Shown here in pieces: positions 1-64,000 of a stretch of 64,000 nt of DNA (within the stretch, counting starts at the first letter, position 1; each line of letters begins with the position of its first letter). The notes beneath the pieces are model-generated. The model saw nothing but the letters and a program-made list of their open reading frames with translations. It was not told the origin of the DNA and searched no databases. The DNA comes from an uncultured delta proteobacterium (GTDB lineage Bacteria > Myxococcota_A > Polyangia > Polyangiales > Polyangiaceae): contig CAVOKF010000003.1 in the NCBI GenBank assembly GCA_963696385.1, forward strand, positions 288,001 through 352,000, written 5' to 3'. The position numbers and the translations under genes were made by a program.

Positions 1-86
1 TGCGTCGACTACGGCCGCCTCGCCACCCTTCGAAACCACGAGGTACGCGTAGTTGTCTCGAAGACACGGCACCACGATGACGCGCG

Positions 87-1486
87 TCACTTCGCTGCTT
101 TCGCACGGTAGCTGCCCTTCAAGCACTCCGCGTTGCACGCGTACGGGCTGACCTCTCGGATTCCCCGGCTGATCGCGTCGTATCGCTGCTTCATGGCTTT
201 GTATTGTGGGCCCTTCATCACAGGGGAGTGCTCCATCGGATCCGAGATCAGATCGTACGCCTTGCAGTAGCCGTCGCCGTCGAAGCAGATGATTTTCTCG
301 TTGCCGTGCACGACCGCGCGCCGACGAGCATTGTCACTTGTCGCGGGCAGGTCCACGACGACGTCGCGCTCTTCGCTTGCACCGCCGTAGACCTGCCCCA
401 GCAGGGACTTGCCCTCCAACGGCGCTGCCGGCTGCGCGCCATAAACATCGAGTATGGTGGGCGCGAGGTCGATGGCGCTCGTCGGAACGCCGATGCGGCG
501 AGGCTCGGCTCCCGGAGCCGCGATCATGAGCGGCACGTGCACGAGCGTGTTCCAAACCTCGAAACCGTGCCGCGTCATCCCATGTTCTCCGAACTCTTCG
601 CCGTGGTCGGCCGTGACGATGACCACCGTTCGAGACGCCCAGGACTTACGGGCGATGAAATCGAGCAATTTGCCGACGTAGCGGTCCGTGAACGTCACTT
701 CGCCGTCGTACCGATCGCGAGCGCGTTTTCCCCAGTCGATCCCGGCATGGTGAATGTACTCGTCGTGCGGGTCGAGCCAATGCGCCCAGAAGAAGAAGCG
801 TCGGGCTTCGTTGGCGGGATTGCCGAGCAACTCCTCCGCCAGATGCTCGGACTGTGGCGACGTGACGTCACGGTCCGTATTCGGATCGAACGTGATGCCG
901 GGCACGAGTCGCCATTCGTCGAACCCCTGATCGAAGCCCGCGCTCTTGAAGTACAGGTGAGCCATCACGCCCATCGTATGCACACCGGCTCTTTGAAGGA
1001 CCTTCGGGAAGAAGACATCACCTCGGTAGGTGCCGAAAAAATAGCCGCTCCGCCGCAACTCGGACGGCAGCCTGCCGGCGAGCAATCCGCCGAGGCTCAT
1101 CGAGGTGTAAGACGACACCGAATACGACTGGGTGAAGCTCGCAGCCCGCGCCTCGAACGCGGTCAAGCGCGGCGCAATCGGCCGGTCGTACCCGCTCCAC
1201 GGCATGTCGGCGCGGAGACTATCAATCGATAGCAGGATGACGTTGGCGTCTTGGGGGGGCGCCCTCGGGCCCGCTCGGACGCGGACCCCCGAGTTTCGTG
1301 TGCGTCGGCCACTGCTCCGCTGGCGCCCGGAGCCCGCCCCTCCATGCCCTTACCACTCGGGGCGTTTGGAGGCGGTGGGGCCGCAACGAGCCGTGACCCG
1401 TCGTTTGAGCACGCGGGGAACGACACCATAGCGCAGGCAACGACGACCCGCACGGCCTGCAGACGATGGCGCCAACGGGCCCGCAC
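87..1486 (-). pseudogene. Sulfatase-like hydrolase/transferase (alkaline phosphatase superfamily), probable lipoprotein; frameshifted at G7 run 1253-1259
   Basis: The catalytic part (ORF 87..1205) extends upstream in frame as QDANVILLSIDSLRADM and has WAHWLDPHDEY, YDGEVTFTD and TADHGEEFGEHG. That frame stops near 1350. A signal/lipobox-like N-terminus (VRARW...VVVACAMVSFPAC, GTG at 1486) lies in another frame, and adding one base to the homopolymer joins them. May be an intact gene with a sequencing indel. Confidence 0.75.
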
Positions 1487-1500
1487 CGATAGCCCCAACC

Positions 1501-4500
1501 TCAAGAATCGATGGCGATCCGAAGCTTTTCTCGAAGCTCGAGATACGGCTTGCTGATGCTGTAGAGCACGCACGCCTTGACCCGATCGTCGGCTGCGACG
1601 CTCGAGGCGTCTGGGGTCGCCCGAATCACGTCCGCGGCGGTGGCCAGGTCGTGGGCGACGAGAAAGCCGGCGCGATCCGCCGTCAGATCGATGGCCGCAA
1701 CCCATTTCTTCAGGTCGATCGCACCACCCGATTGAAGAAGCTTGGATATCGTGCTGGCCAGGATCTCGCGCGGCGTTCCCTGAAAATCTTGTGCGATGTA
1801 CGTCAGGGCTTCGTTGACCTGCCCCTGAACATCCTGCGCTATCGGAAACTGCGGGACGCAGTGCTTCACGGCCGCGAAGAGCCAGCCCTTGAGCCCCGTG
1901 CCCGTCGGTACGAGATGCCGAACGTAATACCCCGGACGGAAGTACGTCATGTGACGCCCGGCCACGAACGCCAGCGATTGATTGGGAACGTCTTGGTCGA
2001 AGGCCGCGTTTCCCAAAACGATCGCCGGCGTGCGGGCGTGCAGAAAGCCGAACCCCGATGGGTCATTCTGGTTTTGAAATACGGGCGGCGCTTCGAATCC
2101 AAATACTCCTTGCACATAATACAGCGTTTCGCAGGCGGGGTACGGCTGCGAAGCGAGATCGATTCGATACGACATATCGAATCCGAGCGCCGCAAGCGGC
2201 TGCGTCCGGGCGCGCACGACCGTCGGCTGAATGAGTGCAAAAATGCTCGTCAACAAGGGATCGGCGTCGGGGTGAGCGATACGCGTGACCCAGTCCGGCT
2301 CCTCGAGCATCGCTTGTGCCGGTGCGGCATTGTCCGCCCTGTGACGGAGATAAAATCGCTCTTCGTCCGGCTCTGCGAGACCGAGCACGACGAGCGCCTG
2401 GCAGAGGCACCAGGACGGATCAGGCCTACGCGCCTCCGTATAAAGGCGCCGAAGGAGCTTGTAGCTCTCGACCCGGAACGGGTTACTCCGGAGAATTTCG
2501 GCATGCGCCGTGACCGCCTTGTCGAGATACGTGCTCACGTCACTCGCGTACAACCCAGCGAGAATCTCCGTGCGCTCACGTCGTCCATCCGGGTCGAAAG
2601 CCTGGGCCGCTTCGTACGCGTCAATCGCGAGCTCCGGTTCGTCGAGCGATGAGCGATACAGATCTCCGAGGTTATCCAGCACGTGGACGATGCGCGCGTG
2701 ATCCTGAACCTGCTTGGCTTGGTCGAGTTGGGCATTGAGGAGTCGCTCTACGCCGTCGTAGTCCTCCTTTTGGCGACGTAGCTCGATCGCCTCGTCCATC
2801 GCCTTGACGAGGGTCGGATCGGATTCGAGCGCCCGATCGTAGTATTCGATGGCGTGCTCGACGTCGCCCAACTGCCGCGCCGTCACCTTGGCTGCGGTGT
2901 GCATGTACTTGGCCCGTTGCTTCGGATCCGCGACGAAGTCGGCCAGGCGAAGCACGACCGTGACCAGGCTTGCCCAGTCCTTCTCTTCCGAGAAGACCTC
3001 CATCAACTTGGTCAGGAGCTTTCGGTCGTCGGGCCGCTCATCGAGCGCGGCGAGGTACGTTCGACTGGCACGCGCGCAATCGTTGAGCTTCTTGAACTCG
3101 GCATCGCCGATCTCCATGAGTAACTCGAAGCGCTCGGCTCCATGGGCAATCTCGAGGCGCTGTCGTTTCGTGCGGGTGAATTCCTCCCAATCGCCCGTCT
3201 GCTCGTACACGCGCGCCAGTGCGTTCAACGGCCCCGGATTCCTCGGATCCGTCTCCGCAGCCTCGCGAAGGAAGTCAACGGCCTTGTCGAGCTCTCCGAG
3301 CCGGCGCAAGGACTCCCCCAGGCGCCACTGAGCATCCGCCATTTCGGCACCCTGCAGCTCGCCGGCATGATCGCCCAAAAGCCGCTCGTAGGTCCTGCGC
3401 GCGGCGTTCAGGTCGTTGCACTCGAACAGCACACGGGCGACTCGGGCGAGCGCCTGCGGGTCGTCTGGTCGGAGCCGTTCGAAGGCCTCGACGGCAACGG
3501 CCAGCCGCGGCTGCGAACCGACGATAGAGGATGGCGACGGTCCATCGTGCAGCGATGGGGAAGACGGCCGGGGTGGCAGGCTGCGCCCGTACGCCTCGAT
3601 AAAGCGCACCAGCACCCGCACGGCATCGTCCGAGGGCAGCGAAGCGGCGCGACCGACCAGCGGTTCGAGATGCTTCGTGGCTTCGACATAGCGCTCCTTC
3701 TCGTAAGCGATATCTCCCAACAGGAGCTGCGCATCGGCGTTCGTAGGGTCAAGCTCAAGGGCAGCTCTGGCGCTCGCCTCGGCGAGATCGTTGTCGTGCA
3801 GCTGATCGCGCAGCACGCGGGCCAGCTCCGCCTGCAGGCGCCCACGCGCAATCTTGCCCTCGGTGAGATCGAGCTCCCGCTCGATTAAGGCGACCACGCT
3901 CGCGGCATCGCCGCGAGCGGCATACGCATGCCGCAGGGCCGCGGCCGCCGACGCGTCCGTCGGTACCGCTTCGGTGGCCAGCTTGTACCGCTCAATGGCG
4001 CCATCGCGATCCCCGTGCGTCTCGAGCAGACGTGCGGCTCGCATCCATTGTTCCGCCCGCGCCTCGGGTGTCTGTGCGTTGGCTGCGATCGCCTCGATGG
4101 CTTGGACGGCCGCCTGAGCGTCACCACTCTGCTCGCGCAGACGCGCTATCGCTTCGAGCGCGCCGGCGTGGCCGGGTTGGAGCTCGAGCACCTGCTCGTA
4201 CACGCGCATCGCCCGTTCCGGCGACCCGAGGTTGTCTGCCAAAACCCGTGCTCTCAGCGCAACCAGCTCGACGCGGCGCTCGCCATCGCCCACCAGATCG
4301 GCATTCTTGTCGTAGAGCTCCTCAAGCCGCTCCCACTGACCCAATGCGCGATAATGCCGCGCCAGTTTCGTCATGGCGCCTTCGTTCGATGGGTCGAGCG
4401 TCAGTACCTCCTCCAGACATTCGACCGCGCGCTCGTGGTCAAGGAACTCTTCTTCATAGAGTGAGGCCATACGCTCGTAGACGTTCATCTTCTGTCGAGG

Positions 4501-6894
4501 CGTTGGGGCCGAGTCCGCCTGCCGTCGCAGGGTGTCGAGAAGCTCTCGGTACATTCCCGTGCGGTTGTAGACGCGAGCAAGCCCCTTGAGGGCGGGCGCA
4601 TCGTTCCGATCGATCGCCAGGGCCGCCTCGTACCGGCGGACTGCTTCTTGGAAGTTCTCCAGCTGGTTCTCGTACAGTTCCCCGACCTTGACCCACGCCT
4701 CGACCTTCTCGCGACCGCTTCGCGTTTCAGCCCTCCGCTCGAGAACGGACGCAAGCGTCCGGTAGTCGCCCGTGCGCTCGGCGATCCGCGCCATGCCGTC
4801 GGCCGCCTTCTCATGGGCGGGATCCTCGGCAAGAACAGCGCCAAACAGCTCCGCCGCTTTCGCCGCGTCATCCAAATGCTCCTCAAGCACCTCCGCAGCT
4901 TCGGCCCGAAGGTCGCGTGCTCGCGGAAACTCCCGAACCGAATCCGCCCGGACGACGAGCGCAGCGACGAGCTCGGGCCACTGCTTGGCGCGGCGGTAGA
5001 GTCCGGCCAACTCCTCGTGCGCCTCCTCGTTGTTCGCGTCGGCTTCCAGGATGTTGAGGTACGCAAATCGGGCCAAATCGCCGCGACCGAGTTTTTGCTC
5101 GTACCAGCGGCCCGCATAGGCCAAGAGGCGATTCCTTTCGGCAACCGGCAGAGCGCCGCTCTGCACGCCCGAGGTGATCGTGGCGAGCACCTCGTTCCAA
5201 AGAGGCTGCTTGGCTTGGGCCAAGCGCTCAATCTCGTCCGCCAAATCACGCTTGGTCGGGGTCTCGCACAAGGCGCGCGCATACGCCAAAAGTCCTTGGT
5301 CGGGATCCTCGAGGGTCGTTGCGCATAGACGCCCGATCTCGGCGAAGATGCGCGATCGGGGCTCCCCCGGCGCAGCTGCATCGCTCCGTCCGATGAGCGA
5401 CTCGACGACCTCGGCGTATTTTCCGAGCGCCCTTTTCGTGGCCTCCAGCGCAAGATGGGCCTCGGTGTCGCGCGGATCGAGCTCGACGATGGCCGCATAC
5501 GCACTCTCCGCGCGTTCTCGATCTCCTACGGCTAGGTCGAACGTGCGGGCGGCTCGCAGCAGGAGCCCCTTCTTCACGGCGAGCGCGTTCGCGTCGTCGT
5601 TGCTGACTCCAGCGGCAGCCGCCTGGAACGCCTCGGCCACGGTCGCCGGATGGGCGCCGAGGTCGAGCGCTTGCTCGAGCGCCTCCGCGGATCGAGCCTC
5701 GTCGGGAGCGGCAATGAGCTCGTCGACGAGCTCCGCCAGAGCCTGTTCCGAGAATGCCTCTACGCCGACGGAGCGAACCGAGACCGGTCCGCGTCCGAGC
5801 CCATCGATGGCCTCCAAGAGCGCCGAAGCATCGCGGGGACGCTTATCCGGTTGCTTCTCCAAAAGAGACAGGACGAACTGATCGACGTCCCGGGTAACCC
5901 ACCCTCTCGGAGCTTTGCCGCTCGGCGGCTCGGCCGCCCTGGAAAGGTGCGCGAAGGCCGCGTCCGCTGCGCTTTCGAACGAAAAGACGGGTTGGCCCGC
6001 CAGAAGCTCGTACATCATCGCTCCGACCGCGTAGACGTCCGTCGCGCAGTCAGCGCGCTCGCCGCGCACCTGCTCCGGAGCGATGGTCTTGGGCGACCCG
6101 AAGACGGCGAGCAGGCCGCTGTGCCCGTTCGCGACGATGGCGCGTGGGCGGAGGCGGTCCGTGGCGAAATCGATGAGCGTCACGGCCGGAGCGACGTGCG
6201 GATGGCTGCGATCGATGAGGACGTTTTCCAGCTTCATCGCGCCGTGAGCGATTCGCGCGCGGTGGAGTGCGGCAAGCGGCTCGAGAATGCCACGCAGAAT
6301 GGGCTTGAGCTCCGCTAGTTGCATGGGCCCCGAACGTTGGAAATGAAGCCTCAACGTCTGCACGTCCCCAGCGCCGTAGCTGACCCATGCGGAGCCATCC
6401 GTTTCGCCCACCTCAAGCCAAGACAGAAGGCCGGGATGGTCGATCGCGGCAACCATTCGGTTTGCGGTCAGAAAGCGCTGAACCGCGCGGCAATCCCGAC
6501 TCGCCTCGCGCCGAATGACCTTGAGCGTGCAGTCCACGTCGTCCCGAAGCGCCTCGTACACGATGGCGAGTGGGCTCTCGCCGATTTTGCGTACGATCCG
6601 GAAATCGGCAAAGACACCTCCGGCCTGAATCTCGTCGGTCGACAAAAGTCCAGCCACGTCCTTGAGGCGCGCGTCTGCGCCGTGATGGGCCGCGAGAATG
6701 ACGTCGACCAATGCATCGATCCGGTCGCGAGCCACGCATCGTTCCGCGAGCGCGCGCGCGAAGCTTGCCTTGGCTGTGGCGCCGCCGACATCCTCCGGAT
6801 CGAGGCCGAGCAGACGCTTGCTCATAGAGGTCATCTCCTCGAGCGAGAACGATCGCTCGAGCTCTGCGAGGAGAATGTCGATTGAGGAATCCAT
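1501..6894 (-). CDS. Large multidomain protein: helical N-domain, Ser/Thr kinase-like (pseudokinase) domain, many TPRs, C-terminal degenerate M48-like domain
   Basis: Kinase subdomains are recognisable (LKVI, HGAMKLENVLI, DFA, GSPKTIAPEQ, DVYAVG), followed by a long TPR-like array. Start set at MDSSIDILL (ATG 6894) rather than the ORF-track 7113. Confidence 0.85.
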   Translation of the reverse strand: MDSSIDILLAELERSFSLEEMTSMSKRLLGLDPEDVGGATAKASFARALAERCVARDRIDALVDVILAAHHGADARLKDVAGLLSTDEIQAGGVFADFRIVRKIGESPLAIVYEALRDDVDCTLKVIRREASRDCRAVQRFLTANRMVAAIDHPGLLSWLEVGETDGSAWVSYGAGDVQTLRLHFQRSGPMQLAELKPILRGILEPLAALHRARIAHGAMKLENVLIDRSHPHVAPAVTLIDFATDRLRPRAIVANGHSGLLAVFGSPKTIAPEQVRGERADCATDVYAVGAMMYELLAGQPVFSFESAADAAFAHLSRAAEPPSGKAPRGWVTRDVDQFVLSLLEKQPDKRPRDASALLEAIDGLGRGPVSVRSVGVEAFSEQALAELVDELIAAPDEARSAEALEQALDLGAHPATVAEAFQAAAAGVSNDDANALAVKKGLLLRAARTFDLAVGDRERAESAYAAIVELDPRDTEAHLALEATKRALGKYAEVVESLIGRSDAAAPGEPRSRIFAEIGRLCATTLEDPDQGLLAYARALCETPTKRDLADEIERLAQAKQPLWNEVLATITSGVQSGALPVAERNRLLAYAGRWYEQKLGRGDLARFAYLNILEADANNEEAHEELAGLYRRAKQWPELVAALVVRADSVREFPRARDLRAEAAEVLEEHLDDAAKAAELFGAVLAEDPAHEKAADGMARIAERTGDYRTLASVLERRAETRSGREKVEAWVKVGELYENQLENFQEAVRRYEAALAIDRNDAPALKGLARVYNRTGMYRELLDTLRRQADSAPTPRQKMNVYERMASLYEEEFLDHERAVECLEEVLTLDPSNEGAMTKLARHYRALGQWERLEELYDKNADLVGDGERRVELVALRARVLADNLGSPERAMRVYEQVLELQPGHAGALEAIARLREQSGDAQAAVQAIEAIAANAQTPEARAEQWMRAARLLETHGDRDGAIERYKLATEAVPTDASAAAALRHAYAARGDAASVVALIERELDLTEGKIARGRLQAELARVLRDQLHDNDLAEASARAALELDPTNADAQLLLGDIAYEKERYVEATKHLEPLVGRAASLPSDDAVRVLVRFIEAYGRSLPPRPSSPSLHDGPSPSSIVGSQPRLAVAVEAFERLRPDDPQALARVARVLFECNDLNAARRTYERLLGDHAGELQGAEMADAQWRLGESLRRLGELDKAVDFLREAAETDPRNPGPLNALARVYEQTGDWEEFTRTKRQRLEIAHGAERFELLMEIGDAEFKKLNDCARASRTYLAALDERPDDRKLLTKLMEVFSEEKDWASLVTVVLRLADFVADPKQRAKYMHTAAKVTARQLGDVEHAIEYYDRALESDPTLVKAMDEAIELRRQKEDYDGVERLLNAQLDQAKQVQDHARIVHVLDNLGDLYRSSLDEPELAIDAYEAAQAFDPDGRRERTEILAGLYASDVSTYLDKAVTAHAEILRSNPFRVESYKLLRRLYTEARRPDPSWCLCQALVVLGLAEPDEERFYLRHRADNAAPAQAMLEEPDWVTRIAHPDADPLLTSIFALIQPTVVRARTQPLAALGFDMSYRIDLASQPYPACETLYYVQGVFGFEAPPVFQNQNDPSGFGFLHARTPAIVLGNAAFDQDVPNQSLAFVAGRHMTYFRPGYYVRHLVPTGTGLKGWLFAAVKHCVPQFPIAQDVQGQVNEALTYIAQDFQGTPREILASTISKLLQSGGAIDLKKWVAAIDLTADRAGFLVAHDLATAADVIRATPDASSVAADDRVKACVLYSISKPYLELREKLRIAIDS

Positions 6895-6929
6895 AGGGTC
6901 CACCGGAAGGCTACGCGAAGAGGGCGCAG

Positions 6930-6980
6930 ATGGTAGCAGGGGGCGGTCCGGCAGGCTGACCGCCCTTGGACTTGGGCGGT
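6930..6980 (-). promoter_or_regulatory. Putative extended -10 (TGcTACCAT) with three GGGCGGT/ACCGCCC motifs upstream
   Basis: Minus-strand TGCTACCAT at 6938-6930. GGGCGGT occurs at 6941-6947 and 6974-6980, with an inverted copy at 6959-6965. Confidence 0.35.
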
Positions 6981-7164
6981 TTACCGAGCCCCCGGTCCGG
7001 GCGTCGAGACCACGGGCATCGCTGAGGAGCGAAGCGTCGGGGCCCGATCGGCGAACCGCTCGCCGGAACTCGCCCTGTCGCAGGTTGCCGCCGCTGCAGG
7101 ACCCACCTCTCACTCTCCGGCTTGGCTTTCAAGCCCGGCTGCATCTTGCCACCGACAAGGGTCG

Positions 7165-7827
7165 CTAATGGGGTTCGCGCTCGCGCGTAATGCCGGGATA
7201 CGTCTCATCGCCAGGCTCGTGCCGCGGGTTTCTGGTCTCGAACGTACCATCCTGGCCGTCGAACGACAGGAGAAGGTCTCGGTCGTAAATGAACTGATCG
7301 CGAGAGTCGTAGGGGACCGCATGCATGCCCGTGTCCATGCGAATCGCGTCGCATGGGCAAGCCTCTACGCAATAGCCGCAAAAGATGCAGCGCAACTCAT
7401 CCACGACGAACCGAACCGGATACCGCTCATAGCCACGCCGCGCGTCGCCCGGCGGATATTCGCCGGCCTCGATGAAGATGCATTGAGCGGGGCAGGCCGT
7501 CGAGCAGCAAAGGCACGCGACGCAGCGCATGCTTCCGTCGTCGCGCGTCGTCAGCCGGTGAACGCCGCGAAAGCGCTCCGGGTACGGTCGCTTCTGCTCC
7601 GGATAGGAGATCGTCGTAATGCCGTCATCGAATCGATCGAGCACGGGATCCGGTCGCTCCGCACGAACCATCTCGCGCGTATTCTCGAAGAAATGCTTCA
7701 TCGAGACGCTGACGCCCTTGAAGATCTCCGGCAGGTAGCTCTTGAATTCGAGATTGCGCGAGGCGTGCGCGACGGGAGTCGCGTTGGTCGGTGCAGGCGG
7801 TCTCTTCGGGAATGTTCTGGGCTGCAT
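7165..7827 (-). CDS. nuoI: NADH-quinone oxidoreductase subunit I
   Basis: YPEQKR...RFRGVH and two ferredoxin motifs (CVACLCCSTACP, CIFCGYCVEACP). GGAGA RBS before ATG 7827. Confidence 0.95.
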   Translation of the reverse strand: MQPRTFPKRPPAPTNATPVAHASRNLEFKSYLPEIFKGVSVSMKHFFENTREMVRAERPDPVLDRFDDGITTISYPEQKRPYPERFRGVHRLTTRDDGSMRCVACLCCSTACPAQCIFIEAGEYPPGDARRGYERYPVRFVVDELRCIFCGYCVEACPCDAIRMDTGMHAVPYDSRDQFIYDRDLLLSFDGQDGTFETRNPRHEPGDETYPGITREREPH

Positions 7828-7882
7828 TCGTGTCTCCCTGGTCAGCCGTATCGTCGTCCGTCCCATGCTCGCCGTGATGGCC

Positions 7883-9262
7883 CTAAGCCTGCATCGGCTC
7901 TGTCTTCGTGCCGCCACTCTTGGCCGCCGCATCCGCCGAAGAGCCCAAAAGCGTTCGCTCGTGCCGAACGGGCGTGAGCAAGCCGATCACTCCACGAGCG
8001 ACGAAGTAGGTCATGGCCAGCGCAACGAACGCCTGAGTCACGTCCGCGAGGACCTTGAGCACGTCGCCCACGGCAGGCCCGGCGTTGTCGAGCGCCAGCC
8101 AAACGACACCGGTCACGAGAATGTTCGCGAGCGAGGCCGGCAGGAGGACTCGCCAGCCGAGTTTCATCAACTGATCGTAACGAAAGCGCGGCAACGACCA
8201 GCGAACGAAGCACTGAATCCAGCAAACGACCACCACCTTCGCGAAGAACGCGAGCACGCCGAGCGCGATCATCCAAACATGCGGAACGAGCGCGCGAACG
8301 ACCTGGAGGCCACCGAACGCGATGGTGAGTCCGTCACGGTGAAAAAACGGGAGCGCCCATCCGCCAAGAAATATCGTCACCAGGAGCATCGACCCGGTCA
8401 CGATCTCGGCATACTCAGCAAAGTAGAACATGCCGAACTTCATTCCGGCATACTCCGTGAAATATCCCGAAACAAGCTCGCTTTCCGCCTCCGGTAGATC
8501 GAATGGAATGCGCTTGTTTTCAGCAACCGAAGCTGCAAAGAACAGAAAAAACGCAAGCGGTTGCACGAAAATGCCCCACGCGTTCTCGCTCTGCCATCGC
8601 ACCATATCGTCGAGTCGAACCGTCCCGTAAATCATCATGGCGCCGATGAGGGACAGGCCGAGGGTGACCTCGTACGAGACCATTTGGCTGGCGGCCCGAA
8701 GGGCGCCCATCAAACTGAACTTGTTGTCGCTCGACCAGCCGGCGATCGCCGCGCCGATGATTCCCTGGCCGGCCATTGCGAAGATGTAGAGAACGCCCAC
8801 GCTGAGCGGCGCAACGGTCAGATCGATGGGATAGTACCCGCTCTTCAGATCCATCGCGCACAGGCCGTTTCGCTGCACCGCCGGCCCCACGAAAACGTTT
8901 GGGAAATGAAGCGCGAACTGATGGGGGCAAATCGTATCGCCGAAGGGAATGACTGCGAGCAGGGTGAACACCGCTCCCATCGATATAATGGGCGCCAGCG
9001 CGAAGAGCAGCCGGTCGGCCCGTACGGGCATGAAGTCTTCCTTGGTGAAGAACTTGATTCCGTCCGCCGCAGTGTGGAGAAGTCCGAAAATGCGGAACTC
9101 CCGGCCGAAGATGGTCACCGATGCGCGGTTGGGCCCGATCCGGTGCTGGATCATGGCGCTCTGCCGACGGTCGGCCCACGTCAGGACCCCGGCCAGGTTC
9201 AAGAGAAAGCCGACCATGATGAGGATCTTGACCATCGTCCAGACGAGTTGCATGAGCGTCAT
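7883..9262 (-). CDS. nuoH: NADH-quinone oxidoreductase subunit H
   Basis: RIGPNR, ADGIKFFTKED, GALRAASQMVSYE, PFDLPEAESELVSGYFTEY, RWSLPRFRYDQLM. Confidence 0.97.
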   Translation of the reverse strand: MTLMQLVWTMVKILIMVGFLLNLAGVLTWADRRQSAMIQHRIGPNRASVTIFGREFRIFGLLHTAADGIKFFTKEDFMPVRADRLLFALAPIISMGAVFTLLAVIPFGDTICPHQFALHFPNVFVGPAVQRNGLCAMDLKSGYYPIDLTVAPLSVGVLYIFAMAGQGIIGAAIAGWSSDNKFSLMGALRAASQMVSYEVTLGLSLIGAMMIYGTVRLDDMVRWQSENAWGIFVQPLAFFLFFAASVAENKRIPFDLPEAESELVSGYFTEYAGMKFGMFYFAEYAEIVTGSMLLVTIFLGGWALPFFHRDGLTIAFGGLQVVRALVPHVWMIALGVLAFFAKVVVVCWIQCFVRWSLPRFRYDQLMKLGWRVLLPASLANILVTGVVWLALDNAGPAVGDVLKVLADVTQAFVALAMTYFVARGVIGLLTPVRHERTLLGSSADAAAKSGGTKTEPMQA

Positions 9263-9265
9263 CGG

Positions 9266-10846
9266 TCACTCCGCGTGCAGGGAAGATGCGGACCGCGCGG
9301 CCGGCGCGTCGACCGCGAGCTGCGCGCGGATCTGGCTCAACTTGGTCCACGGCGCCTCATAGCCGAGCGCCAGAGCGAGGTCGGCTACCTGCTTCCAGGC
9401 CGGCTTGCTGGCCCCCTGCGGCTCGATCGCCTTCTCGCTCGCCTGACGCAGACCTCGGGCGTTTACGTACGTCGCCGCGTGCTCCGCCCAGGACGTCGCG
9501 GGCAACAGAACCGTCGCGACCGCCGTCAAAGGACCGTCGTGAGCGGCAATCACGACGATGGTCGCACGCCGTATCGGCTCGATGTCGGCCGACACGACGC
9601 CTCCGAGCGCGATGATGTGGGTCACGCGCCCCGCCGTGACCTCGTCGGCGAGGGCGCCGATCTCGAGGACGCCTGAAGCCAAGAGCTGGACCCCCCTCGT
9701 ATTCGGGTTTTTGTCGCGATGAATGAGGATGTCGTCTTCGTACCCGTCCGGTTTGCCGCTCACGAAAAAGCGTTTCGTACCCATGAGAGCGCCAAGCTGA
9801 AGCAGCGCCCAATTGTCTTCCAACGAGTGCTGCGCGGACAGCACCAGGGCAACCGACTCCTTCGACGCCTCGGCGAAGAGCGAGTTCGCCCGCTCGAGAG
9901 CGCGCGCGGTCGAAGTCGACACCCCCTGAATCTTCGACTCGAGCACGCGTCCGTCGTGGGCGTCCTTGTACGTGAGCATTCCGTCGTCACACATCCAGAA
10001 CTTGTTCACCTTCTCGTTGTCCCGCGGTCGGTAGCGATACGCGCGGTTGTTGCGCGGGTCGTAGTCGAGATGCGCGTTGCATCCCGTTGCGCAGCCTTGG
10101 CACACCGAAGACGCCGTGCGCAAAAACCAAACACGCGCCTTGAAACGGAAGTCCTTGGTCGTCAGCGCTCCGACGGGGCAGACATGCTCGGTCATGAAGG
10201 TGTAGTGGCCGTCGAGCTGTCGCCCCGGGGCCACCATAATTTCGTTCAAGTTGCCGCGCTCGCGCATGTCGAGCACAGGATCCTTGGCCACTTCGGCCAT
10301 GAATCGGATGCACCGCGTACACATGACGCAACGTTCTCCGTCGTAAACAATCGTCGGCCCGAAAACGACCGCCTTCGGCTTATGAACGGGCTCGTCGCGC
10401 ATGCGCTTTTGATACTTGCCATGCTCGAGCCAGTAGTCCTGCAACTTGCATTCACCCGACTGGTCGCAAATAGGACAATCGACCGGGTGGTTGAGGAGCA
10501 GAAACTCCTGCACGTCGCGTCGTGCCTCGCGAACGTGATCGCTCGTATCCCCCAATACCTCCATGCCATCGACCGCCGACGTGTAGCATGCCGGTTGCAA
10601 TTTCGGCTTCTGCCGCGTGCGGTACGCACCGGACTTTGAGTCCCATTCCAGGATGTCGAGCATCGGAGGTCGCGTTCCCGGCTTGGGCGCGATTTCGACG
10701 AGACACATGCGACAGTTCGCGGGCGCCGAGAGTCCGGGATGCCAGCAATAGTGAGGAATCTCGATCCCCTGCCGCCATGCCGCCTTGATGATCGTGTCGC
10801 CGGGCTCGAAGGGGATTGCGTGGCCGTCGAGTTTGAATGTGGGCAT
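9266..10846 (-). CDS. nuoG: NADH-quinone oxidoreductase subunit G (short form, 526 aa)
   Basis: IPHYCWHPGLS..NCRMCLVE, LLNHPVDCPICDQSGECKLQD, CVMCTRCIRF, CQGCATGC. Confidence 0.92.
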   Translation of the reverse strand: MPTFKLDGHAIPFEPGDTIIKAAWRQGIEIPHYCWHPGLSAPANCRMCLVEIAPKPGTRPPMLDILEWDSKSGAYRTRQKPKLQPACYTSAVDGMEVLGDTSDHVREARRDVQEFLLLNHPVDCPICDQSGECKLQDYWLEHGKYQKRMRDEPVHKPKAVVFGPTIVYDGERCVMCTRCIRFMAEVAKDPVLDMRERGNLNEIMVAPGRQLDGHYTFMTEHVCPVGALTTKDFRFKARVWFLRTASSVCQGCATGCNAHLDYDPRNNRAYRYRPRDNEKVNKFWMCDDGMLTYKDAHDGRVLESKIQGVSTSTARALERANSLFAEASKESVALVLSAQHSLEDNWALLQLGALMGTKRFFVSGKPDGYEDDILIHRDKNPNTRGVQLLASGVLEIGALADEVTAGRVTHIIALGGVVSADIEPIRRATIVVIAAHDGPLTAVATVLLPATSWAEHAATYVNARGLRQASEKAIEPQGASKPAWKQVADLALALGYEAPWTKLSQIRAQLAVDAPAARSASSLHAE

Positions 10847-11035
10847 TCGCGTTTTCCGCTGGGGGACGCGCTTTGCGGCCCCGGTCCGTAGGTCCTCGGG
10901 ACGGCAGAAGCCGCCTCCGTTCGTGGGTGCTCTAGGGCGGGCCGATCCGCCGATTCGTGGAGCGCTTCGCGGCGGCGGAGCCGTTGCCCTCTCTTGTTGC
11001 TTCGGAACCGTGAAGCCGCCGCCGTTGCGAGGTCG

Positions 11036-12250
11036 TCAATGATCGCACTCTCCACCGACCATATTGAGCGAGCCAAACGTGGGGACGATGTCGCTCAACA
11101 TTCGGCCCTCGAGCAATTTGAATAGACCACCTGTAATCTGAAAACATGGAGGACGGATCCGCACGCGATACGGCGTCCCTGTACCATCCGACACGAGGTA
11201 GTAACCGAGCTCGCCGTTGGCCGCTTCCGTGTACGAGTATGTCTCGCCTTTCGGGATCTTCGCGCCCTCCATGATCAGCTTGAAATGCTGTATGGTGGCC
11301 TCAATCGTCGTGTACACATCCATCTTGTTCGGAAGGACGAAGCGCGGATCGTCGCAGTTGATTGGGCCTTCGTCCGCCATGCGGTCGAGCGATTGATCGA
11401 TGATGCGTTTCGCTTGGCGAATTTCTCCGAGACGGACCAGAAAGCGATCGAGTGTGTCGCCCCGCGTTCCAACCGGGACATCAAAGTCGACCTCGTCGTA
11501 CTTGAGATAGGGGTGTGCCTTTCGCACGTCGTAGGGAACGCCACTGGCGCGAAGGCAAGGCCCCGTCCAACCGAGCGCCACGGCATCGGCCGCTTTCATC
11601 GTCCCAACGCTCTCGACACGGTCGAGAAAGATGCGGTTTCTCAGCAGCATCTTTTCGCCCTCTTCGACGAGCGCTACGATTTTCGGGAGCGCCGCTCGGC
11701 AGAGCCCCTTGAAGTCGCGGCTGGGCGGTTGGGCCATTCCACCAACCCGGCCGAACGAGTGGGTGAGGCGCGCACCGGTTTCCTCTTCGAGGATGTCCCA
11801 AACCATCTCGCGCGCCTTCACGAACCACAGAAATGGAGTGAATGCCCCGAGCTCCATGGCGATGGCGCCGTCGCATGTCAGATGGTCGCTGATCCGCGCG
11901 AGTTCGCCGAGAATCATCCGGTACCACTGACACCGATCGGGAACAACGAGCCCGCACAGCTTCTCGACCGCCAGCGCGTATCCGACGTTGTTCAACATCG
12001 GCGACACGTAGTTCAGGCGATCGACATACGGGAAGACTTGCGCCCAAGTCCCCCGCTCGCACATCTTCTCGAAGCCCCGATGCAAGTACCCGATCTGCAC
12101 GTCCGTCTTGAGGATGGTCTCACCGGAAAGCTCGAGCACGATACGAACGGTGCCATGCATCGCCGGATGCGAAGGGCCCATGTTCAAGTGCATGGGCTCC
12201 GCGGGCAGCTCGAGTTCGCCCTCCTCGAAATCGATATCCAGGGGTTCCAT
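11036..12250 (-). CDS. nuoD: NADH-quinone oxidoreductase subunit D
   Basis: NMGPSHPAMHGTVR, GYLHRGFEK, DRLNY, GELGYYLVSDG..PYRVRIRPP, GECDH. Confidence 0.97.
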   Translation of the reverse strand: MEPLDIDFEEGELELPAEPMHLNMGPSHPAMHGTVRIVLELSGETILKTDVQIGYLHRGFEKMCERGTWAQVFPYVDRLNYVSPMLNNVGYALAVEKLCGLVVPDRCQWYRMILGELARISDHLTCDGAIAMELGAFTPFLWFVKAREMVWDILEEETGARLTHSFGRVGGMAQPPSRDFKGLCRAALPKIVALVEEGEKMLLRNRIFLDRVESVGTMKAADAVALGWTGPCLRASGVPYDVRKAHPYLKYDEVDFDVPVGTRGDTLDRFLVRLGEIRQAKRIIDQSLDRMADEGPINCDDPRFVLPNKMDVYTTIEATIQHFKLIMEGAKIPKGETYSYTEAANGELGYYLVSDGTGTPYRVRIRPPCFQITGGLFKLLEGRMLSDIVPTFGSLNMVGGECDH

Positions 12251-12253
12251 GGG

Positions 12254-12841
12254 TCAGTTTTCCTCGAGACGAGGCGAACCGGCACGCCCGAACGGCATAC
12301 CTTCGTCGGGACCAAATGGCTCGAGCTTGTTGAGCGGCACTCCGGCCTCGTCCTCCGTGCGATACGCCACGAGCGGTTGCGTCCGGTCGGCAGGATACGT
12401 CTTTTGCAGCGGATGCCCTTCGAACTCCGGATACATGAGAATGCGCCGCATGTCCGGGTGCCCGCGGAACCGAACCCCACTCATGTCCCACACCTCGCGC
12501 TCCAACCAATTCATTCCCGCCCAGATCGACGTGACACTGTCGAGCTCCGCTCCGTCCATATCCTCGTCGCCGACGCGCGCTTTCACCCGAACACGGTGCC
12601 GCTTCGAAATCGAATAAAGGTGCATCACGACTTCGGTTCGGGGAATGCGGTCCGGATAATCGACGCCGCAAAGGTCGACGGGCAGATCGAAATCGAGCGT
12701 CGGCTCCTCGCGCAAGAACTGGGCGATGGCCTTCCACTGGCTCGGTTCCACGACGGCGGTGTCATCGCCGAAATCCGAATGAGTCTCGAGAATCGAAGTC
12801 CCAAAACGGGACCTGAGCGCGTCCAGAACGTACTGACTCAC
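12254..12841 (-). CDS. nuoC: NADH-quinone oxidoreductase subunit C
   Basis: DLCGVDY, WLEREVWDMSGVRFRGHPDMRRILM, GHPLQKTYP. The GTG start at 12841 overlaps the nuoB stop (GTGA). Confidence 0.93.
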   Translation of the reverse strand: MSQYVLDALRSRFGTSILETHSDFGDDTAVVEPSQWKAIAQFLREEPTLDFDLPVDLCGVDYPDRIPRTEVVMHLYSISKRHRVRVKARVGDEDMDGAELDSVTSIWAGMNWLEREVWDMSGVRFRGHPDMRRILMYPEFEGHPLQKTYPADRTQPLVAYRTEDEAGVPLNKLEPFGPDEGMPFGRAGSPRLEEN

Positions 12842-13494
12842 CGAGTGCCTCCGCGAACGGAAGGGACCGTTGCCAAAGTTTCCGACGCCGTCTTCTCCCG
12901 GGCCTCGAGAATGGGCACCAGATCTCGTGGATCGACGGCGGAACGGCGCAGTCTCACCAAATCGTCGACGTCTCGAACGGGGTCGAACCGAGGCTTCACG
13001 ACGCCAGGGCGCTTCTCGTTCCGAGCGATCTTGTCCTGCAGAAGCATCAGACCGTCGAGCACGGCCTCGGGACGGGGGGGGCACCCCGGGATATACACGT
13101 CCGTCGGGATGATTTTGTCGATTCCGGGCACCGTCGTGTAGTTGTCGTAAAAGCCACCGCTCGAGGCGCACGTTCCGAAAGCCATGACGTATTTCGGCGA
13201 CATCATTTGCTCGTAGATCCGGCGGAGGGCGGGCCCTTGCCGTTGACTTATCGTGCCGACCACCCACAACAAGTCGGCCTGGCGTGGTGAAAACCGCGGC
13301 GCCTCCGCCCCAAAGCGTGCCAGATCGAAGCGCGGACTGTTGACAGCCATGAACTCCATGCCGCAACACGCCGTCACGAACGGGTAGGCAAAGAGCGAAT
13401 ATTTACGAGCCCAGCCGAGGAGCGCGTCGACCTTCGTCGTCGCGAAGCCCTGTTCGCTGCCCGAAACCGTAAGCGAACGATTCAGGTCTCCCAT
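12838..13494 (-). CDS. nuoB: NADH-quinone oxidoreductase subunit B
   Basis: TACCGMEFM, SPRQADLL, GTCASSGG, DVYIPGCPPRPEA. Confidence 0.97.
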   Translation of the reverse strand: MGDLNRSLTVSGSEQGFATTKVDALLGWARKYSLFAYPFVTACCGMEFMAVNSPRFDLARFGAEAPRFSPRQADLLWVVGTISQRQGPALRRIYEQMMSPKYVMAFGTCASSGGFYDNYTTVPGIDKIIPTDVYIPGCPPRPEAVLDGLMLLQDKIARNEKRPGVVKPRFDPVRDVDDLVRLRRSAVDPRDLVPILEAREKTASETLATVPSVRGGTR

Positions 13495-13844
13495 TCGAGC
13501 GCCCCTTTTTTCCAAACGTAGACAAGCGCAACGACGATGACCGACAGGAAACTCACCATTTCGGCCAGCCCGAACCAGCCGAGCTCACGAAAGTGAACGG
13601 CCCACGGATAAACGAACACCGATTCGATGTCGAAGACCACGAACAAGATGGCGGTCAAATAGAACTTGACAGAAAGCTTGACGTCGCGACCGCCGACGCT
13701 TTCGCTACCACATTCGAACGGAGCGTACTTTTCGGCGGTCGGCTTCTTGTCGCGACCAAGAAAGGTCGCGAGTCCCCAAAACAAGGACGCGACGGCGCCC
13801 GCAGTGAGCAACATCAGAAACATCGGCAAGTAGGCAGCGATCAT
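13482..13844 (-). CDS. nuoA: NADH-quinone oxidoreductase subunit A
   Basis: PFECG, KFYLTAILFVVFDIE, YVWKKGALEW; three TM helices. Confidence 0.96.
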   Translation of the reverse strand: MIAAYLPMFLMLLTAGAVASLFWGLATFLGRDKKPTAEKYAPFECGSESVGGRDVKLSVKFYLTAILFVVFDIESVFVYPWAVHFRELGWFGLAEMVSFLSVIVVALVYVWKKGALEWET

Positions 13845-14059
13845 TCGCTCGTCCCGACAGGCGTCGCGCGCGAAAGACGCACGATAAAAGCCGCTCGGAT
13901 TTGTAGTGCCAGCCGCCGCATGTGTCAACGACCGGTCCCCAGCCGCACTCGAGGTGGCGGCGGCTTCTCGGCGATCCTCTCGGCCCTCGCCTGCCCGCCG
14001 GAGCGGCGCTCACTTGGACGTCGCGCCGGAACGGATCCGTGCCCGGCGTACCCGGCTCG

Positions 14060-16822
14060 TCACGCTGCGGCGGTCCTCGCGAGTCGGACGTCCATCCAGA
14101 CCGCGAGCGCCAACACGACGCCGCGCGCAATGAATTTGAGCTCCGGAGACACCGCCAAAAGGGTCATCCCGTTCAAAAGCGTGGCCATAATCAGTGCCCC
14201 GAACATCACGCCCAGGACCGTCCCACGGCCACCTCGCAGGCTCGTTCCGCCGATGACGCAGGCTGCGACGGCGTCGAGCTCCATCAGGCTGCCGACGGTC
14301 GTCGTTGAGGCTCCGGCGTACGCCGTTTCGAGAAGTCCGGTCAGCGCGACGATGACGCCCATTGCGCCGAACGCTAGGATCACGGTTCGGTCGACCGCGA
14401 TTCCCGAAACCATCGCGGCCTCCTCGTTGCCTCCGATCGCGTAAAGATGGCGGCCGAAAGGCGTGTCGCGGAGCAGAACGGCCATCGCCCAGGCCACCGC
14501 GCCGAGAATGATGGCCGCCAGCGGAAGTCCGCGATAACGGTTTGCCACGAGGACGAACAGGAAGAGCGCCTGCGCCGTCGTCAGGATCTTGAGTTGCGCG
14601 ATCTCCGAATCCTCCACACGAACGTTGAGCGCACGTCGACGCCGTCGAGACCGGATCTGCACCGTCGCCAGGACGACCACGACGACCGTGGCGAGCGCCA
14701 GCCCCACGGGTCGTGAGAAGTAGTACGTCGTCAACAGCGAGAAGGCGTTGCTCGTCCCTCCCCTCGCGACCGGAACGGTGGCGTTCTGGATGACCAACCA
14801 GTGGAGCCCTTTGAACACCAGAAGTCCTCCCAGCGTGATGATGAACGACGGCACCCGCTGTTTCACGATGAGGCCGCCCATGGCCAGCCACACACCAATC
14901 CCGAGCGCGACGACAACGGCCATCGCGACCGGCGCAGGCCAACGGTGCTGGAAGACCAAGACGCTTGCGACGGCGCCGAGCAGGCCAACGCCGCTGCCGA
15001 CCGAAAGGTCAATCTGGCCCGCAATGATGACGAGGAGCATGCCGAGGGCAAGCACAGCCGTAATCGAGAGCTCGATGACCAGCATCGTTAGGTTTCGCGG
15101 TCCCAAGAACGACGGAGCTCGCGCCGTGAAATAGGTGACAATCGCGGCCAAGGCGATCACCATCGAAAAATCACGCGTCGACAGACGATTCGCCATTGGC
15201 CTCAACTCCGAAGGAGGAATGTCTTCTTTGTTTGCGCTCGACAGACGGTCGGGCCTCGAGTCCGTCCGGGAAATGGGGCCCCGTGTCTCGACGGTTGCTT
15301 GCGCCATCGGATTCTGATCCATAGCCGCGGCGAGCACCGTCTCAGGCGTGGCGGCCGCGCGGTCGAACACGCCCGTAATCGAACCCTCGTGCAAGACGAC
15401 GAGGCGGTCGGACATTCCCATGAGCTCTGGCAACTCACTCGAGACCAGCACCACCGCCTTGCCCTCATCCGTCAAGCGGTTCACGAGCTGGTAGACGTCG
15501 ACTTTGGCCGCGACGTCAATGCCGCGCGTCGGCTCGTCCAAGAGGACGACCTTCGGCTCGATGATCAAGGCCTTTCCCAGAACGACCTTTTGTTGATTGC
15601 CCCCTGACAGATCGCCGACTCGACCGTCGAGGTCCCGCGCTTTGATGCGGAGCGATTCGAACAACGGCGTCACGGCTCGCCGTTCTTCGGGTTGGTCGAT
15701 GAACCCCCACGGAGCAAACCGATCGACCACCGATAGCGATAGGTTGAACGCAACGCTCTGGTCGAGCACGAGTCCGAAACGCTTTCGGTCCTCGCTCACG
15801 AGCACCATGCCTGTCGCCATCGAATCACGCGGGGATCCGGCCGCCACTCGACATCCGTCGACGAAGACGCATCCCGCCCGGCGAGAACCCCAGACTCCGA
15901 ACAAGTGCATCAGGAGCTCCGTGCGTCCCGCACCCATCAAGCCACCGATTCCGAGCACTTCCCCGGCGCGCACGTCGAACGAAATGTTTCTCAGGGCGAG
16001 CGGTCCCCGCGCTCGCGCCGCGACGTCGAGCGATTCGACGCGCAGAAGCGACCGTCCGAAGCTTTTTGCTCGACGAGGAAATAGCTCTCGGATCTCGCGC
16101 CCGACCATGTGACGAATGACTTCGTCGGCGTTCGTCGACATCGTGTCGAGAGTGACGATGCTACGGCCGTCGCGCAGGACTGTGATGCGATCGGCCAGCG
16201 CAAACACCTCGTCGAGCTTGTGCGATACATAAACACAGGCCACACCGCGGCGCCTAAGATCGCGTAGGATGTCGAGGAGAGCCGCAACCTCATGATCCGC
16301 GAGCGCGGCGGTTGGCTCGTCCAAGATGAGGACGCGTGACTTCCTGCGTAGAGCCCGAACGATCTCCACGAGCTGCTTTCGTCCGACACCGAGCGTCCCA
16401 AGCGGCGCTTGAACGTCGACTTCGATGCGAAAGTGCGCGAAGACCCCTGCGGCCTCGCCGTACATCCGGTCCCAGTCGATCCGCGGGCCACGACGCGGTT
16501 CGTCCCCCAGAAAGACATTCTCCGCGACGGTCATTTCATCGACCAACGCCAGCTCTTGGTGAACGACGGCGATACCCGCGCGTTCCGCGTCGCGAACCGA
16601 CCCAAATCGGGCCGGTTTGCCCTCGATCGACAGCGATCCACCGAACGCATCGGCGGCGTAAACGCCGCCGATGACTCGGATGAGCGTCGACTTGCCAGCT
16701 CCGTTTTCGCCCACGAGCGCGTGAATCTCGCCGGCGCGCAAGTCGAATGTCACTCCGTCGAGAGCGACGACGCCGCCGAAACGCTTGACGATGCCATCGG
16801 CGCGAAAGAGAGGACCGTTCAC
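14060..16822 (-). CDS. Fused sugar ABC transporter ATPase (XylG-like, two NBDs) and permease (XylH-like)
   Basis: GENGAGKST, ILDEPT, LSGGNQQKV and LDEPTRGIDV are followed in frame, with no stop, by permease motifs IDLSVGS, FGRHLYAIGGNEEAA and ELDAVAACVIGGTSL. Confidence 0.9.
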   Translation of the reverse strand: MNGPLFRADGIVKRFGGVVALDGVTFDLRAGEIHALVGENGAGKSTLIRVIGGVYAADAFGGSLSIEGKPARFGSVRDAERAGIAVVHQELALVDEMTVAENVFLGDEPRRGPRIDWDRMYGEAAGVFAHFRIEVDVQAPLGTLGVGRKQLVEIVRALRRKSRVLILDEPTAALADHEVAALLDILRDLRRRGVACVYVSHKLDEVFALADRITVLRDGRSIVTLDTMSTNADEVIRHMVGREIRELFPRRAKSFGRSLLRVESLDVAARARGPLALRNISFDVRAGEVLGIGGLMGAGRTELLMHLFGVWGSRRAGCVFVDGCRVAAGSPRDSMATGMVLVSEDRKRFGLVLDQSVAFNLSLSVVDRFAPWGFIDQPEERRAVTPLFESLRIKARDLDGRVGDLSGGNQQKVVLGKALIIEPKVVLLDEPTRGIDVAAKVDVYQLVNRLTDEGKAVVLVSSELPELMGMSDRLVVLHEGSITGVFDRAAATPETVLAAAMDQNPMAQATVETRGPISRTDSRPDRLSSANKEDIPPSELRPMANRLSTRDFSMVIALAAIVTYFTARAPSFLGPRNLTMLVIELSITAVLALGMLLVIIAGQIDLSVGSGVGLLGAVASVLVFQHRWPAPVAMAVVVALGIGVWLAMGGLIVKQRVPSFIITLGGLLVFKGLHWLVIQNATVPVARGGTSNAFSLLTTYYFSRPVGLALATVVVVVLATVQIRSRRRRRALNVRVEDSEIAQLKILTTAQALFLFVLVANRYRGLPLAAIILGAVAWAMAVLLRDTPFGRHLYAIGGNEEAAMVSGIAVDRTVILAFGAMGVIVALTGLLETAYAGASTTTVGSLMELDAVAACVIGGTSLRGGRGTVLGVMFGALIMATLLNGMTLLAVSPELKFIARGVVLALAVWMDVRLARTAAA

Positions 16823-17883
16823 CGCACCCCGCCGTACACGTCTTGTTGCGAAAGGAACCCGTCGCGAACGACCGTATCCATCATATTGTCGCGGGTGGCG
16901 ACGATGACGTCCTCGAGCACCGACGGAACCTCAAAGGCGCCGTTGTTGACGGTCTGGTGCGCGACGACAACGCGGCGCCTCGCCATCCGAACCGCTAGAT
17001 CGACCGCAGCGTCGGCGAGCCTCTCGATCGGCTTGTAAACCGTCATCGCTTGTGTACCCGCGACGATCCGCTGACACGCGACGAGCTCAGCGTCCTGCCC
17101 CGTGACGACCACCTTGCCGGCAAGTCCTTCCTCCGAGAGCGCTTGAATGGCACCACCGGCGGTCCCGTCGTTGGAGGCCAGGATGGCGTCGATGGCGGTT
17201 CCGTGTTGCGAGATCGCCGCGTTAACGATCTTTTTCGCGTTTTCCGGCTTCCAGTCTTCGGCCCAATCCTCTTGGACGACCAGGATATCGTGACGCTCGA
17301 TGTACGGGCGCAGAACGTTGTCCTGTCCCTGCTTGAACAGGTGAGCGTTGTTGTCCCCCTTCGAGCCGTAAATCCGAACGATTCGGCCTTTACCTGGGGT
17401 TGGCAAATGCGAAACGAGATACTCGGCCTGGAGCTCTCCGACGCGTACATTGTCGAAAGAAACGTAGAGGTCGACGTCGGCGTCGCGGATCATGCGATCG
17501 TAGGCGATGACGGGGACCCCGGACTCATGAGCCATCGTCACGGCTTTGCTCATGGCCATGCCATCGTGGGGAACGACGATGAGAACATTCACCCGACGCG
17601 TCAACAGGGCCTGAACGTCAGCGATTTGACGAGCGTCGTCGCTGTTGGCCGATTGCACCAGGATATCGGCCCCGAGCGATGCCGCGCGCGAGAGCATGCG
17701 ATCGCGGTCCCGTTGCCATCGCGCTTCCTTGAGCGTGTCCATCGACAAGCCGATCGTCACACGATCCGCGGAGGATGGAGCCCCTTCGGCCGCGCTCGAG
17801 GGACTGCGCCCGTGACCGAGAGCGAGGCCAATGGCCACGCTGAGTGCCAAAGACAGCACCATAAGCCCAACTCGTGCGTTCAT
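16819..17883 (-). CDS. xylF: D-xylose-type ABC transporter substrate-binding protein
   Basis: IGLSMDTLKEARWQRDRD, VIAYDR, SFDNVRVGELQA, DNNA, ASNDGTAGGAIQAL, GQDAE, QAMTVYKPI; N-terminal signal. Confidence 0.85.
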   Translation of the reverse strand: MNARVGLMVLSLALSVAIGLALGHGRSPSSAAEGAPSSADRVTIGLSMDTLKEARWQRDRDRMLSRAASLGADILVQSANSDDARQIADVQALLTRRVNVLIVVPHDGMAMSKAVTMAHESGVPVIAYDRMIRDADVDLYVSFDNVRVGELQAEYLVSHLPTPGKGRIVRIYGSKGDNNAHLFKQGQDNVLRPYIERHDILVVQEDWAEDWKPENAKKIVNAAISQHGTAIDAILASNDGTAGGAIQALSEEGLAGKVVVTGQDAELVACQRIVAGTQAMTVYKPIERLADAAVDLAVRMARRRVVVAHQTVNNGAFEVPSVLEDVIVATRDNMMDTVVRDGFLSQQDVYGGVR

Positions 17884-17998
17884 TGTCTGCTTTCCGGAAC
17901 GGGAAGATTCGCTCCATCCGTCGACGTGTGGCCAGGCGCGTTTTGCCGCCACGGCCCCGAACTTCATTTTTGTCGCCTCTGCAGAAACGCTCGAGCGG

Positions 17999-19141
17999 CT
18001 ACCTCGACGGTGAACCGGCGTGGCCGACGATGCGGGCCTTCCACGCCGTCAGCGGGACCCCCAAGGCCCCCTCGGTCGTCCGGAGTTCGTCGGCAATCTC
18101 GCGTTCGTTTACGCCGGAATCCAGTGCCTCCCGAAGGCACGCGTAGGCCGCCACCCACTTTTTGCGCTTGATGAGAGCGCGGGCCAAGGTCGGCATCAGC
18201 ACACCGGTAGGACCCCCAAATGCCACGGCCCGGCGCAGCGGACCGATAGCCTCGCCCGCACGATCGTTTTGAAGAAGGGCTTCGCCGAGACGCCGAAATA
18301 GATCGGCCGCGGCAAGCCCTTCCTGGGCATACTGGATGCCGATACGGAACACTTCTTCCGCTTGTTCGAGCTCGCCGAGCGCGACGCATGCGCTGCCCAG
18401 AAGTCCGAGCCCCTTCGAGATGAGCGTCCTGGCGTCAGCGCCCAGCGTCTGGCCCTCGGGCGTCCGCAGGAAGATAGCGAGCGGCGCGGGCCATGTACCG
18501 AGCAGCTGAATGACCCTCGGCCACTCATTGCGAAGCGCGGCTGCCTCGGCCTCGGTGACGTTGGACAGGTCGATGGCGTTGCGCGAACCGTTCGTAAGCC
18601 GGTCGAGCTCCTCTCGAACCAGAGCGCGGATGCGAAATCGGAACGCGTCGAGATCGTGCGTTTCTTCCACGCCATCGTGCAGAACGACGAGATGGGGAGT
18701 TCCTCCCTCCTCCTCGAGCGCCAACCTGCGCAACGAATAGCCGTAGAGCGGCGCAAGTAGCAGATACCGGACGCCTATGTAAAGCTGAATGGCCTCGATC
18801 TCGGTATCCCGCGCGGGAGCCGGCGCCTCGTTGGTGTCTTCCACGAGAAGCGCACCGACGAGTCGCCTCCGAAAGTCGGCCAAGGTCAGTCGCTGAGGCT
18901 CTAGATTGTCCTCCGCGTCTCGGGCGCCGACGACGAAGTCGACGAGCGACAGATCCGGATTGCGGCGATCGACGGTGAGTGCCGTGATTCGAGCGCCGAC
19001 GATGACGGAAAAGGCGAAGAATCGCTCGCCGATGATTTCGCAGAGGGCCTGGAAAGAGCCGATCCCCTCCCCAATGCGCTCGAACCATCCATCGGTTCGG
19101 ACGGCTTCGAGCTCGAACTCTGGCGGCGTGTGAGCATCCAT
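17999..19141 (-). CDS. Hypothetical protein with C-terminal TPR-like repeats
   Basis: 380-aa ORF with natural composition. The C-terminal helical repeats (LGELEQAEEVFRIG; LGEALLQNDRAGEAIGPLRRA) look like TPRs. Confidence 0.75.
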   Translation of the reverse strand: MDAHTPPEFELEAVRTDGWFERIGEGIGSFQALCEIIGERFFAFSVIVGARITALTVDRRNPDLSLVDFVVGARDAEDNLEPQRLTLADFRRRLVGALLVEDTNEAPAPARDTEIEAIQLYIGVRYLLLAPLYGYSLRRLALEEEGGTPHLVVLHDGVEETHDLDAFRFRIRALVREELDRLTNGSRNAIDLSNVTEAEAAALRNEWPRVIQLLGTWPAPLAIFLRTPEGQTLGADARTLISKGLGLLGSACVALGELEQAEEVFRIGIQYAQEGLAAADLFRRLGEALLQNDRAGEAIGPLRRAVAFGGPTGVLMPTLARALIKRKKWVAAYACLREALDSGVNEREIADELRTTEGALGVPLTAWKARIVGHAGSPSR

Positions 19142-19183
19142 CGCAAAAATACGCGGACGCTGACAGTTAGCAGGTAAATGGCC

Positions 19184-20119
19184 TCATTTCACCCCGTTGT
19201 GGCGAATGTCTGCTTTACCTCTCTTTTGCCGCATCGAGACGTCTCCCGGCGGGTCGTCGCCTTGCCAGTGAATGCACACCGATCGCACGCCGCACCCTTT
19301 GCACATTCGAGCATCACGACGCGACGGGCACCGCCGCAGCATGCCGAGATGGCAAAGAGAGAAGTCGTACTTCGTGGGATCGGCGGAATCGAATCGTGCC
19401 AAGGCGCGGGTGATTTCCTCGGTCGTTTGCCAGGAAGGCACGCGGCGGCGCGTCAGGCCAAGGTTGAGCGCCAGCTTGTGGACGTGGACATCGACCGGAA
19501 CGAGAAGAACCGCCGGGTCGACCTTCCAGAGCCCCAGATCGATGCCGTCCGCGGGCCGGCCCATCCAGCGCAAGAGCAACAGCAAGCGCTTGCACCCGCT
19601 CGATCCCCGGGCATCCGGGAGCACATGGGCCGGACCGCGGCGTACAGCACTCCGACCGAGACCGCCTCTGGCTCGAATCGCGTCGCACCAGCCAGCCAGA
19701 GCGCTGCGGAGATCGGCGGACTCGCGTAACTGCCGCTCGAAGCACGCACCGAGCGACCCGAACTCCCGTTGAACGGATCGCGCCCCAGCGAGAAGCCGGG
19801 CGATATCGTCCCCGACGAAGACTCGATGCTTCCAGCCGTGGAGTAAAACGCGCAGCAAGTCCGGAGTGTCGGCTCGGCGAGCCGGATGAGGGCCGAGGCG
19901 ATCCAGCAAGTCCTCCAGCTTTGCCCGGATCGACTTCACGTTCCCGAATGCGATGCACGATGCCGCAAGCGCAACGATCTCCCGGTCGTGGACGTCTGCA
20001 TAGCGGTGTACGACGGCGACCGGATCTTGCGGCAACCGCGCCGTGACGTCGCACCCGTCCCGAACTGCGTCGAGAGCTCGTTTGACCGAGCGTTCGCGCG
20101 GGCTCAATCGTCGGTCCAT
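19184..20119 (-). CDS. TIGR02757/DUF2400 family protein with C-terminal Cys cluster
   Basis: DPVAVVHRY, DREIVAL, AFGNVKSI, CKRLLLLLRWMGR..DGIDLGLW, VPVDVHV, DPTKYDFSLCHLG. Confidence 0.85.
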   Translation of the reverse strand: MDRRLSPRERSVKRALDAVRDGCDVTARLPQDPVAVVHRYADVHDREIVALAASCIAFGNVKSIRAKLEDLLDRLGPHPARRADTPDLLRVLLHGWKHRVFVGDDIARLLAGARSVQREFGSLGACFERQLRESADLRSALAGWCDAIRARGGLGRSAVRRGPAHVLPDARGSSGCKRLLLLLRWMGRPADGIDLGLWKVDPAVLLVPVDVHVHKLALNLGLTRRRVPSWQTTEEITRALARFDSADPTKYDFSLCHLGMLRRCPSRRDARMCKGCGVRSVCIHWQGDDPPGDVSMRQKRGKADIRHNGVK

Positions 20120-21225
20120 GGCTCTCCGCCCGAGGACCGCCGCATGGGCGGCAATGCCGAGGCTCGCTTCTCGGTGTCCAAGCGCAAACGGCGCACGTGC
20201 TCGCGCCTGGACCGGGCCACGCCGATCCATGGATCGCGTCGCCCCGAAGCCGTCGAGCGAGCCACGTACGAATCCCAATGATGCTCCGCGCGTCGCCAGA
20301 GGCGCGCCGCGTCACGCAAATCGCCGGCTTGTCGCGCCGACGCCGCGTCCCCGAGAGCCAGATACCAATCGCGCTCCCAGTCGGGAACGAAAAACACGTT
20401 TTCCTCATCGCGGATGACGTCCCAACCGGTCACGGTTCGGACCGCCTGAGCGGCGCCCGACCCGCCGACTTCGGACCACGTCCACGATCGGGCCTTGGCC
20501 GCCATGTCGAGGGCCGCGGCGGCGTCCCCCTCGCGGTCGATCGCCAGCGCGACGTCCCAAAGTGTCAGAGCGTAGGTCGAGTTGACTCCGGCCGAATTGG
20601 GGAGCATCTCGCACAGGCGCAGACCTTCGTGAAACGTGACGAGCGCGGCATCGAGGAGTCCGAGACGCATCTGCGCTTCGCCCATATTCATCAGCGGTGC
20701 AACGCGCGCTCGGTCGTCGAGCACACGGGGGACGTAGCGCGTCCAGGTCGCGAGCTCTTCCTTGGGCAAGTCGAGCTTTGCGTACGCATAAGCGAGCGCT
20801 TCGGTTGCCTCGGTCGCGGAAGGACTCTCGCCGCTCTGGTCCAACGTCGGCGCCAGAATGTCGATTACTTTCTGTTGTAGGTCGTTGCGCTTCGCGAGGG
20901 TCGCCAGCTGTTCGTACACAGTGCCCAGGTCGAAGCGCAAGAGCACGCTCGGGCTGTGAGCGGCGTCCGCCTCCTCGAGCAAGAGACGTGCGGCCTCGAG
21001 TCTCAACTCGTCGTCCTGACGAGTGTCGAGAGTCATCGGATCGTCCGGCGGTGGGGGATGCACGAGACGTTCGACCCGTACGTGGAGCGCCCAACGTTCG
21101 CGCTCCGCCGGATCGCGCGCAATCTCCCAGGGCGACGGAGGCGTATCCGCGCGAGCGATGCCGGCGCCGAAACGCAGAAGGGCGACTCCGAACGCCGCGC
21201 CGAGGACTGCCATCGAACGCGTCAT
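20104..21225 (-). CDS. Secreted TPR-like protein
   Basis: Signal peptide ending ARA-D and helical repeats; overlaps both neighbours in an operon. Confidence 0.7.
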   Translation of the reverse strand: MTRSMAVLGAAFGVALLRFGAGIARADTPPSPWEIARDPAERERWALHVRVERLVHPPPPDDPMTLDTRQDDELRLEAARLLLEEADAAHSPSVLLRFDLGTVYEQLATLAKRNDLQQKVIDILAPTLDQSGESPSATEATEALAYAYAKLDLPKEELATWTRYVPRVLDDRARVAPLMNMGEAQMRLGLLDAALVTFHEGLRLCEMLPNSAGVNSTYALTLWDVALAIDREGDAAAALDMAAKARSWTWSEVGGSGAAQAVRTVTGWDVIRDEENVFFVPDWERDWYLALGDAASARQAGDLRDAARLWRRAEHHWDSYVARSTASGRRDPWIGVARSRREHVRRLRLDTEKRASALPPMRRSSGGEPWTDD

Positions 21226-22196
21226 GGCCGCCCTCGCTCTGGCGCCCGGCGCGCCGATCGCTCCCCGCGCAACGCAGCTACGTGCGCTCGAGCGTGTTCA
21301 ACCCAAGGACCTGTCGGGGCCCCCGCAATGTAGTCTTGCCACACAGCGAGCGCCGCTCGAGGGTCCTTCGCTTCGAGACCCAGGGCAAGCATGGCCCGGC
21401 CTTCGTTCGGCGCAACTGCGAGCAGTTCCCTTGCGGCCCCAAGCGCCAGGGCGCTCCGTGGCTCACGCCGAACGCGGTCGGCGAGAAGTGCGCGTGCCTC
21501 CTCCGGCTGCGCGCGCCGATCGAGCGCGAGCGCCAGGCCGAGAGCTGCAACGGCCTCGGTTTCGTCCTGCGCGACGCGAAGCGATTCCTCAAGCGCCCCG
21601 ATCGCGGCGTCGAGCGCGGAGGGCCCTCGCCCCAACGCGACGAGCCCAGCCTCGAGCGTCGCCGCGGATCGCTCCGTTCCGGCCAGCGCCGATGCCAGCG
21701 GAAGCAGCGCTCGATACCCATCCATGGCCCCATCCGCATGACCGGTCCGCGCCTGAACGCGCGCCCATGCCAACAGCGCGAGCGGACTATCGAGCGAACG
21801 CGGATCGCGCTTGCGGGCGTCTTCGAGTGCCTCGAACGCTTCGTCGAACCTGCCGAGCGCCGCCAGCGCGCGCCCTTCCAATGCGCGCGGAGCGGCGTGC
21901 CCGGGCAAAGCGCTGTCTGCGCGCCGGGCCGCCTCGAGCGCAGCAAGCGCCATGGTCGATGAGCCCGCGAGCTTGGAGGAGGCACTCGCGATCCAATCGC
22001 AATACCGGCGGACCTCGGGGGACTTGGCCCGCTCCCACACGTTGCCTGCTGCCGCCAGCGTCCCGACGCACTCGGGAGGACGACCAGCCGACCACCAGGC
22101 CGATTGTGCCAAGACGATCATGACCGCAAACAGCATCGCAAAAAGCGCCATCGGGGCAACAGGGGCGGTAGGAAATCGCGGACCCGCCAAACCCAT
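21222..22196 (-). CDS. Secreted/membrane-anchored TPR protein
   Basis: Hydrophobic N-terminal segment and Ala/Leu-rich TPRs (GRALAALGRFDEAFEALEDA). ATGA overlap with the downstream gene. Confidence 0.7.
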   Translation of the reverse strand: MGLAGPRFPTAPVAPMALFAMLFAVMIVLAQSAWWSAGRPPECVGTLAAAGNVWERAKSPEVRRYCDWIASASSKLAGSSTMALAALEAARRADSALPGHAAPRALEGRALAALGRFDEAFEALEDARKRDPRSLDSPLALLAWARVQARTGHADGAMDGYRALLPLASALAGTERSAATLEAGLVALGRGPSALDAAIGALEESLRVAQDETEAVAALGLALALDRRAQPEEARALLADRVRREPRSALALGAARELLAVAPNEGRAMLALGLEAKDPRAALAVWQDYIAGAPTGPWVEHARAHVAALRGERSARRAPERGRP

Positions 22197-22219
22197 GACG
22201 CGCCGAGAGCGTGGAGACG

Positions 22220-23500
22220 TCAACCCGCAAACGGATCCGCCAAGACGATCGTTTCGTCGCGTCGGGAACCGACACTGACCAACATGATCGGGCAGTCGAT
22301 CTCCCTTTCGATGCGATTGATATATGCGCGCGCGGCATCGGGAAGGGCCCCGATGGAACGCGCCGTTCGGAGGTCGTCCGTCCAACCGGGCAGCGTCTCG
22401 TACACCGGCACGGCGCGGTCCAAGTCGTCGATCGGAAAATCGCGCGTTATACCGTTCGACGTCCGATACGCCACACACACACGCAAGGCGTCCAGCCCGG
22501 TCAGGACATCGAGCTTGGTCAAGGCGATGCCGTCGAGCCCGTTAATGCGCGCGGCGTAGCGGAGAGCCGGAAAGTCCAGCCACCCAGTCCGGCGGGGCCG
22601 GCCGGTCACAGACCCAAACTCGTCGCCGCGATCACGAAGACGCTCGCCGGTCGCGTCTGAGAGTTCGGTCGGAAAGGGTCCGCCGCCAACGCGCGTGCAA
22701 TAGGCCTTGACGAGACCCACGACGAAATCCATCCGCGACGGTCCGACGCCGCTGCCGGTGCATGCGCCGCCCGCCGTGGAGTGCGATGACGTCACGAAGG
22801 GGTATGTTCCGTGGTCGACGTCGAGCAGCGTTCCTTGCGCACCCTCGAAGAGGACTCGCTTGCCGTCCCGAACCGCTTGCTCGACCAGTCTCGATGTCTC
22901 GGCGAGCAGCGGAATGATGCGCGGTGCGAGAGGGCGGATCCGATTCATCACCTCCGGCGTCGTCGGCGGCTCACCGCCAAGCGCGCGAAGCGTCGGCGCC
23001 CATGACCCAAGGGCCCGATCAATCAACGTCTCGGTGAGTGCCAGATCGCGGAAGGCTCCGAGCGGGATCCCGCGCCGCGCCGCCTTGTCTTCGTAGCAAG
23101 GACCGACGCCCCGTTTCGTCGTTCCGAGCGCGTCCGGCCGCTTCTCGCGCAGTTCATCCACCAGGACGTGGTACGGCAAAATGGCGTGGGCGCGGTCGCT
23201 GACCACGAGGGAGGCATCGTGACGCAATAGACCCCTCGTTGCGAGCTCGTCGAGCTCCGTGACCAGGCTACCGGGATCGATGGCCATGCCTTGGGCGAGA
23301 ACGCATGCGGTACGGGGACGCAGGATGCCGCTCGGAACGAGACGAACAACGAGCTTTTGATCGCCCACGACCAGCGTATGGCCCGCATTCGGCCCCCCCG
23401 CGTAGCGCACGACCATGTCCGCGTGTTCCGTGAGAATGTCGACGATTTTTCCCTTCCCCTCGTCGCCCCACTGCGCGCCGACCACGATCACCGCGGTCAT
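22220..23500 (-). CDS. purA: Adenylosuccinate synthetase
   Basis: GAQWGDEGKGK, GGPNAGHT, EGAQGTLLDVDHGTYPFVTSS, TRVGGGPFPTE, GRPRRTGWLD, TKLDVL. Confidence 0.98.
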   Translation of the reverse strand: MTAVIVVGAQWGDEGKGKIVDILTEHADMVVRYAGGPNAGHTLVVGDQKLVVRLVPSGILRPRTACVLAQGMAIDPGSLVTELDELATRGLLRHDASLVVSDRAHAILPYHVLVDELREKRPDALGTTKRGVGPCYEDKAARRGIPLGAFRDLALTETLIDRALGSWAPTLRALGGEPPTTPEVMNRIRPLAPRIIPLLAETSRLVEQAVRDGKRVLFEGAQGTLLDVDHGTYPFVTSSHSTAGGACTGSGVGPSRMDFVVGLVKAYCTRVGGGPFPTELSDATGERLRDRGDEFGSVTGRPRRTGWLDFPALRYAARINGLDGIALTKLDVLTGLDALRVCVAYRTSNGITRDFPIDDLDRAVPVYETLPGWTDDLRTARSIGALPDAARAYINRIEREIDCPIMLVSVGSRRDETIVLADPFAG

Positions 23501-24720
23501 CGGTCTGCTCTTTCTGCCAACGGGGACGCGATTTTAGCGCCGCTCTTGGTCTCGACCCACTGCGATGCATCGAGGACGTGCGTGAACCCCCATGCCCTCG
23601 CCCAACTCAATGCCGCCACGCGCTCGGGGACAGCAACTGCCTCGATTCCGCGCGACCGCAGATCGAGCAGGGCCTCCAACTCGGGGCCGCCGACCACGAC
23701 GACACGCAATCGCAGCCGGGATTCGATTCCCGCCGCGCGCAACGCTTCCCCGACGCGGTCGAGATCGAGCGCGAAACCCGATGCCGGCAAGTCCCAGCCA
23801 AAGCGCCCCAGCAGCTCGTCGTAGCGCCCACCGGAGCCGATGGCATCGCCCGTGCCGGCGGCGTAGGCGTGAAAAATCGTGCCCGTGTAATACGCGAAGC
23901 CGCGCACCTCGCCGAGGTCCGCGCTGAGGTGCGGCCCGAGGCCCCTGGCGCCGGCCGCATCGAACAACGCGAGCAACCGTTTTGCAGCGGCCGCTGCGGG
24001 AGTTCGGCCTAGACGCGACACCCCATCGGCGAGAGCATCACGCCCTCCGTTCCACCGGGGCAACGCCGAGAGTGCCGCCGCATGAGGAGCGTTGAATCGG
24101 GCGCACATATCGGCCACCTCGGCGGGGTCTTTGCGGGATAGGGCTTCGGATAGCCGGCTTTGTTGTTCCGGCGGCAGCGGAGCGAGCAGCGCTCGAACAA
24201 TCCCTGCGTCGCCGACGTCAATTTGAAACCGCTGCAGGCGGGTCGCGCGCAGCGCTTCGGCGGCCAGCGCGAGTAACTCCAAATCCCCCTCCGGCCCTCC
24301 GACTCCGGCGAGTTCGACACCCACTTGAGGGATCTGCCGGTGCTTGCGCGCGCGCCCGCTGCGCCGGCGAAGGACCGTACCCTCGTAGCCCAGCCTAAAC
24401 GGCAGCGGGCGATCGCGCAACCTCGTCGCAATCATCCGGGCCACCTGCGGCGTCATATCGGGGCGGAGCGCCGCCACTTCGCCGGACTCCGGCTCGACGA
24501 AACGCAGTACGTCCGCCGAAGTCAACGTCCCCAGACCTCGCTCGAGCACTTCGGCGAACTCGAAGACCGGCGGAGTCACCAACGCGTAGCCGTGAAGCGC
24601 GATGCAGTCGAGCACGTCGCGCGCAAGGGTGCGCCGAGCAGCCGCTTCTTCCGGCAGCAGGTCGCGCATCCCGGCCGGGAGCGGGTGCTCGAGAGACCGA
24701 GGCGGCATTTCGACGGACAT
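23497..24720 (-). CDS. hisZ: ATP phosphoribosyltransferase regulatory subunit
   Basis: PAGMRDLLP, LRPDMTPQVAR, QVGVEL, YYTG, GGRYDELL; the usual hisZ-purA coupling. Confidence 0.92.
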   Translation of the reverse strand: MSVEMPPRSLEHPLPAGMRDLLPEEAAARRTLARDVLDCIALHGYALVTPPVFEFAEVLERGLGTLTSADVLRFVEPESGEVAALRPDMTPQVARMIATRLRDRPLPFRLGYEGTVLRRRSGRARKHRQIPQVGVELAGVGGPEGDLELLALAAEALRATRLQRFQIDVGDAGIVRALLAPLPPEQQSRLSEALSRKDPAEVADMCARFNAPHAAALSALPRWNGGRDALADGVSRLGRTPAAAAAKRLLALFDAAGARGLGPHLSADLGEVRGFAYYTGTIFHAYAAGTGDAIGSGGRYDELLGRFGWDLPASGFALDLDRVGEALRAAGIESRLRLRVVVVGGPELEALLDLRSRGIEAVAVPERVAALSWARAWGFTHVLDASQWVETKSGAKIASPLAERADR

Positions 24721-24931
24721 ACGCAAACGCGCCGAGACTTTTCACATCGGGACCGCGAGGTCAACGCCTACGCCGCTGCACACGCGCTTTGCACCTGTCG
24801 CCGATCCAACAGTTCCAATGGCTAAATTGTCAATGATTCCAGGCCGGCCGGGCGCGGCATGAGCGTCGCACTAAGCCTGTCGTCCGCCGACATTGGCTGT
24901 CGGCGCACGGCCCCAACCAGGGAAAACAACC

Positions 24932-25531
24932 ATGGCCTTTCTGATCGAACCGTCCACTCTCCAGAGAGCTGCCGCCCGGGAGTCGACTGCTTTATCGACC
25001 CTCGTGACCGCGCTCCGACCCCACATCGAGAAGCAGCTTCTGCGGTATCCCCTCAGCGATGAGGATCGACGAGACCTCGTTCAAGCCACCCTCATCCAAG
25101 TCCTTCGGCGCGTGGGATCGTTCCGCGGTGACTCCAGCTTCTCGACGTGGGTCTTCCGCGTAACGGCGAACGAAGCGTTGATGTTGATGCGATCGCAGCG
25201 CAGGCACAGAGCCCGCTTGGTCGACGGTCTCGACCTGGAGGACGTGGCCAATCTTCCCGCAGCCAACGATCGCTCGGAAGACCCGAGCGCCGACATGAGC
25301 GCCGCGACGAGCGAACGGGATGCTCGCGTTCGAGAAGCACTCGCCGAGCTGCCCGCAGCGTATCGCGACGTCGTCGCCCTTCACTACCACCATGATCTCG
25401 GCCTGCACGAAATCGCGGCACGCCTTTCAACGACCGAAAGTGCGGTGCGATCACGGCTGCATCGCGCGCGCAGTCGGTTGCGCACCATTCTCCAGAGGAG
25501 CTCGACGGGGCTTGAAATCGCGGCGGCCTGA
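24932..25531 (+). CDS. ECF-family RNA polymerase sigma factor
   Basis: Region 2 DLVQATLIQV...FRGDSSFSTWVFRVTAN; region 4 LPAAYRDVVAL...EIAARLSTTESAVRSRLHRAR. Confidence 0.93.
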   Translation: MAFLIEPSTLQRAAARESTALSTLVTALRPHIEKQLLRYPLSDEDRRDLVQATLIQVLRRVGSFRGDSSFSTWVFRVTANEALMLMRSQRRHRARLVDGLDLEDVANLPAANDRSEDPSADMSAATSERDARVREALAELPAAYRDVVALHYHHDLGLHEIAARLSTTESAVRSRLHRARSRLRTILQRSSTGLEIAAA

Positions 25532-25618
25532 AGACCTCTCGTCCGGCGGACGACCGACGCGGCGACGTGCCGATGACGCCAGGCGCCCGCCTTATGGCCG
25601 GAACGTGCCGGACCGAAT

Positions 25619-26368
25619 TCAGGCGATTCCGTGAAGCACGTATCCAACGAAGAAAGGACCCATGTGATCGATGAATTCGCTCGTTTGGCGGGTCTTTCGC
25701 ATCGCTTGAACGAGGTGCGACAGCGGCTGCAGCTCGCGACCTGCCAGTCCAATCACGAATTCGTTGTCGCCCGCGTCGAGGCCGTGGCACGCGAGTCGAA
25801 CGTCGTGCGCTAGGTCCTGCGCACCGTACGCCATGCCGATCTGTGCATGCTCCCGCAATATCTGAGATTGGTCGTGCGGCTCGAGGCGAGCGAACGCAGC
25901 AACTCGCCGCAACGGATACCAGACGTGCCAACGATGCGCTTCGTTGAGCACGGTGTCCACGGGCCGCCTGAGAAGGCTCCACTCCAAATCCGGCTCGTGT
26001 CCCGTGGCGTACGTGCGGCCAAACATGGCGAAGCCAGCCCGCATCGACGCGCCGGCCAGCGCTCTGTCCGCAAAAAGTGGGCGCACGGTGCGCACGAAAT
26101 GGGCGGGCTCTTCGCTCCAAGTGAGCAGGCCGAGGCCCCGAGGATGGGCGATGTCGGCATAGACCACCGCCGGGATTCGGCGACCCGAGAGCAACGCCGC
26201 CATCCTGGTTCCGACGCTGTCGGCGTCCTGCGTCGTCGGCACGTCGACGACCAGAAGCTGCATGAAAAGGCGACGGTTGGTCGCTTGGCGAACGCCGTCC
26301 CGCTTGCCACCGTACTCGGCCACGTCGATGGCCGGAAGCCCAGGCTGCCTAGCGTCTTCTTGTTCCAT
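25619..26368 (-). CDS. Chlorite dismutase family heme protein, coproheme decarboxylase (ChdC/HemQ)-like
   Basis: WYPLRR, LREHAQIG, CHGLDAGDNEFVIGL, LVQAMRKT, MGPFFVG. Confidence 0.8.
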   Translation of the reverse strand: MEQEDARQPGLPAIDVAEYGGKRDGVRQATNRRLFMQLLVVDVPTTQDADSVGTRMAALLSGRRIPAVVYADIAHPRGLGLLTWSEEPAHFVRTVRPLFADRALAGASMRAGFAMFGRTYATGHEPDLEWSLLRRPVDTVLNEAHRWHVWYPLRRVAAFARLEPHDQSQILREHAQIGMAYGAQDLAHDVRLACHGLDAGDNEFVIGLAGRELQPLSHLVQAMRKTRQTSEFIDHMGPFFVGYVLHGIA

Positions 26369-26539
26369 GCGCTTGCAAGCTTAGCGAGTCGGGCACGCGA
26401 CGTCTGCCTGGGAAACTCCTCTTCCGGTCGACCTACGATTTCCCGCGTGCTGCGCGGCCGGTAGCCGCGAGGACCGAGCCGGATCGCCACGCCGAAAATC
26501 TATCACACCCCCACGCCCCTTCGCGCCATGACCAGGCGT

Positions 26540-27352
26540 CTAGCGCGGCTGGACGGACGCGCGCATCCAATCTTCGAGCGACTTCGGCGACCCTTTGGCC
26601 TTCGTTGGCGGACTCACCATCCCAACCTCGGCTGCACGCGCTCGACGCGTCAGTGCGGCCCACGCCTTCGGCCTGGGCGCCTCTTCTCGCGGCTTTGTAG
26701 CAAGCGGACGATTCGCATTTTTGTCGCCCTCGACGGCGTGCGCTTGCGGCATCATGGGCAGATCGTTGACCGCCATCGTGGGGGGCTCCCACGACTTCGG
26801 GCACGAGGATGGTGCGGCGGACTCTAGGGTCGACGACGACGACGGCATCATCGGGACCCGGACCACCAAGGGCGACTGGGAGCGCGCAATCATGTGGCCC
26901 GCAACCACGGCCGCGGCCCCCGTCGTCATCAACCAGGCCAACGCAAACCCCAACACGTCGCCGGCCCGTGATTCCTGGCGCGGGATGGTGCGCGCGATCG
27001 CGACCGGTGCGTTGTTCTGGCTGGCCTGCCAGGGAGCGACCCGAACAGCCCCGGCGCCGGGGCCGGACAAATCTTGAGCGAGGCTCGGTGCCAACGAAAG
27101 GGAAAAACTCCGTCCTGCGTCATCGCGCACGACTGACGGTCCCGTGCCGCGCATCGCGATTTGCGAGCGCGGAACGGGCGCGCTGATCGGAAGCAAGAGC
27201 TGCGGCGTCGGGCGGCGGCGAGACAGGTCGATGACATCGGTTTTCTCGGCCGCAGCGCGCTGGGTCGGCAACGGCGGAGGAGCTCGCCGGACTGGCGCCG
27301 GCTGCACCCTTCGTTCGGCTTGCCCGCTCGCCTTGTTTGCGCTCCGAAGCAT
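26540..27352 (-). CDS. Hypothetical Pro/Ala-rich single-pass membrane protein
   Basis: GGAGA RBS before ATG 27352. One TM segment (VLGFALAWLMTTGAAAVVAG) in low-complexity flanks. Fills the gap between clear genes. Confidence 0.55.
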   Translation of the reverse strand: MLRSANKASGQAERRVQPAPVRRAPPPLPTQRAAAEKTDVIDLSRRRPTPQLLLPISAPVPRSQIAMRGTGPSVVRDDAGRSFSLSLAPSLAQDLSGPGAGAVRVAPWQASQNNAPVAIARTIPRQESRAGDVLGFALAWLMTTGAAAVVAGHMIARSQSPLVVRVPMMPSSSSTLESAAPSSCPKSWEPPTMAVNDLPMMPQAHAVEGDKNANRPLATKPREEAPRPKAWAALTRRARAAEVGMVSPPTKAKGSPKSLEDWMRASVQPR

Positions 27353-27522
27353 CGTGCCTGTTCTCCGTTCCGGCGACGCGATCATGACACACGTTCGCGC
27401 ACACGTCTTGCCAAAAAACGCCTCCCCCATCCTCGTCGCACGATCTGTGGCTTAAGGGGGCGATCTCATCCCATTTCCGACCCGGGCGCCTACCGGCGCG
27501 TCTGATCGCGGCCCCGCCGTGC

Positions 27523-29759
27523 TTACCGCGCTTGATAGGGGGCCGGGTCCACGTGAATCGTGTGCAGGGCGGCGAGCTTGTCGTCGAATGCGGAGCGCAT
27601 TTCCGCAAATTTCGCTCTATCGTGGGAGATGTCGGTGAGTTCGCCCGGGTCCCTTTCCAAATCAAAGAGAAAAAACCAAGCGGGACCTTCGGACATGAGC
27701 TTCAGACCCGGAGTCTTTCCGTGGATGATCGCGCGGTGCTGGGAAACCTGCGGACCGGCCGGCATGTCCATATAAACGTCGCGCTCCTCCAGCGAGGACG
27801 CGTCCGACGAGAGGATGTCGTGGGCCGCGCTTTGACCGGACAGCTCCCCCGCACTCGGCGGCGGCAGGCCCAAAACGTCCAGGACCGTCGGGACCAGATC
27901 CACCAGACTGCGCTTCACTGGGACGCGATGGGGCGTCAGGCCCGGGACGTACAACACGAGGGGTACGCGTACGAGCGGTTCCCACAAATCCACGCCGTGC
28001 CAATTCATGCCGTGCTCGTCAAATGCCTCGCCGTGATCGGCCGTGACCACGATCGCGGTCTTCGGGCCCCACGGTTGCGACGCGACAAAGTCGAGAAGGC
28101 GGCCGATGTGATGATCCGTGTACCAAACCTCGCCGTCGTACAGCGGCTTGGACCACCCCTTCGCACCGGGTCGGAAGTCAGGGGCTTCCGGATGCGCGAC
28201 GTAGTTCGCGTGCGGATCGAAATAGTGAACCCACAGAAAGAAGCGACCGTCGACGTCCGAGGGCGCGGCCAGCAGGCGGATCGCGGCGTTCGTCAGATCG
28301 GCGCTCGTCACCGCCGAGTCGACGTCGCGGGAGCTTTCGCGCGGCATCGCCGACAAGTCCCAGACGTCCATTCCTTGCGTCAGCCCGTATTTCGGCTGAA
28401 AATACCAATGCGACGCCGCGCCCATCGTGTGGAAGCCGGCGGCGTGAAGCCGTTCCGCGAGAAACGTGTTGCCCGCGAAATACGTGTCGAAGTGCGCACC
28501 GTCGCGCAGGCATTCGCTCGGATACCGTCCGATCATTGTCGGGGCCACGCTCTTGCCCGTGTACGACGCCATGGAATAAGCGCGATCAAACACCGTGGAC
28601 CGAGCCGCTAGCGCATCGAGATTCGGCGAGACCGGCCGCGGGTAGCCCATGAAGCCCAGGTCGATCCGGAGCGTATCGACGGTGATGAGGACCAAGTTGA
28701 GATCACGCGGGAACGCGAAGGGCGCCGCGTGGGACACGGCTTGCGTGCGGGGTGCGGGCAAATCGGCACCCGAACAGTCCTCGTCAATGCCGTTTCCGGG
28801 GATGTCGATCGCGTAGGGCGACCGCGTAGGGTCGGCATCGTCGCAATCTCCCCCCCGAACAGCGCCGACGCTCCGTCGTTATCGCGGTCGGTCGCCCGTC
28901 GCGCCAGCGCGAGCCCGAGGTGGCCGAGCGAGGCACTTGATTCGATCGCCTGCGCAGTCTGTGGATTCACCGACAGCTCGTAGGCTTCGTGCACGACGAG
29001 TGTCCACGACCCGATAACGGCCAAGCCACCGACCGCGACCTGCACTGCGCCGCCGCTTCGAGAGACGTCGCCGACGATCGAACGCTCTGCGAGCGACGCC
29101 GCCAGCGCAATCCCGACCATCGCGATGACCGGAAACAAGTCGAGCTCCGGGCGAGCCAGCACACCGAAGATCGCAAGCAAGCCAAAGCCATTGCCGCTAG
29201 CGTCGCCGGTGCGGATGCCAATCAGCGTGGCGGCGGCGGCGTACGTCAGACCGCACCCGGCAGCGAGGAACGGATTCACCGAACCAATCACCGAACGGCT
29301 CAGCACAGGCAGCACCGCAAACGCCGCGGCCGACCCGAACACCAGGAAGACGACCGACACGACCGCCGCCTCGACACCCGACGCCGGCGGTTCTCCGAAG
29401 GCGAATGCGGATCGAGCGGCGTGGGCCGATCCGACCAGCCAAGCCATCGTGACCGGAGGCGCCACGAGCGCGATGGAGGCCGCCCACGCGCGTCGCCGCC
29501 CGCGGAGCGCCGCGAGTGCGGACATGGCAAGACGGATACCCCTACGCCCGTGCGGATCCAGCAGCCCCGCCGATGCCCATACCGCGATGCCCACGGGCGT
29601 CGCGAGCGGCACCAGTACGGCGAAGTCCCCGCACAGTACGCTTCCGAACGACATCGACCACTGTCGCGAAACGCTCCAGGCTTCCGCCATTGCAATGCAG
29701 AGAGCACCGACCAGGGCACCGGCGACGGCGAGCACGACACGGGGAAACCATCGGTTCAT
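27523..29759 (-). pseudogene. Membrane-anchored sulfatase-like hydrolase/transferase, paralog of the adjacent gene; frameshifted at C7 run 28850-28856
   Basis: The multi-TM N-half (ORF 28608..29792) and the catalytic half (ORF 27523..28761) join with one extra G to give FGGGDCDDADPTRSPYAIDIPGNGIDEDCSG. This matches the paralog's FGGGDCNDHDPRISPTAVDIPGNGIDEDCSG. Confidence 0.85.
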
Positions 29760-29769
29760 GGGCGGCGGC

Positions 29770-32085
29770 TCAAGGAAGCGGCGCCGGCGCATCCGGCTTG
29801 ACAGGCACCTCTTTGAGCGTTGCGCGCTTAGCCTGGAGCGCCTGAATCATCGGCCCGAGCCGAGCCTCGTCGCCGGCCAAGTCCTCCAGCTCCGCGGGGT
29901 CGGTCGCGAGGTCATAAAGCTCGTAGTGACGTCCGCCGAAATGGATCAGCTTCAGGCCTGGCGTCACGCCGTGAATGATTGCGCGACGCATGTGCGTGTA
30001 TGGGCCTTCGGGCATGTCCAGGTACACGTCACGTTCTTCGAACGAATCGCCCGGTACGGCCAGCAGGTCGCCCATGGCCGTGCGACCGGAAAGCTCACCG
30101 GGATCAGGCTGTGGGATCCGCATGAGATCAAGCAACGTCGGCACGAGGTCGACGACGCTCCTCTTGACGGGCACATGGTGCGGCGAGAGAAACGGAGCGT
30201 GAATCAGCAGCGGCACGCGCACGAGCGACTCCCAGATTTCGAAACCATGCTGGAACGCGATTCCGTGCTCGCCCATGCTCTCCCCGTGATCGCTCGTCAC
30301 GGCGATGACCGTGTCGTTGCCCCATGGTTGGGCCAGCACATAGTCGACGAGCCGCCCAACCGCTCGATCGGTGAACCACACCTCGCCGTCGTACAACGCA
30401 CGCATTCGCCATCCCGGGGGCTTGGCCGGGTCGGCAAAGTCGGGCGCCCCCTCGTGAGCCACGTATTGGGCATGGGGGTCGAAGTAGTGAACCCAAAGAA
30501 AAAAGCGCTTCGACCCGGCGTTGTCTCTAAGCAATCGGATGGCCGAATCGGTCAACTGCGGACTCGTCGAATTCGTATCCGTATCGGCCTGTCCCGACTT
30601 GGGAACGGCGGACCGGTCGAAAACGTCGAAGCCTCGCGTGAGTCCCCACGGTTCGCGGAAGTACCAGTGCGATGCGGCCCCCATCGTGAAAATTCCGTGG
30701 GCGTGCAGCCGCTCGGCCAAAAATGTGTTGCTGGCGAAGTACCGATTGAAGTGGCCACCGTCGCGTGCCGTCTCACTCGGGTACTTGCCGATGAGCATCG
30801 GCGCCAGCGCCTTGCCAGTGTAGGAAGCCATTGCGTACGCGCGATCGAACACGACACTGCGGGCCGCAAGGACGTCCAGATTGGGCGTCGTAGGCTTGCC
30901 GTAACCCATGAAGCCCAACTCGGACGCCCGCAGCGTATCGATCGTCACCACAATCAGGTTGAGATTGCCGGCGAGGAACGGATTCGGCGACGGACCGGCC
31001 GGCAACGCCGTCGCAGACGCTGTCTTAGATGACACAGGCAGATCGCTTCCCGAGCAATCCTCGTCGATCCCGTTGCCCGGTATGTCGACGGCGGTCGGCG
31101 AGATGCGTGGGTCGTGATCGTTGCAGTCGCCGCCTCCGAAAAAGGGCGACGCTCCGTCACCATCGCGGTCGGTCGCCCTGCGATCGAGATCGAGCGCTAT
31201 CCGCCCGAGCGGCGTTTGGCTCTCGATGAGTCGCGCGATGCTCGACTCCCGCCCGAGCGCAATCGCTTCATGCGCCGTCAGTCCGAGCGACGCGACGACC
31301 ACCGTCGCGGCTGCGAGAAAGGAGGGCCAACGGAGCGATCCCCGCGCCGTCGCAAGAGGTGCGGTCCACGCACAGACCGCTATGGTGGCCAGAGCGACGA
31401 GGGGCCGTAGGTCCAGTTCGTGACGTTTGAGAACGCCAAAGACGGCGAGCGCCGTCGGCCCCTCGCCGCCCGTGTCGCCGAGCACCAAGCCTGTCGCGAT
31501 CACTGCGAAGCCTACCGCCAGTGACGCTCCTCCCGTCACAGCTGGATCGAGCGCCGCGGGCCATCTCGAGGCTGCCGCGGCTAGCCCTCGACGAAGCGAC
31601 GGCAAGGACGCGAGCGCTACGGCCGAGACGGCGACGAGCAAAGCCAAGGAGGTGACCGCCAACGCGACGCCAGCCGCTATCGACACCCCGTGAGCCAGCA
31701 TGACGCGGGCCGCTTGCGCCGTCGCGACCAGCCACGCCGTCGTCGCCACTCCGACAAGGGGCGCAAGCGCAGCGCTGCGCGAACGGCCCAGCACTGGTTC
31801 GGCGCGGAGAGCCGCGATTCGCTCCCATGGGGTGTGGGGCCTATCCGGCTCTAGAAACAGGGACGCGGCAACTGCCGTCGCTCCCACCGCGATCGCGATG
31901 GGGGCGAGCACTCCGAGTTCGGCCACGACGAGCCGGAGAGTCCCCGGCGCGTGGGCCCCCGCGCTCTCGATGGCGGTGTGCGTCTCCGTCAACGCCACGA
32001 GGACAGCGCCTGAAAGCGCGCCAACGAGCGCGATGCAACAACGTCCGAGCCAGCCCACGACAGAGGTCCATAGACTAGTCGACAT
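29770..32085 (-). CDS. Membrane-anchored sulfatase-like hydrolase/transferase with Cys/Asp-rich putative metal-binding repeat
   Basis: Multi-TM N-terminus, then DRDGDG..DCND..GNGIDEDC, VTIDTLRA, TPNLD, ASYTGK, WVHYFDPH, YDGEV and TSDHGE. Confidence 0.88.
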   Translation of the reverse strand: MSTSLWTSVVGWLGRCCIALVGALSGAVLVALTETHTAIESAGAHAPGTLRLVVAELGVLAPIAIAVGATAVAASLFLEPDRPHTPWERIAALRAEPVLGRSRSAALAPLVGVATTAWLVATAQAARVMLAHGVSIAAGVALAVTSLALLVAVSAVALASLPSLRRGLAAAASRWPAALDPAVTGGASLAVGFAVIATGLVLGDTGGEGPTALAVFGVLKRHELDLRPLVALATIAVCAWTAPLATARGSLRWPSFLAAATVVVASLGLTAHEAIALGRESSIARLIESQTPLGRIALDLDRRATDRDGDGASPFFGGGDCNDHDPRISPTAVDIPGNGIDEDCSGSDLPVSSKTASATALPAGPSPNPFLAGNLNLIVVTIDTLRASELGFMGYGKPTTPNLDVLAARSVVFDRAYAMASYTGKALAPMLIGKYPSETARDGGHFNRYFASNTFLAERLHAHGIFTMGAASHWYFREPWGLTRGFDVFDRSAVPKSGQADTDTNSTSPQLTDSAIRLLRDNAGSKRFFLWVHYFDPHAQYVAHEGAPDFADPAKPPGWRMRALYDGEVWFTDRAVGRLVDYVLAQPWGNDTVIAVTSDHGESMGEHGIAFQHGFEIWESLVRVPLLIHAPFLSPHHVPVKRSVVDLVPTLLDLMRIPQPDPGELSGRTAMGDLLAVPGDSFEERDVYLDMPEGPYTHMRRAIIHGVTPGLKLIHFGGRHYELYDLATDPAELEDLAGDEARLGPMIQALQAKRATLKEVPVKPDAPAPLP

Positions 32086-32323
32086 TCGCGCATCCGGCGC
32101 CGCAAGTCGTCGTTTGCCGTTTGGACAACCATCCACGGATGGGCTGCTTCGCACGCGCTCACCGTTTGAGCTGCGGTATGGGCCCGCCGCGCCACGGTCA
32201 CCCCTGAGCGGCGTCGGCCGGCGAGAACCGTCCTGGACCCTCACCGTTTGAGCCGAGTCGGCCGCTGGAAGGGGGCGGCCCCCCGGCCGAGCCGCGTCCT
32301 CGGTCGAGAGGCATTCGTGGACC

Positions 32324-33244
32324 TCACCGCTTCAGCCGCGCGAGCGGATGGGCCGCGTCGTACACGCGCAAGAGGTGCTCCATCGACACATGGGTGTAGC
32401 GCTGAGTCGTGGAAAGCGACGCATGGCCCAAGAGCTCCTGAATGGCACGGAGATCCGCGCCACCGTCCAGCATGTGTGTCGCACACGTATGGCGCAAAGC
32501 GTGCGGATGCAGGTCCGCTCTTCCGGCTCCGCTTGCGCCGAACTCATGCACGATGGCCCAAACGCGACGCCGCTTAAGGCGCCCACCTCTCAAGTTGAGA
32601 AATAGAGCGTGAGCGTCCTGGGTCTTGCGCTTGGGGTGAACGACCGTCGGTCTTAGGGTCATCCAGCGCTCAAGGGCGTCAACGCACAGACTGCCGAGTG
32701 GCGCGACGCGCGGCTTTCCGCCCTTTCCGTGGATACGTAGACTCGCCGACGCAAGACTGACGTCATCCAGATCCAACATGCAAAGTTCACTCGCCCGCAA
32801 CCCGGATCCGTAAAGCACCTCGAGCACCGCTCGGTCGCGAACGCCGCGCGAGGTATCCGGACGCGGGGCCTCGACGACTTCCTTGGCAGCGTCCGTCGAG
32901 AGCAGCGTCGGTAGTCCCCGCCTTGTTTTTGGGGTCGAAAGCTCATCGGCCGGACAGGCAGAGATGAAATTGCGCCGCCTCAACCACCGCATCCACGTGC
33001 GAATCGCCGACACTTTGCGTGCGATCGAGCTCGGCGCGTGCTTCTGCGAGAGCAGCCCAAGCCAGGCGCGAAGCAAATACACGTCGATTTCGCGCACATC
33101 GTTCGCGGCCTTGGGCTCACGATCTCGTGAGAACGCCTGCAAGCCGGCGATGTCGCTGCCGTACTCCGCCACCGTGCGCGGAGAGGCATTCCGCTCCGCC
33201 CTCAGATAGCCCAAGAACGCAAGGCGTGCTTCATCGAGAGTCAC
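32324..33244 (-). CDS. xerC: Tyrosine recombinase XerC
   Basis: ERNASPRTVAEY, RDRAVLEVLYGSGLRASEL, GKGGKPR, HPHALRHTCATHML, IQELLGHASLSTTQRYTHV. Confidence 0.9.
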   Translation of the reverse strand: MTLDEARLAFLGYLRAERNASPRTVAEYGSDIAGLQAFSRDREPKAANDVREIDVYLLRAWLGLLSQKHAPSSIARKVSAIRTWMRWLRRRNFISACPADELSTPKTRRGLPTLLSTDAAKEVVEAPRPDTSRGVRDRAVLEVLYGSGLRASELCMLDLDDVSLASASLRIHGKGGKPRVAPLGSLCVDALERWMTLRPTVVHPKRKTQDAHALFLNLRGGRLKRRRVWAIVHEFGASGAGRADLHPHALRHTCATHMLDGGADLRAIQELLGHASLSTTQRYTHVSMEHLLRVYDAAHPLARLKR

Positions 33245-33324
33245 GTCTCAACTTGTCACGTCCCCTTCATATCGGCCAAGTTGCCGTTGCGGTGGCGCGG
33301 CCTGCGGTAGTCTGACAGCGCCCC

Positions 33325-33837
33325 GTGCAGTACCCGTTCCTGCGTCTGCACCGGAGGGCCCTCGAGTTATGGGCACGCGCGAGGAGCGAACACTCAACCC
33401 CTCGAGAGATCGGTTGGTCCGTGGCCGTCGGAGCCTTCGTCGCATGCACCCCACTGATCGGGCTTCATGTCTGGCTCGCACTCGCGCTTGCGACGCTGCT
33501 GCGCCTCAATCGGCTTTGGACGTGCATCGGGTCGCGGTTGTCCTCTACGCCCGTGCTTGTCGTGACGACGTTCTGCGAGATTGAGGCAGCGCATCGCCTT
33601 CGAACAGGCCGATGGGCGGCCATGGAGTGGCGAGAAGCGCTGCAGCACGGTCGCGAGTTGATCCTCGACTGGGTCGTTGGCACGGTGATCGTCGGAGGGT
33701 TGATCGCGACCTGCGTCGGGTTGTTGGCCTACGGCATTGCGCGCCGCCTGCAGGCCCCTACGCTGCGCACGCCCGAACGACTTCCTGCACCGTCTTCGGA
33801 ATCCCCAACGTCAGAACCTCCGAACCCGATGCCGTGA
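33325..33837 (+). CDS. DUF2062-like membrane protein
   Basis: STPREIGWSVAVGAFVACTPLIGLH...LRLNR pattern and TM segments. Its 3' end overlaps the convergent pepP by 80 bp. Confidence 0.75.
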   Translation: MQYPFLRLHRRALELWARARSEHSTPREIGWSVAVGAFVACTPLIGLHVWLALALATLLRLNRLWTCIGSRLSSTPVLVVTTFCEIEAAHRLRTGRWAAMEWREALQHGRELILDWVVGTVIVGGLIATCVGLLAYGIARRLQAPTLRTPERLPAPSSESPTSEPPNPMP

Positions 33838-35089
33838 CGAGAACATCGTCTTCGATGCGAATGCCGATCCCGCGCCATTCCGGAGAGACGGTGGGCTCGT
33901 CGGGCGCAACGTAGATTCCAGGCTCGACCGTGAGCACCAACCCGGGAGTGAGCGATCGCGGCTCGCCTGCGATGAAGTAGGCACCGACATCGTGCACGTC
34001 CATGCCGAGCCAATGACTAGTTCGATGCATAAAAAATCGCTTGTATGTACCTGCTTTTATGACGTTTTCCAAATCACCTGACAAGAGACCAAGGCGAATT
34101 AGCCCGCGCGTGATGGTCTCGACGCTCACAGCATGCACGCCATCCAGCGTCGCTCCCGGGCGAACGGCATCAATCCCCGCGAGCTGCGCCTCCAGAACGA
34201 CCTCGTAGAGGGCCTGTTGCTGTGGCGAAAATGCCCCCGACACCGGAAAGGTCCGGGTGACGTCACTCGCGTAGTATCCGTACTCGCATCCGGCGTCGAT
34301 GAGGAGCAGATCTCCTTCCTCCATGCGACGGTCATTCTTTCGATAATGAAGGACGCACGCATTGGGACCCGATCCGACGATACTTCCGTATGCAGGTCGT
34401 TCGGAGCCGTGCCGACGAAACGTGTCGAGAAGCAAGGCGTCAATCTCGTATTCGCGCATTCCGGGACGGGCACATCGCATAGCGAGTTCGTGCGCTTCGC
34501 GTGTAATGCCCGCGGCGTGACGCATCATTTCGATCTCGAACGTCGTCTTGGAGAGACGCATCTCGTGGACGAGGACCCCCGGATCGGCGATTTCGGACGG
34601 CGCCGTCACGCCCGTTCGCTGGCGGCCTCGCACGCGGTCGACCGCAGCCAGCATGCGATCGTCGAAGGTCCGATCGACTCCTAGCCGATAGTACACGCGC
34701 TGCCGGTTTTCGAGCATGGCTGGAAGTTTCTCGTCGAACTCTCCGATTGCGAACGCGTCGTCGATCCCTGGAATTTGCTTTGCTCCGTCGACCCCAGCGC
34801 GTGGACCATCCCACACCTCGCGGTCGCGATCGCGCGGTCTCACGAACAAGGTCGTCCTGCGCTCACGGGCGTCCATCACCGCAACGCTCTGCGGCTCGTC
34901 GAAGCCCGTTAGATAAAAGAAGTCGGAGTCTTGCCGATACTCGTGCTCGACATCGTTGTTTCGAACGAAGACCGGCGCCGCGGGCAAAACCGCCACTGCC
35001 GACGGTGAAGCCGCGGCGATGGCGTCGAAAAGGGCGAGTCGACGGAGGGAGAACGGATCCCGCTCGGTGGATGGGTCGTAGGTACTCAT
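33758..35089 (-). CDS. pepP: Xaa-Pro aminopeptidase (aminopeptidase P)
   Basis: YRQDSDFFYLTGF, LHY, LIDAGCE, SDVTRTFP, HWLGMDVHD, TVEPGIY, GIRIEDD. Confidence 0.95.
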   Translation of the reverse strand: MSTYDPSTERDPFSLRRLALFDAIAAASPSAVAVLPAAPVFVRNNDVEHEYRQDSDFFYLTGFDEPQSVAVMDARERRTTLFVRPRDRDREVWDGPRAGVDGAKQIPGIDDAFAIGEFDEKLPAMLENRQRVYYRLGVDRTFDDRMLAAVDRVRGRQRTGVTAPSEIADPGVLVHEMRLSKTTFEIEMMRHAAGITREAHELAMRCARPGMREYEIDALLLDTFRRHGSERPAYGSIVGSGPNACVLHYRKNDRRMEEGDLLLIDAGCEYGYYASDVTRTFPVSGAFSPQQQALYEVVLEAQLAGIDAVRPGATLDGVHAVSVETITRGLIRLGLLSGDLENVIKAGTYKRFFMHRTSHWLGMDVHDVGAYFIAGEPRSLTPGLVLTVEPGIYVAPDEPTVSPEWRGIGIRIEDDVLVTASGSEVLTLGIPKTVQEVVRACAA

Positions 35090-35199
35090 CGGCAGATCGT
35101 TTCCACGAACTTGGCGGCAAACGCCGCGTCCTGCAAGCGGGGCGCGATTTGGAGCACACGAAGTTGGCCCTCGCCGCGTTGCCGGAGAACACTTCGGCG

Positions 35200-35586
35200 A
35201 TGATTTTGGTCGAGGATCGCCGACGCCAGCGCAGCAATGACCCGCTCGTTGCGCTGCACTATCAGCTCGTTCGCGCCCGCCAGGAAGGCCATCTCGACGC
35301 CGTCGTCGTCGCCGATGACGCAGGGATCGTCGTCGCCGGCGCCGGGGCCTGGGCCACCTGCGAAGAGCTCGCCGCCTACGCACCATTGCTCGCGCACGGC
35401 GTGTGGACAGAGCCGGGCGCGCCGGGAACGTCGCGGCTCGCAGAAATGCGCACTGAGGTCGACGTGCAGCCGGTCGACGTCGAAGGTCAAACGGTTCTGC
35501 TCTGCGCGCGCGGGGGCGCTTTGCGATCGACGACTTTGAATCGCACCGCGCTCGGCGTGGCGCGAATTCTTCGCACGGCGGCTTGA
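35200..35586 (+). CDS. Small hypothetical protein, Roadblock/LC7-like
   Basis: GGAGA RBS, 128 aa. The DAVVVADDAGIVVAGAG...EELAAYA pattern resembles Roadblock domains. Confidence 0.6.
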   Translation: MILVEDRRRQRSNDPLVALHYQLVRARQEGHLDAVVVADDAGIVVAGAGAWATCEELAAYAPLLAHGVWTEPGAPGTSRLAEMRTEVDVQPVDVEGQTVLLCARGGALRSTTLNRTALGVARILRTAA

Positions 35587-35641
35587 GACCGTTGGAGCCG
35601 CCCGGGGGACGGACAGAAAGGCGCGCTCTACCAGCCCGATT

Positions 35642-35851
35642 CTAGTCGGAAAGGATTTCACGCGCGCGCTCGATATCGGTCGGGCGCACTTGAACGCGAA
35701 CGCCCCCGGTCGCACTCGTCAGATACGGCATGACCCCGGCTGTCTGCGCGTCGATGACGAACGCGGCAATGCCTTCAAGTTCAAGGCGCTCCCTAGCGAG
35801 CTCTGCCTCAGGCACGTCGGCAAACGAGGCGACGGTCACCAGATCGTCCAT
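35642..35851 (-). CDS. DUF2007 (putative signal-transducing) small protein
   Basis: LVTVASF..VPEAELARERLELEGI...GGVRVQVRPTDIERAREIL. Confidence 0.8.
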   Translation of the reverse strand: MDDLVTVASFADVPEAELARERLELEGIAAFVIDAQTAGVMPYLTSATGGVRVQVRPTDIERAREILSD

Positions 35852-35947
35852 GAACTGCGATCGTACGCGCGGGGGCATCCGTGGTCGAGCGCTTCGTTCG
35901 GCGCGTTTGACCGCACTCCCCAGTCACGGTAGCTAACCTGAGGGGCC

Positions 35948-36430
35948 ATGAGCGAGAAAGACTTCGGCGATCGCCGACGCCGGCTCGAGAGTGTGATTCC
36001 CGAGCTTATCAAGCGAGCGGTCGAACTGGGAGTCGAAAAAGCGGTCGAGGCCCCCGACAATCTGAAGGAGTTTGTTGGCGGCATGAAGATGCCGCGCGAC
36101 GCGGCCAACTACGTTCTTGCGCAAGTCGACGAGACGAAGCACGGCCTCTTCCGCGTCGTTGCCAAAGAAGTGCGCGAATTTCTGGAGCACACCAACATCG
36201 CCAACGAGATGCAGAAGATGCTGACGACGGTTCAGTTCGAGATCAGCACGACGATTCGCTTCAAGCCGAACGAGGGGCCCGCAGACTCGCTCAAGTTGCC
36301 GAAGCCCGAGGTCCGCGCCGACGTTCAGATGAAGAGAAGCGGGCGCTCGTCCGAACGCTCGGACGACACGGCCCTGCCCGACCCCTCGCACGAGGATCGT
36401 CCCCGCGACCGCCGCCGAAATAGAGAGTGA
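35948..36430 (+). CDS. Hypothetical helical protein
   Basis: GAGGGG RBS and natural composition; amphipathic helices. GTGA overlap with the next gene. Confidence 0.75.
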   Translation: MSEKDFGDRRRRLESVIPELIKRAVELGVEKAVEAPDNLKEFVGGMKMPRDAANYVLAQVDETKHGLFRVVAKEVREFLEHTNIANEMQKMLTTVQFEISTTIRFKPNEGPADSLKLPKPEVRADVQMKRSGRSSERSDDTALPDPSHEDRPRDRRRNRE

Positions 36431-36897
36431 ATACGGAACCGAACATGCCGAAACCTCTACGCGTCGCGGGTGAGGTCGACAGCTGGTGTACGCGCTGTCG
36501 CCTCGTTTTGAACCATCGCATCGTCTCCATGAAGGACGGCAAGGCGCACCAGGTCGAATGCCTTACCTGCCGCTCTCAGCACTTGTGGCGCGCGCACGCT
36601 CCGGGTGACAAGCCGGCCGCTTCGATCGCGCGCGCGCGATCCTCCGCGAGCCCGACGAGCGTAGCCCGCACGACGCGAGCGCCCGCTGCACGTCACGAAC
36701 ACCAGTGGGAGAAGGCCATTGCGGGTCGCGGCATGACCGACTTCAAAGCCTACAGTGTCACAGAGAAGTTCACGGAGGGAGACCTTCTCCGGCACAAGAA
36801 GTTCGGCGATGGAGTCGTGACGCGGATCATCGATTCGCACAAGGTCGAGGTACTTTTTCGCGACGAGGCGCGCACTCTTGCGCAGGGAATGACCTGA
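36427..36897 (+). CDS. Hypothetical protein: Zn-ribbon plus C-terminal Tudor/KOW-like domain
   Basis: CTRC...CLTC, then a C-terminal GDLLRHKKFGDGVVTRI...VEVLF. Alternative start ATG 36445. Confidence 0.8.
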   Translation: MNTEPNMPKPLRVAGEVDSWCTRCRLVLNHRIVSMKDGKAHQVECLTCRSQHLWRAHAPGDKPAASIARARSSASPTSVARTTRAPAARHEHQWEKAIAGRGMTDFKAYSVTEKFTEGDLLRHKKFGDGVVTRIIDSHKVEVLFRDEARTLAQGMT

Positions 36898-37062
36898 CGC
36901 CTTGCATGGCGTCGAGTCGAGTCGCTCGCCACCCTTGTTGAACAGGCCGCACAGCCGTCGGGCGTTCACGCTCGGTCAGGGGCGATTGAAAGACGCGACC
37001 CCGATCCGTGCGCGCCGAATGTTTGACCCACCCGGCTAGCAGGATATTTTCGGTGCAGCGCG

Positions 37063-40032
37063 ATGCGCAGCTCGCAACTTTGCGCCCTCGGCGCCATGTG
37101 CCTGGCCGCGTGCGCGGGGGCGTTCACGCGCGCCGGACGAGAGACCCCCTACCCGCCGGCGCCGGCCTCGGCAACGACTGCGGCCGTCCTTCGGGGCGCC
37201 CCGACGACGCCCGGCCCCATGGACTCCGGAGCCGACGCGGACCCCGTGCAGTTCGCCCTGGCCACCGATGGAACCATCGGAGCGTGGCTCGTCGCGGGGC
37301 CAGTCGACCCCACGCGAACCGTGGACGAGACACGGCTTTCTCCTCGTCTCGATGCACCGCTCGACGCCGATGCGGACGCGATTCACTGGCGGATCGCCTC
37401 GACTAAGGACGGATCGCTCGATCTAGCCGCCGCGATCGACCCGCATGGAAGCGGAAAGGTCGCTTATGTCGCCGGCGTGCTGCACGTCGGCCGCGGTGGT
37501 CGCTACGTGCTGCTTCTCGGTGTCAGTGACGCCGTGAGGGTACTCGTCGACGGGCGTCGCGTCTTCAGTTACGACCAGCCCCGCGAGCGTCGCAACGACG
37601 AAGACTTGGTCGCGCTGGACCTATCGCCCGGCGACCACTTACTCGCACTGTGTCTGCATCGGGCCGGTCGCCTCTGGGGGGTGCGGGCGCGCTTGCTCGA
37701 CCCCGAGCTGCAGCCGCCGTGTGCAGGCTGCTGGGTGCTTCCAGGAACGGTTGCCTCCGACGCGCGCTCCCTCGTGGCGACGCTCGGCCGACTGTCGCTC
37801 GATCGTGGGATGGAAGCTGGCCAGTATCGCCCGGTCCTGCGTGTTCGCTATCCGGACGGCCTTCCGATGGGCATTCCGATCGTCGCACACGTCCGGTTCG
37901 TCCGGTCAGGAGCCGATAGCGACGCCGAACCGCTTTTCGAAACGACCAGCAACGAACTCGCGCCGACGGCCAGCGCCAGCCTGCAGTCGCTCGTGGAACT
38001 CCCGACGCTCGCCCCGGAGACCGTCGAGGACGGCGATTGGACTGCGCAAGTCAACGTGGCCGGGAGGAAAGTGGAGTTTCCGTTCCGCCTCAGGCGGGCC
38101 GTTCGTGAGGCGGCGGCTCGCGCCGAGCAGGCGATCCAGAGCTCTCGCGGCGCACCCTGGCTCGCCGAGGGGTCGCTCGATACACTCGACTATCTTCGGG
38201 AGCGCTTGGTTCGCTTCGTGTCGAAGGGCGACACCGATGTCGACGCGCAGATCGCCGACGCGCGGGAACTCAACGAGCTCTGCGCCGCACTCGAACAGAA
38301 GCGTGACCCGTACGTCGCCGCCCGGATGACGCAAGACGACGATCCGTTCACGGATGCGCACTGGCGCACAGGGCCCATGCGGCGCGCGTACCGGTCGCCG
38401 GTCGACGGCCAGTGGTCCGAGTTCGCCGTCTATGTGCCACCGGACTTCAGTCCAAAGCGCAGGTACCCGCTCATTGTCGCGCTGCACGGCATGAACGGGC
38501 GCCCCATGGAAATGCTCATGTGGCTTTTCGGTCACGACGAGCCGGACCGCGACGGCTTCTGGGAGGATCGCCACCCGCGACGCGACCTGGAGATGCTCGA
38601 GTCGATCGTCGTTGCCCCGGACGGTCACTCGAACGCGATGTATCGCGACCTCGGAGAGGATGACGTGATGCGCGTCGTCGATTGGGCGCTTGCGACGTAT
38701 CCCATCGACCCGGCCCGGGTCACGATCACGGGGCCGTCGATGGGGGGAATCGGCAGCGCCGCTTGCGCACTCCACCACCCGGACCGCTTCGCCGCCGCCG
38801 AGCCCCTCTGCGGCTATCACAGCTACTTTGTCCGCGCCGACATCGGCGGACGGACGCTGCATCCGTGGGAGCGCTTCCTTGCCGAACAGCGATCGAACGT
38901 ATTCTGGGCGGAAAATGGCCAATATATTCCACTATACGTCGTACACGGAAAAAGGGACCTCCCCGAGGAAAATAGCGGCGTACTCATCGATCGGTACGAA
39001 GAGCTCAAGTACGATGTTGAGCACGAGCATCCTGACCTCGGCCACAACGTTTGGCAGACGACGTACGAGGACCTCAAGGGGGCGCGCTGGCTGCTGACGC
39101 ATCATCGTCCGATGCACCCGCGGTCCGTTCGGTTCAAAACCCCGAGCACACGTTGGGGCGACGATGCGTGGGTCCACGTCCGCGAGCTGACGTCCAGTGA
39201 CGCGTGGGGAGAAATCGTCGCGCACATCGACGAACACAACGTGCTTTCCGTTGCGACTCATGGCCTGAGCGCCGTGGGCTTCGACCGGGACCCCGTGCGA
39301 ATCGACGATGCAGCGCCCGTGACGTTGAACATCGATGGCGACCGGCTGACGTTCCAGGCGGGCGAGCCGCTCGAGCTGTTCCGAGAACCGGAGCGCGATG
39401 CGAGTCGTGCCGTGTGGAAGGCGGGAGTAGCCACGCACCGAGGACCCTACAAACACGGGCACGTGACCGGACCCATCCACGACGTGTTCCATGAGCCCAT
39501 CTTGTTCGTCTGGGGGGCCAGCGATCCCGAGCAGGCACGCGCAAACGAAGAGGTCGCTCGAGCTTGGGCCAAAGTGCGCTGGGGCGTGCGTGTCGATTAC
39601 CCGGTCGTCAGCGATGCCGAATTTCTTGCTGGCGGTGAATCGATCGCGAACGAGCGTGCCCTATTTCTGGTCGGCAACGCGAAGTCGAACGCGATTGTCC
39701 GCGAGATCGAGCCATCGTTGCCGATTCGAATCGAGAGCGACGAAATCGTCATCGGCTCCACTCGGGTCGCCGCGCGCGACGGAGCACCGGATCGCTCGCA
39801 ATTGGGCACCGCTTTCATTTGGCCGAATCCCCGACGAGCCGATCGCTATGTCGTCGTCGTCGAAGGGCTCGGCCCGCTCGGCACATGGCAATCGCTGTCC
39901 CTGCCGGAGATGCTTCCGGACTTCGTCGTTTACGACGGCGGCGTGACCCCCGCGCGCGGCTCAATCGTGCTGGGGACCGGGACCCTACGAGCCGGCGGCT
40001 TCTTCGGACACGACTGGTCGTCGCCACGCTGA
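37063..40032 (+). CDS. Large lipoprotein with alpha/beta-hydrolase (esterase/prolyl oligopeptidase-like) domain
   Basis: Lipobox LAAC; YPLIVALHG; nucleophile elbow GPSMGG; HGKRD; GHNVW. Confidence 0.85.
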   Translation: MRSSQLCALGAMCLAACAGAFTRAGRETPYPPAPASATTAAVLRGAPTTPGPMDSGADADPVQFALATDGTIGAWLVAGPVDPTRTVDETRLSPRLDAPLDADADAIHWRIASTKDGSLDLAAAIDPHGSGKVAYVAGVLHVGRGGRYVLLLGVSDAVRVLVDGRRVFSYDQPRERRNDEDLVALDLSPGDHLLALCLHRAGRLWGVRARLLDPELQPPCAGCWVLPGTVASDARSLVATLGRLSLDRGMEAGQYRPVLRVRYPDGLPMGIPIVAHVRFVRSGADSDAEPLFETTSNELAPTASASLQSLVELPTLAPETVEDGDWTAQVNVAGRKVEFPFRLRRAVREAAARAEQAIQSSRGAPWLAEGSLDTLDYLRERLVRFVSKGDTDVDAQIADARELNELCAALEQKRDPYVAARMTQDDDPFTDAHWRTGPMRRAYRSPVDGQWSEFAVYVPPDFSPKRRYPLIVALHGMNGRPMEMLMWLFGHDEPDRDGFWEDRHPRRDLEMLESIVVAPDGHSNAMYRDLGEDDVMRVVDWALATYPIDPARVTITGPSMGGIGSAACALHHPDRFAAAEPLCGYHSYFVRADIGGRTLHPWERFLAEQRSNVFWAENGQYIPLYVVHGKRDLPEENSGVLIDRYEELKYDVEHEHPDLGHNVWQTTYEDLKGARWLLTHHRPMHPRSVRFKTPSTRWGDDAWVHVRELTSSDAWGEIVAHIDEHNVLSVATHGLSAVGFDRDPVRIDDAAPVTLNIDGDRLTFQAGEPLELFREPERDASRAVWKAGVATHRGPYKHGHVTGPIHDVFHEPILFVWGASDPEQARANEEVARAWAKVRWGVRVDYPVVSDAEFLAGGESIANERALFLVGNAKSNAIVREIEPSLPIRIESDEIVIGSTRVAARDGAPDRSQLGTAFIWPNPRRADRYVVVVEGLGPLGTWQSLSLPEMLPDFVVYDGGVTPARGSIVLGTGTLRAGGFFGHDWSSPR

Positions 40033-40052
40033 GCGCTTGCCCAAGAAGCCTT

Positions 40053-41150
40053 TCAATGACGGCGGCGCCCCCGCAGGCGGGCATGGCGCTCCGGGGAGCC
40101 CGTGCCTGCCACCGTTCGGGACGCCCGAGCCCCCGCGCCCCGCCCAGCGACCTCGGTCCTCGGTGTGCCGCCGCCCTGATCGGGTCTCCCGCCCGGCCCA
40201 GGGCGTGCTGCGGAACCTGGGGGATGGACCCTCCGAGCCCCGCGCCGCACTCGAGTGCGGGGGTTGGGCGGCTGAGCCTCGCCGGTTCGGTCGCGGCTTT
40301 CGGCACCCGGCCGGAGGGGGGCTCGCGAGCGCCCGGCCGGATCGCGAGGGCGCCTTGAGACGTCGCGAGGAGGCTCGCGAACCTTCGTGTCCTGAGCCGC
40401 CTTCGCATTTTGCGAAATGATGCGTTTCGGAACTCCATACTGCTTCTTCAGCTCGCTCAGCTCATCGGCCGTAAGGTACCGCCACCGCCCCGGCGCCAAC
40501 CCCTCGGATTCAATCCCCGCGAACGACGTACGCGCGAGCCGCATGACCCGGAAGCCGGTCGCATCTCCCATCCGACGTATCTGCAAGTTTCGCCCTTCCG
40601 TGATGGTGAGCTCAAGCCAGGTTTTGTCCGCCTCGTGCCGCAGGAGCTTCACTTTAGCGGGCAGCGTCTTGCCATCCTCGAGCTCGACGCCTCCGCGCCA
40701 TCGATCGACGTCCTTGGGCTCCATGACTCCCTGGAGCTTGACGATGTACGTCTTCGGCGCGGCCCGACGCGGGTGCAGTAGCGTCTCGGCGAACTGCCCG
40801 TCATTGGTCGCAAGAAGAACGCCGCTCGTGTTGAAGTCGAGACGCCCAACCGGGTATAGGCGGCCCGGCAAGCCGGCGAGAAGATCCCGCACGCTCGGCC
40901 GACCTTCGGGATCGCGCATGGTCGCTACGACGCCCCGAGGTTTATGCAAAACCACGTAAACCGGCGGCTCCCTGACGATTCGCTGCCCGTCCACCTCGAC
41001 CCGGCTGTCGCGTGGGTGCACTTTCGTCCCGAGCTCGGTCACGACGCGACCGTCGACCCGCACGCGTCCGGCAGAAATGAGCTGCTCGGCGGCGCGACGG
41101 GACGCCACGCCGGCGTGAGCCAGCACCTTCTGCAACCGGACCGTGGCCAT
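40053..41150 (-). CDS. rluB: rRNA pseudouridine synthase (RsuA/RluB family) with basic low-complexity tail
   Basis: S4 domain RLQKVLAHAGVASRR, HKPRG, PVGRLDFNTSGVLL, EGRNLQIRRM. Confidence 0.88.
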   Translation of the reverse strand: MATVRLQKVLAHAGVASRRAAEQLISAGRVRVDGRVVTELGTKVHPRDSRVEVDGQRIVREPPVYVVLHKPRGVVATMRDPEGRPSVRDLLAGLPGRLYPVGRLDFNTSGVLLATNDGQFAETLLHPRRAAPKTYIVKLQGVMEPKDVDRWRGGVELEDGKTLPAKVKLLRHEADKTWLELTITEGRNLQIRRMGDATGFRVMRLARTSFAGIESEGLAPGRWRYLTADELSELKKQYGVPKRIISQNAKAAQDTKVREPPRDVSRRPRDPAGRSRAPLRPGAESRDRTGEAQPPNPRTRVRRGARRVHPPGSAARPGPGGRPDQGGGTPRTEVAGRGAGARASRTVAGTGSPERHARLRGRRRH

Positions 41151-41161
41151 ACCGCGCCCGA

Positions 41162-41168
41162 TAGCGTA
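41162..41168. promoter_or_regulatory. Putative bidirectional -10 element TAGCGTA between divergent rluB and cupin genes
   Basis: TAGCGT on the + strand (41162-41167) and TACGCT on the - strand (41168-41163), centred in a 30-bp divergent gap. Confidence 0.5.
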
Positions 41169-41180
41169 CACCGTCTCGGG

Positions 41181-41534
41181 ATGCGACGCGTGAACAAGCC
41201 CTGGGGCCACGAGATCGTTTGGGCGCAAACCGACCGGTACGTCGGAAAGATTCTTCACATTATCGCCGGCCACAAACTCTCCCGTCAATATCACCGGAAA
41301 AAGGACGAGACGTTTCTGGTCGAGTCGGGAGAGATGGATCTGGAGGTCGGCGATGGCCAGGACCGGCGCGTGATTCGAATGGGCATTCGCGACACGTTCC
41401 ACTGCCCTCCGGGAACGATCCACCGCATGGTCGCCGTGACCGACGTCGACGTTATCGAAGTCTCGACGCCGGAGCTCGACGACGTCGTTCGCCTGGAAGA
41501 CGCTTACGGCCGACAAGGCACCACCGACCCCTAG
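41181..41534 (+). CDS. Cupin-domain protein (mannose-6-phosphate isomerase type II C-terminal-like)
   Basis: VNKPWGHE, LSRQYHRKKDETF, PPGTIHRM, EVSTPELDDVVRLEDAYGR. Confidence 0.88.
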   Translation: MRRVNKPWGHEIVWAQTDRYVGKILHIIAGHKLSRQYHRKKDETFLVESGEMDLEVGDGQDRRVIRMGIRDTFHCPPGTIHRMVAVTDVDVIEVSTPELDDVVRLEDAYGRQGTTDP

Positions 41535-41545
41535 AATCGCGTGCG

Positions 41546-42337
41546 CTAGCGCGACTTTCGCCTGGTCGGCTTTGGCTCCGGCGCGCCCCCCTCGAGGAGC
41601 TCTCCGCTCGCGCCGACGGTTACCGGCGCGCTGCCGCCCCCGGCTCCCCCATCGGCCGCCGCTTGCGCCGCCCTTTCCTGGGCCGCATCCTCCGCGGCGA
41701 GCAGTTGATCGTCCCTATCCCAGCGGTCCACGTGCCCGTCGCACGTGGTATCGTTGCCTACACGCTCCAGCCTGTCATGGTAGTAGATCTCCCAGGTATC
41801 GGGCAACCCGCTCGGGCAGTGGGTATTGCGACGAATGCGCGAGAGCTGGCCGTCGACGTAAAACTTCCAGACGTTCGGACGTCCTGCGGCAAACGTCGTG
41901 TCCGTATCTTCTTCAGCGATGCGGCCGTCGGCGAAGTTCACCCACACATCGATCTTGCCGTCGTAGTTCGTGTCGGCCTCCTCGTGAAGCGGATCTCCCC
42001 TTTCGTTGAAGGTGCGCACGACGTCCTTGACTCCGTCGAGGTTCGTATCGATCTCGCGGCATAGAAGAACGCTGTGGCGGTTATCTCGGTCTCCCACGGC
42101 CTTGAAGACTCGGCGAATATTTGGCTTGATCGAGTTCGGACCGGCCGTCTCGCTCGTCTCAAACTGGGGGTTATTGCGCCAGTGAACGAAGCGCTCGCAA
42201 AGCGAACGATCGTCGGCGGCCCAATGCCCCTCGTCGGGCGATCCTGCCGGGGAGGTCGGCCCAGGATTAGCTCCGCCGCAGTTGGTGGCGAGCAGCAGCA
42301 GGAGCCCCACAGGCATCCAAGGCGCAACCCGCTTCAT
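41546..42337 (-). CDS. Lipoprotein with DxNxDGxxD (Ca-binding-like) repeats
   Basis: Signal ending LLATNC; DTNLDGVKD, DTNYDGKID, DTTCDGHVD. Confidence 0.8.
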   Translation of the reverse strand: MKRVAPWMPVGLLLLLATNCGGANPGPTSPAGSPDEGHWAADDRSLCERFVHWRNNPQFETSETAGPNSIKPNIRRVFKAVGDRDNRHSVLLCREIDTNLDGVKDVVRTFNERGDPLHEEADTNYDGKIDVWVNFADGRIAEEDTDTTFAAGRPNVWKFYVDGQLSRIRRNTHCPSGLPDTWEIYYHDRLERVGNDTTCDGHVDRWDRDDQLLAAEDAAQERAAQAAADGGAGGGSAPVTVGASGELLEGGAPEPKPTRRKSR

Positions 42338-43110
42338 CGCCCTGCTCCGAGACCGTGAGCCTGCTGCGCCCCGTTCGCGGAGGCGGCGTCCGCTCCCGCC
42401 AGCGCGGTCGAACCCGCGTTGGACAGTGTCCCCACCGTCCCGGCGTCGGTCGCGGTCCCACCGTCGTCGCCGAAGACGAGAGCGGAGTTGGGGTCGGGCT
42501 TTCCATCGCCATTCCGGTCGATCGCTATCGTCAACTGGGAGCCGTTCCACGTCCACCATTGGTCCACGCGCCCGTTGCCTTTCGTATCGCGCTCACGCCG
42601 CACGGGATGCGCCGGTCGGCCCGTCTTCGGGTCGACGGGGGCGTTCGGATCGAACCAGTCCCATGTATCGATTCGATGACCGCCACCGATGTCGTACTCA
42701 CGACGGACCAACTTGCCCGACTCGTAGTACTCGATGGCGTTCACGAGACCCGTGTCGTCGTAACAGAATTCCCGACGACGAACTGCGCCGTTCGAATCGA
42801 AGTACTCGAAAATGTCAGGCTTGCCGTCGTGGTTCAAGTCCACGACGCGGCACTTTTCGTGAGAAGCGGCGTCAAAGTAGCGGGTGATCTCCGGCTTTCG
42901 GTCGCCATTCGTGTCAAGGACGTCCGAGCGATCGCCCGAGCCACCGCATGGTTCATGCTCGAGCCCCTCCGATCGAGCCCCCTCGGCCAGCTTCGGCGCG
43001 GAGGCCGCCTCGCTGCCGCCGCAGCCGGAACCGATGCCCCCTGCTGCAAGCACCGCCGCGAGCATCGCCCCCAGCCCACCGCGAAAGAGTTCAACTCGCA
43101 CGTCGTTCAT
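42334..43110 (-). CDS. Lipoprotein with DxNxDGxxD repeats (related to the downstream gene)
   Basis: Signal ending GSGC; DTNGDRKPE, DLNHDGKPD, DTKGNGRVD, DRNGDGKPD. ATGA overlap with the next gene. Confidence 0.8.
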   Translation of the reverse strand: MNDVRVELFRGGLGAMLAAVLAAGGIGSGCGGSEAASAPKLAEGARSEGLEHEPCGGSGDRSDVLDTNGDRKPEITRYFDAASHEKCRVVDLNHDGKPDIFEYFDSNGAVRRREFCYDDTGLVNAIEYYESGKLVRREYDIGGGHRIDTWDWFDPNAPVDPKTGRPAHPVRRERDTKGNGRVDQWWTWNGSQLTIAIDRNGDGKPDPNSALVFGDDGGTATDAGTVGTLSNAGSTALAGADAASANGAQQAHGLGAGR

Positions 43111-43435
43111 CCATCCCATCCCGTTTCGGCACCCAGTCAGGGCTTCGAGGCACCCTGCCACCCGCCGACTGCGACAATAGTCGCCCCTCGATCGAAGCCT
43201 CGACAGAAATCGGCCAACCATACCGAACACAACCGGCACCGTCACGTTTCGAGGGGCACATTTGTTCACGTAGTGTATCTTGCTCCTCCCGCGTTCCGGC
43301 GGTCGTTCTCCAGTCCTCCCCTGGCCAGGTCAGGCGCAGTCGGCTACATGCGAGCCTTCCCCGAGGACGCCCGACGGGCGTGTAACTCCTCGGCATCACG
43401 CAGCTTCACCCCACGCTAACTCTCGTTCGGCGGTC

Positions 43436-43741
43436 ATGTCGCGCAAGAAGATCTCGACAACGATCTACGTGACCCCGGAGCAAAGCGAGCGCCTCCGCCT
43501 GCTTCACGAGCGCACGAAGGTCCCGGTGGCCGTTTACATCCGCGAGGGAATCGATCTCGTGCTTCGACAATACGGACACCTGCTACCGGGCCAGTTGCCG
43601 CTCGCTTCGGAACCGCCCGTGCCGCCCCACGTCACCGAGCCCAAAGCTTCGCAGCTCCGCCACGAGCGACCGGATCGGGGCGACCGCTCGGCCGAGCCCA
43701 TCGCCGAGCGGGCTGCCGGCGGCGCGGGCAGCAAGGTCTGA
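43436..43741 (+). CDS. Ribbon-helix-helix DNA-binding protein
   Basis: KKISTTIYVTPEQSERLRLLHERTKVPVAVYIREGIDLVL gives a strand-helix-helix pattern. Confidence 0.85.
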   Translation: MSRKKISTTIYVTPEQSERLRLLHERTKVPVAVYIREGIDLVLRQYGHLLPGQLPLASEPPVPPHVTEPKASQLRHERPDRGDRSAEPIAERAAGGAGSKV

Positions 43742-43759
43742 GAGGTTTGAGCGTCCCGG

Positions 43760-45595
<1,836 letters not shown>

Positions 45596-45645
45596 GGGCG
45601 TAATCTCCTTGCTGTTGGTTCGGACCCGAAATTAAGATTGGAAAC

Positions 45646-46011
45646 ATGACGATGAGGATACGGATCGTGACGATCGCGCTGCTTTCGACGCTCGCGGCGG
45701 CGTGCGGCTCGAGTTTGCCGCCACCGAACGACGAGTGGGCACAAGCCCAAGCGGACCTCGGCCGCGCAGAAGCGGGTGGTGCTCCAAGCGTCCCGGACGC
45801 AAAGCTCCACCTGCAGATTGCAGCCGAAGATCTCCAGAAATCCAAAGACTTGATGGGTCAAGACAACCGGCGCGCGGAAAGCGTGATCGCGCTTGCACGC
45901 GTCGAAGCCCAGCTCGCGCTGAGTCTGGCCAAGGCATCCCAGGCCCGTCAGGCTGCTGATTCGGCCCAGCAGGATCTGCAGAAACTCAAGGGAACGGGAG
46001 GAACGCCATGA
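45646..46011 (+). CDS. DUF4398-like lipoprotein
   Basis: Lipobox LAAAC; helical AEAGGA..AKLHLQIA pattern; coupled to the OmpA gene. Confidence 0.75.
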   Translation: MTMRIRIVTIALLSTLAAACGSSLPPPNDEWAQAQADLGRAEAGGAPSVPDAKLHLQIAAEDLQKSKDLMGQDNRRAESVIALARVEAQLALSLAKASQARQAADSAQQDLQKLKGTGGTP

Positions 46012-46904
46012 AGTCGACTCGTCTTACGGCCAACGCCGTGCCCTTGGCCGCCACTCTGATCGGCGCTCTGGTCGGCGCTTGCGCCGAACACATTCCTCCC
46101 CGAGCGCTGGTCGACGCTCGTGCAGAGTTCGCGCGGGCCAAGAGCGGGATCACGATCCAGCTCGACCCGACCGACGTGCACGAGGCCGATTTGGCCCTTC
46201 AGCGCGCTGAAAGCGCATGGAACGACTCTCCCGACGAGCCCATCACGATCGACCTCGCCATCTTGGCTCAGCGCAAGGCTCAAATCGCCGAAGCCGAGGC
46301 GGCGGCGCTCAAGGCGCAGCAGGACACAGACGAAGCGAAGCGTGCCCTGACGACGGCCATGTCGTCGCAGCTCCAGGCTGCCCGCGGCCAACTCGATCAG
46401 ACGAAGCAGGCGCTCAACAAGACGCAAGAGCAGCTCCAAGCCGAGCAGAAGGCGGCTGCGGAGCAGAGCCAGAAGCTGGCGGACCTGGAGGCGAAGCTGA
46501 AGGACGCGCGCGATACGATTGCCAAGATCGCCGCCGTCAAGGACGACGACCGCGGAATGGTGATCACGCTCCAGGGTGAGGTCCTATTTCCAACGAACAA
46601 GTGGGATCTCAAAGCGGGGGCGATGGCGAAGCTGGATCAGATCGCCGACGCTCTGCGCGGCAAGGAGCAGCCGATGATTGTCTACGGATATACGGACAAC
46701 GTCGGAACGCGCGACTACAACATGGATTTGTCTCAAAAGCGGGCGAGTTCCGTGCGCGACTATCTCGTGAGCAAAGGCATTCCCCAGGACCTGATCACGG
46801 CTCAGGGCAAAGGACCCGACAGCCCGGTATCGGACAACACGTCGCTCGAAGGGCGAGCGGCCAATCGGCGCGTGGAGATCGTGGTTCAACCCAAAAAGTC
46901 CTGA
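46008..46904 (+). CDS. OmpA-family peptidoglycan-binding lipoprotein with coiled coil
   Basis: Lipobox LVGAC; VLF, GYTDNVG, NMDLSQKRA, GRAANRRVEIV. Confidence 0.93.
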   Translation: MKSTRLTANAVPLAATLIGALVGACAEHIPPRALVDARAEFARAKSGITIQLDPTDVHEADLALQRAESAWNDSPDEPITIDLAILAQRKAQIAEAEAAALKAQQDTDEAKRALTTAMSSQLQAARGQLDQTKQALNKTQEQLQAEQKAAAEQSQKLADLEAKLKDARDTIAKIAAVKDDDRGMVITLQGEVLFPTNKWDLKAGAMAKLDQIADALRGKEQPMIVYGYTDNVGTRDYNMDLSQKRASSVRDYLVSKGIPQDLITAQGKGPDSPVSDNTSLEGRAANRRVEIVVQPKKS

Positions 46905-47015
46905 GCCGTCCGGCCAGGATGCGGCAGGAGGAGCCGCCGTCTACCGGCGGCCCTTGTGCGTTCGAAGAGTGCGGACGCGCAACCGTCCCCCAGAAGTGCT
47001 AGACGCATCGGCTCG

Positions 47016-48407
47016 ATGGAGAAGCGAGCGAGGCAACGTGATCCGGCGGCAGGACGCCGAGCGTGGGCTGCGCAAGTGAACCTTGGAACGACCGAGGGCG
47101 CTCGGCTGTCGTACGAAGGGGCTCACTCGTTCGGCGTCGAGAGGATCCACCGGTGGCGGCTCGGCAATGGCCTAACGGTCCTCGTCCTGATCGATGGAGC
47201 CGCGCCGGTGGTGGCCTATCACACCTGGTTCAACGTGGGGTCGCGTCACGAGCGGCCCGGCAAAACGGGGCTTGCCCACTTGTTCGAGCACTTGATGTTC
47301 GGTGAGACCGAAAACCTTGCGGCGGGGATATTCGATCGCAAGCTCGAGGAAAACGGGGCGGAATCCAATGCGGCAACCTGGGTCGACTGGACCTACTACC
47401 ACGAGCTCTTGCCCGCCGATCGCGTTCGGCTCGTGGTCACGCTCGAAGCCGAGCGGATGCATCGGCTCGTTTTGAGGGACGCCCAGATTGCGAGCGAAAA
47501 GGAAGTGGTCGCCAACGAGCGACGCTACCGCGTCGAGGACGACGTCGAAGGCCTCGCGAACGAACTCTTGTACAAGACGGCGTTCGAGGCGCATCCCTAT
47601 CGTTGGCCCACGATCGGATGGATGGCGGACATCGAGGGGTTTACGCCCGACGATTGCGTGAACTTCTATCGCACCTACTACGCTCCGAGCAATGCGACGG
47701 TGGTCGTCGTGGGACAAGTCCGCGAACGCAATCTGCTCCTCGCGATCCGCGATGCCTATGGGGTCATCCCGACACAGGCCGTCCCGGCCGAGGACATCCT
47801 GCCCGAGCCGCAGCAGACGGTCGAGCGGCGGCTGGAGATTCGCAAGCCGACCGCCAGCGAAAAGCTGCTCGTCGCGTTCAAGGGCCCGGCGTTCGGCGAC
47901 GTGGATCACGCGGCGATGACCATTCTGAGCGAGGTGCTCTTTGGCGGCCGCGCCTCTCGCCTCTATCGATCCCTGGTCGTCGAACGAGAACTCGCTACGG
48001 ACCTGCGCGGCTGGGTCTCCACGTTTCGAGACCCGGGGCTGTTCGAGTGCTGGGCGACGGCGCGATCCGCGCACAGCGCGCTCGAAATCTTGCCCGTCTT
48101 CGAGGAGGCCTTTGCCCGCGTCCGTACGGACGTCGTGGCCGAGGAGGAATTGGCGCGCGCGAAATCGCGGCTCGAGCTGGGATCGTTGCAGCAGCTGGAG
48201 ACGGCAAGCGGCAAGGCCGAGCAGATCGGCTTCTTCGAGATAGTCCTCGGAGACCCGGCGCACGCATTCCGTCGGGTCGAGTCCTATCGGCGTACAACCG
48301 CGAGCGACTTGCGCAGGGTCGCACGACGCTACTTGGTCGATACCGCCCGCACCGTACTGCGGGTCGTTCCCGACGCCAGTGCAGCGCCCGCGCAGGCAGC
48401 CCAGTGA
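47016..48407 (+). CDS. M16 family zinc peptidase, catalytic subunit
   Basis: Inverted zincin GLAHLFEHLMF, NAAT, EKEVVANERR, HPYRWPTIG, YYAPSNA. Start uncertain. Confidence 0.92.
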   Translation: MEKRARQRDPAAGRRAWAAQVNLGTTEGARLSYEGAHSFGVERIHRWRLGNGLTVLVLIDGAAPVVAYHTWFNVGSRHERPGKTGLAHLFEHLMFGETENLAAGIFDRKLEENGAESNAATWVDWTYYHELLPADRVRLVVTLEAERMHRLVLRDAQIASEKEVVANERRYRVEDDVEGLANELLYKTAFEAHPYRWPTIGWMADIEGFTPDDCVNFYRTYYAPSNATVVVVGQVRERNLLLAIRDAYGVIPTQAVPAEDILPEPQQTVERRLEIRKPTASEKLLVAFKGPAFGDVDHAAMTILSEVLFGGRASRLYRSLVVERELATDLRGWVSTFRDPGLFECWATARSAHSALEILPVFEEAFARVRTDVVAEEELARAKSRLELGSLQQLETASGKAEQIGFFEIVLGDPAHAFRRVESYRRTTASDLRRVARRYLVDTARTVLRVVPDASAAPAQAAQ

Positions 48408-49738
48408 GCGTCGCGCGCCTTCAGACCCCCGAGCCGCTTCGATTCGATCTGGACGGCGGTGCTGTCGCCCTGCTCGAGCCGTCGCACGACGTGCCGCTCG
48501 TCTCGGTGGTCGTCGCGCTTCGCTGCGGCTCCGCGACCGACCCGTCGGAAAAGGCCGGCCTCGCCCGAATTGCCGTTCGAATGTTGAGGCGTGGGTGCGA
48601 AGGCCTCGTCTCCGAGGAGATCGATTTCCGGATCGACACCCTGGGCGCGGAAATGGCCGTCGATACGTCGCCCTCGACGGTGGGTATTCATGCGCAAGTC
48701 ATCGCGCGCCATGTCGATGCGTTCGTCGAACTTCTCGGCCGAATGCTTCGAGCTCCGACATTTCCGGATCACGAACTCGAGCGGCTCAAACGCGAAAGCA
48801 TCGCCGAAATCATTGAGGCACGCGACAACGATCGTGTGGTGGCTCAAAAGGCGATGCAACGGACCCTCTTCGAGGGTCACCCCTACGGGCGCAACGCCGG
48901 CGGAACGACGCGCACGATAGAGGCCATCACGCCCACCGATGTGCTCGACTTCTATCGCCGATACGTCGTCCAGGCAAACCTCGTCATCGGCATCGCCGGG
49001 GACGTGACACCCGACCGCGCGCCCTTGCTCGCGAGGCAACTCATCGCCGGCCTTCCGGCGGGGACGGCAGCGGTGGACCACGTCCCCGATCCCACGATGC
49101 GTCCGGGACGTCGGTTGCTGCTCGTGGACAAGCCCGAGCGAACGCAAACCCAGATTCTTCTTGGCACGCTAGGCACGTCCGCTCACGACGCCGACCACGT
49201 TTCGCTCGTCGTGGCGAACGCGGTCTTCGGCGGAACGTTCACGTCGCGGTTGATGAAGGAGATCCGTTCGAAACGCGGTTGGTCGTACGGCGCGAGCAGT
49301 CGAGCATCGGTGGATCGGCGGCGCCAGGCCTGGACGCTTTGGACCTTTCCTGCGGCACAGGACGCCGCACCCTGTTTGGCGCTGGCCATCGAACTGCTCG
49401 ACGCCTGGGTGAAAGCCGGAGTGCGCCCGGCGGAGGTGAACCTCGTCAAACGCTACCTGGTACGGTCGCACGCATTCGACGTCGACACGGCGACGAAGCG
49501 CTTGCATCAGGCGCTCGATCTGGAGCTTCTTGATTTGCCGCGAGACTACTTCAGCGGTTGGATCGAGCACGTACGGACCGTCACGTCCGCGTCGGCGAGC
49601 GCTGCTGTCGCGAGCCGCATTCGCACAGACAACTTGCTTGCCGTGGTCGTGGCCACTGCGTCGCAAGTGCTGGATCCTTTGCGATCGGCGGTGCCCGGAC
49701 TGGCGGAGGCCAGCGTCGTGCCGTTCCATGTCGAGTAA
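48404..49738 (+). CDS. M16 family peptidase, non-catalytic partner subunit
   Basis: M16 fold motifs (GLAR, HPYG, FGGTFTSRLMKEIRSKRGWSYG) without HxxEH. The GTG start overlaps the previous stop. Confidence 0.9.
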   Translation: MSVARLQTPEPLRFDLDGGAVALLEPSHDVPLVSVVVALRCGSATDPSEKAGLARIAVRMLRRGCEGLVSEEIDFRIDTLGAEMAVDTSPSTVGIHAQVIARHVDAFVELLGRMLRAPTFPDHELERLKRESIAEIIEARDNDRVVAQKAMQRTLFEGHPYGRNAGGTTRTIEAITPTDVLDFYRRYVVQANLVIGIAGDVTPDRAPLLARQLIAGLPAGTAAVDHVPDPTMRPGRRLLLVDKPERTQTQILLGTLGTSAHDADHVSLVVANAVFGGTFTSRLMKEIRSKRGWSYGASSRASVDRRRQAWTLWTFPAAQDAAPCLALAIELLDAWVKAGVRPAEVNLVKRYLVRSHAFDVDTATKRLHQALDLELLDLPRDYFSGWIEHVRTVTSASASAAVASRIRTDNLLAVVVATASQVLDPLRSAVPGLAEASVVPFHVE

Positions 49739-49781
49739 CGGGAAGAAAAACGCCGAGGATCGGCCGGCCCCGGGCCCCTTC

Positions 49782-49838
49782 ACCCACGCGGGGGAGAGAT
49801 CCAGCTCGTACCCACGCGCGGGGAGAGATCCAGCTCGT
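49782..49838. repeat. Tandem near-perfect 28/29-bp direct repeat in a convergent intergenic gap
   Basis: ACCCACGCGGGGGAGAGATCCAGCTCGT (49782-49809) is followed by ACCCACGCGCGGGGAGAGATCCAGCTCGT (49810-49838). Confidence 0.9.
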
Positions 49839-49844
49839 CCGATA

Positions 49845-50966
49845 TCACTGCAGGTAATCTCGATCCCGGAGCTTCTTCGGTATGTACTCCTCGCTAATGA
49901 ACGAGATGCCCTTTGTCAACAATGAGTCGAGCTCCATCTTGAACCCATTTTGCACGATACCTTGAATTTCGCGCTGCCATTGTTTGGCTTTGAACCACGG
50001 GTACGCCTTCATCTGTTCGGCTCGCGCGAGGTCCTCTTTGGTGAGCCTGATTTCCGCGGCTTTGGGCATGGCAAATTTGCGATGATCGAGCGCGCTCATC
50101 CCGAGAAATCTCACATTCGGGACCGCCATACGCATCGACTCGTAAGCCAGATTGATACTCCCTTGCTTGAGGACCGAATAAATGTAAAGCCCCCATGGGT
50201 CGTTGTCGACAAGTGCATAAATAGGTACTTTTAGCTCAAGCGACATCCGCTGCATCAAGCGTCGCGCGCCGCGGCTGGCCTGCCCCTGAGTGGTCATCAG
50301 AATGCACTTGTGCTTTTTCCAAAAGCCGTCCTCGTTGAGTCGGTGGAAGATGGCGTCTTTTTCGACGAATAAGATGAAATCGGCGTTGCATCGAACGAAT
50401 TTGAGGGCGTCGTCTTCGCAAATGCTCGGGATCATCCAGCCGCCCCGGCCCATTCGGGCGAGATCAATTTCGTCGGGCCCGTCACGCACGACCATGTTGC
50501 CCACCAATCCACCTCGACGGTTGGCAAAGAGATGCAGCTCCTCGCGAAGTGCGTCGATCCCGACTTCGAGATCTTCGATGATCGGGTCGCTTTCACTCTG
50601 GTCCTCGAATGTATTTTCCTCCGAGTCCTCGAGCGTGTGCTTGGTCATGTAGAACATCTGGCGAATGCTGATGGTCTTGCCCTCGTCGATGAGCGTCTTG
50701 CATCCCTTCGCGACCAGAAAAGTCTGCATGAATTTACGCGCCATCGCGACGTTGAAAAATTCTCGCGATTGTGTCTTTTCCCCGAGCTCGATGATCCTCG
50801 TTTTCTCGTTGAAGGCCACGTTGGACAACGTCCGCGTGCGGATTTCGAGCGCCGGGTTGTTCCCCTTGTCGACGTCCATCAACGCTCGACGAGCCAGTTT
50901 CTCGATTCTCCCGAGCGTCTGTTCGTCGCGTTCCGTTCTGTTCGATTTTCGCTTCTTGGCGGCCAT
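49845..50966 (-). CDS. top6A: DNA topoisomerase VI subunit A (Spo11-like)
   Basis: SIRQMFYMTKH (catalytic Tyr region), FEDQSESDPIIEDLE, TOPRIM VEKDAIF and DNDPWG, GSINLA, KMELDSL. Confidence 0.93.
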   Translation of the reverse strand: MAAKKRKSNRTERDEQTLGRIEKLARRALMDVDKGNNPALEIRTRTLSNVAFNEKTRIIELGEKTQSREFFNVAMARKFMQTFLVAKGCKTLIDEGKTISIRQMFYMTKHTLEDSEENTFEDQSESDPIIEDLEVGIDALREELHLFANRRGGLVGNMVVRDGPDEIDLARMGRGGWMIPSICEDDALKFVRCNADFILFVEKDAIFHRLNEDGFWKKHKCILMTTQGQASRGARRLMQRMSLELKVPIYALVDNDPWGLYIYSVLKQGSINLAYESMRMAVPNVRFLGMSALDHRKFAMPKAAEIRLTKEDLARAEQMKAYPWFKAKQWQREIQGIVQNGFKMELDSLLTKGISFISEEYIPKKLRDRDYLQ

Positions 50967-50969
50967 GGG

Positions 50970-52868
50970 TCACTCCGGCACGTGCAGTTGCTGGCGCCCC
51001 TTTGCGCCTTTGCCGCCCTTGCGCGCGAACGGAGGCGGCGCGGTCGCTTTGGGCGATGCGCGGGCGGTACCTCGCTGGATCGGCGCATCGGTTCCTCCTG
51101 TCGGGAGGCTGGGATTCCCCCCTTTCGCAGTCGCCGGCGGCGACGGCTGCGCGTTGTCTTCCGAATCGCCTTCGATCGGTTCGTCGGCGAGCCGTACGAA
51201 GCTCGGAAGCGCTTTGAAAAAAGCCTTCTGGGCTTCGTCTTTCGGCACATTCAAGATGTCGGACAGGGCTTGCGCCACTTCAGGTATGTATTTCTGAAAT
51301 ATGCTGCGTCGCTTGTGCTCGCGATCGGCGTGCGCCTTCGCGCGAATGTGCGCAGCGAGCTTGCGCCCGCACTCCTTGATGGCAAGCCCCATTTCACGAA
51401 GCAATTCGTCGTAATGCGCAACCGCTTCCTTCGCTTCGCTCGTGAAGGGGACCCAGACGCTGGCGAGGTGCACAACGATGGCCATCGGGGCGATCGGCAA
51501 GCTCCCCTTCGGCTGCTGCAGCTCGTAGCTTCGCCAGTTGGTCAAGTAAACCGCCTCGCTTATCGCGCAGGCCTTCGGCTGGTACTGAAGGGGAACCCGA
51601 TTCGCGAATCGCATGATCTCTGCCGGTTCGTCGGCCGGCAGATCGCCACCGAACGCGAGGCCGACTTCGACAACGAAAGGATTGCCGCGGTAAACGGACG
51701 GAGGGCGCGTCGTCGACACGTAAAACTCGGCCCGCGAAAAGCGGCGCTTGAGACCTTCGATGAGCAAGGCCTCTCCGATGGGTACGACAGCGGTTGCCGG
51801 CGGCGCCATGACTTTGACCGTCCCGAGCGCCGCATGCAGGCGCTCGAGTTGCTCGCCGTGGATGCGTTCGGCGGGCGTGCTCGGATTCACCTTCGCGCGC
51901 TCGCAGACCTGTTGCGCCACGGCCGTCGATATGCGCGAGAAGTCATCGATGAGCACCTGTTTCACCGTTTTTCTCGGAGAGTCTGCGAGCATGGCTTGCA
52001 ACATCCCGAGCTCCACGCCGAGCGGATGCGGCTTTATTTCCGCCGCCTCAGGGGGAAGATCGAACGCCACCCGCGGAAATTCGAGACGCTCGCCTTTGGG
52101 CGAGACGAACGTGAGTGCAAGGTGGGGGTTCGCAACGACCGTCTGTTCGAGGTACTCCTGTACGCCGGTTCGACCGCCCCGATAGGTCGCAACCAGCTCG
52201 ATCTCGACGCGGGTTCCGTGCTCGCGCGCCCAGTCGACCGTCTCTTCGTGAACGATGTCGGGCTGATTGCGTTTCGTGTCGATCCGTACGTGAACTTGAA
52301 ACGCCGGCCGGCCCTTGCCCGTGCGGCTCGTGATGACGACCGCCTTCCCAGTCGTGAGCTGCCCGTACAGCCCCGCGGCACTGATGCCGATGCCCTGTTG
52401 ACCGCGTGACTGCTTGAGCCGGTGAAACTTGGAACCATAGAGAAGTTTCGCGAAGATCTTCGGAATCTGCGGCTTCACGATGCCGGGTCCGTTGTCTTCG
52501 ACGACGATGCGGAACCTCGACGGCCCCCCTGGCACCGTCCGCTCTCCGCCCGCCGACTCGGGATCTTTGGCCTTCGACACTTTCGCGGCGATTCCCGCGA
52601 CCTCCCGAATTTCGACGAGGATCTCCGGAAGAATCCCGGCTTCTTCGCACGCGTCGAGCGAATTGTCGACGGCTTCCTTGACCGTCGTCAGCAGCGCTTT
52701 GGCCGGGTTGTCGAAGCCGAGAAGGTGGCGATTCTTCGTGAAGAACTCGCTCACGGAGATCTCGCGCTGGCGCGAAGCCATCGATTCTGCTGTCGCCCGC
52801 CGTTTTGGTTCGTGCGCGAACCCGCCAGGATCCAGCAACGGCGTACCTTCGGTGATCGACTTCGGCAT
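50970..52868 (-). CDS. top6B: DNA topoisomerase VI subunit B
   Basis: [20 protein letters not shown] boxes [35 protein letters not shown] and [30 protein letters not shown] before ATG 52868. Confidence 0.95.
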
Positions 52869-52904
52869 CAAGTTCTCCGCTAGCCCCGGTATGCTCACCA
52901 TCCA

Positions 52905-54197
52905 TTGATACGCAACCCCAAGATCATTCTGATCCTTCTCACGGGGTTGAATCTGCTCAACTACCTTGACCGCTATGTCCTGTCCGCCGTCCTCGTCCCT
53001 CTGCAAGCCGATCTGCGCCTGTCCAATCTCGTGGCCGGTTTGCTGCCGACCGTATTTCTTATCGGGTACTTCGCGACGAGCCCAGTTTTCGGCGCATGGG
53101 CAGATCGCGCCGGCGACCGCGGCACGCGCCGAACGCTCATCGCGGCGGGCGTGGCCATCTGGAGTGCCGCGACGGTCGCGTCGGGCCTAGCTCGGACCAC
53201 GGCGTCGTTGATTGCCGCGCGTGCGGCGGTTGGCGTCGGCGAAGCGAGTTTCGCGACCCTCGCGCCCGCGCTGATTGATCGCCTCGCGCCCGAAGGGCGC
53301 AAATCGGGCTGGATGGCCTTCTACTGCGCTGCTACGCCGGTTGGCTCCGCTCTCGGTTACCTGGTCGGTGGGGCCGTCCTGCACGGGCACGGGTGGCGCA
53401 GCGCGTTCTACGTCGCGGGGGGACCGGGGCTCGTGCTCGCGCTCCTTTGCCTGCGAATCGCCGAGCCTGTGGATGGCTCGAAGCCGTCCGAATGGAACTT
53501 GCTCGACGCGGCGCGCAATCTGGCACGCATGCCGATCTACCGCGCTGCGGTGCTCGGGTACTGCGTATACACCTTCGCGATCGGGGGCTTTGCTTACTGG
53601 GCGCCCAAATATGTGAGCGAACGAACCGGTCTCGGCGTCGCGCGGGCGAGCATCGACTTCGGCCTCGTGACGGTCCTCGGGGGCGCACTGGGGACCGTTT
53701 TCGGCGGATGGGTGGCCGATCGCGCGGTCCGGGGCCGTCGGCCCGCCGGCACTTCTTCCGGGGCGCCTTTGTTCGAAGCCGACCCGGCACGTGCGGACGC
53801 GACCTGCGTCCGGATCCATCTCGGCGTGTGCGCGGCCAGTTCGGGCGTCGGAGCGCCTCTCGCCGCTGCCGCGATCGCGACCACCACGGCGGCCCTGTTT
53901 TTCGGCTGGACGCTGCCTTGCCAGATCGCGCTGTTCTCGCTGAGCGGCCCGATCAACGTCGTGCTGCTGCGAAGCGCGCCCCCCGAACTTCGTGCCAGCG
54001 CCATGGCACTCGCCATCTTCGCCATCCACGCGCTGGGCGACCTTTGGTCGCCGCCATTGATGGGTCTCGTCGCGGATCACGCCTCGATGCCGGTGGCCAT
54101 GGCGGGCGTCCCAATCGGGCTCGCGGTCGCGGCCTTCGTCTGGTGGCGCGGGGCCGTCGCATCCGGCTGGTTGACCGCGGCCTCACGCGTGCGCTAG
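52905..54197 (+). CDS. MFS transporter, Spinster-like
   Basis: [52 protein letters not shown]; about 12 TMs. TTG start. Confidence 0.88.
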
Positions 54198-54249
54198 GCA
54201 GCGGAGACTTTTTGCGCATCCTCGACGAGGTCGTGGGCGCGCGACCCCG

Positions 54250-56880
54250 ATGCAAAACGCACGCTTGCTCGCCTTCTTGGCTGCGGTGCTTCTCGCGCTG
54301 CTCTGCGTCCGACCTGCGTACGCAGTGGACGCCAGCACAATCCACCCGACCGCGGCGTCGCTCCCCGACGCAGGAGCACAAGCGGCACCCAACGTCGATG
54401 CGGGCACGTTGGCGGACGGCGGCGGTGCGCCGTCTGCCTCGGGTCTCGGCCTGGATCCAACGTTGCGCTTGCCTCCCACCGTCGCCGAACAGGCCGAGGG
54501 ACTCCCCATCGCTGCCTTGGAAGTGGTCGGCAACCGACGCGTCGTGCGCGAGGACGTGCTGTCCTATTTGCGTGAAAAGATCGGCCAGCTGTTCAAGGTC
54601 GACAACCTGACGGCAGACGTCCACGCCTTGTGGGACTCGGGCTTTTTCGAAGACATTCAGGTGGACCTTACGACGAGCGACCGCGGCGTCGTCTTGCGCT
54701 TCATCGTGCGCGAGCGGCCGAACATCAAAACGGTCGAGTACTCGGGCAACGACGAAATCGAGAGCGACAAGTTGACCGAGGTCGTGGAGGTCAAGGCGAA
54801 CACGATTTTGAGCTTGCCGGCCGTGCGTCGCAGCGTTCAGAAGATCAAAGATGCCTATGCGGAGAAGGGCTATTTTCTCGCGGACGTTCAGTATGAAATC
54901 CAGCCTCAACGGGAGAACGAAGTCATCGTCAAATTTCGAATCACAGAACATCAACCCGTGACGGTTCGACGCGTGACGTTCATCGGCAACGATCATATGA
55001 CCGACGACGAATTGCGAGACGGGATGCAGACCGGCAACGGAGGTTTCCTCTCGTTCGGGTCAGGAGGGCCTTACCGGCAGGACGTGTTCGAGCGCGACGT
55101 CTTGATGCTGAGCGCCGCCTACTACGACAAGGGATACCTGAGCGTGCAAGTCGGCACCCCTCGGGTGATGCTCAGCGCGGACCGCTCCGGGATCGACATT
55201 GCGATCGTCATTCACGAGGGGCCTCGCTACAAGATCCGGCAGCTTCGAATCTACGAACGCAGCGCCGATGATCCGACGCGGGAGGTCGAGCCGCTGGGAG
55301 GCCGCCGAGCGCTGCAGGAAATGCTGCACGCTCATTCCGGTGACTACTTCAACCGAGCCGAGCTCATCAAAGACCTGCAAGCGGTTCGTACGCTGTATCG
55401 CGATGCGGGATTCGCCAACGTGGAAGCCGAACCGGAGACCGAGCTCGACCCGATTCACTCCGAGGTGGACATCGTCGTTCCGATCAAGCGCGGTCCCCCC
55501 GTCACGATCGAGCGCATCGAAGTGAAGGGAAACACGAAGACGCGTGACAAAGTCATCCGCCGCGAGATGGAGGTGCAGGAGGGGCAGCTCTTCAGCGAGA
55601 CGGGGATCGAAAACAGCAAGCGACGCATCACCGCGCTCGGGTTCTTCGAACGGGTGGACCTATCGACCGAACAGGGTTCGGCGCCTGACAAGCTTGTCAT
55701 CAACGTCGAGGTCAGCGAGAAATCCACGGGCACCTTTCAGGTGGGCGCCGGGTTCAGCTCGATCGAGAGCTTCATCGCGACGGCGCAAGTCCAACAGGCG
55801 AACCTTTTCGGCAACGGGCAGGCACTGGCACTGCAAGCCCAGGTTTCGTCCTTGCGGCAGCTCGTGACGCTGCGCTTTTTCGAGCCCTACTTTCTCGACA
55901 GCAACTGGAATTCGAGCGTCGAACTCTATGATACGCTGTATGTTTTTCCGAACTTTGCGCGGCGGTCCATCGGTGGATCGATGACGTTCGGCTACGCGTT
56001 GGCGCAGCCGTGGCTGCGGCTCTCGGTTACGGCGACCGCCGAATGGGACTCGGTGGATACCTCGTCGACAACCACCGTTTTCGGGACCTCCACGCCTGGT
56101 TTCACCAACATTTTTCAAGCCTTGCCTTTGGCCAATCTGTTCAACTCGGGCCGCGTCTTCTCGCTCCGGCCCACGCTCACGTACGACACCCGAGACAACC
56201 GGCTTTTCCCGAGCTCGGGAATCTTTCTGCAGGTATCCACTGAGCTCGCGTCCGAGCTCTTCGGCAGCCAGTTCAACTACCTGCGTCACAAGTTCACCGG
56301 GCGATTTTACTATCCGCTCGGCGGAGCGACGGTGGGCCAGCCCGGATCGGGGTTCGTGCTCAAGCTGAACACCGAATGGGGCCTCATCACGAGCCCGGAT
56401 CCAGAAGGCGTCCCGATCTTCCAGCGGTATTTTCTGGGCGGGATTCTGGACGTACGCGGCTTCTATCTGCGGAGCATCGGCCCTCGCCTTCCGCTGACGT
56501 CCACGCTGGATCCGAACTCTGCGCCGATCCCGAACGGCGCAAATATCGGCGGAAACATGGAGGCCTACGAGAACCTGGAGCTCGAGTTCCCGATTCTCGA
56601 CAAGGTCGGGATCCGCGGCGTCGTGTTCTTCGACGCGGGAAACTCGTGGAATACCGAAAGCCAGTTCTGCCGGACCACGCCGGCACCGCAGTTCGACAGG
56701 GTCGTTCAGCCGTGCTTTTCGTTTCCCGACAGCCTCGGCTACCTACGCACGTCGACCGGCTTCGGAATCCGTTGGTTCTCCCCACTCGGTCCCCTTCGAT
56801 TCGAGTGGGGCTTCCCACTCGAGCCCTTGCCCTACGAACGGCACAGCGACTTCGAGTTCACGATCGGGAATTTCTTCTAG
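54250..56880 (+). CDS. bamA: Outer membrane protein assembly factor BamA
   Basis: Signal peptide, POTRA repeats (GNTKTRDKVIRRE), VRGF motif, SPLGPLRFEWG, and C-terminal FEFTIGNFF. Confidence 0.96.
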   Translation: MQNARLLAFLAAVLLALLCVRPAYAVDASTIHPTAASLPDAGAQAAPNVDAGTLADGGGAPSASGLGLDPTLRLPPTVAEQAEGLPIAALEVVGNRRVVREDVLSYLREKIGQLFKVDNLTADVHALWDSGFFEDIQVDLTTSDRGVVLRFIVRERPNIKTVEYSGNDEIESDKLTEVVEVKANTILSLPAVRRSVQKIKDAYAEKGYFLADVQYEIQPQRENEVIVKFRITEHQPVTVRRVTFIGNDHMTDDELRDGMQTGNGGFLSFGSGGPYRQDVFERDVLMLSAAYYDKGYLSVQVGTPRVMLSADRSGIDIAIVIHEGPRYKIRQLRIYERSADDPTREVEPLGGRRALQEMLHAHSGDYFNRAELIKDLQAVRTLYRDAGFANVEAEPETELDPIHSEVDIVVPIKRGPPVTIERIEVKGNTKTRDKVIRREMEVQEGQLFSETGIENSKRRITALGFFERVDLSTEQGSAPDKLVINVEVSEKSTGTFQVGAGFSSIESFIATAQVQQANLFGNGQALALQAQVSSLRQLVTLRFFEPYFLDSNWNSSVELYDTLYVFPNFARRSIGGSMTFGYALAQPWLRLSVTATAEWDSVDTSSTTTVFGTSTPGFTNIFQALPLANLFNSGRVFSLRPTLTYDTRDNRLFPSSGIFLQVSTELASELFGSQFNYLRHKFTGRFYYPLGGATVGQPGSGFVLKLNTEWGLITSPDPEGVPIFQRYFLGGILDVRGFYLRSIGPRLPLTSTLDPNSAPIPNGANIGGNMEAYENLELEFPILDKVGIRGVVFFDAGNSWNTESQFCRTTPAPQFDRVVQPCFSFPDSLGYLRTSTGFGIRWFSPLGPLRFEWGFPLEPLPYERHSDFEFTIGNFF

Positions 56881-56960
56881 TCGATTCGACCCGGCCCGAT
56901 TGGAACGCGCGCCGGGGCGATCGGATCCCTCGGGCTGCGTGCTAAACCATTGCGCGACTC

Positions 56961-59549
56961 ATGGCCGAGAATCCGCCGACGCCAACCGCACCGCAGCAAA
57001 AGGTCCCCGTCTCGATCCAGGACGAGATGCGCACCTCGTACCTCGACTACGCGATGAGCGTCATCATCGGGCGCGCGATCCCCGACGTGCGCGATGGGCT
57101 CAAGCCGGTCCATCGACGCATCTTGTACAGCGCGTACGAGCAAGGATTGCTGCCGACCACCGGGTACCGCAAGAGCGCCACGATCGTCGGCGACGTTCTC
57201 GGCAAATACCATCCCCATGGCGACGCGTCCGTTTACGACGCACTGGTCCGTCTGGCGCAGGACTTTTCGATGCGCTACCCGCTCATCGACGGTCAAGGCA
57301 ATTACGGGTCGATCGACGGTGACCCGGCGGCGGCGTACCGATACACGGAAGCGCGTCTCACCAAGCTCGCCGTCGAGATCCTGAATGACCTCGACAAAGA
57401 ATGCGTCGACTTCGTCCCGAATTTTGACGACCGCCTCCAAGAACCCGTGGTCCTGCCGTCACGCGTCCCGAATCTGCTGGTCAACGGTACCAACGGCATC
57501 GCGGTCGGAATGGCGACGAACATCCCCCCGCACAACCTCGGCGAAGTCATCGACGCCACGGTCCACCTTCTCCGGCAGCCCAACGCCTCCCTCGACGATC
57601 TCATCCGTCTCGTACCGGGGCCGGACTTTCCGACGGCCGGGCTCATCTACGGGCGATCGGGCATCGAGTCGGCGTATCGAACCGGCCGCGGAGCCATCGT
57701 CATGCGCGCCCGCTTGGGTGTGGAGCGCTCCCCAGGACGCGGCGAGAAAGAGCAGATCGTCATCACCGAGATCCCGTACCAGGTGAATAAGGCCCGAGTC
57801 GCGGCGCGCATCTCGGAGCTCGTCCGCGAAAAGAAGCTTGATGGGGTCGGGGAGGTTCGCGACGAAAGCGATCGAGATGGCATACGACTCGTCGTCGAGC
57901 TGAAGAAAGACGTCATTCCGCAGATCGTCATCAATCAGCTCTACCGACAGACGGATCTGCAGACGAGTTACGGAGTCATCAACCTCGCGATCGTGCAAGG
58001 GCGCCCCGCGGTCTTGAATCTGAAAGAGACGCTCGAAGCGTTCGTGGGACACAGAAGAGAGGTCGTCGCGCGCCGCACGCGATACGAGCTTCGGCAAGCC
58101 GAGGGACAGCGTGAGATCGTGGAGGGTCTCGGCGTCGCCGTTTCCGAAGTCGATCTGGTCATCAAGACGATCCGGCAGTCCGCGGATCCGGAGACCGCGC
58201 GGACGGCGCTGATGACCCTGCCACTTTCGGGGCTCGAGGCCTTCGTTCGGCGAGCCGGACGGCCAGAGGGCGAGATCGAACTCGCGCGGCACCGGCAGCC
58301 TTATGCGCTATCCGATCGACAAGCCAAGGCGATCCTCGAGATGCGTCTTTCGCGACTCACCGGCCTCGAGCAGGAGAAGCTGGCTCACGAATACGCCGAA
58401 TTGTGCGATGCGATTGCTCGGCTTCGATCGATTCTCGCGAGTCCGGAGCTGCTCGACAACGTCATCGTCATGGAGCTCGAAGAGATCCGGACCAAATACG
58501 CCGACCGTCGGCGGACCGAGATCGTCGAGAACGATGCGGAGATCCTGGACGAGGATCTGATTCAAGAAGAGGACATGGTCGTGACGATCTCGCACGCCGG
58601 ATACATCAAGCGTACGAGCCCCAAAGATTATCGCGCTCAGAAGCGGGGCGGCCGAGGACGCATCGGAATGGAGGCGCGCGAGGAAGACTGGGTGACACAG
58701 CTCTTCGTCGCCTCGACGCACGCCTATGTGTTCTTCTTCAGCGACAAGGGGAAAGTCTACGTCAAGAAGGTCTACGAAATTCCCCTGGCCGCGCGTACGA
58801 GCAAGGGTCGTGCGATTGTCAATTTCATCGGCGTCGAAGCGGGCGAAAAGATTGCGGCCATCGTGGAAATTCCGAAGATCGAAAAGGGCAAGTTCGTCGT
58901 GACCCTTACGAAGGACGGACAGATCAAGAAAACGGAGCTCGACGAGTACGAGAACTTCCGCGAGAAGGGAATCATCGGCGTCAAAGTCGACGAAGGCGAC
59001 CGACTCCTTTCCGCCGCGCTCACCGACGGCACCCGCGACATTCTGATTGCCACCAAGGGCGGGCAGAGCATCCGCTTTCCCGAGGATCAATTTCGTCCGA
59101 TGGGCCGGGGGACCCATGGGGTCAAGGGGATCGACCTGAGCGAGGGCGACGAAGTGGTCGGCCTCGAGGTGTCGAGCGATGAGCGTTCGCTGGTGCTGGC
59201 CGTCTGCGCACACGGATACGGCAAACGCACGCAGATCGACGAGTTTCGAACCCAGAACCGTGGAGGCAAGGGAATCATCTTGATCGACGCCAGCGAACGC
59301 AATGGTCCGGTCGTGGGCGTCAAGCTGGTCAAGGAGAGCGATGAGGTCATGCTCATCACGGATCGCGGACAAACGCTGCGAACGCGCGTCGGCGAGATCC
59401 GTGAAACGGGCCGCAACGCCCAGGGCGTCAAACTGATGACGCTCGGCGATGGGGAGCGGATCGTCGCCGTAGAGCGAATGGCCGAGACGGGCGAAGCAGA
59501 CGATCTCGGCGGATCCACCGTACCCCCCGCACCGAGCGAGCTGAACTGA
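56961..59549 (+). CDS. gyrA: DNA gyrase subunit A
   Basis: [32 protein letters not shown], GyrA-box QKRGGRG (58638-58658) and beta-pinwheel repeats. Confidence 0.97.
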
Positions 59550-60419
59550 GTGGGATCGCCCGGTTCATCGTCCACGCCGAGGCTGTCGGCGAAGGAGCGC
59601 CGTGGTCGTGCTCGATCGGCCCCCGCTCTGGCAACGAATACGCTCCGTCGACTGGCTCGCCAACATCCGACGGCCCGCTGCGAACTGGATCACCGATCCA
59701 CGTTCGAGCTGCTCGTGTCCGTCGTGCTCTCAGCGCAAACGACGGACGTGGCGGTCAACAAGGTCACACCCAAATTGTTCGCCCGCTTTCCGGACGCGCA
59801 CGCTCTGGCCACCGCGGCGCCCCGCGACGTGGAACCTTATGTGTCGACGCTCGGCTTCTTTCGCACGAAGGCCAAGTCGCTCGTGGGTCTGGCGAAAGCG
59901 CTCGTTCGCGATCACGGTGGCGAGGTTCCGCGGACGCTCGATGCCCTGGTCCAACTGCCCGGGGTCGGGCGCAAGACTGCGAACGTGGTCCTCGGGGTCA
60001 TGTGGAATGCCCCCGAAGGGGTCGTGGTCGACACGCATGTGATGCGCCTCAGCCAGCGACTCGGCTGGTCCAAGCAGACGGAACCCGAGAAAATCGAAAA
60101 AGACCTTTGCGTGATCCTGCCGAGGACGGAGTGGAACGCGGCGAGCCACGTACTCATCTTTCACGGCCGCCGCTGCTGCCACGCACGAAAGCCCGCTTGC
60201 ACCGACTGCTCGGTCAACGACGTCTGCCCATCCGCATTCGACGCCGAACAGATCGGTCGAAAGGCGCCGCGAAGACGCCGCGCAGGCGGCCCCGCGACCG
60301 ACGGAAAACCTCGACCGAGCGGAGACGGGGCGGCCGCCTCCGCAATGGGCCGAAATCCGCCGCGAGGTCGGGGTCCGGCTGCTGCTCGAACGGCTACTTC
60401 CTTGCGCGAAACGCGTTGA
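59550..60419 (+). CDS. nth: Endonuclease III
   Basis: LSAQTTD, HhH LPGVGRKTANVV, VVDTHV, and 4Fe-4S motif CHARKPACTDCSVNDVC. Confidence 0.95.
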   Translation: MGSPGSSSTPRLSAKERRGRARSAPALATNTLRRLARQHPTARCELDHRSTFELLVSVVLSAQTTDVAVNKVTPKLFARFPDAHALATAAPRDVEPYVSTLGFFRTKAKSLVGLAKALVRDHGGEVPRTLDALVQLPGVGRKTANVVLGVMWNAPEGVVVDTHVMRLSQRLGWSKQTEPEKIEKDLCVILPRTEWNAASHVLIFHGRRCCHARKPACTDCSVNDVCPSAFDAEQIGRKAPRRRRAGGPATDGKPRPSGDGAAASAMGRNPPRGRGPAAARTATSLRETR

Positions 60420-61428
60420 CCAAGCGCTCGGTTGCGGTATACGGGTCCACCCCTCGGTTCTCCACCTCGCGGACTGCATCGTCGATTCGATCGCCGAGGT
60501 CGTGAATGGCGGCATCGAGGAGCGCCTCCCGCAAAGCCTGGCGAAGCTCTTCGTCGAGCCGGGATCGCCGTCGGTTTCGGCCCGCCACCGTTCCTTCGAG
60601 CCAACCCCGGTGTCGGCCCAGCGCCCGCACGACTTCGTCGACGCCGTCGCCGCGCGTGGCGATGCATTTGACGATAGGCGGGGTCCAGGTTTCGTCGTCT
60701 GAAAGGGCCGAGCGCGGCCTGATGGGTCCTGCGCGCGCACCGTGCGTCACGGCGCCGATGCCCTTGGGAAGTGACCGCATGGCTTCGTTGCCCAGCGAAA
60801 TCATGAGCTCGAGATCGTGCGCGGTCGCGTCCGCGCCGTCTCGATCGGATTTGTTGACGGCGAAGACATCGGCGCACTCGAGCAGTCCGGCCTTGATCGC
60901 CTGAACCTCGTCTCCAAGACCGGGCGTCATCACCACGAGGGTCGAATGGGCGGTGCGGGTGATCTCGATCTCGTCCTGGCCGACGCCGACGGTCTCGACA
61001 AGGATGACGCCGTACGCGGCGGCGTCGAGCACGCGCACGATGTCGCGAGCGCTTCTCGAGAGTCCGCCCAGATGCCCGCGGGTTGCCACGGAACGAATGA
61101 AGACGTCCGCGTCGTTCGCGTGGCGCTGCATTCGGATGCGGTCTCCGAGAATAGCCCCGCCCGAGTAAGGGCTCGTGGGGTCGACCGCAACGACGCCCAC
61201 TCGATCGTGACGCTGCCGGTATGCCGTGATGAGCCGGTCGCACATCGTGGACTTTCCCGCGCCGGGGTTCCCGGTGACACCCAGGACCCATGCCCGGCCG
61301 GTATGCGGCCAGAGGTCCTTCATCAGTTCGTCGCCGCCCGGCAACCGGTCGTCGACGACCCGAAGCGCGCGGGCGATACCACGCGGATCTCGCGCCAGAA
61401 CGCGTTGTACGAGATCAAGTCGATCCAC
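60394..61428 (-). CDS. meaB: Methylmalonyl-CoA mutase-associated GTPase MeaB/ArgK
   Basis: GNPGAGKST, VDPTSPYSGGAILGDRIRM, ETVGVGQDE, GDEVQAIKAG, VNKSD. Confidence 0.93.
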   Translation of the reverse strand: MDRLDLVQRVLARDPRGIARALRVVDDRLPGGDELMKDLWPHTGRAWVLGVTGNPGAGKSTMCDRLITAYRQRHDRVGVVAVDPTSPYSGGAILGDRIRMQRHANDADVFIRSVATRGHLGGLSRSARDIVRVLDAAAYGVILVETVGVGQDEIEITRTAHSTLVVMTPGLGDEVQAIKAGLLECADVFAVNKSDRDGADATAHDLELMISLGNEAMRSLPKGIGAVTHGARAGPIRPRSALSDDETWTPPIVKCIATRGDGVDEVVRALGRHRGWLEGTVAGRNRRRSRLDEELRQALREALLDAAIHDLGDRIDDAVREVENRGVDPYTATERLVNAFRARK

Positions 61429-61477
61429 GGAATTGACGAGAGCCGGGGCCCTGCTTTCCGTCTTAGTCTAGCCGCCC

Positions 61478-62767
61478 TCAACGCAGGGCCGCGAGTTTGG
61501 CCCGCACGCCGTCGCGATCCACCCCCCCCGCGGAAGCCGACAGGGCGCGGCCATACGCTTCGCGTGCGGCTCGCCGCTCGTTCTGCGCGGCCAGCGCGTC
61601 GCCAAGCGCCGCCCAGCCTGGCGCCCAGTCGGGAAACTCCTCGCTGGCTCGAACGCCGAAGGCGCGGGCACTCGTATCACGGCCCGCAGCATGGCAGGCG
61701 AGGCTTGCATTCACGAGCGGGGTGGGATCGTGGTGGTCGAGCCCCCACGCGGCTTGATACCCCTCGATCGCCAGGTCAATTTCGCCCTTCCGCGCGTTGC
61801 CGTCGGCGACGAGCAACTGCGCGGCGGCGTTGTTGGCCTCGGACCTCAGAGCCGCCTCTCCAGCGCGAATGGCGTCGTCGGCGCGGCCCTCGGCGAGCGC
61901 GACCTGACCCAGCAGAATGCGGGCCTCACCACGGGTCGCGTCAGCGCGCGCGGCGGACTCGGCGGCTTCCTTCGCCTCTGCGACACGGCCCGCGGCGAGG
62001 CGCTCCGCGCCCAGATCGAGCCATGCCTTGCCGAACGAAGGGCGTTCGCGGATCGCCCGCTCGAGCAAGCCGGTCCGCTCCGGCCCGAACGGGAGCGCAC
62101 TCGCCAGCTCGAATAGGCTCTCGGGGCCGAGAGGATCAAGCTCCACCCCTTTCCTCAACTCAGCGAGGCCCTGCGACCGGTCACCGGCCCTCCACAGGAC
62201 ACGCCCCAAGGCCGTGCGCGCGTCCGCTCCGTCGGGTCGCATCGCGATGGCCTCTCGAAAGGAGGCCTCGGCTCGGGCCGAGTCGAGCTCGTATTCGAAC
62301 GCCAGCCCCTGCGCGAGCCGTGCGTCGTAGCACTGTGGGTCTTTCGCAAGCGCCTCCGCCGCTTCGAGCTCTGCCTCCGTCGCTCGCTGCCAGACCAAGT
62401 GCGCGTCTGCGACACACGCATGGCCTTCGGCGCTTGCCCCTGGCACACCGGTGAGTCGCTTGCAGGTGACGAACGCGCGCTGGAAGCTGCCGAGGTCCAT
62501 GTAGACGTGGGGGAGTTCGGTGTCGAGGGCGCGGAGCGCGGTCGGGTTGGCTGCACATACACCGATCCCGCGGCGGAGCTCGACCTCGGCCTCGGCCCAA
62601 CGGCCAGCGCGCCGCAGTGCACGCCCGAACGACAAGGCGGCCTCCCAGTCTCGCGAGTGAGACTGCGCCGCCGCACGTAGGCCCTCGATCTGCGACTCCT
62701 GAGCGGTCCCCGCACGCGGAACCACCAGACCGACCGCCAAAAGGACCGCTCCGAGGAAAACTCTCAT
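61478..62767 (-). CDS. Secreted TPR-repeat protein
   Basis: Signal peptide (MRVFLGAVLLAVGLVVPRAGTA) followed by many TPR-like repeats. Confidence 0.8.
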   Translation of the reverse strand: MRVFLGAVLLAVGLVVPRAGTAQESQIEGLRAAAQSHSRDWEAALSFGRALRRAGRWAEAEVELRRGIGVCAANPTALRALDTELPHVYMDLGSFQRAFVTCKRLTGVPGASAEGHACVADAHLVWQRATEAELEAAEALAKDPQCYDARLAQGLAFEYELDSARAEASFREAIAMRPDGADARTALGRVLWRAGDRSQGLAELRKGVELDPLGPESLFELASALPFGPERTGLLERAIRERPSFGKAWLDLGAERLAAGRVAEAKEAAESAARADATRGEARILLGQVALAEGRADDAIRAGEAALRSEANNAAAQLLVADGNARKGEIDLAIEGYQAAWGLDHHDPTPLVNASLACHAAGRDTSARAFGVRASEEFPDWAPGWAALGDALAAQNERRAAREAYGRALSASAGGVDRDGVRAKLAALR

Positions 62768-62897
62768 TGCCCTCGACCGGCTACTTTGTAGCACATTACC
62801 ACGAATCCTGTCCTCGTCGGTCGCATCCTTGTTGAACAGAAAGGCCGGTTGTGTTCCCTTTCGGCCCCGCGCTTCGCGCCATTACAGAAGGCCACCC

Positions 62898-64000
62898 GTG
62901 ACCAAGACGACCAAGCTGACCGATCTCGTGTCCTTCCAGGACTGCAGCTTCGCTGCCCGGTACGCAACGCGCAAGATTCCGATGACCACGTTGTTCGAGG
63001 GCTACCTGGATGGCCTGATCGACATCCCGGACATGGACGCTTTTCTGGACGCCCGTCGCGAGCTCGTCAGTTATGCGCTGACGAAGCACCACCTGGAGTT
63101 CTTCGTCACCCGCTTCATTCCCGAGGTCGCCATCCACTCCAAGGAACAGGACGAGCGCATCGTTCGCGAGCACTACGATCGCGGCGACGACTTCTTCGAT
63201 GCCTTCCTCGGTGAGCGCATGGTGTACACGAGCGCATTCTTTCGTGACGAGCACGATTCGCTTGAACAGGCGCAAGACAACAAGCTCGACTTGGTGTGTC
63301 GCAAGTTGATGGTTCGATCCCGGCGACGAGATGCTCGACATCGGCTGTGGATGGGGAACCCTTGCGATGTACGCGGCCAAAAACTACGGCGCGAAATCGA
63401 CCGGCATCACGATCAGCAAAAACCAAACGGCCTTCGGAAATCGGCGGATCGCGAAAGCCGGGTTATCGGAGCGAGCTCGTATCGAGTGCCTGGACTATCG
63501 CGACATCCCGAGACGCCAATACGATCGCATCTCGAGCCTCGAAATGGTCGAGCACGTGGGCATCAAGAACTTCGGCAAGTTTTGTCAGCTCGCATACGAT
63601 CTCTTGAAGGACGACGGTCTGTTTTTATTGCAGTGGACGGGTCTACGCCGCGGCGGAGCGCTCGGTGTGCCGGTGATTGGGCTGCGCCCCGAGGACCTCA
63701 TTTGGGGTCTTTTCATGAGCAAGTACATCTTTCCCGGCGCGGATGCTTCGCTCCCGCTGAGCGACGTCGTGAGAGGACTCGAGAGGGTGGGCTTCGAAAT
63801 CCAGTCCGCCGAAAACGTGAGCGTCCACTATGGACTCACGATCCAGCGGTGGCATCAGAACTGGCAAAAGCACGAACACAGCGTGGTCAAAGCGTACGGC
63901 CAGCGCTGGTACCGCCTTTGGCATCTGTTTCTCGCATGGTCGTGGCGGATCGCGATGCAGGGCAACGCCGCTTGCTTTCAGATCGTCGCGCACAAGAACC
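62898..64000 (+). CDS. SAM-dependent lipid methyltransferase of the cyclopropane-synthase family, fungal sphingolipid C9-methyltransferase-like; 1-nt frameshift near 63312; 3' end outside the window
   Basis: Manual translation from GTG 62898 (AGAAGG RBS) gives KIPMTTLFEGYLDG, IPEVAIHSKEQDERIVREHYDRGDDFF, LGERMVYTS and EQAQDNKLDLVCRKL. After a +1 shift it continues DPGDEMLDIGCGWGTLA, DYRDIP, LEMVEHVG, EDLIWGLFMSKYIFPGADASLPL and YGQRWYRLW. Confidence 0.88.
   Translation, partial: MTKTTKLTDLVSFQDCSFAARYATRKIPMTTLFEGYLDGLIDIPDMDAFLDARRELVSYALTKHHLEFFVTRFIPEVAIHSKEQDERIVREHYDRGDDFFDAFLGERMVYTSAFFRDEHDSLEQAQDNKLDLVCRKLMVRSRRRDARHRLWMGNPCDVRGQKLRREIDRHHDQQKPNGLRKSADRESRVIGASSYRVPGLSRHPETPIRSHLEPRNGRARGHQELRQVLSARIRSLEGRRSVFIAVDGSTPRRSARCAGDWAAPRGPHLGSFHEQVHLSRRGCFAPAERRRERTREGGLRNPVRRKRERPLWTHDPAVASELAKARTQRGQSVRPALVPPLASVSRMVVADRDAGQRRLLSDRRAQE

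Follow-up and report, generated by a model that had tools for sequence, protein, structure and literature searches.

At the end of the window, by which we mean the whole 64,000-nucleotide stretch of DNA that was analysed, lies a gene for a SAM-dependent methyltransferase of the CMAS fold. Translation places it in two reading frames, from position 62898 to the window edge at 64000 and on to about 64128 (Table 1); in the continuing sequence (locus L001), the stop codon is 128 bases beyond the window end. The frame that opens with GTG at 62898 contains KIPM, IPEVAIHSKEQDERIVREHYDRGDDF and QDNKLDLVCRKL, and the +1 frame from 63319 contains LDIGCGWGTLA, NQTAFGN, EDLIWGLFMSKYIFPGADASLPL, YGQRWYRLW and QGNAACFQI. 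The original prediction had quoted eight peptide strings from this gene, and all eight are present in the translations of the two frames. It had also called the gene invisible in the ORF track, which is true because no single ORF in the list spans both halves; the split into two frames is due to one surplus G. At a related locus (L054), a TPR protein occupies the position equivalent to that of the divergent upstream neighbour ORF.

Table 1. Features of the methyltransferase locus in window coordinates.
Feature	Position	Strand	Basis and remarks
Divergent upstream neighbour, 438-aa ORF with a hydrophobic N-terminus	61478..62794	-	ORF list
Putative Shine-Dalgarno-like GAAGG	62887..62891	+	Read from the sequence; 6 bases 5' of the GTG start
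Methyltransferase N part, 140 codons, GTG start	62898..63317	+	Translation; contains KIPM and HYDRGDDF (63171-63194)
Surplus G, frame-shifting, most likely an assembly error	63316	+	Comparison with orthologue, run contigs and intact proteins
Methyltransferase C part (catalytic domain)	63319..64000	+	Translation; truncated by the window edge
SAM motif LDIGCGWG	63334-63357	+	Translation of the C part
Gln replacing the His of Cfa	63631-63633	+	Residue column comparison
Subfamily signature EDLIWGLFMSKYIFPGADAS	63691-63750	+	Translation of the C part, alignment

The surplus G was found in this assembly and not in the sequences that we compared with it. At the break the window reads GTTCGATCCC, versus GTTC-ATCCC in a 98%-identical orthologue (genome G003). 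The G was absent from the contigs of all three DNA sequencing runs that bridge the site, which come from three studies and show no other differences from the window; one of them (X1) may derive from the same sample as the window, which leaves X2 and X6 as the two runs whose independence at the indel is certain. Two database proteins of 409 aa (P0005 and P0006) use the same start as the window gene and match exactly residues 2-138 of the N part and the entire 269-aa C part, with VH joining the two matches. Because the G is missing from a relative and from all three sets of run contigs, and because two full-length proteins match both halves, we conclude that the gene is most likely intact in nature and that the frameshift most likely reflects the insertion of one base that is peculiar to this assembly.

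It is highly improbable that the frameshift is genuine and the gene a fresh pseudogene in this strain. The given assembly does carry the surplus G, and a minority variant could escape a comparison made with contigs, from which rare variants drop out. However, the bridging runs are otherwise identical to the window, each half has an exact counterpart in intact database proteins, and we saw no further damage. Split matches also occur in three relatives (G005, G007 and G012, in assemblies of 20, 9 and 60 contigs), which suggests that indel errors are typical of such assemblies. Strong matches to the methyltransferase were present in 22 of 24 genomes of the same genus, a count that takes in the unpublished G010, and it is the sole full-length CMAS gene of the source genome (G000), that of a soil myxobacterium. 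Identical contigs in one metatranscriptome library are a weak hint that the methyltransferase is expressed. The contigs of RNA run X15 have a gap over 63031-63326 and do not span the indel site.

Both halves of the protein match the Pfam family CMAS (PF02353), the N part over profile positions 1-60 (E = 8.2e-16; 58.6 bits against a cut-off of 27) and the C part over positions 62-273 (E = 4.1e-52; 177.6 bits against the same cut-off). Matches at these E-values indicate that the peptide strings are not chance occurrences. In the SAM motif LDIGCGWG, the D, G, C, G and W are invariant in a 17-row alignment, and the last G is conserved in at least 90%.

The window protein is a member of the same subfamily as the fungal sphingolipid C9-methyltransferases. 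It is 47-50% identical to the three fungal rows named sphingolipid C(9)-methyltransferase in alignment A2, and has in common with fungal rows the motifs HYDRGDDF, LQxxGLR, EDLxWGLFMxKYxFPGADAS and FLAWS. Among 1.84 billion representatives, the best match after its own cluster was a Coemansia protein (E = 8e-120, 51% identity), and many of the fungal relatives listed for that protein are named sphingolipid C(9)-methyltransferase in UniRef. Names were obtained for five of the ten representative clusters, one of which gave an organism, Coemansia. A maximum likelihood tree of 81 rows, in which the 17 fungal rows are C9-methyltransferases by database name, separated 67 C9-methyltransferase-like rows from 14 Cfa-like rows with UFBoot/SH-aLRT support of 100/100, and the same split was found in a quick tree of 126 rows and in a mixture-model tree of 40 rows with the same backbone. 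The subfamily also includes homologues from MAGs labelled Bacteroidota, Ignavibacteria, Kiritimatiellae and Leptospiria.

The alternative that the protein is an ordinary cyclopropane fatty acid synthase with no more than a resemblance to the fungal enzymes is very unlikely, for all that several observations favour it. The protein matches CMAS, its best solved relatives are Cfa enzymes (5z9o, E = 5.7e-50, followed by E. coli Cfa 6bqc, E = 1.3e-37), and most source names of its close relatives read 'cyclopropane-fatty-acyl-phospholipid synthase family'. Glu239 and Tyr317 of E. coli Cfa are conserved in all 17 aligned rows, C9-like and Cfa-like together, and retention of their equivalents leaves cyclopropanation conceivable. 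However, the 100/100 branch parts the window protein from E. coli Cfa and the CfaB-like rows, and the scores against the NCBIfam Cfa equivalog models were far below their cut-offs. The C part scored 164.2, 151.1 and 144.8 bits against cut-offs of 600, 400 and 650, and the N part 64.5 against 400; the halves were scored apart, and their summed score is still under the cut-offs. In addition, two residues of E. coli Cfa that we take to be its bicarbonate ligands, Cys139 and His266, are substituted. The His266 column holds Gln in 13/13 C9-like rows versus His in 4/4 Cfa-like rows, and the Cys139 column holds 11 Ser, one Ala and one Cys in the C9-like rows versus Cys in all four Cfa-like rows; the window protein has Gln and Ser at these positions. 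Based on identity, motifs, clade and the low Cfa scores, the first part of the original prediction, that this is a close homologue of the fungal C9-methyltransferases and not an ordinary Cfa, holds: the protein groups with the fungal-named rows, outside the Cfa and CfaB-like rows.

The window protein is not a fungal-type orthologue: it has no membrane anchor at its N-terminus, and its branch is basal. A hydrophobic N-terminal segment was found in 0/29 basal bacterial rows, the window protein among them, versus 17/17 fungal rows, the criterion being a Kyte-Doolittle 19-residue mean of at least 1.6 before the HYD motif as computed by a custom script rather than a dedicated TM predictor. In the derived clade, this segment is present in all 17 fungal rows, in the proteins of loci L052 and L053, and in 18 of 19 unnamed rows. 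The anchor-less form occurs in MAGs labelled Myxococcota, Bacteroidota, Ignavibacteria, Kiritimatiellae and Turneriella, and the membrane-anchored form is also found in MAGs labelled Leptospiria and Polyangiaceae. When the tree was rooted on the Cfa-like rows, the window protein was basal in the subfamily, and branches with supports of 96/98, 96/88 and 96/97 parted it from the fungal clade (100/99). In both the 81-row and the 40-row trees, the fungi are nested deep within the subfamily and bacterial lineages are basal, which argues against recent transfer from fungi and makes a bacterial origin of the subfamily look more likely. The gene exchange between bacteria and eukaryotes that had been proposed for this gene is possible, but nothing in the tree points to a fungal gene having entered this bacterium.

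Taking these results together, we consider it probable that the gene encodes an intact, soluble, 409-aa SAM-dependent lipid methyltransferase of the fungal C9-methyltransferase subfamily that methylates a lipid C=C bond. By analogy with its relatives, the most likely action is methylation of the double bond to leave a methyl-branched alkene. With SAM as the methyl donor, the enzyme would methylate one carbon of a C=C bond in a long, membrane-held lipid chain, and the resulting carbocation would then lose a proton, giving a methyl-branched and still unsaturated chain with no cyclopropane ring. Such a proton-loss outcome, predicted for the window enzyme from relatives with no more than about 50% identity, would fit both the subfamily-wide replacements of Cys by Ser and His by Gln and what the fungal enzymes produce. 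With no membrane anchor, the enzyme would be expected to act at the cytoplasmic face in the manner of Cfa. For its substrate, an unsaturated acyl chain of a glycerolipid comes close to an even call, a sphingoid base or ceramide is a serious but lesser candidate, and other lipids account for the remainder.

The original prediction had proposed a bacterial route to methyl-branched sphingolipids. In this reading the enzyme, like its fungal counterpart, would methylate C9 of a sphingoid base that carries a Δ8 double bond, here within a bacterial ceramide, and the bacterium would make 9-methyl sphingolipids. We regard this as possible but somewhat doubtful. The protein's subfamily and the motifs it has in common with the fungal enzymes are consistent with such a route, and the gene is found in MAGs titled Polyangiaceae, Saprospiraceae, Cyclobacteriaceae, Aureispira and Ignavibacteria; sphingolipid producers occur in both Bacteroidota and Myxococcota. 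The most suggestive arrangement is at locus L037, on a 3.1-Mb contig of a MAG titled Kiritimatiellae, where a Cyt-b5-fused front-end desaturase with the boxes HPGG, HDYVH, HNTHH and QIEHH lies directly upstream of the methyltransferase gene on the same strand. The best named relatives of this desaturase are eukaryotic 'Delta(8)-fatty-acid desaturase' proteins (37-46% identity), and together with the methyltransferase it would represent two consecutive steps of the fungal pathway. On the other hand, it is interrupted by one stop and one frameshift in its assembly, and none of the other C9-like loci examined has a nearby desaturase: a tblastn search of 34 loci with this desaturase and six from the source genome matched only L037 itself. 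Across 14 loci, Pfam annotation of 87 neighbouring ORFs revealed no partner gene in common. A PAP2_3 gene near the methyltransferase gene in L044 was set aside as a candidate partner; the family was found in 11 of 14 control genomes and is therefore uninformative.

Several observations in the source genome argue against the sphingolipid reading. The genome has six FA_desaturase genes, none of them fused to a Cyt-b5 domain, and their His-box patterns identified no sphingolipid type. In a tblastn search of the source genome (completeness 96%), the L037 desaturase matched nothing at E <= 1e-3, and with the queries used we found neither a b5-fused Δ8-type desaturase nor a TLC (eukaryote-type) ceramide synthase. 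The search for serine palmitoyltransferase yielded one ambiguous candidate, an AOS enzyme (G000:C8:51148-52608) that scored 231 bits for Spt versus 233 for BioF/Kbl and fell under every NCBIfam Spt cut-off; the other AOS enzyme of the genome is BioF, adjoining BioD. In favour of a sphingolipid role, the Spt-like enzyme adjoins a fatty acyl-AMP ligase and two ketosynthases. Its nearest ESM Atlas cluster is named 'putative 8-amino-7-oxononanoate synthase', a name that does not discriminate between Spt and BioF/Kbl. It does not co-occur with the methyltransferase: orthologues of at least 65% identity were present in 3/10 genomes with the methyltransferase versus 7/8 without it. A lack of LPS would have hinted at sphingolipid membranes, but LpxC is present.

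Methylation of an unsaturated acyl chain in a phospholipid or other glycerolipid, giving a mid-chain methyl-branched unsaturated (or exomethylene) fatty acid, is plausible, if short of probable. The protein is soluble, anchor-less and Cfa-like in architecture, with the NCBIfam Cfa model aligning from position 57 on and covering the N-terminal region of Cfa. The gene stands alone among unrelated genes, as a housekeeping lipid-modifying gene might, and the six desaturases of the source genome are membrane proteins. For one of these desaturases (L025 type), a relative at E <= 1e-50 was present in 8/10 genomes with the methyltransferase versus 2/8 without it, and relatives of two others were present in 4/10 versus 2/8 and 4/10 versus 1/8, in a set of 18 related genomes grouped by the methyltransferase itself and with a threshold chosen after seeing the data. 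There is a precedent in UfaM, which is reported to convert cis-vaccenate in phospholipid to 11-methyl-12-trans-18:1 (PMC7380195). Against this reading, the closest named relatives of the window protein act on ceramide and not on phospholipid, and the domain of the UfaM partner UfaO (DUF1365) was not found: a PF07103 profile search of the source genome gave nothing at E <= 0.01, with a positive Caulobacter control. A route to furan fatty acids is thus unsupported.

The 9-methyl branch of glucosylceramide is regarded as a fungal hallmark; the plant immune system senses 9-methyl glucosylceramide, which also serves as a target for defensins of plants and insects. A 2026 survey counts C9-methyltransferases among fungal-specific rare enzymes (PMC13161914). 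A literature search combining C9-methyltransferase with myxobacteri* found nothing, and our searches found no assayed enzyme from the basal bacterial clade. The original prediction called the route undescribed, which is correct insofar as we found no paper on such myxobacterial proteins, but automatic pipelines already name them: the JGI name 'sphingolipid C9-methyltransferase' is on 12 of the 120 closest proteins, and the ESM Atlas gives the cluster of the window protein the same name.

The conserved anchor-less bacterial branch alters this picture, with fungi nested in bacterial diversity and one bacterium having an adjoining Δ8-desaturase-like gene. Should both of these points hold, the chemistry would be older and wider than believed, and common bacteria of soil, peat and wetland may make methyl-branched alkenyl lipids, possibly sphingolipids. 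If bacterial 9-methyl sphingolipids exist, a "fungal" lipid mark would also be produced by soil bacteria. A fuller scenario, in which the fungal family is bacterial in origin, some bacteria pair the enzyme with a Δ8-type desaturase to make 9-methyl sphingoid bases, and eukaryotes acquired from bacteria the methylation step of glucosylceramide synthesis, is unlikely on present evidence. The window stretch is present in sequencing runs of 14 studies, and its annotation carries a lesson, in that a single indel concealed a conserved gene.

Among known systems, the fungal sphingolipid C9-methyltransferases (EC 2.1.1.317; Mts1/MT1/MT2) are in the same CMAS subfamily as the window protein (100/100) and share with it both departures from Cfa, Ser for Cys and Gln for His. 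They differ in having the N-terminal hydrophobic anchor, in their nested rather than basal position, and in a pathway with a Δ8 b5 desaturase and a TLC ceramide synthase, neither detected in the source genome. On the side of the window protein, a further difference is a 9-residue insert that is present in the three core-clade rows of alignment A2. UfaM of Rhodobacter sphaeroides (cis-vaccenate 11-methyltransferase), likened here by its published description (PMC7380195), is a soluble bacterial CMAS-type enzyme that makes a methyl-branched trans-alkene and not a ring; its system differs in having UfaO. E. coli Cfa (PDB 6bqc) and the CfaB-like proteins have the Pfam family and fold in common with the window protein, and Cfa also resembles it in solubility, similar length, the SAM motif, and the equivalents of Glu239 and Tyr317. 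The window protein differs from Cfa in its separate clade, its scores under all NCBIfam Cfa cut-offs, the changes of His266 to Gln and Cys139 to Ser, and additional residues ahead of YIFPG. The mycobacterial enzymes MmaA1, UmaA and CmaA1 are of the same Pfam family but far more distant (E = 2e-33 to 1e-24), and, at about 290 aa, they are without the N-terminal region present in the window protein; some mycobacterial mycolic acid methyltransferases make methyl branches adjoining a double bond.

The methyltransferase gene of the CMAS family at the end of the window was split over two reading frames. The Pfam CMAS profile (PF02353) matched the N part over profile positions 1-60 (E 8.2e-16) and the C part over positions 62-273 (E 4.1e-52), and therefore the two pieces are one gene split at a single point, with a stop codon 128 bases beyond the window end, as read in the genome copy of the locus (L001). 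All of the peptide strings quoted in the original prediction were found in the translations of the two frames, and the gene was indeed invisible in the ORF track, as claimed: no single ORF spanning it was in the window's ORF list.

Coordinates of the features in the window, elsewhere in its genome (G000) and in a Kiritimatiellae locus (L037)
Feature	Position	Strand	Description
Methyltransferase, N part	window, from 62898	+	GTG start; 140 codons; translation
Methyltransferase, C part	window, from 63319 to beyond the window end (64000)	+	+1 frame; translation
Extra G	window 63316		DNA alignment with G003
P-loop ORF	window 60394-61428	-	344 aa; P-loop GNPGAGKST
Putative epoxyqueuosine reductase-like gene	G000:C3:352188-353489 (L001:2370-3671)	-	convergent, downstream, just beyond the window end; CxxCxxCxxxCP motif
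AOS cluster	G000:C8:46814-52608 (L023:6815-12609)		fatty acyl-AMP ligase, ketosynthase, ketosynthase-like protein, AOS-family PLP enzyme
Kiritimatiellae locus	L037:3877-9107 (3.1-Mb contig)		in order: transposase-like gene (HTH_38 + rve), amine-oxidase-like flavoprotein (opposite strand), desaturase, C9-MT-like gene

The break in the gene is most likely an assembly error. The orthologue in the closest relative, genome G003 (98% identical), was unbroken (412 aa), and alignment with its DNA revealed one extra G in G000. The stretch is matched by at least 20 public runs, which come from 14 studies and bear the labels soil, wetland, peat or simply 'metagenome'. We aligned contigs of three DNA runs (three studies) and one RNA run to it. 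Contigs bridging the site omitted exactly the extra G, with zero other differences, in all three DNA runs, of which X1 is possibly the window's own sample and X2 and X6 are surely independent; the RNA run had no coverage there. Two database proteins (P0005 and P0006, 409 aa) contained residues 2-138 of the N part and the whole 269-aa C part exactly, with 'VH' between, and matches were likewise split in the relatives G005, G007 and G012, whose assemblies have 20, 9 and 60 contigs. Based on this alignment, the DNA runs, the intact proteins and the split matches, we favor an assembly error, and consider it very improbable that the frameshift is real and marks a recent pseudogene. In-frame stops also occurred in the gene at loci L034, L036, L037, L045, L050 and L052. 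These recurrent split matches and stops suggest that such MAGs often contain indel errors, which can conceal genes in ORF tracks.

Two neighboring genes could be assigned provisionally. The P-loop ORF looks, by eye, like a MeaB/ArgK-type GTPase. The convergent downstream gene is probably epoxyqueuosine reductase-like because its counterpart at locus L032 has Pfam Fer4_16 and QueG_DUF1730; this neighbor is common to G000, G003 and L032.

The protein was closer to fungal proteins that bear the name sphingolipid C9-methyltransferase (C9-MT) than to canonical Cfa, as predicted. NCBIfam curated Cfa models gave the C part 164, 151 and 145 bits, far below their cut-offs of 600, 400 and 650. The best solved-structure matches were Cfa enzymes (5z9o, E 5.7e-50; E. 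coli 6bqc, E 1.3e-37), followed by mycolic acid methyltransferases (E 2e-33 or weaker). The intact G003 protein served as query against 1.84 billion cluster representatives. Beyond its own cluster, the top match was P0123, a hypothetical protein from Coemansia, a fungus (E 8e-120, 51% identity); a run of proteins of 440-550 aa that were 42-50% identical came after it. The named relatives listed for P0123 were nearly all fungal, from early-diverging lineages and Ascomycota, and many bear the UniRef name sphingolipid C(9)-methyltransferase; these rows are identified by name and are presumably related to the characterised Mts1. When 109 representatives were compared with the NCBIfam Cfa models, 78 matched at E <= 1e-60 and 31 did not, the latter including 26 of the 28 that were listed nearest the query (P0123-P0167). 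A 17-row alignment put the identity of the G003 protein with three fungal rows at 48, 50 and 47% and showed that it has in common with them the motifs HYDRGDDF, LQxxGLR, EDLxWGLFMxKYxFPGADAS and FLAWS; therefore, the motifs named in the original prediction are real subfamily signatures.

Phylogenetic trees also separated this subfamily from Cfa. A quick tree of 126 rows (all 380-720-aa representatives from the cluster search, 17 selected fungal rows, 10 from myxobacteria, and E. coli Cfa from NC_000913.3) grouped 55 rows, some myxobacterial, some fungal and some unnamed, in one clade (SH-aLRT 100), apart from CfaB-like and Cfa-like rows. For a careful tree (81 rows, LG+G4), 26 proteins were added by translating named genome records; their 7 in-frame stops, spread over 6 loci, were written as X. 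The longest-branch representatives (P0145, P0194, P0201, P0203, P0204 and P0218), fragments, and all but 10 plus 4 named Cfa-like rows were left out. The split between 67 C9-MT-like and 14 Cfa-like rows was supported 100/100 (UFBoot/SH-aLRT).

With the Cfa-like rows as root, the careful tree had at its base two groups of myxobacterial-type rows, made up of MAGs titled Polyangiaceae, Myxococcales or Polyangia, unnamed core rows, and one MAG each titled Proteobacteria, Pseudomonadota and delta proteobacterium. The next branch was a Kiritimatiellae row, followed by a clade of Kapaibacterium, Ignavibacteria, Bacteroidota, Saprospiraceae, Cyclobacteriaceae, Aureispira and Turneriella rows (96/87). 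The final branch was a 38-row clade (96/97). Of its rows, 19 made up the fungal clade (100/99), in which 17 were named as fungal and 2 were unnamed representatives; the others were 17 more unnamed representatives plus two bacterial rows, one from Leptospiria (L053) and one from a Polyangiaceae MAG (L052). A mixture-model tree (40 rows, LG+C20+F+G4) had the same backbone. The original prediction had raised bacteria-eukaryote gene exchange; as judged from these trees, exchange with fungi would not be recent, and the nesting of fungi above basal bacteria, in a tree with a long outgroup branch and unnamed rows that carry no organism label, hints at a bacterial origin of the subfamily.

The presence of a hydrophobic N-terminal segment (19 residues, mean Kyte-Doolittle score of 1.6 or more, own script) agreed with the tree as an independent character. 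It was found in 17/17 fungal rows, in both L052 and L053, and in 18/19 unnamed rows of the 38-row clade, the exception being a fragment. None of the 29 basal bacterial rows had it, nor did any of 10 full-length Cfa-like rows (the 4 named ones, being partial, were left out). In the Polyangiaceae MAG at L052 the enzyme is of a membrane-anchored form and falls in the clade that includes the fungi.

We compared the columns of E. coli Cfa Cys139, Glu239, His266 and Tyr317, which we take to be its bicarbonate site, over 17 rows. The His266 column was Gln in all 13 C9-like rows and His in all 4 Cfa-like rows; the Cys139 column was Ser (11), Ala (1) or Cys (1) in the former and Cys in all of the latter. 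Glu239 and Tyr317 were kept in 17/17. This pattern separates the whole subfamily, the window's protein included, from ring-forming enzymes, and it fits an altered fate of the carbocation, which would be resolved by proton loss to a methyl-branched alkene.

The gene was common in the genus and scattered beyond it. Strong matches (E <= 1e-90) were found in 22/24 same-genus genomes, or 21/23 without G010 (flagged unpublished); of the remaining two, one had fragments and one (66% complete) had no match. The gene was present in 2/16 genomes from other families of the order and in 7 of 150 other genomes drawn evenly from the phylum (3/11 from the same family, 3/13 in f25, and 1/1 scored in f42). Full-length relatives (42-75% identity) occurred in MAGs titled Polyangiaceae, Myxococcales, Ca. 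Kapaibacterium, Ignavibacteria, Bacteroidota, Kiritimatiellae, Turneriella, Leptospiria, Aureispira, Saprospiraceae, Cyclobacteriaceae and Pseudomonadota. The methyltransferase was the sole full-length CMAS gene in G000; some relatives (G009, G018, G023 and G135) have a second, diverged copy (51-69% identity).

The observation behind the original prediction was thus confirmed and the homology half of its interpretation supported. The other half, that the enzyme acts on a sphingolipid, is tentative, with the balance tilted somewhat against it. Of the sphingolipid genes sought in G000, a TLC-type ceramide synthase was not found, and none of its six FA_desaturase genes had a Cyt-b5 domain. One of two AOS-family enzymes is BioF and adjoins BioD. 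The second has a fatty acyl-AMP ligase gene and two ketosynthase genes beside it; its scores for BioF/Kbl and for Spt were nearly equal, it reached none of the NCBIfam Spt cut-offs, and among 18 genomes its orthologue (>= 65% identity) was in 3/10 carriers of the methyltransferase gene versus 7/8 non-carriers. The AOS orthologue was kept in 9/12 same-family genomes searched, one of only 1.8 Mb included, and the cluster may make a long-chain amino lipid (Spt-like).

In favor of a sphingolipid substrate, the C9-MT-like gene in Kiritimatiellae locus L037 is immediately preceded, on its own strand, by a gene for a Cyt-b5-fused front-end desaturase (boxes HPGG, HDYVH, HNTHH and QIEHH; one stop and one frameshift interrupt it in that assembly). 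The best named relatives of the desaturase were eukaryotic 'Delta(8)-fatty-acid desaturase' proteins (37-46% identity), presumably the database name of sphingolipid Δ8 desaturases. The pair corresponds to the fungal two-step module and was seen in only 1/14 neighborhoods scanned. The C9-MT-like gene in L037 has 2 in-frame stops in the matched range, and the locus resembles a lipid-modification module that is mobile or was acquired.

Methylation of phospholipid acyl chains is the alternative. UfaM is a precedent for bacterial CMAS enzymes that make methyl-branched trans-alkenes on phospholipids (PMC7380195). A search of G000 for DUF1365, the partner domain of UfaM, gave no match. A relative of one G000 desaturase (L025 type, E <= 1e-50) was present in 8/10 carriers versus 2/8 non-carriers, in genomes that are kin, in groups defined by the methyltransferase, and at a threshold set after seeing the data; two other desaturases gave 4/10 versus 2/8 and 4/10 versus 1/8. 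We treat this co-occurrence only as a lead.

The suggestion of an undescribed bacterial route held in part. Literature searches (supplements outside their scope) found no paper linking C9-methyltransferase with myxobacteria and, among the papers listed for sphingolipid C9-methyltransferase or 9-methyl sphingoid bases, none about a bacterial enzyme. A 2026 survey counted the three C9-methyltransferases as fungal-specific rare enzymes (PMC13161914). The name itself is not new: JGI gives 'sphingolipid C9-methyltransferase' to 12 of the 120 closest proteins and the ESM Atlas to the cluster, and thus the resemblance had already been caught by automatic annotation. Compared with fungal C9-MTs, the core-clade rows G003, P0108 and P0040 have a 9-residue insert that is absent from three fungal rows in the 17-row alignment. 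Because it has no hydrophobic N-terminal segment, the window's protein is predicted to be an anchor-less, Cfa-like soluble form, and its gene would represent a bacterial form that is new within a known kind of enzyme.
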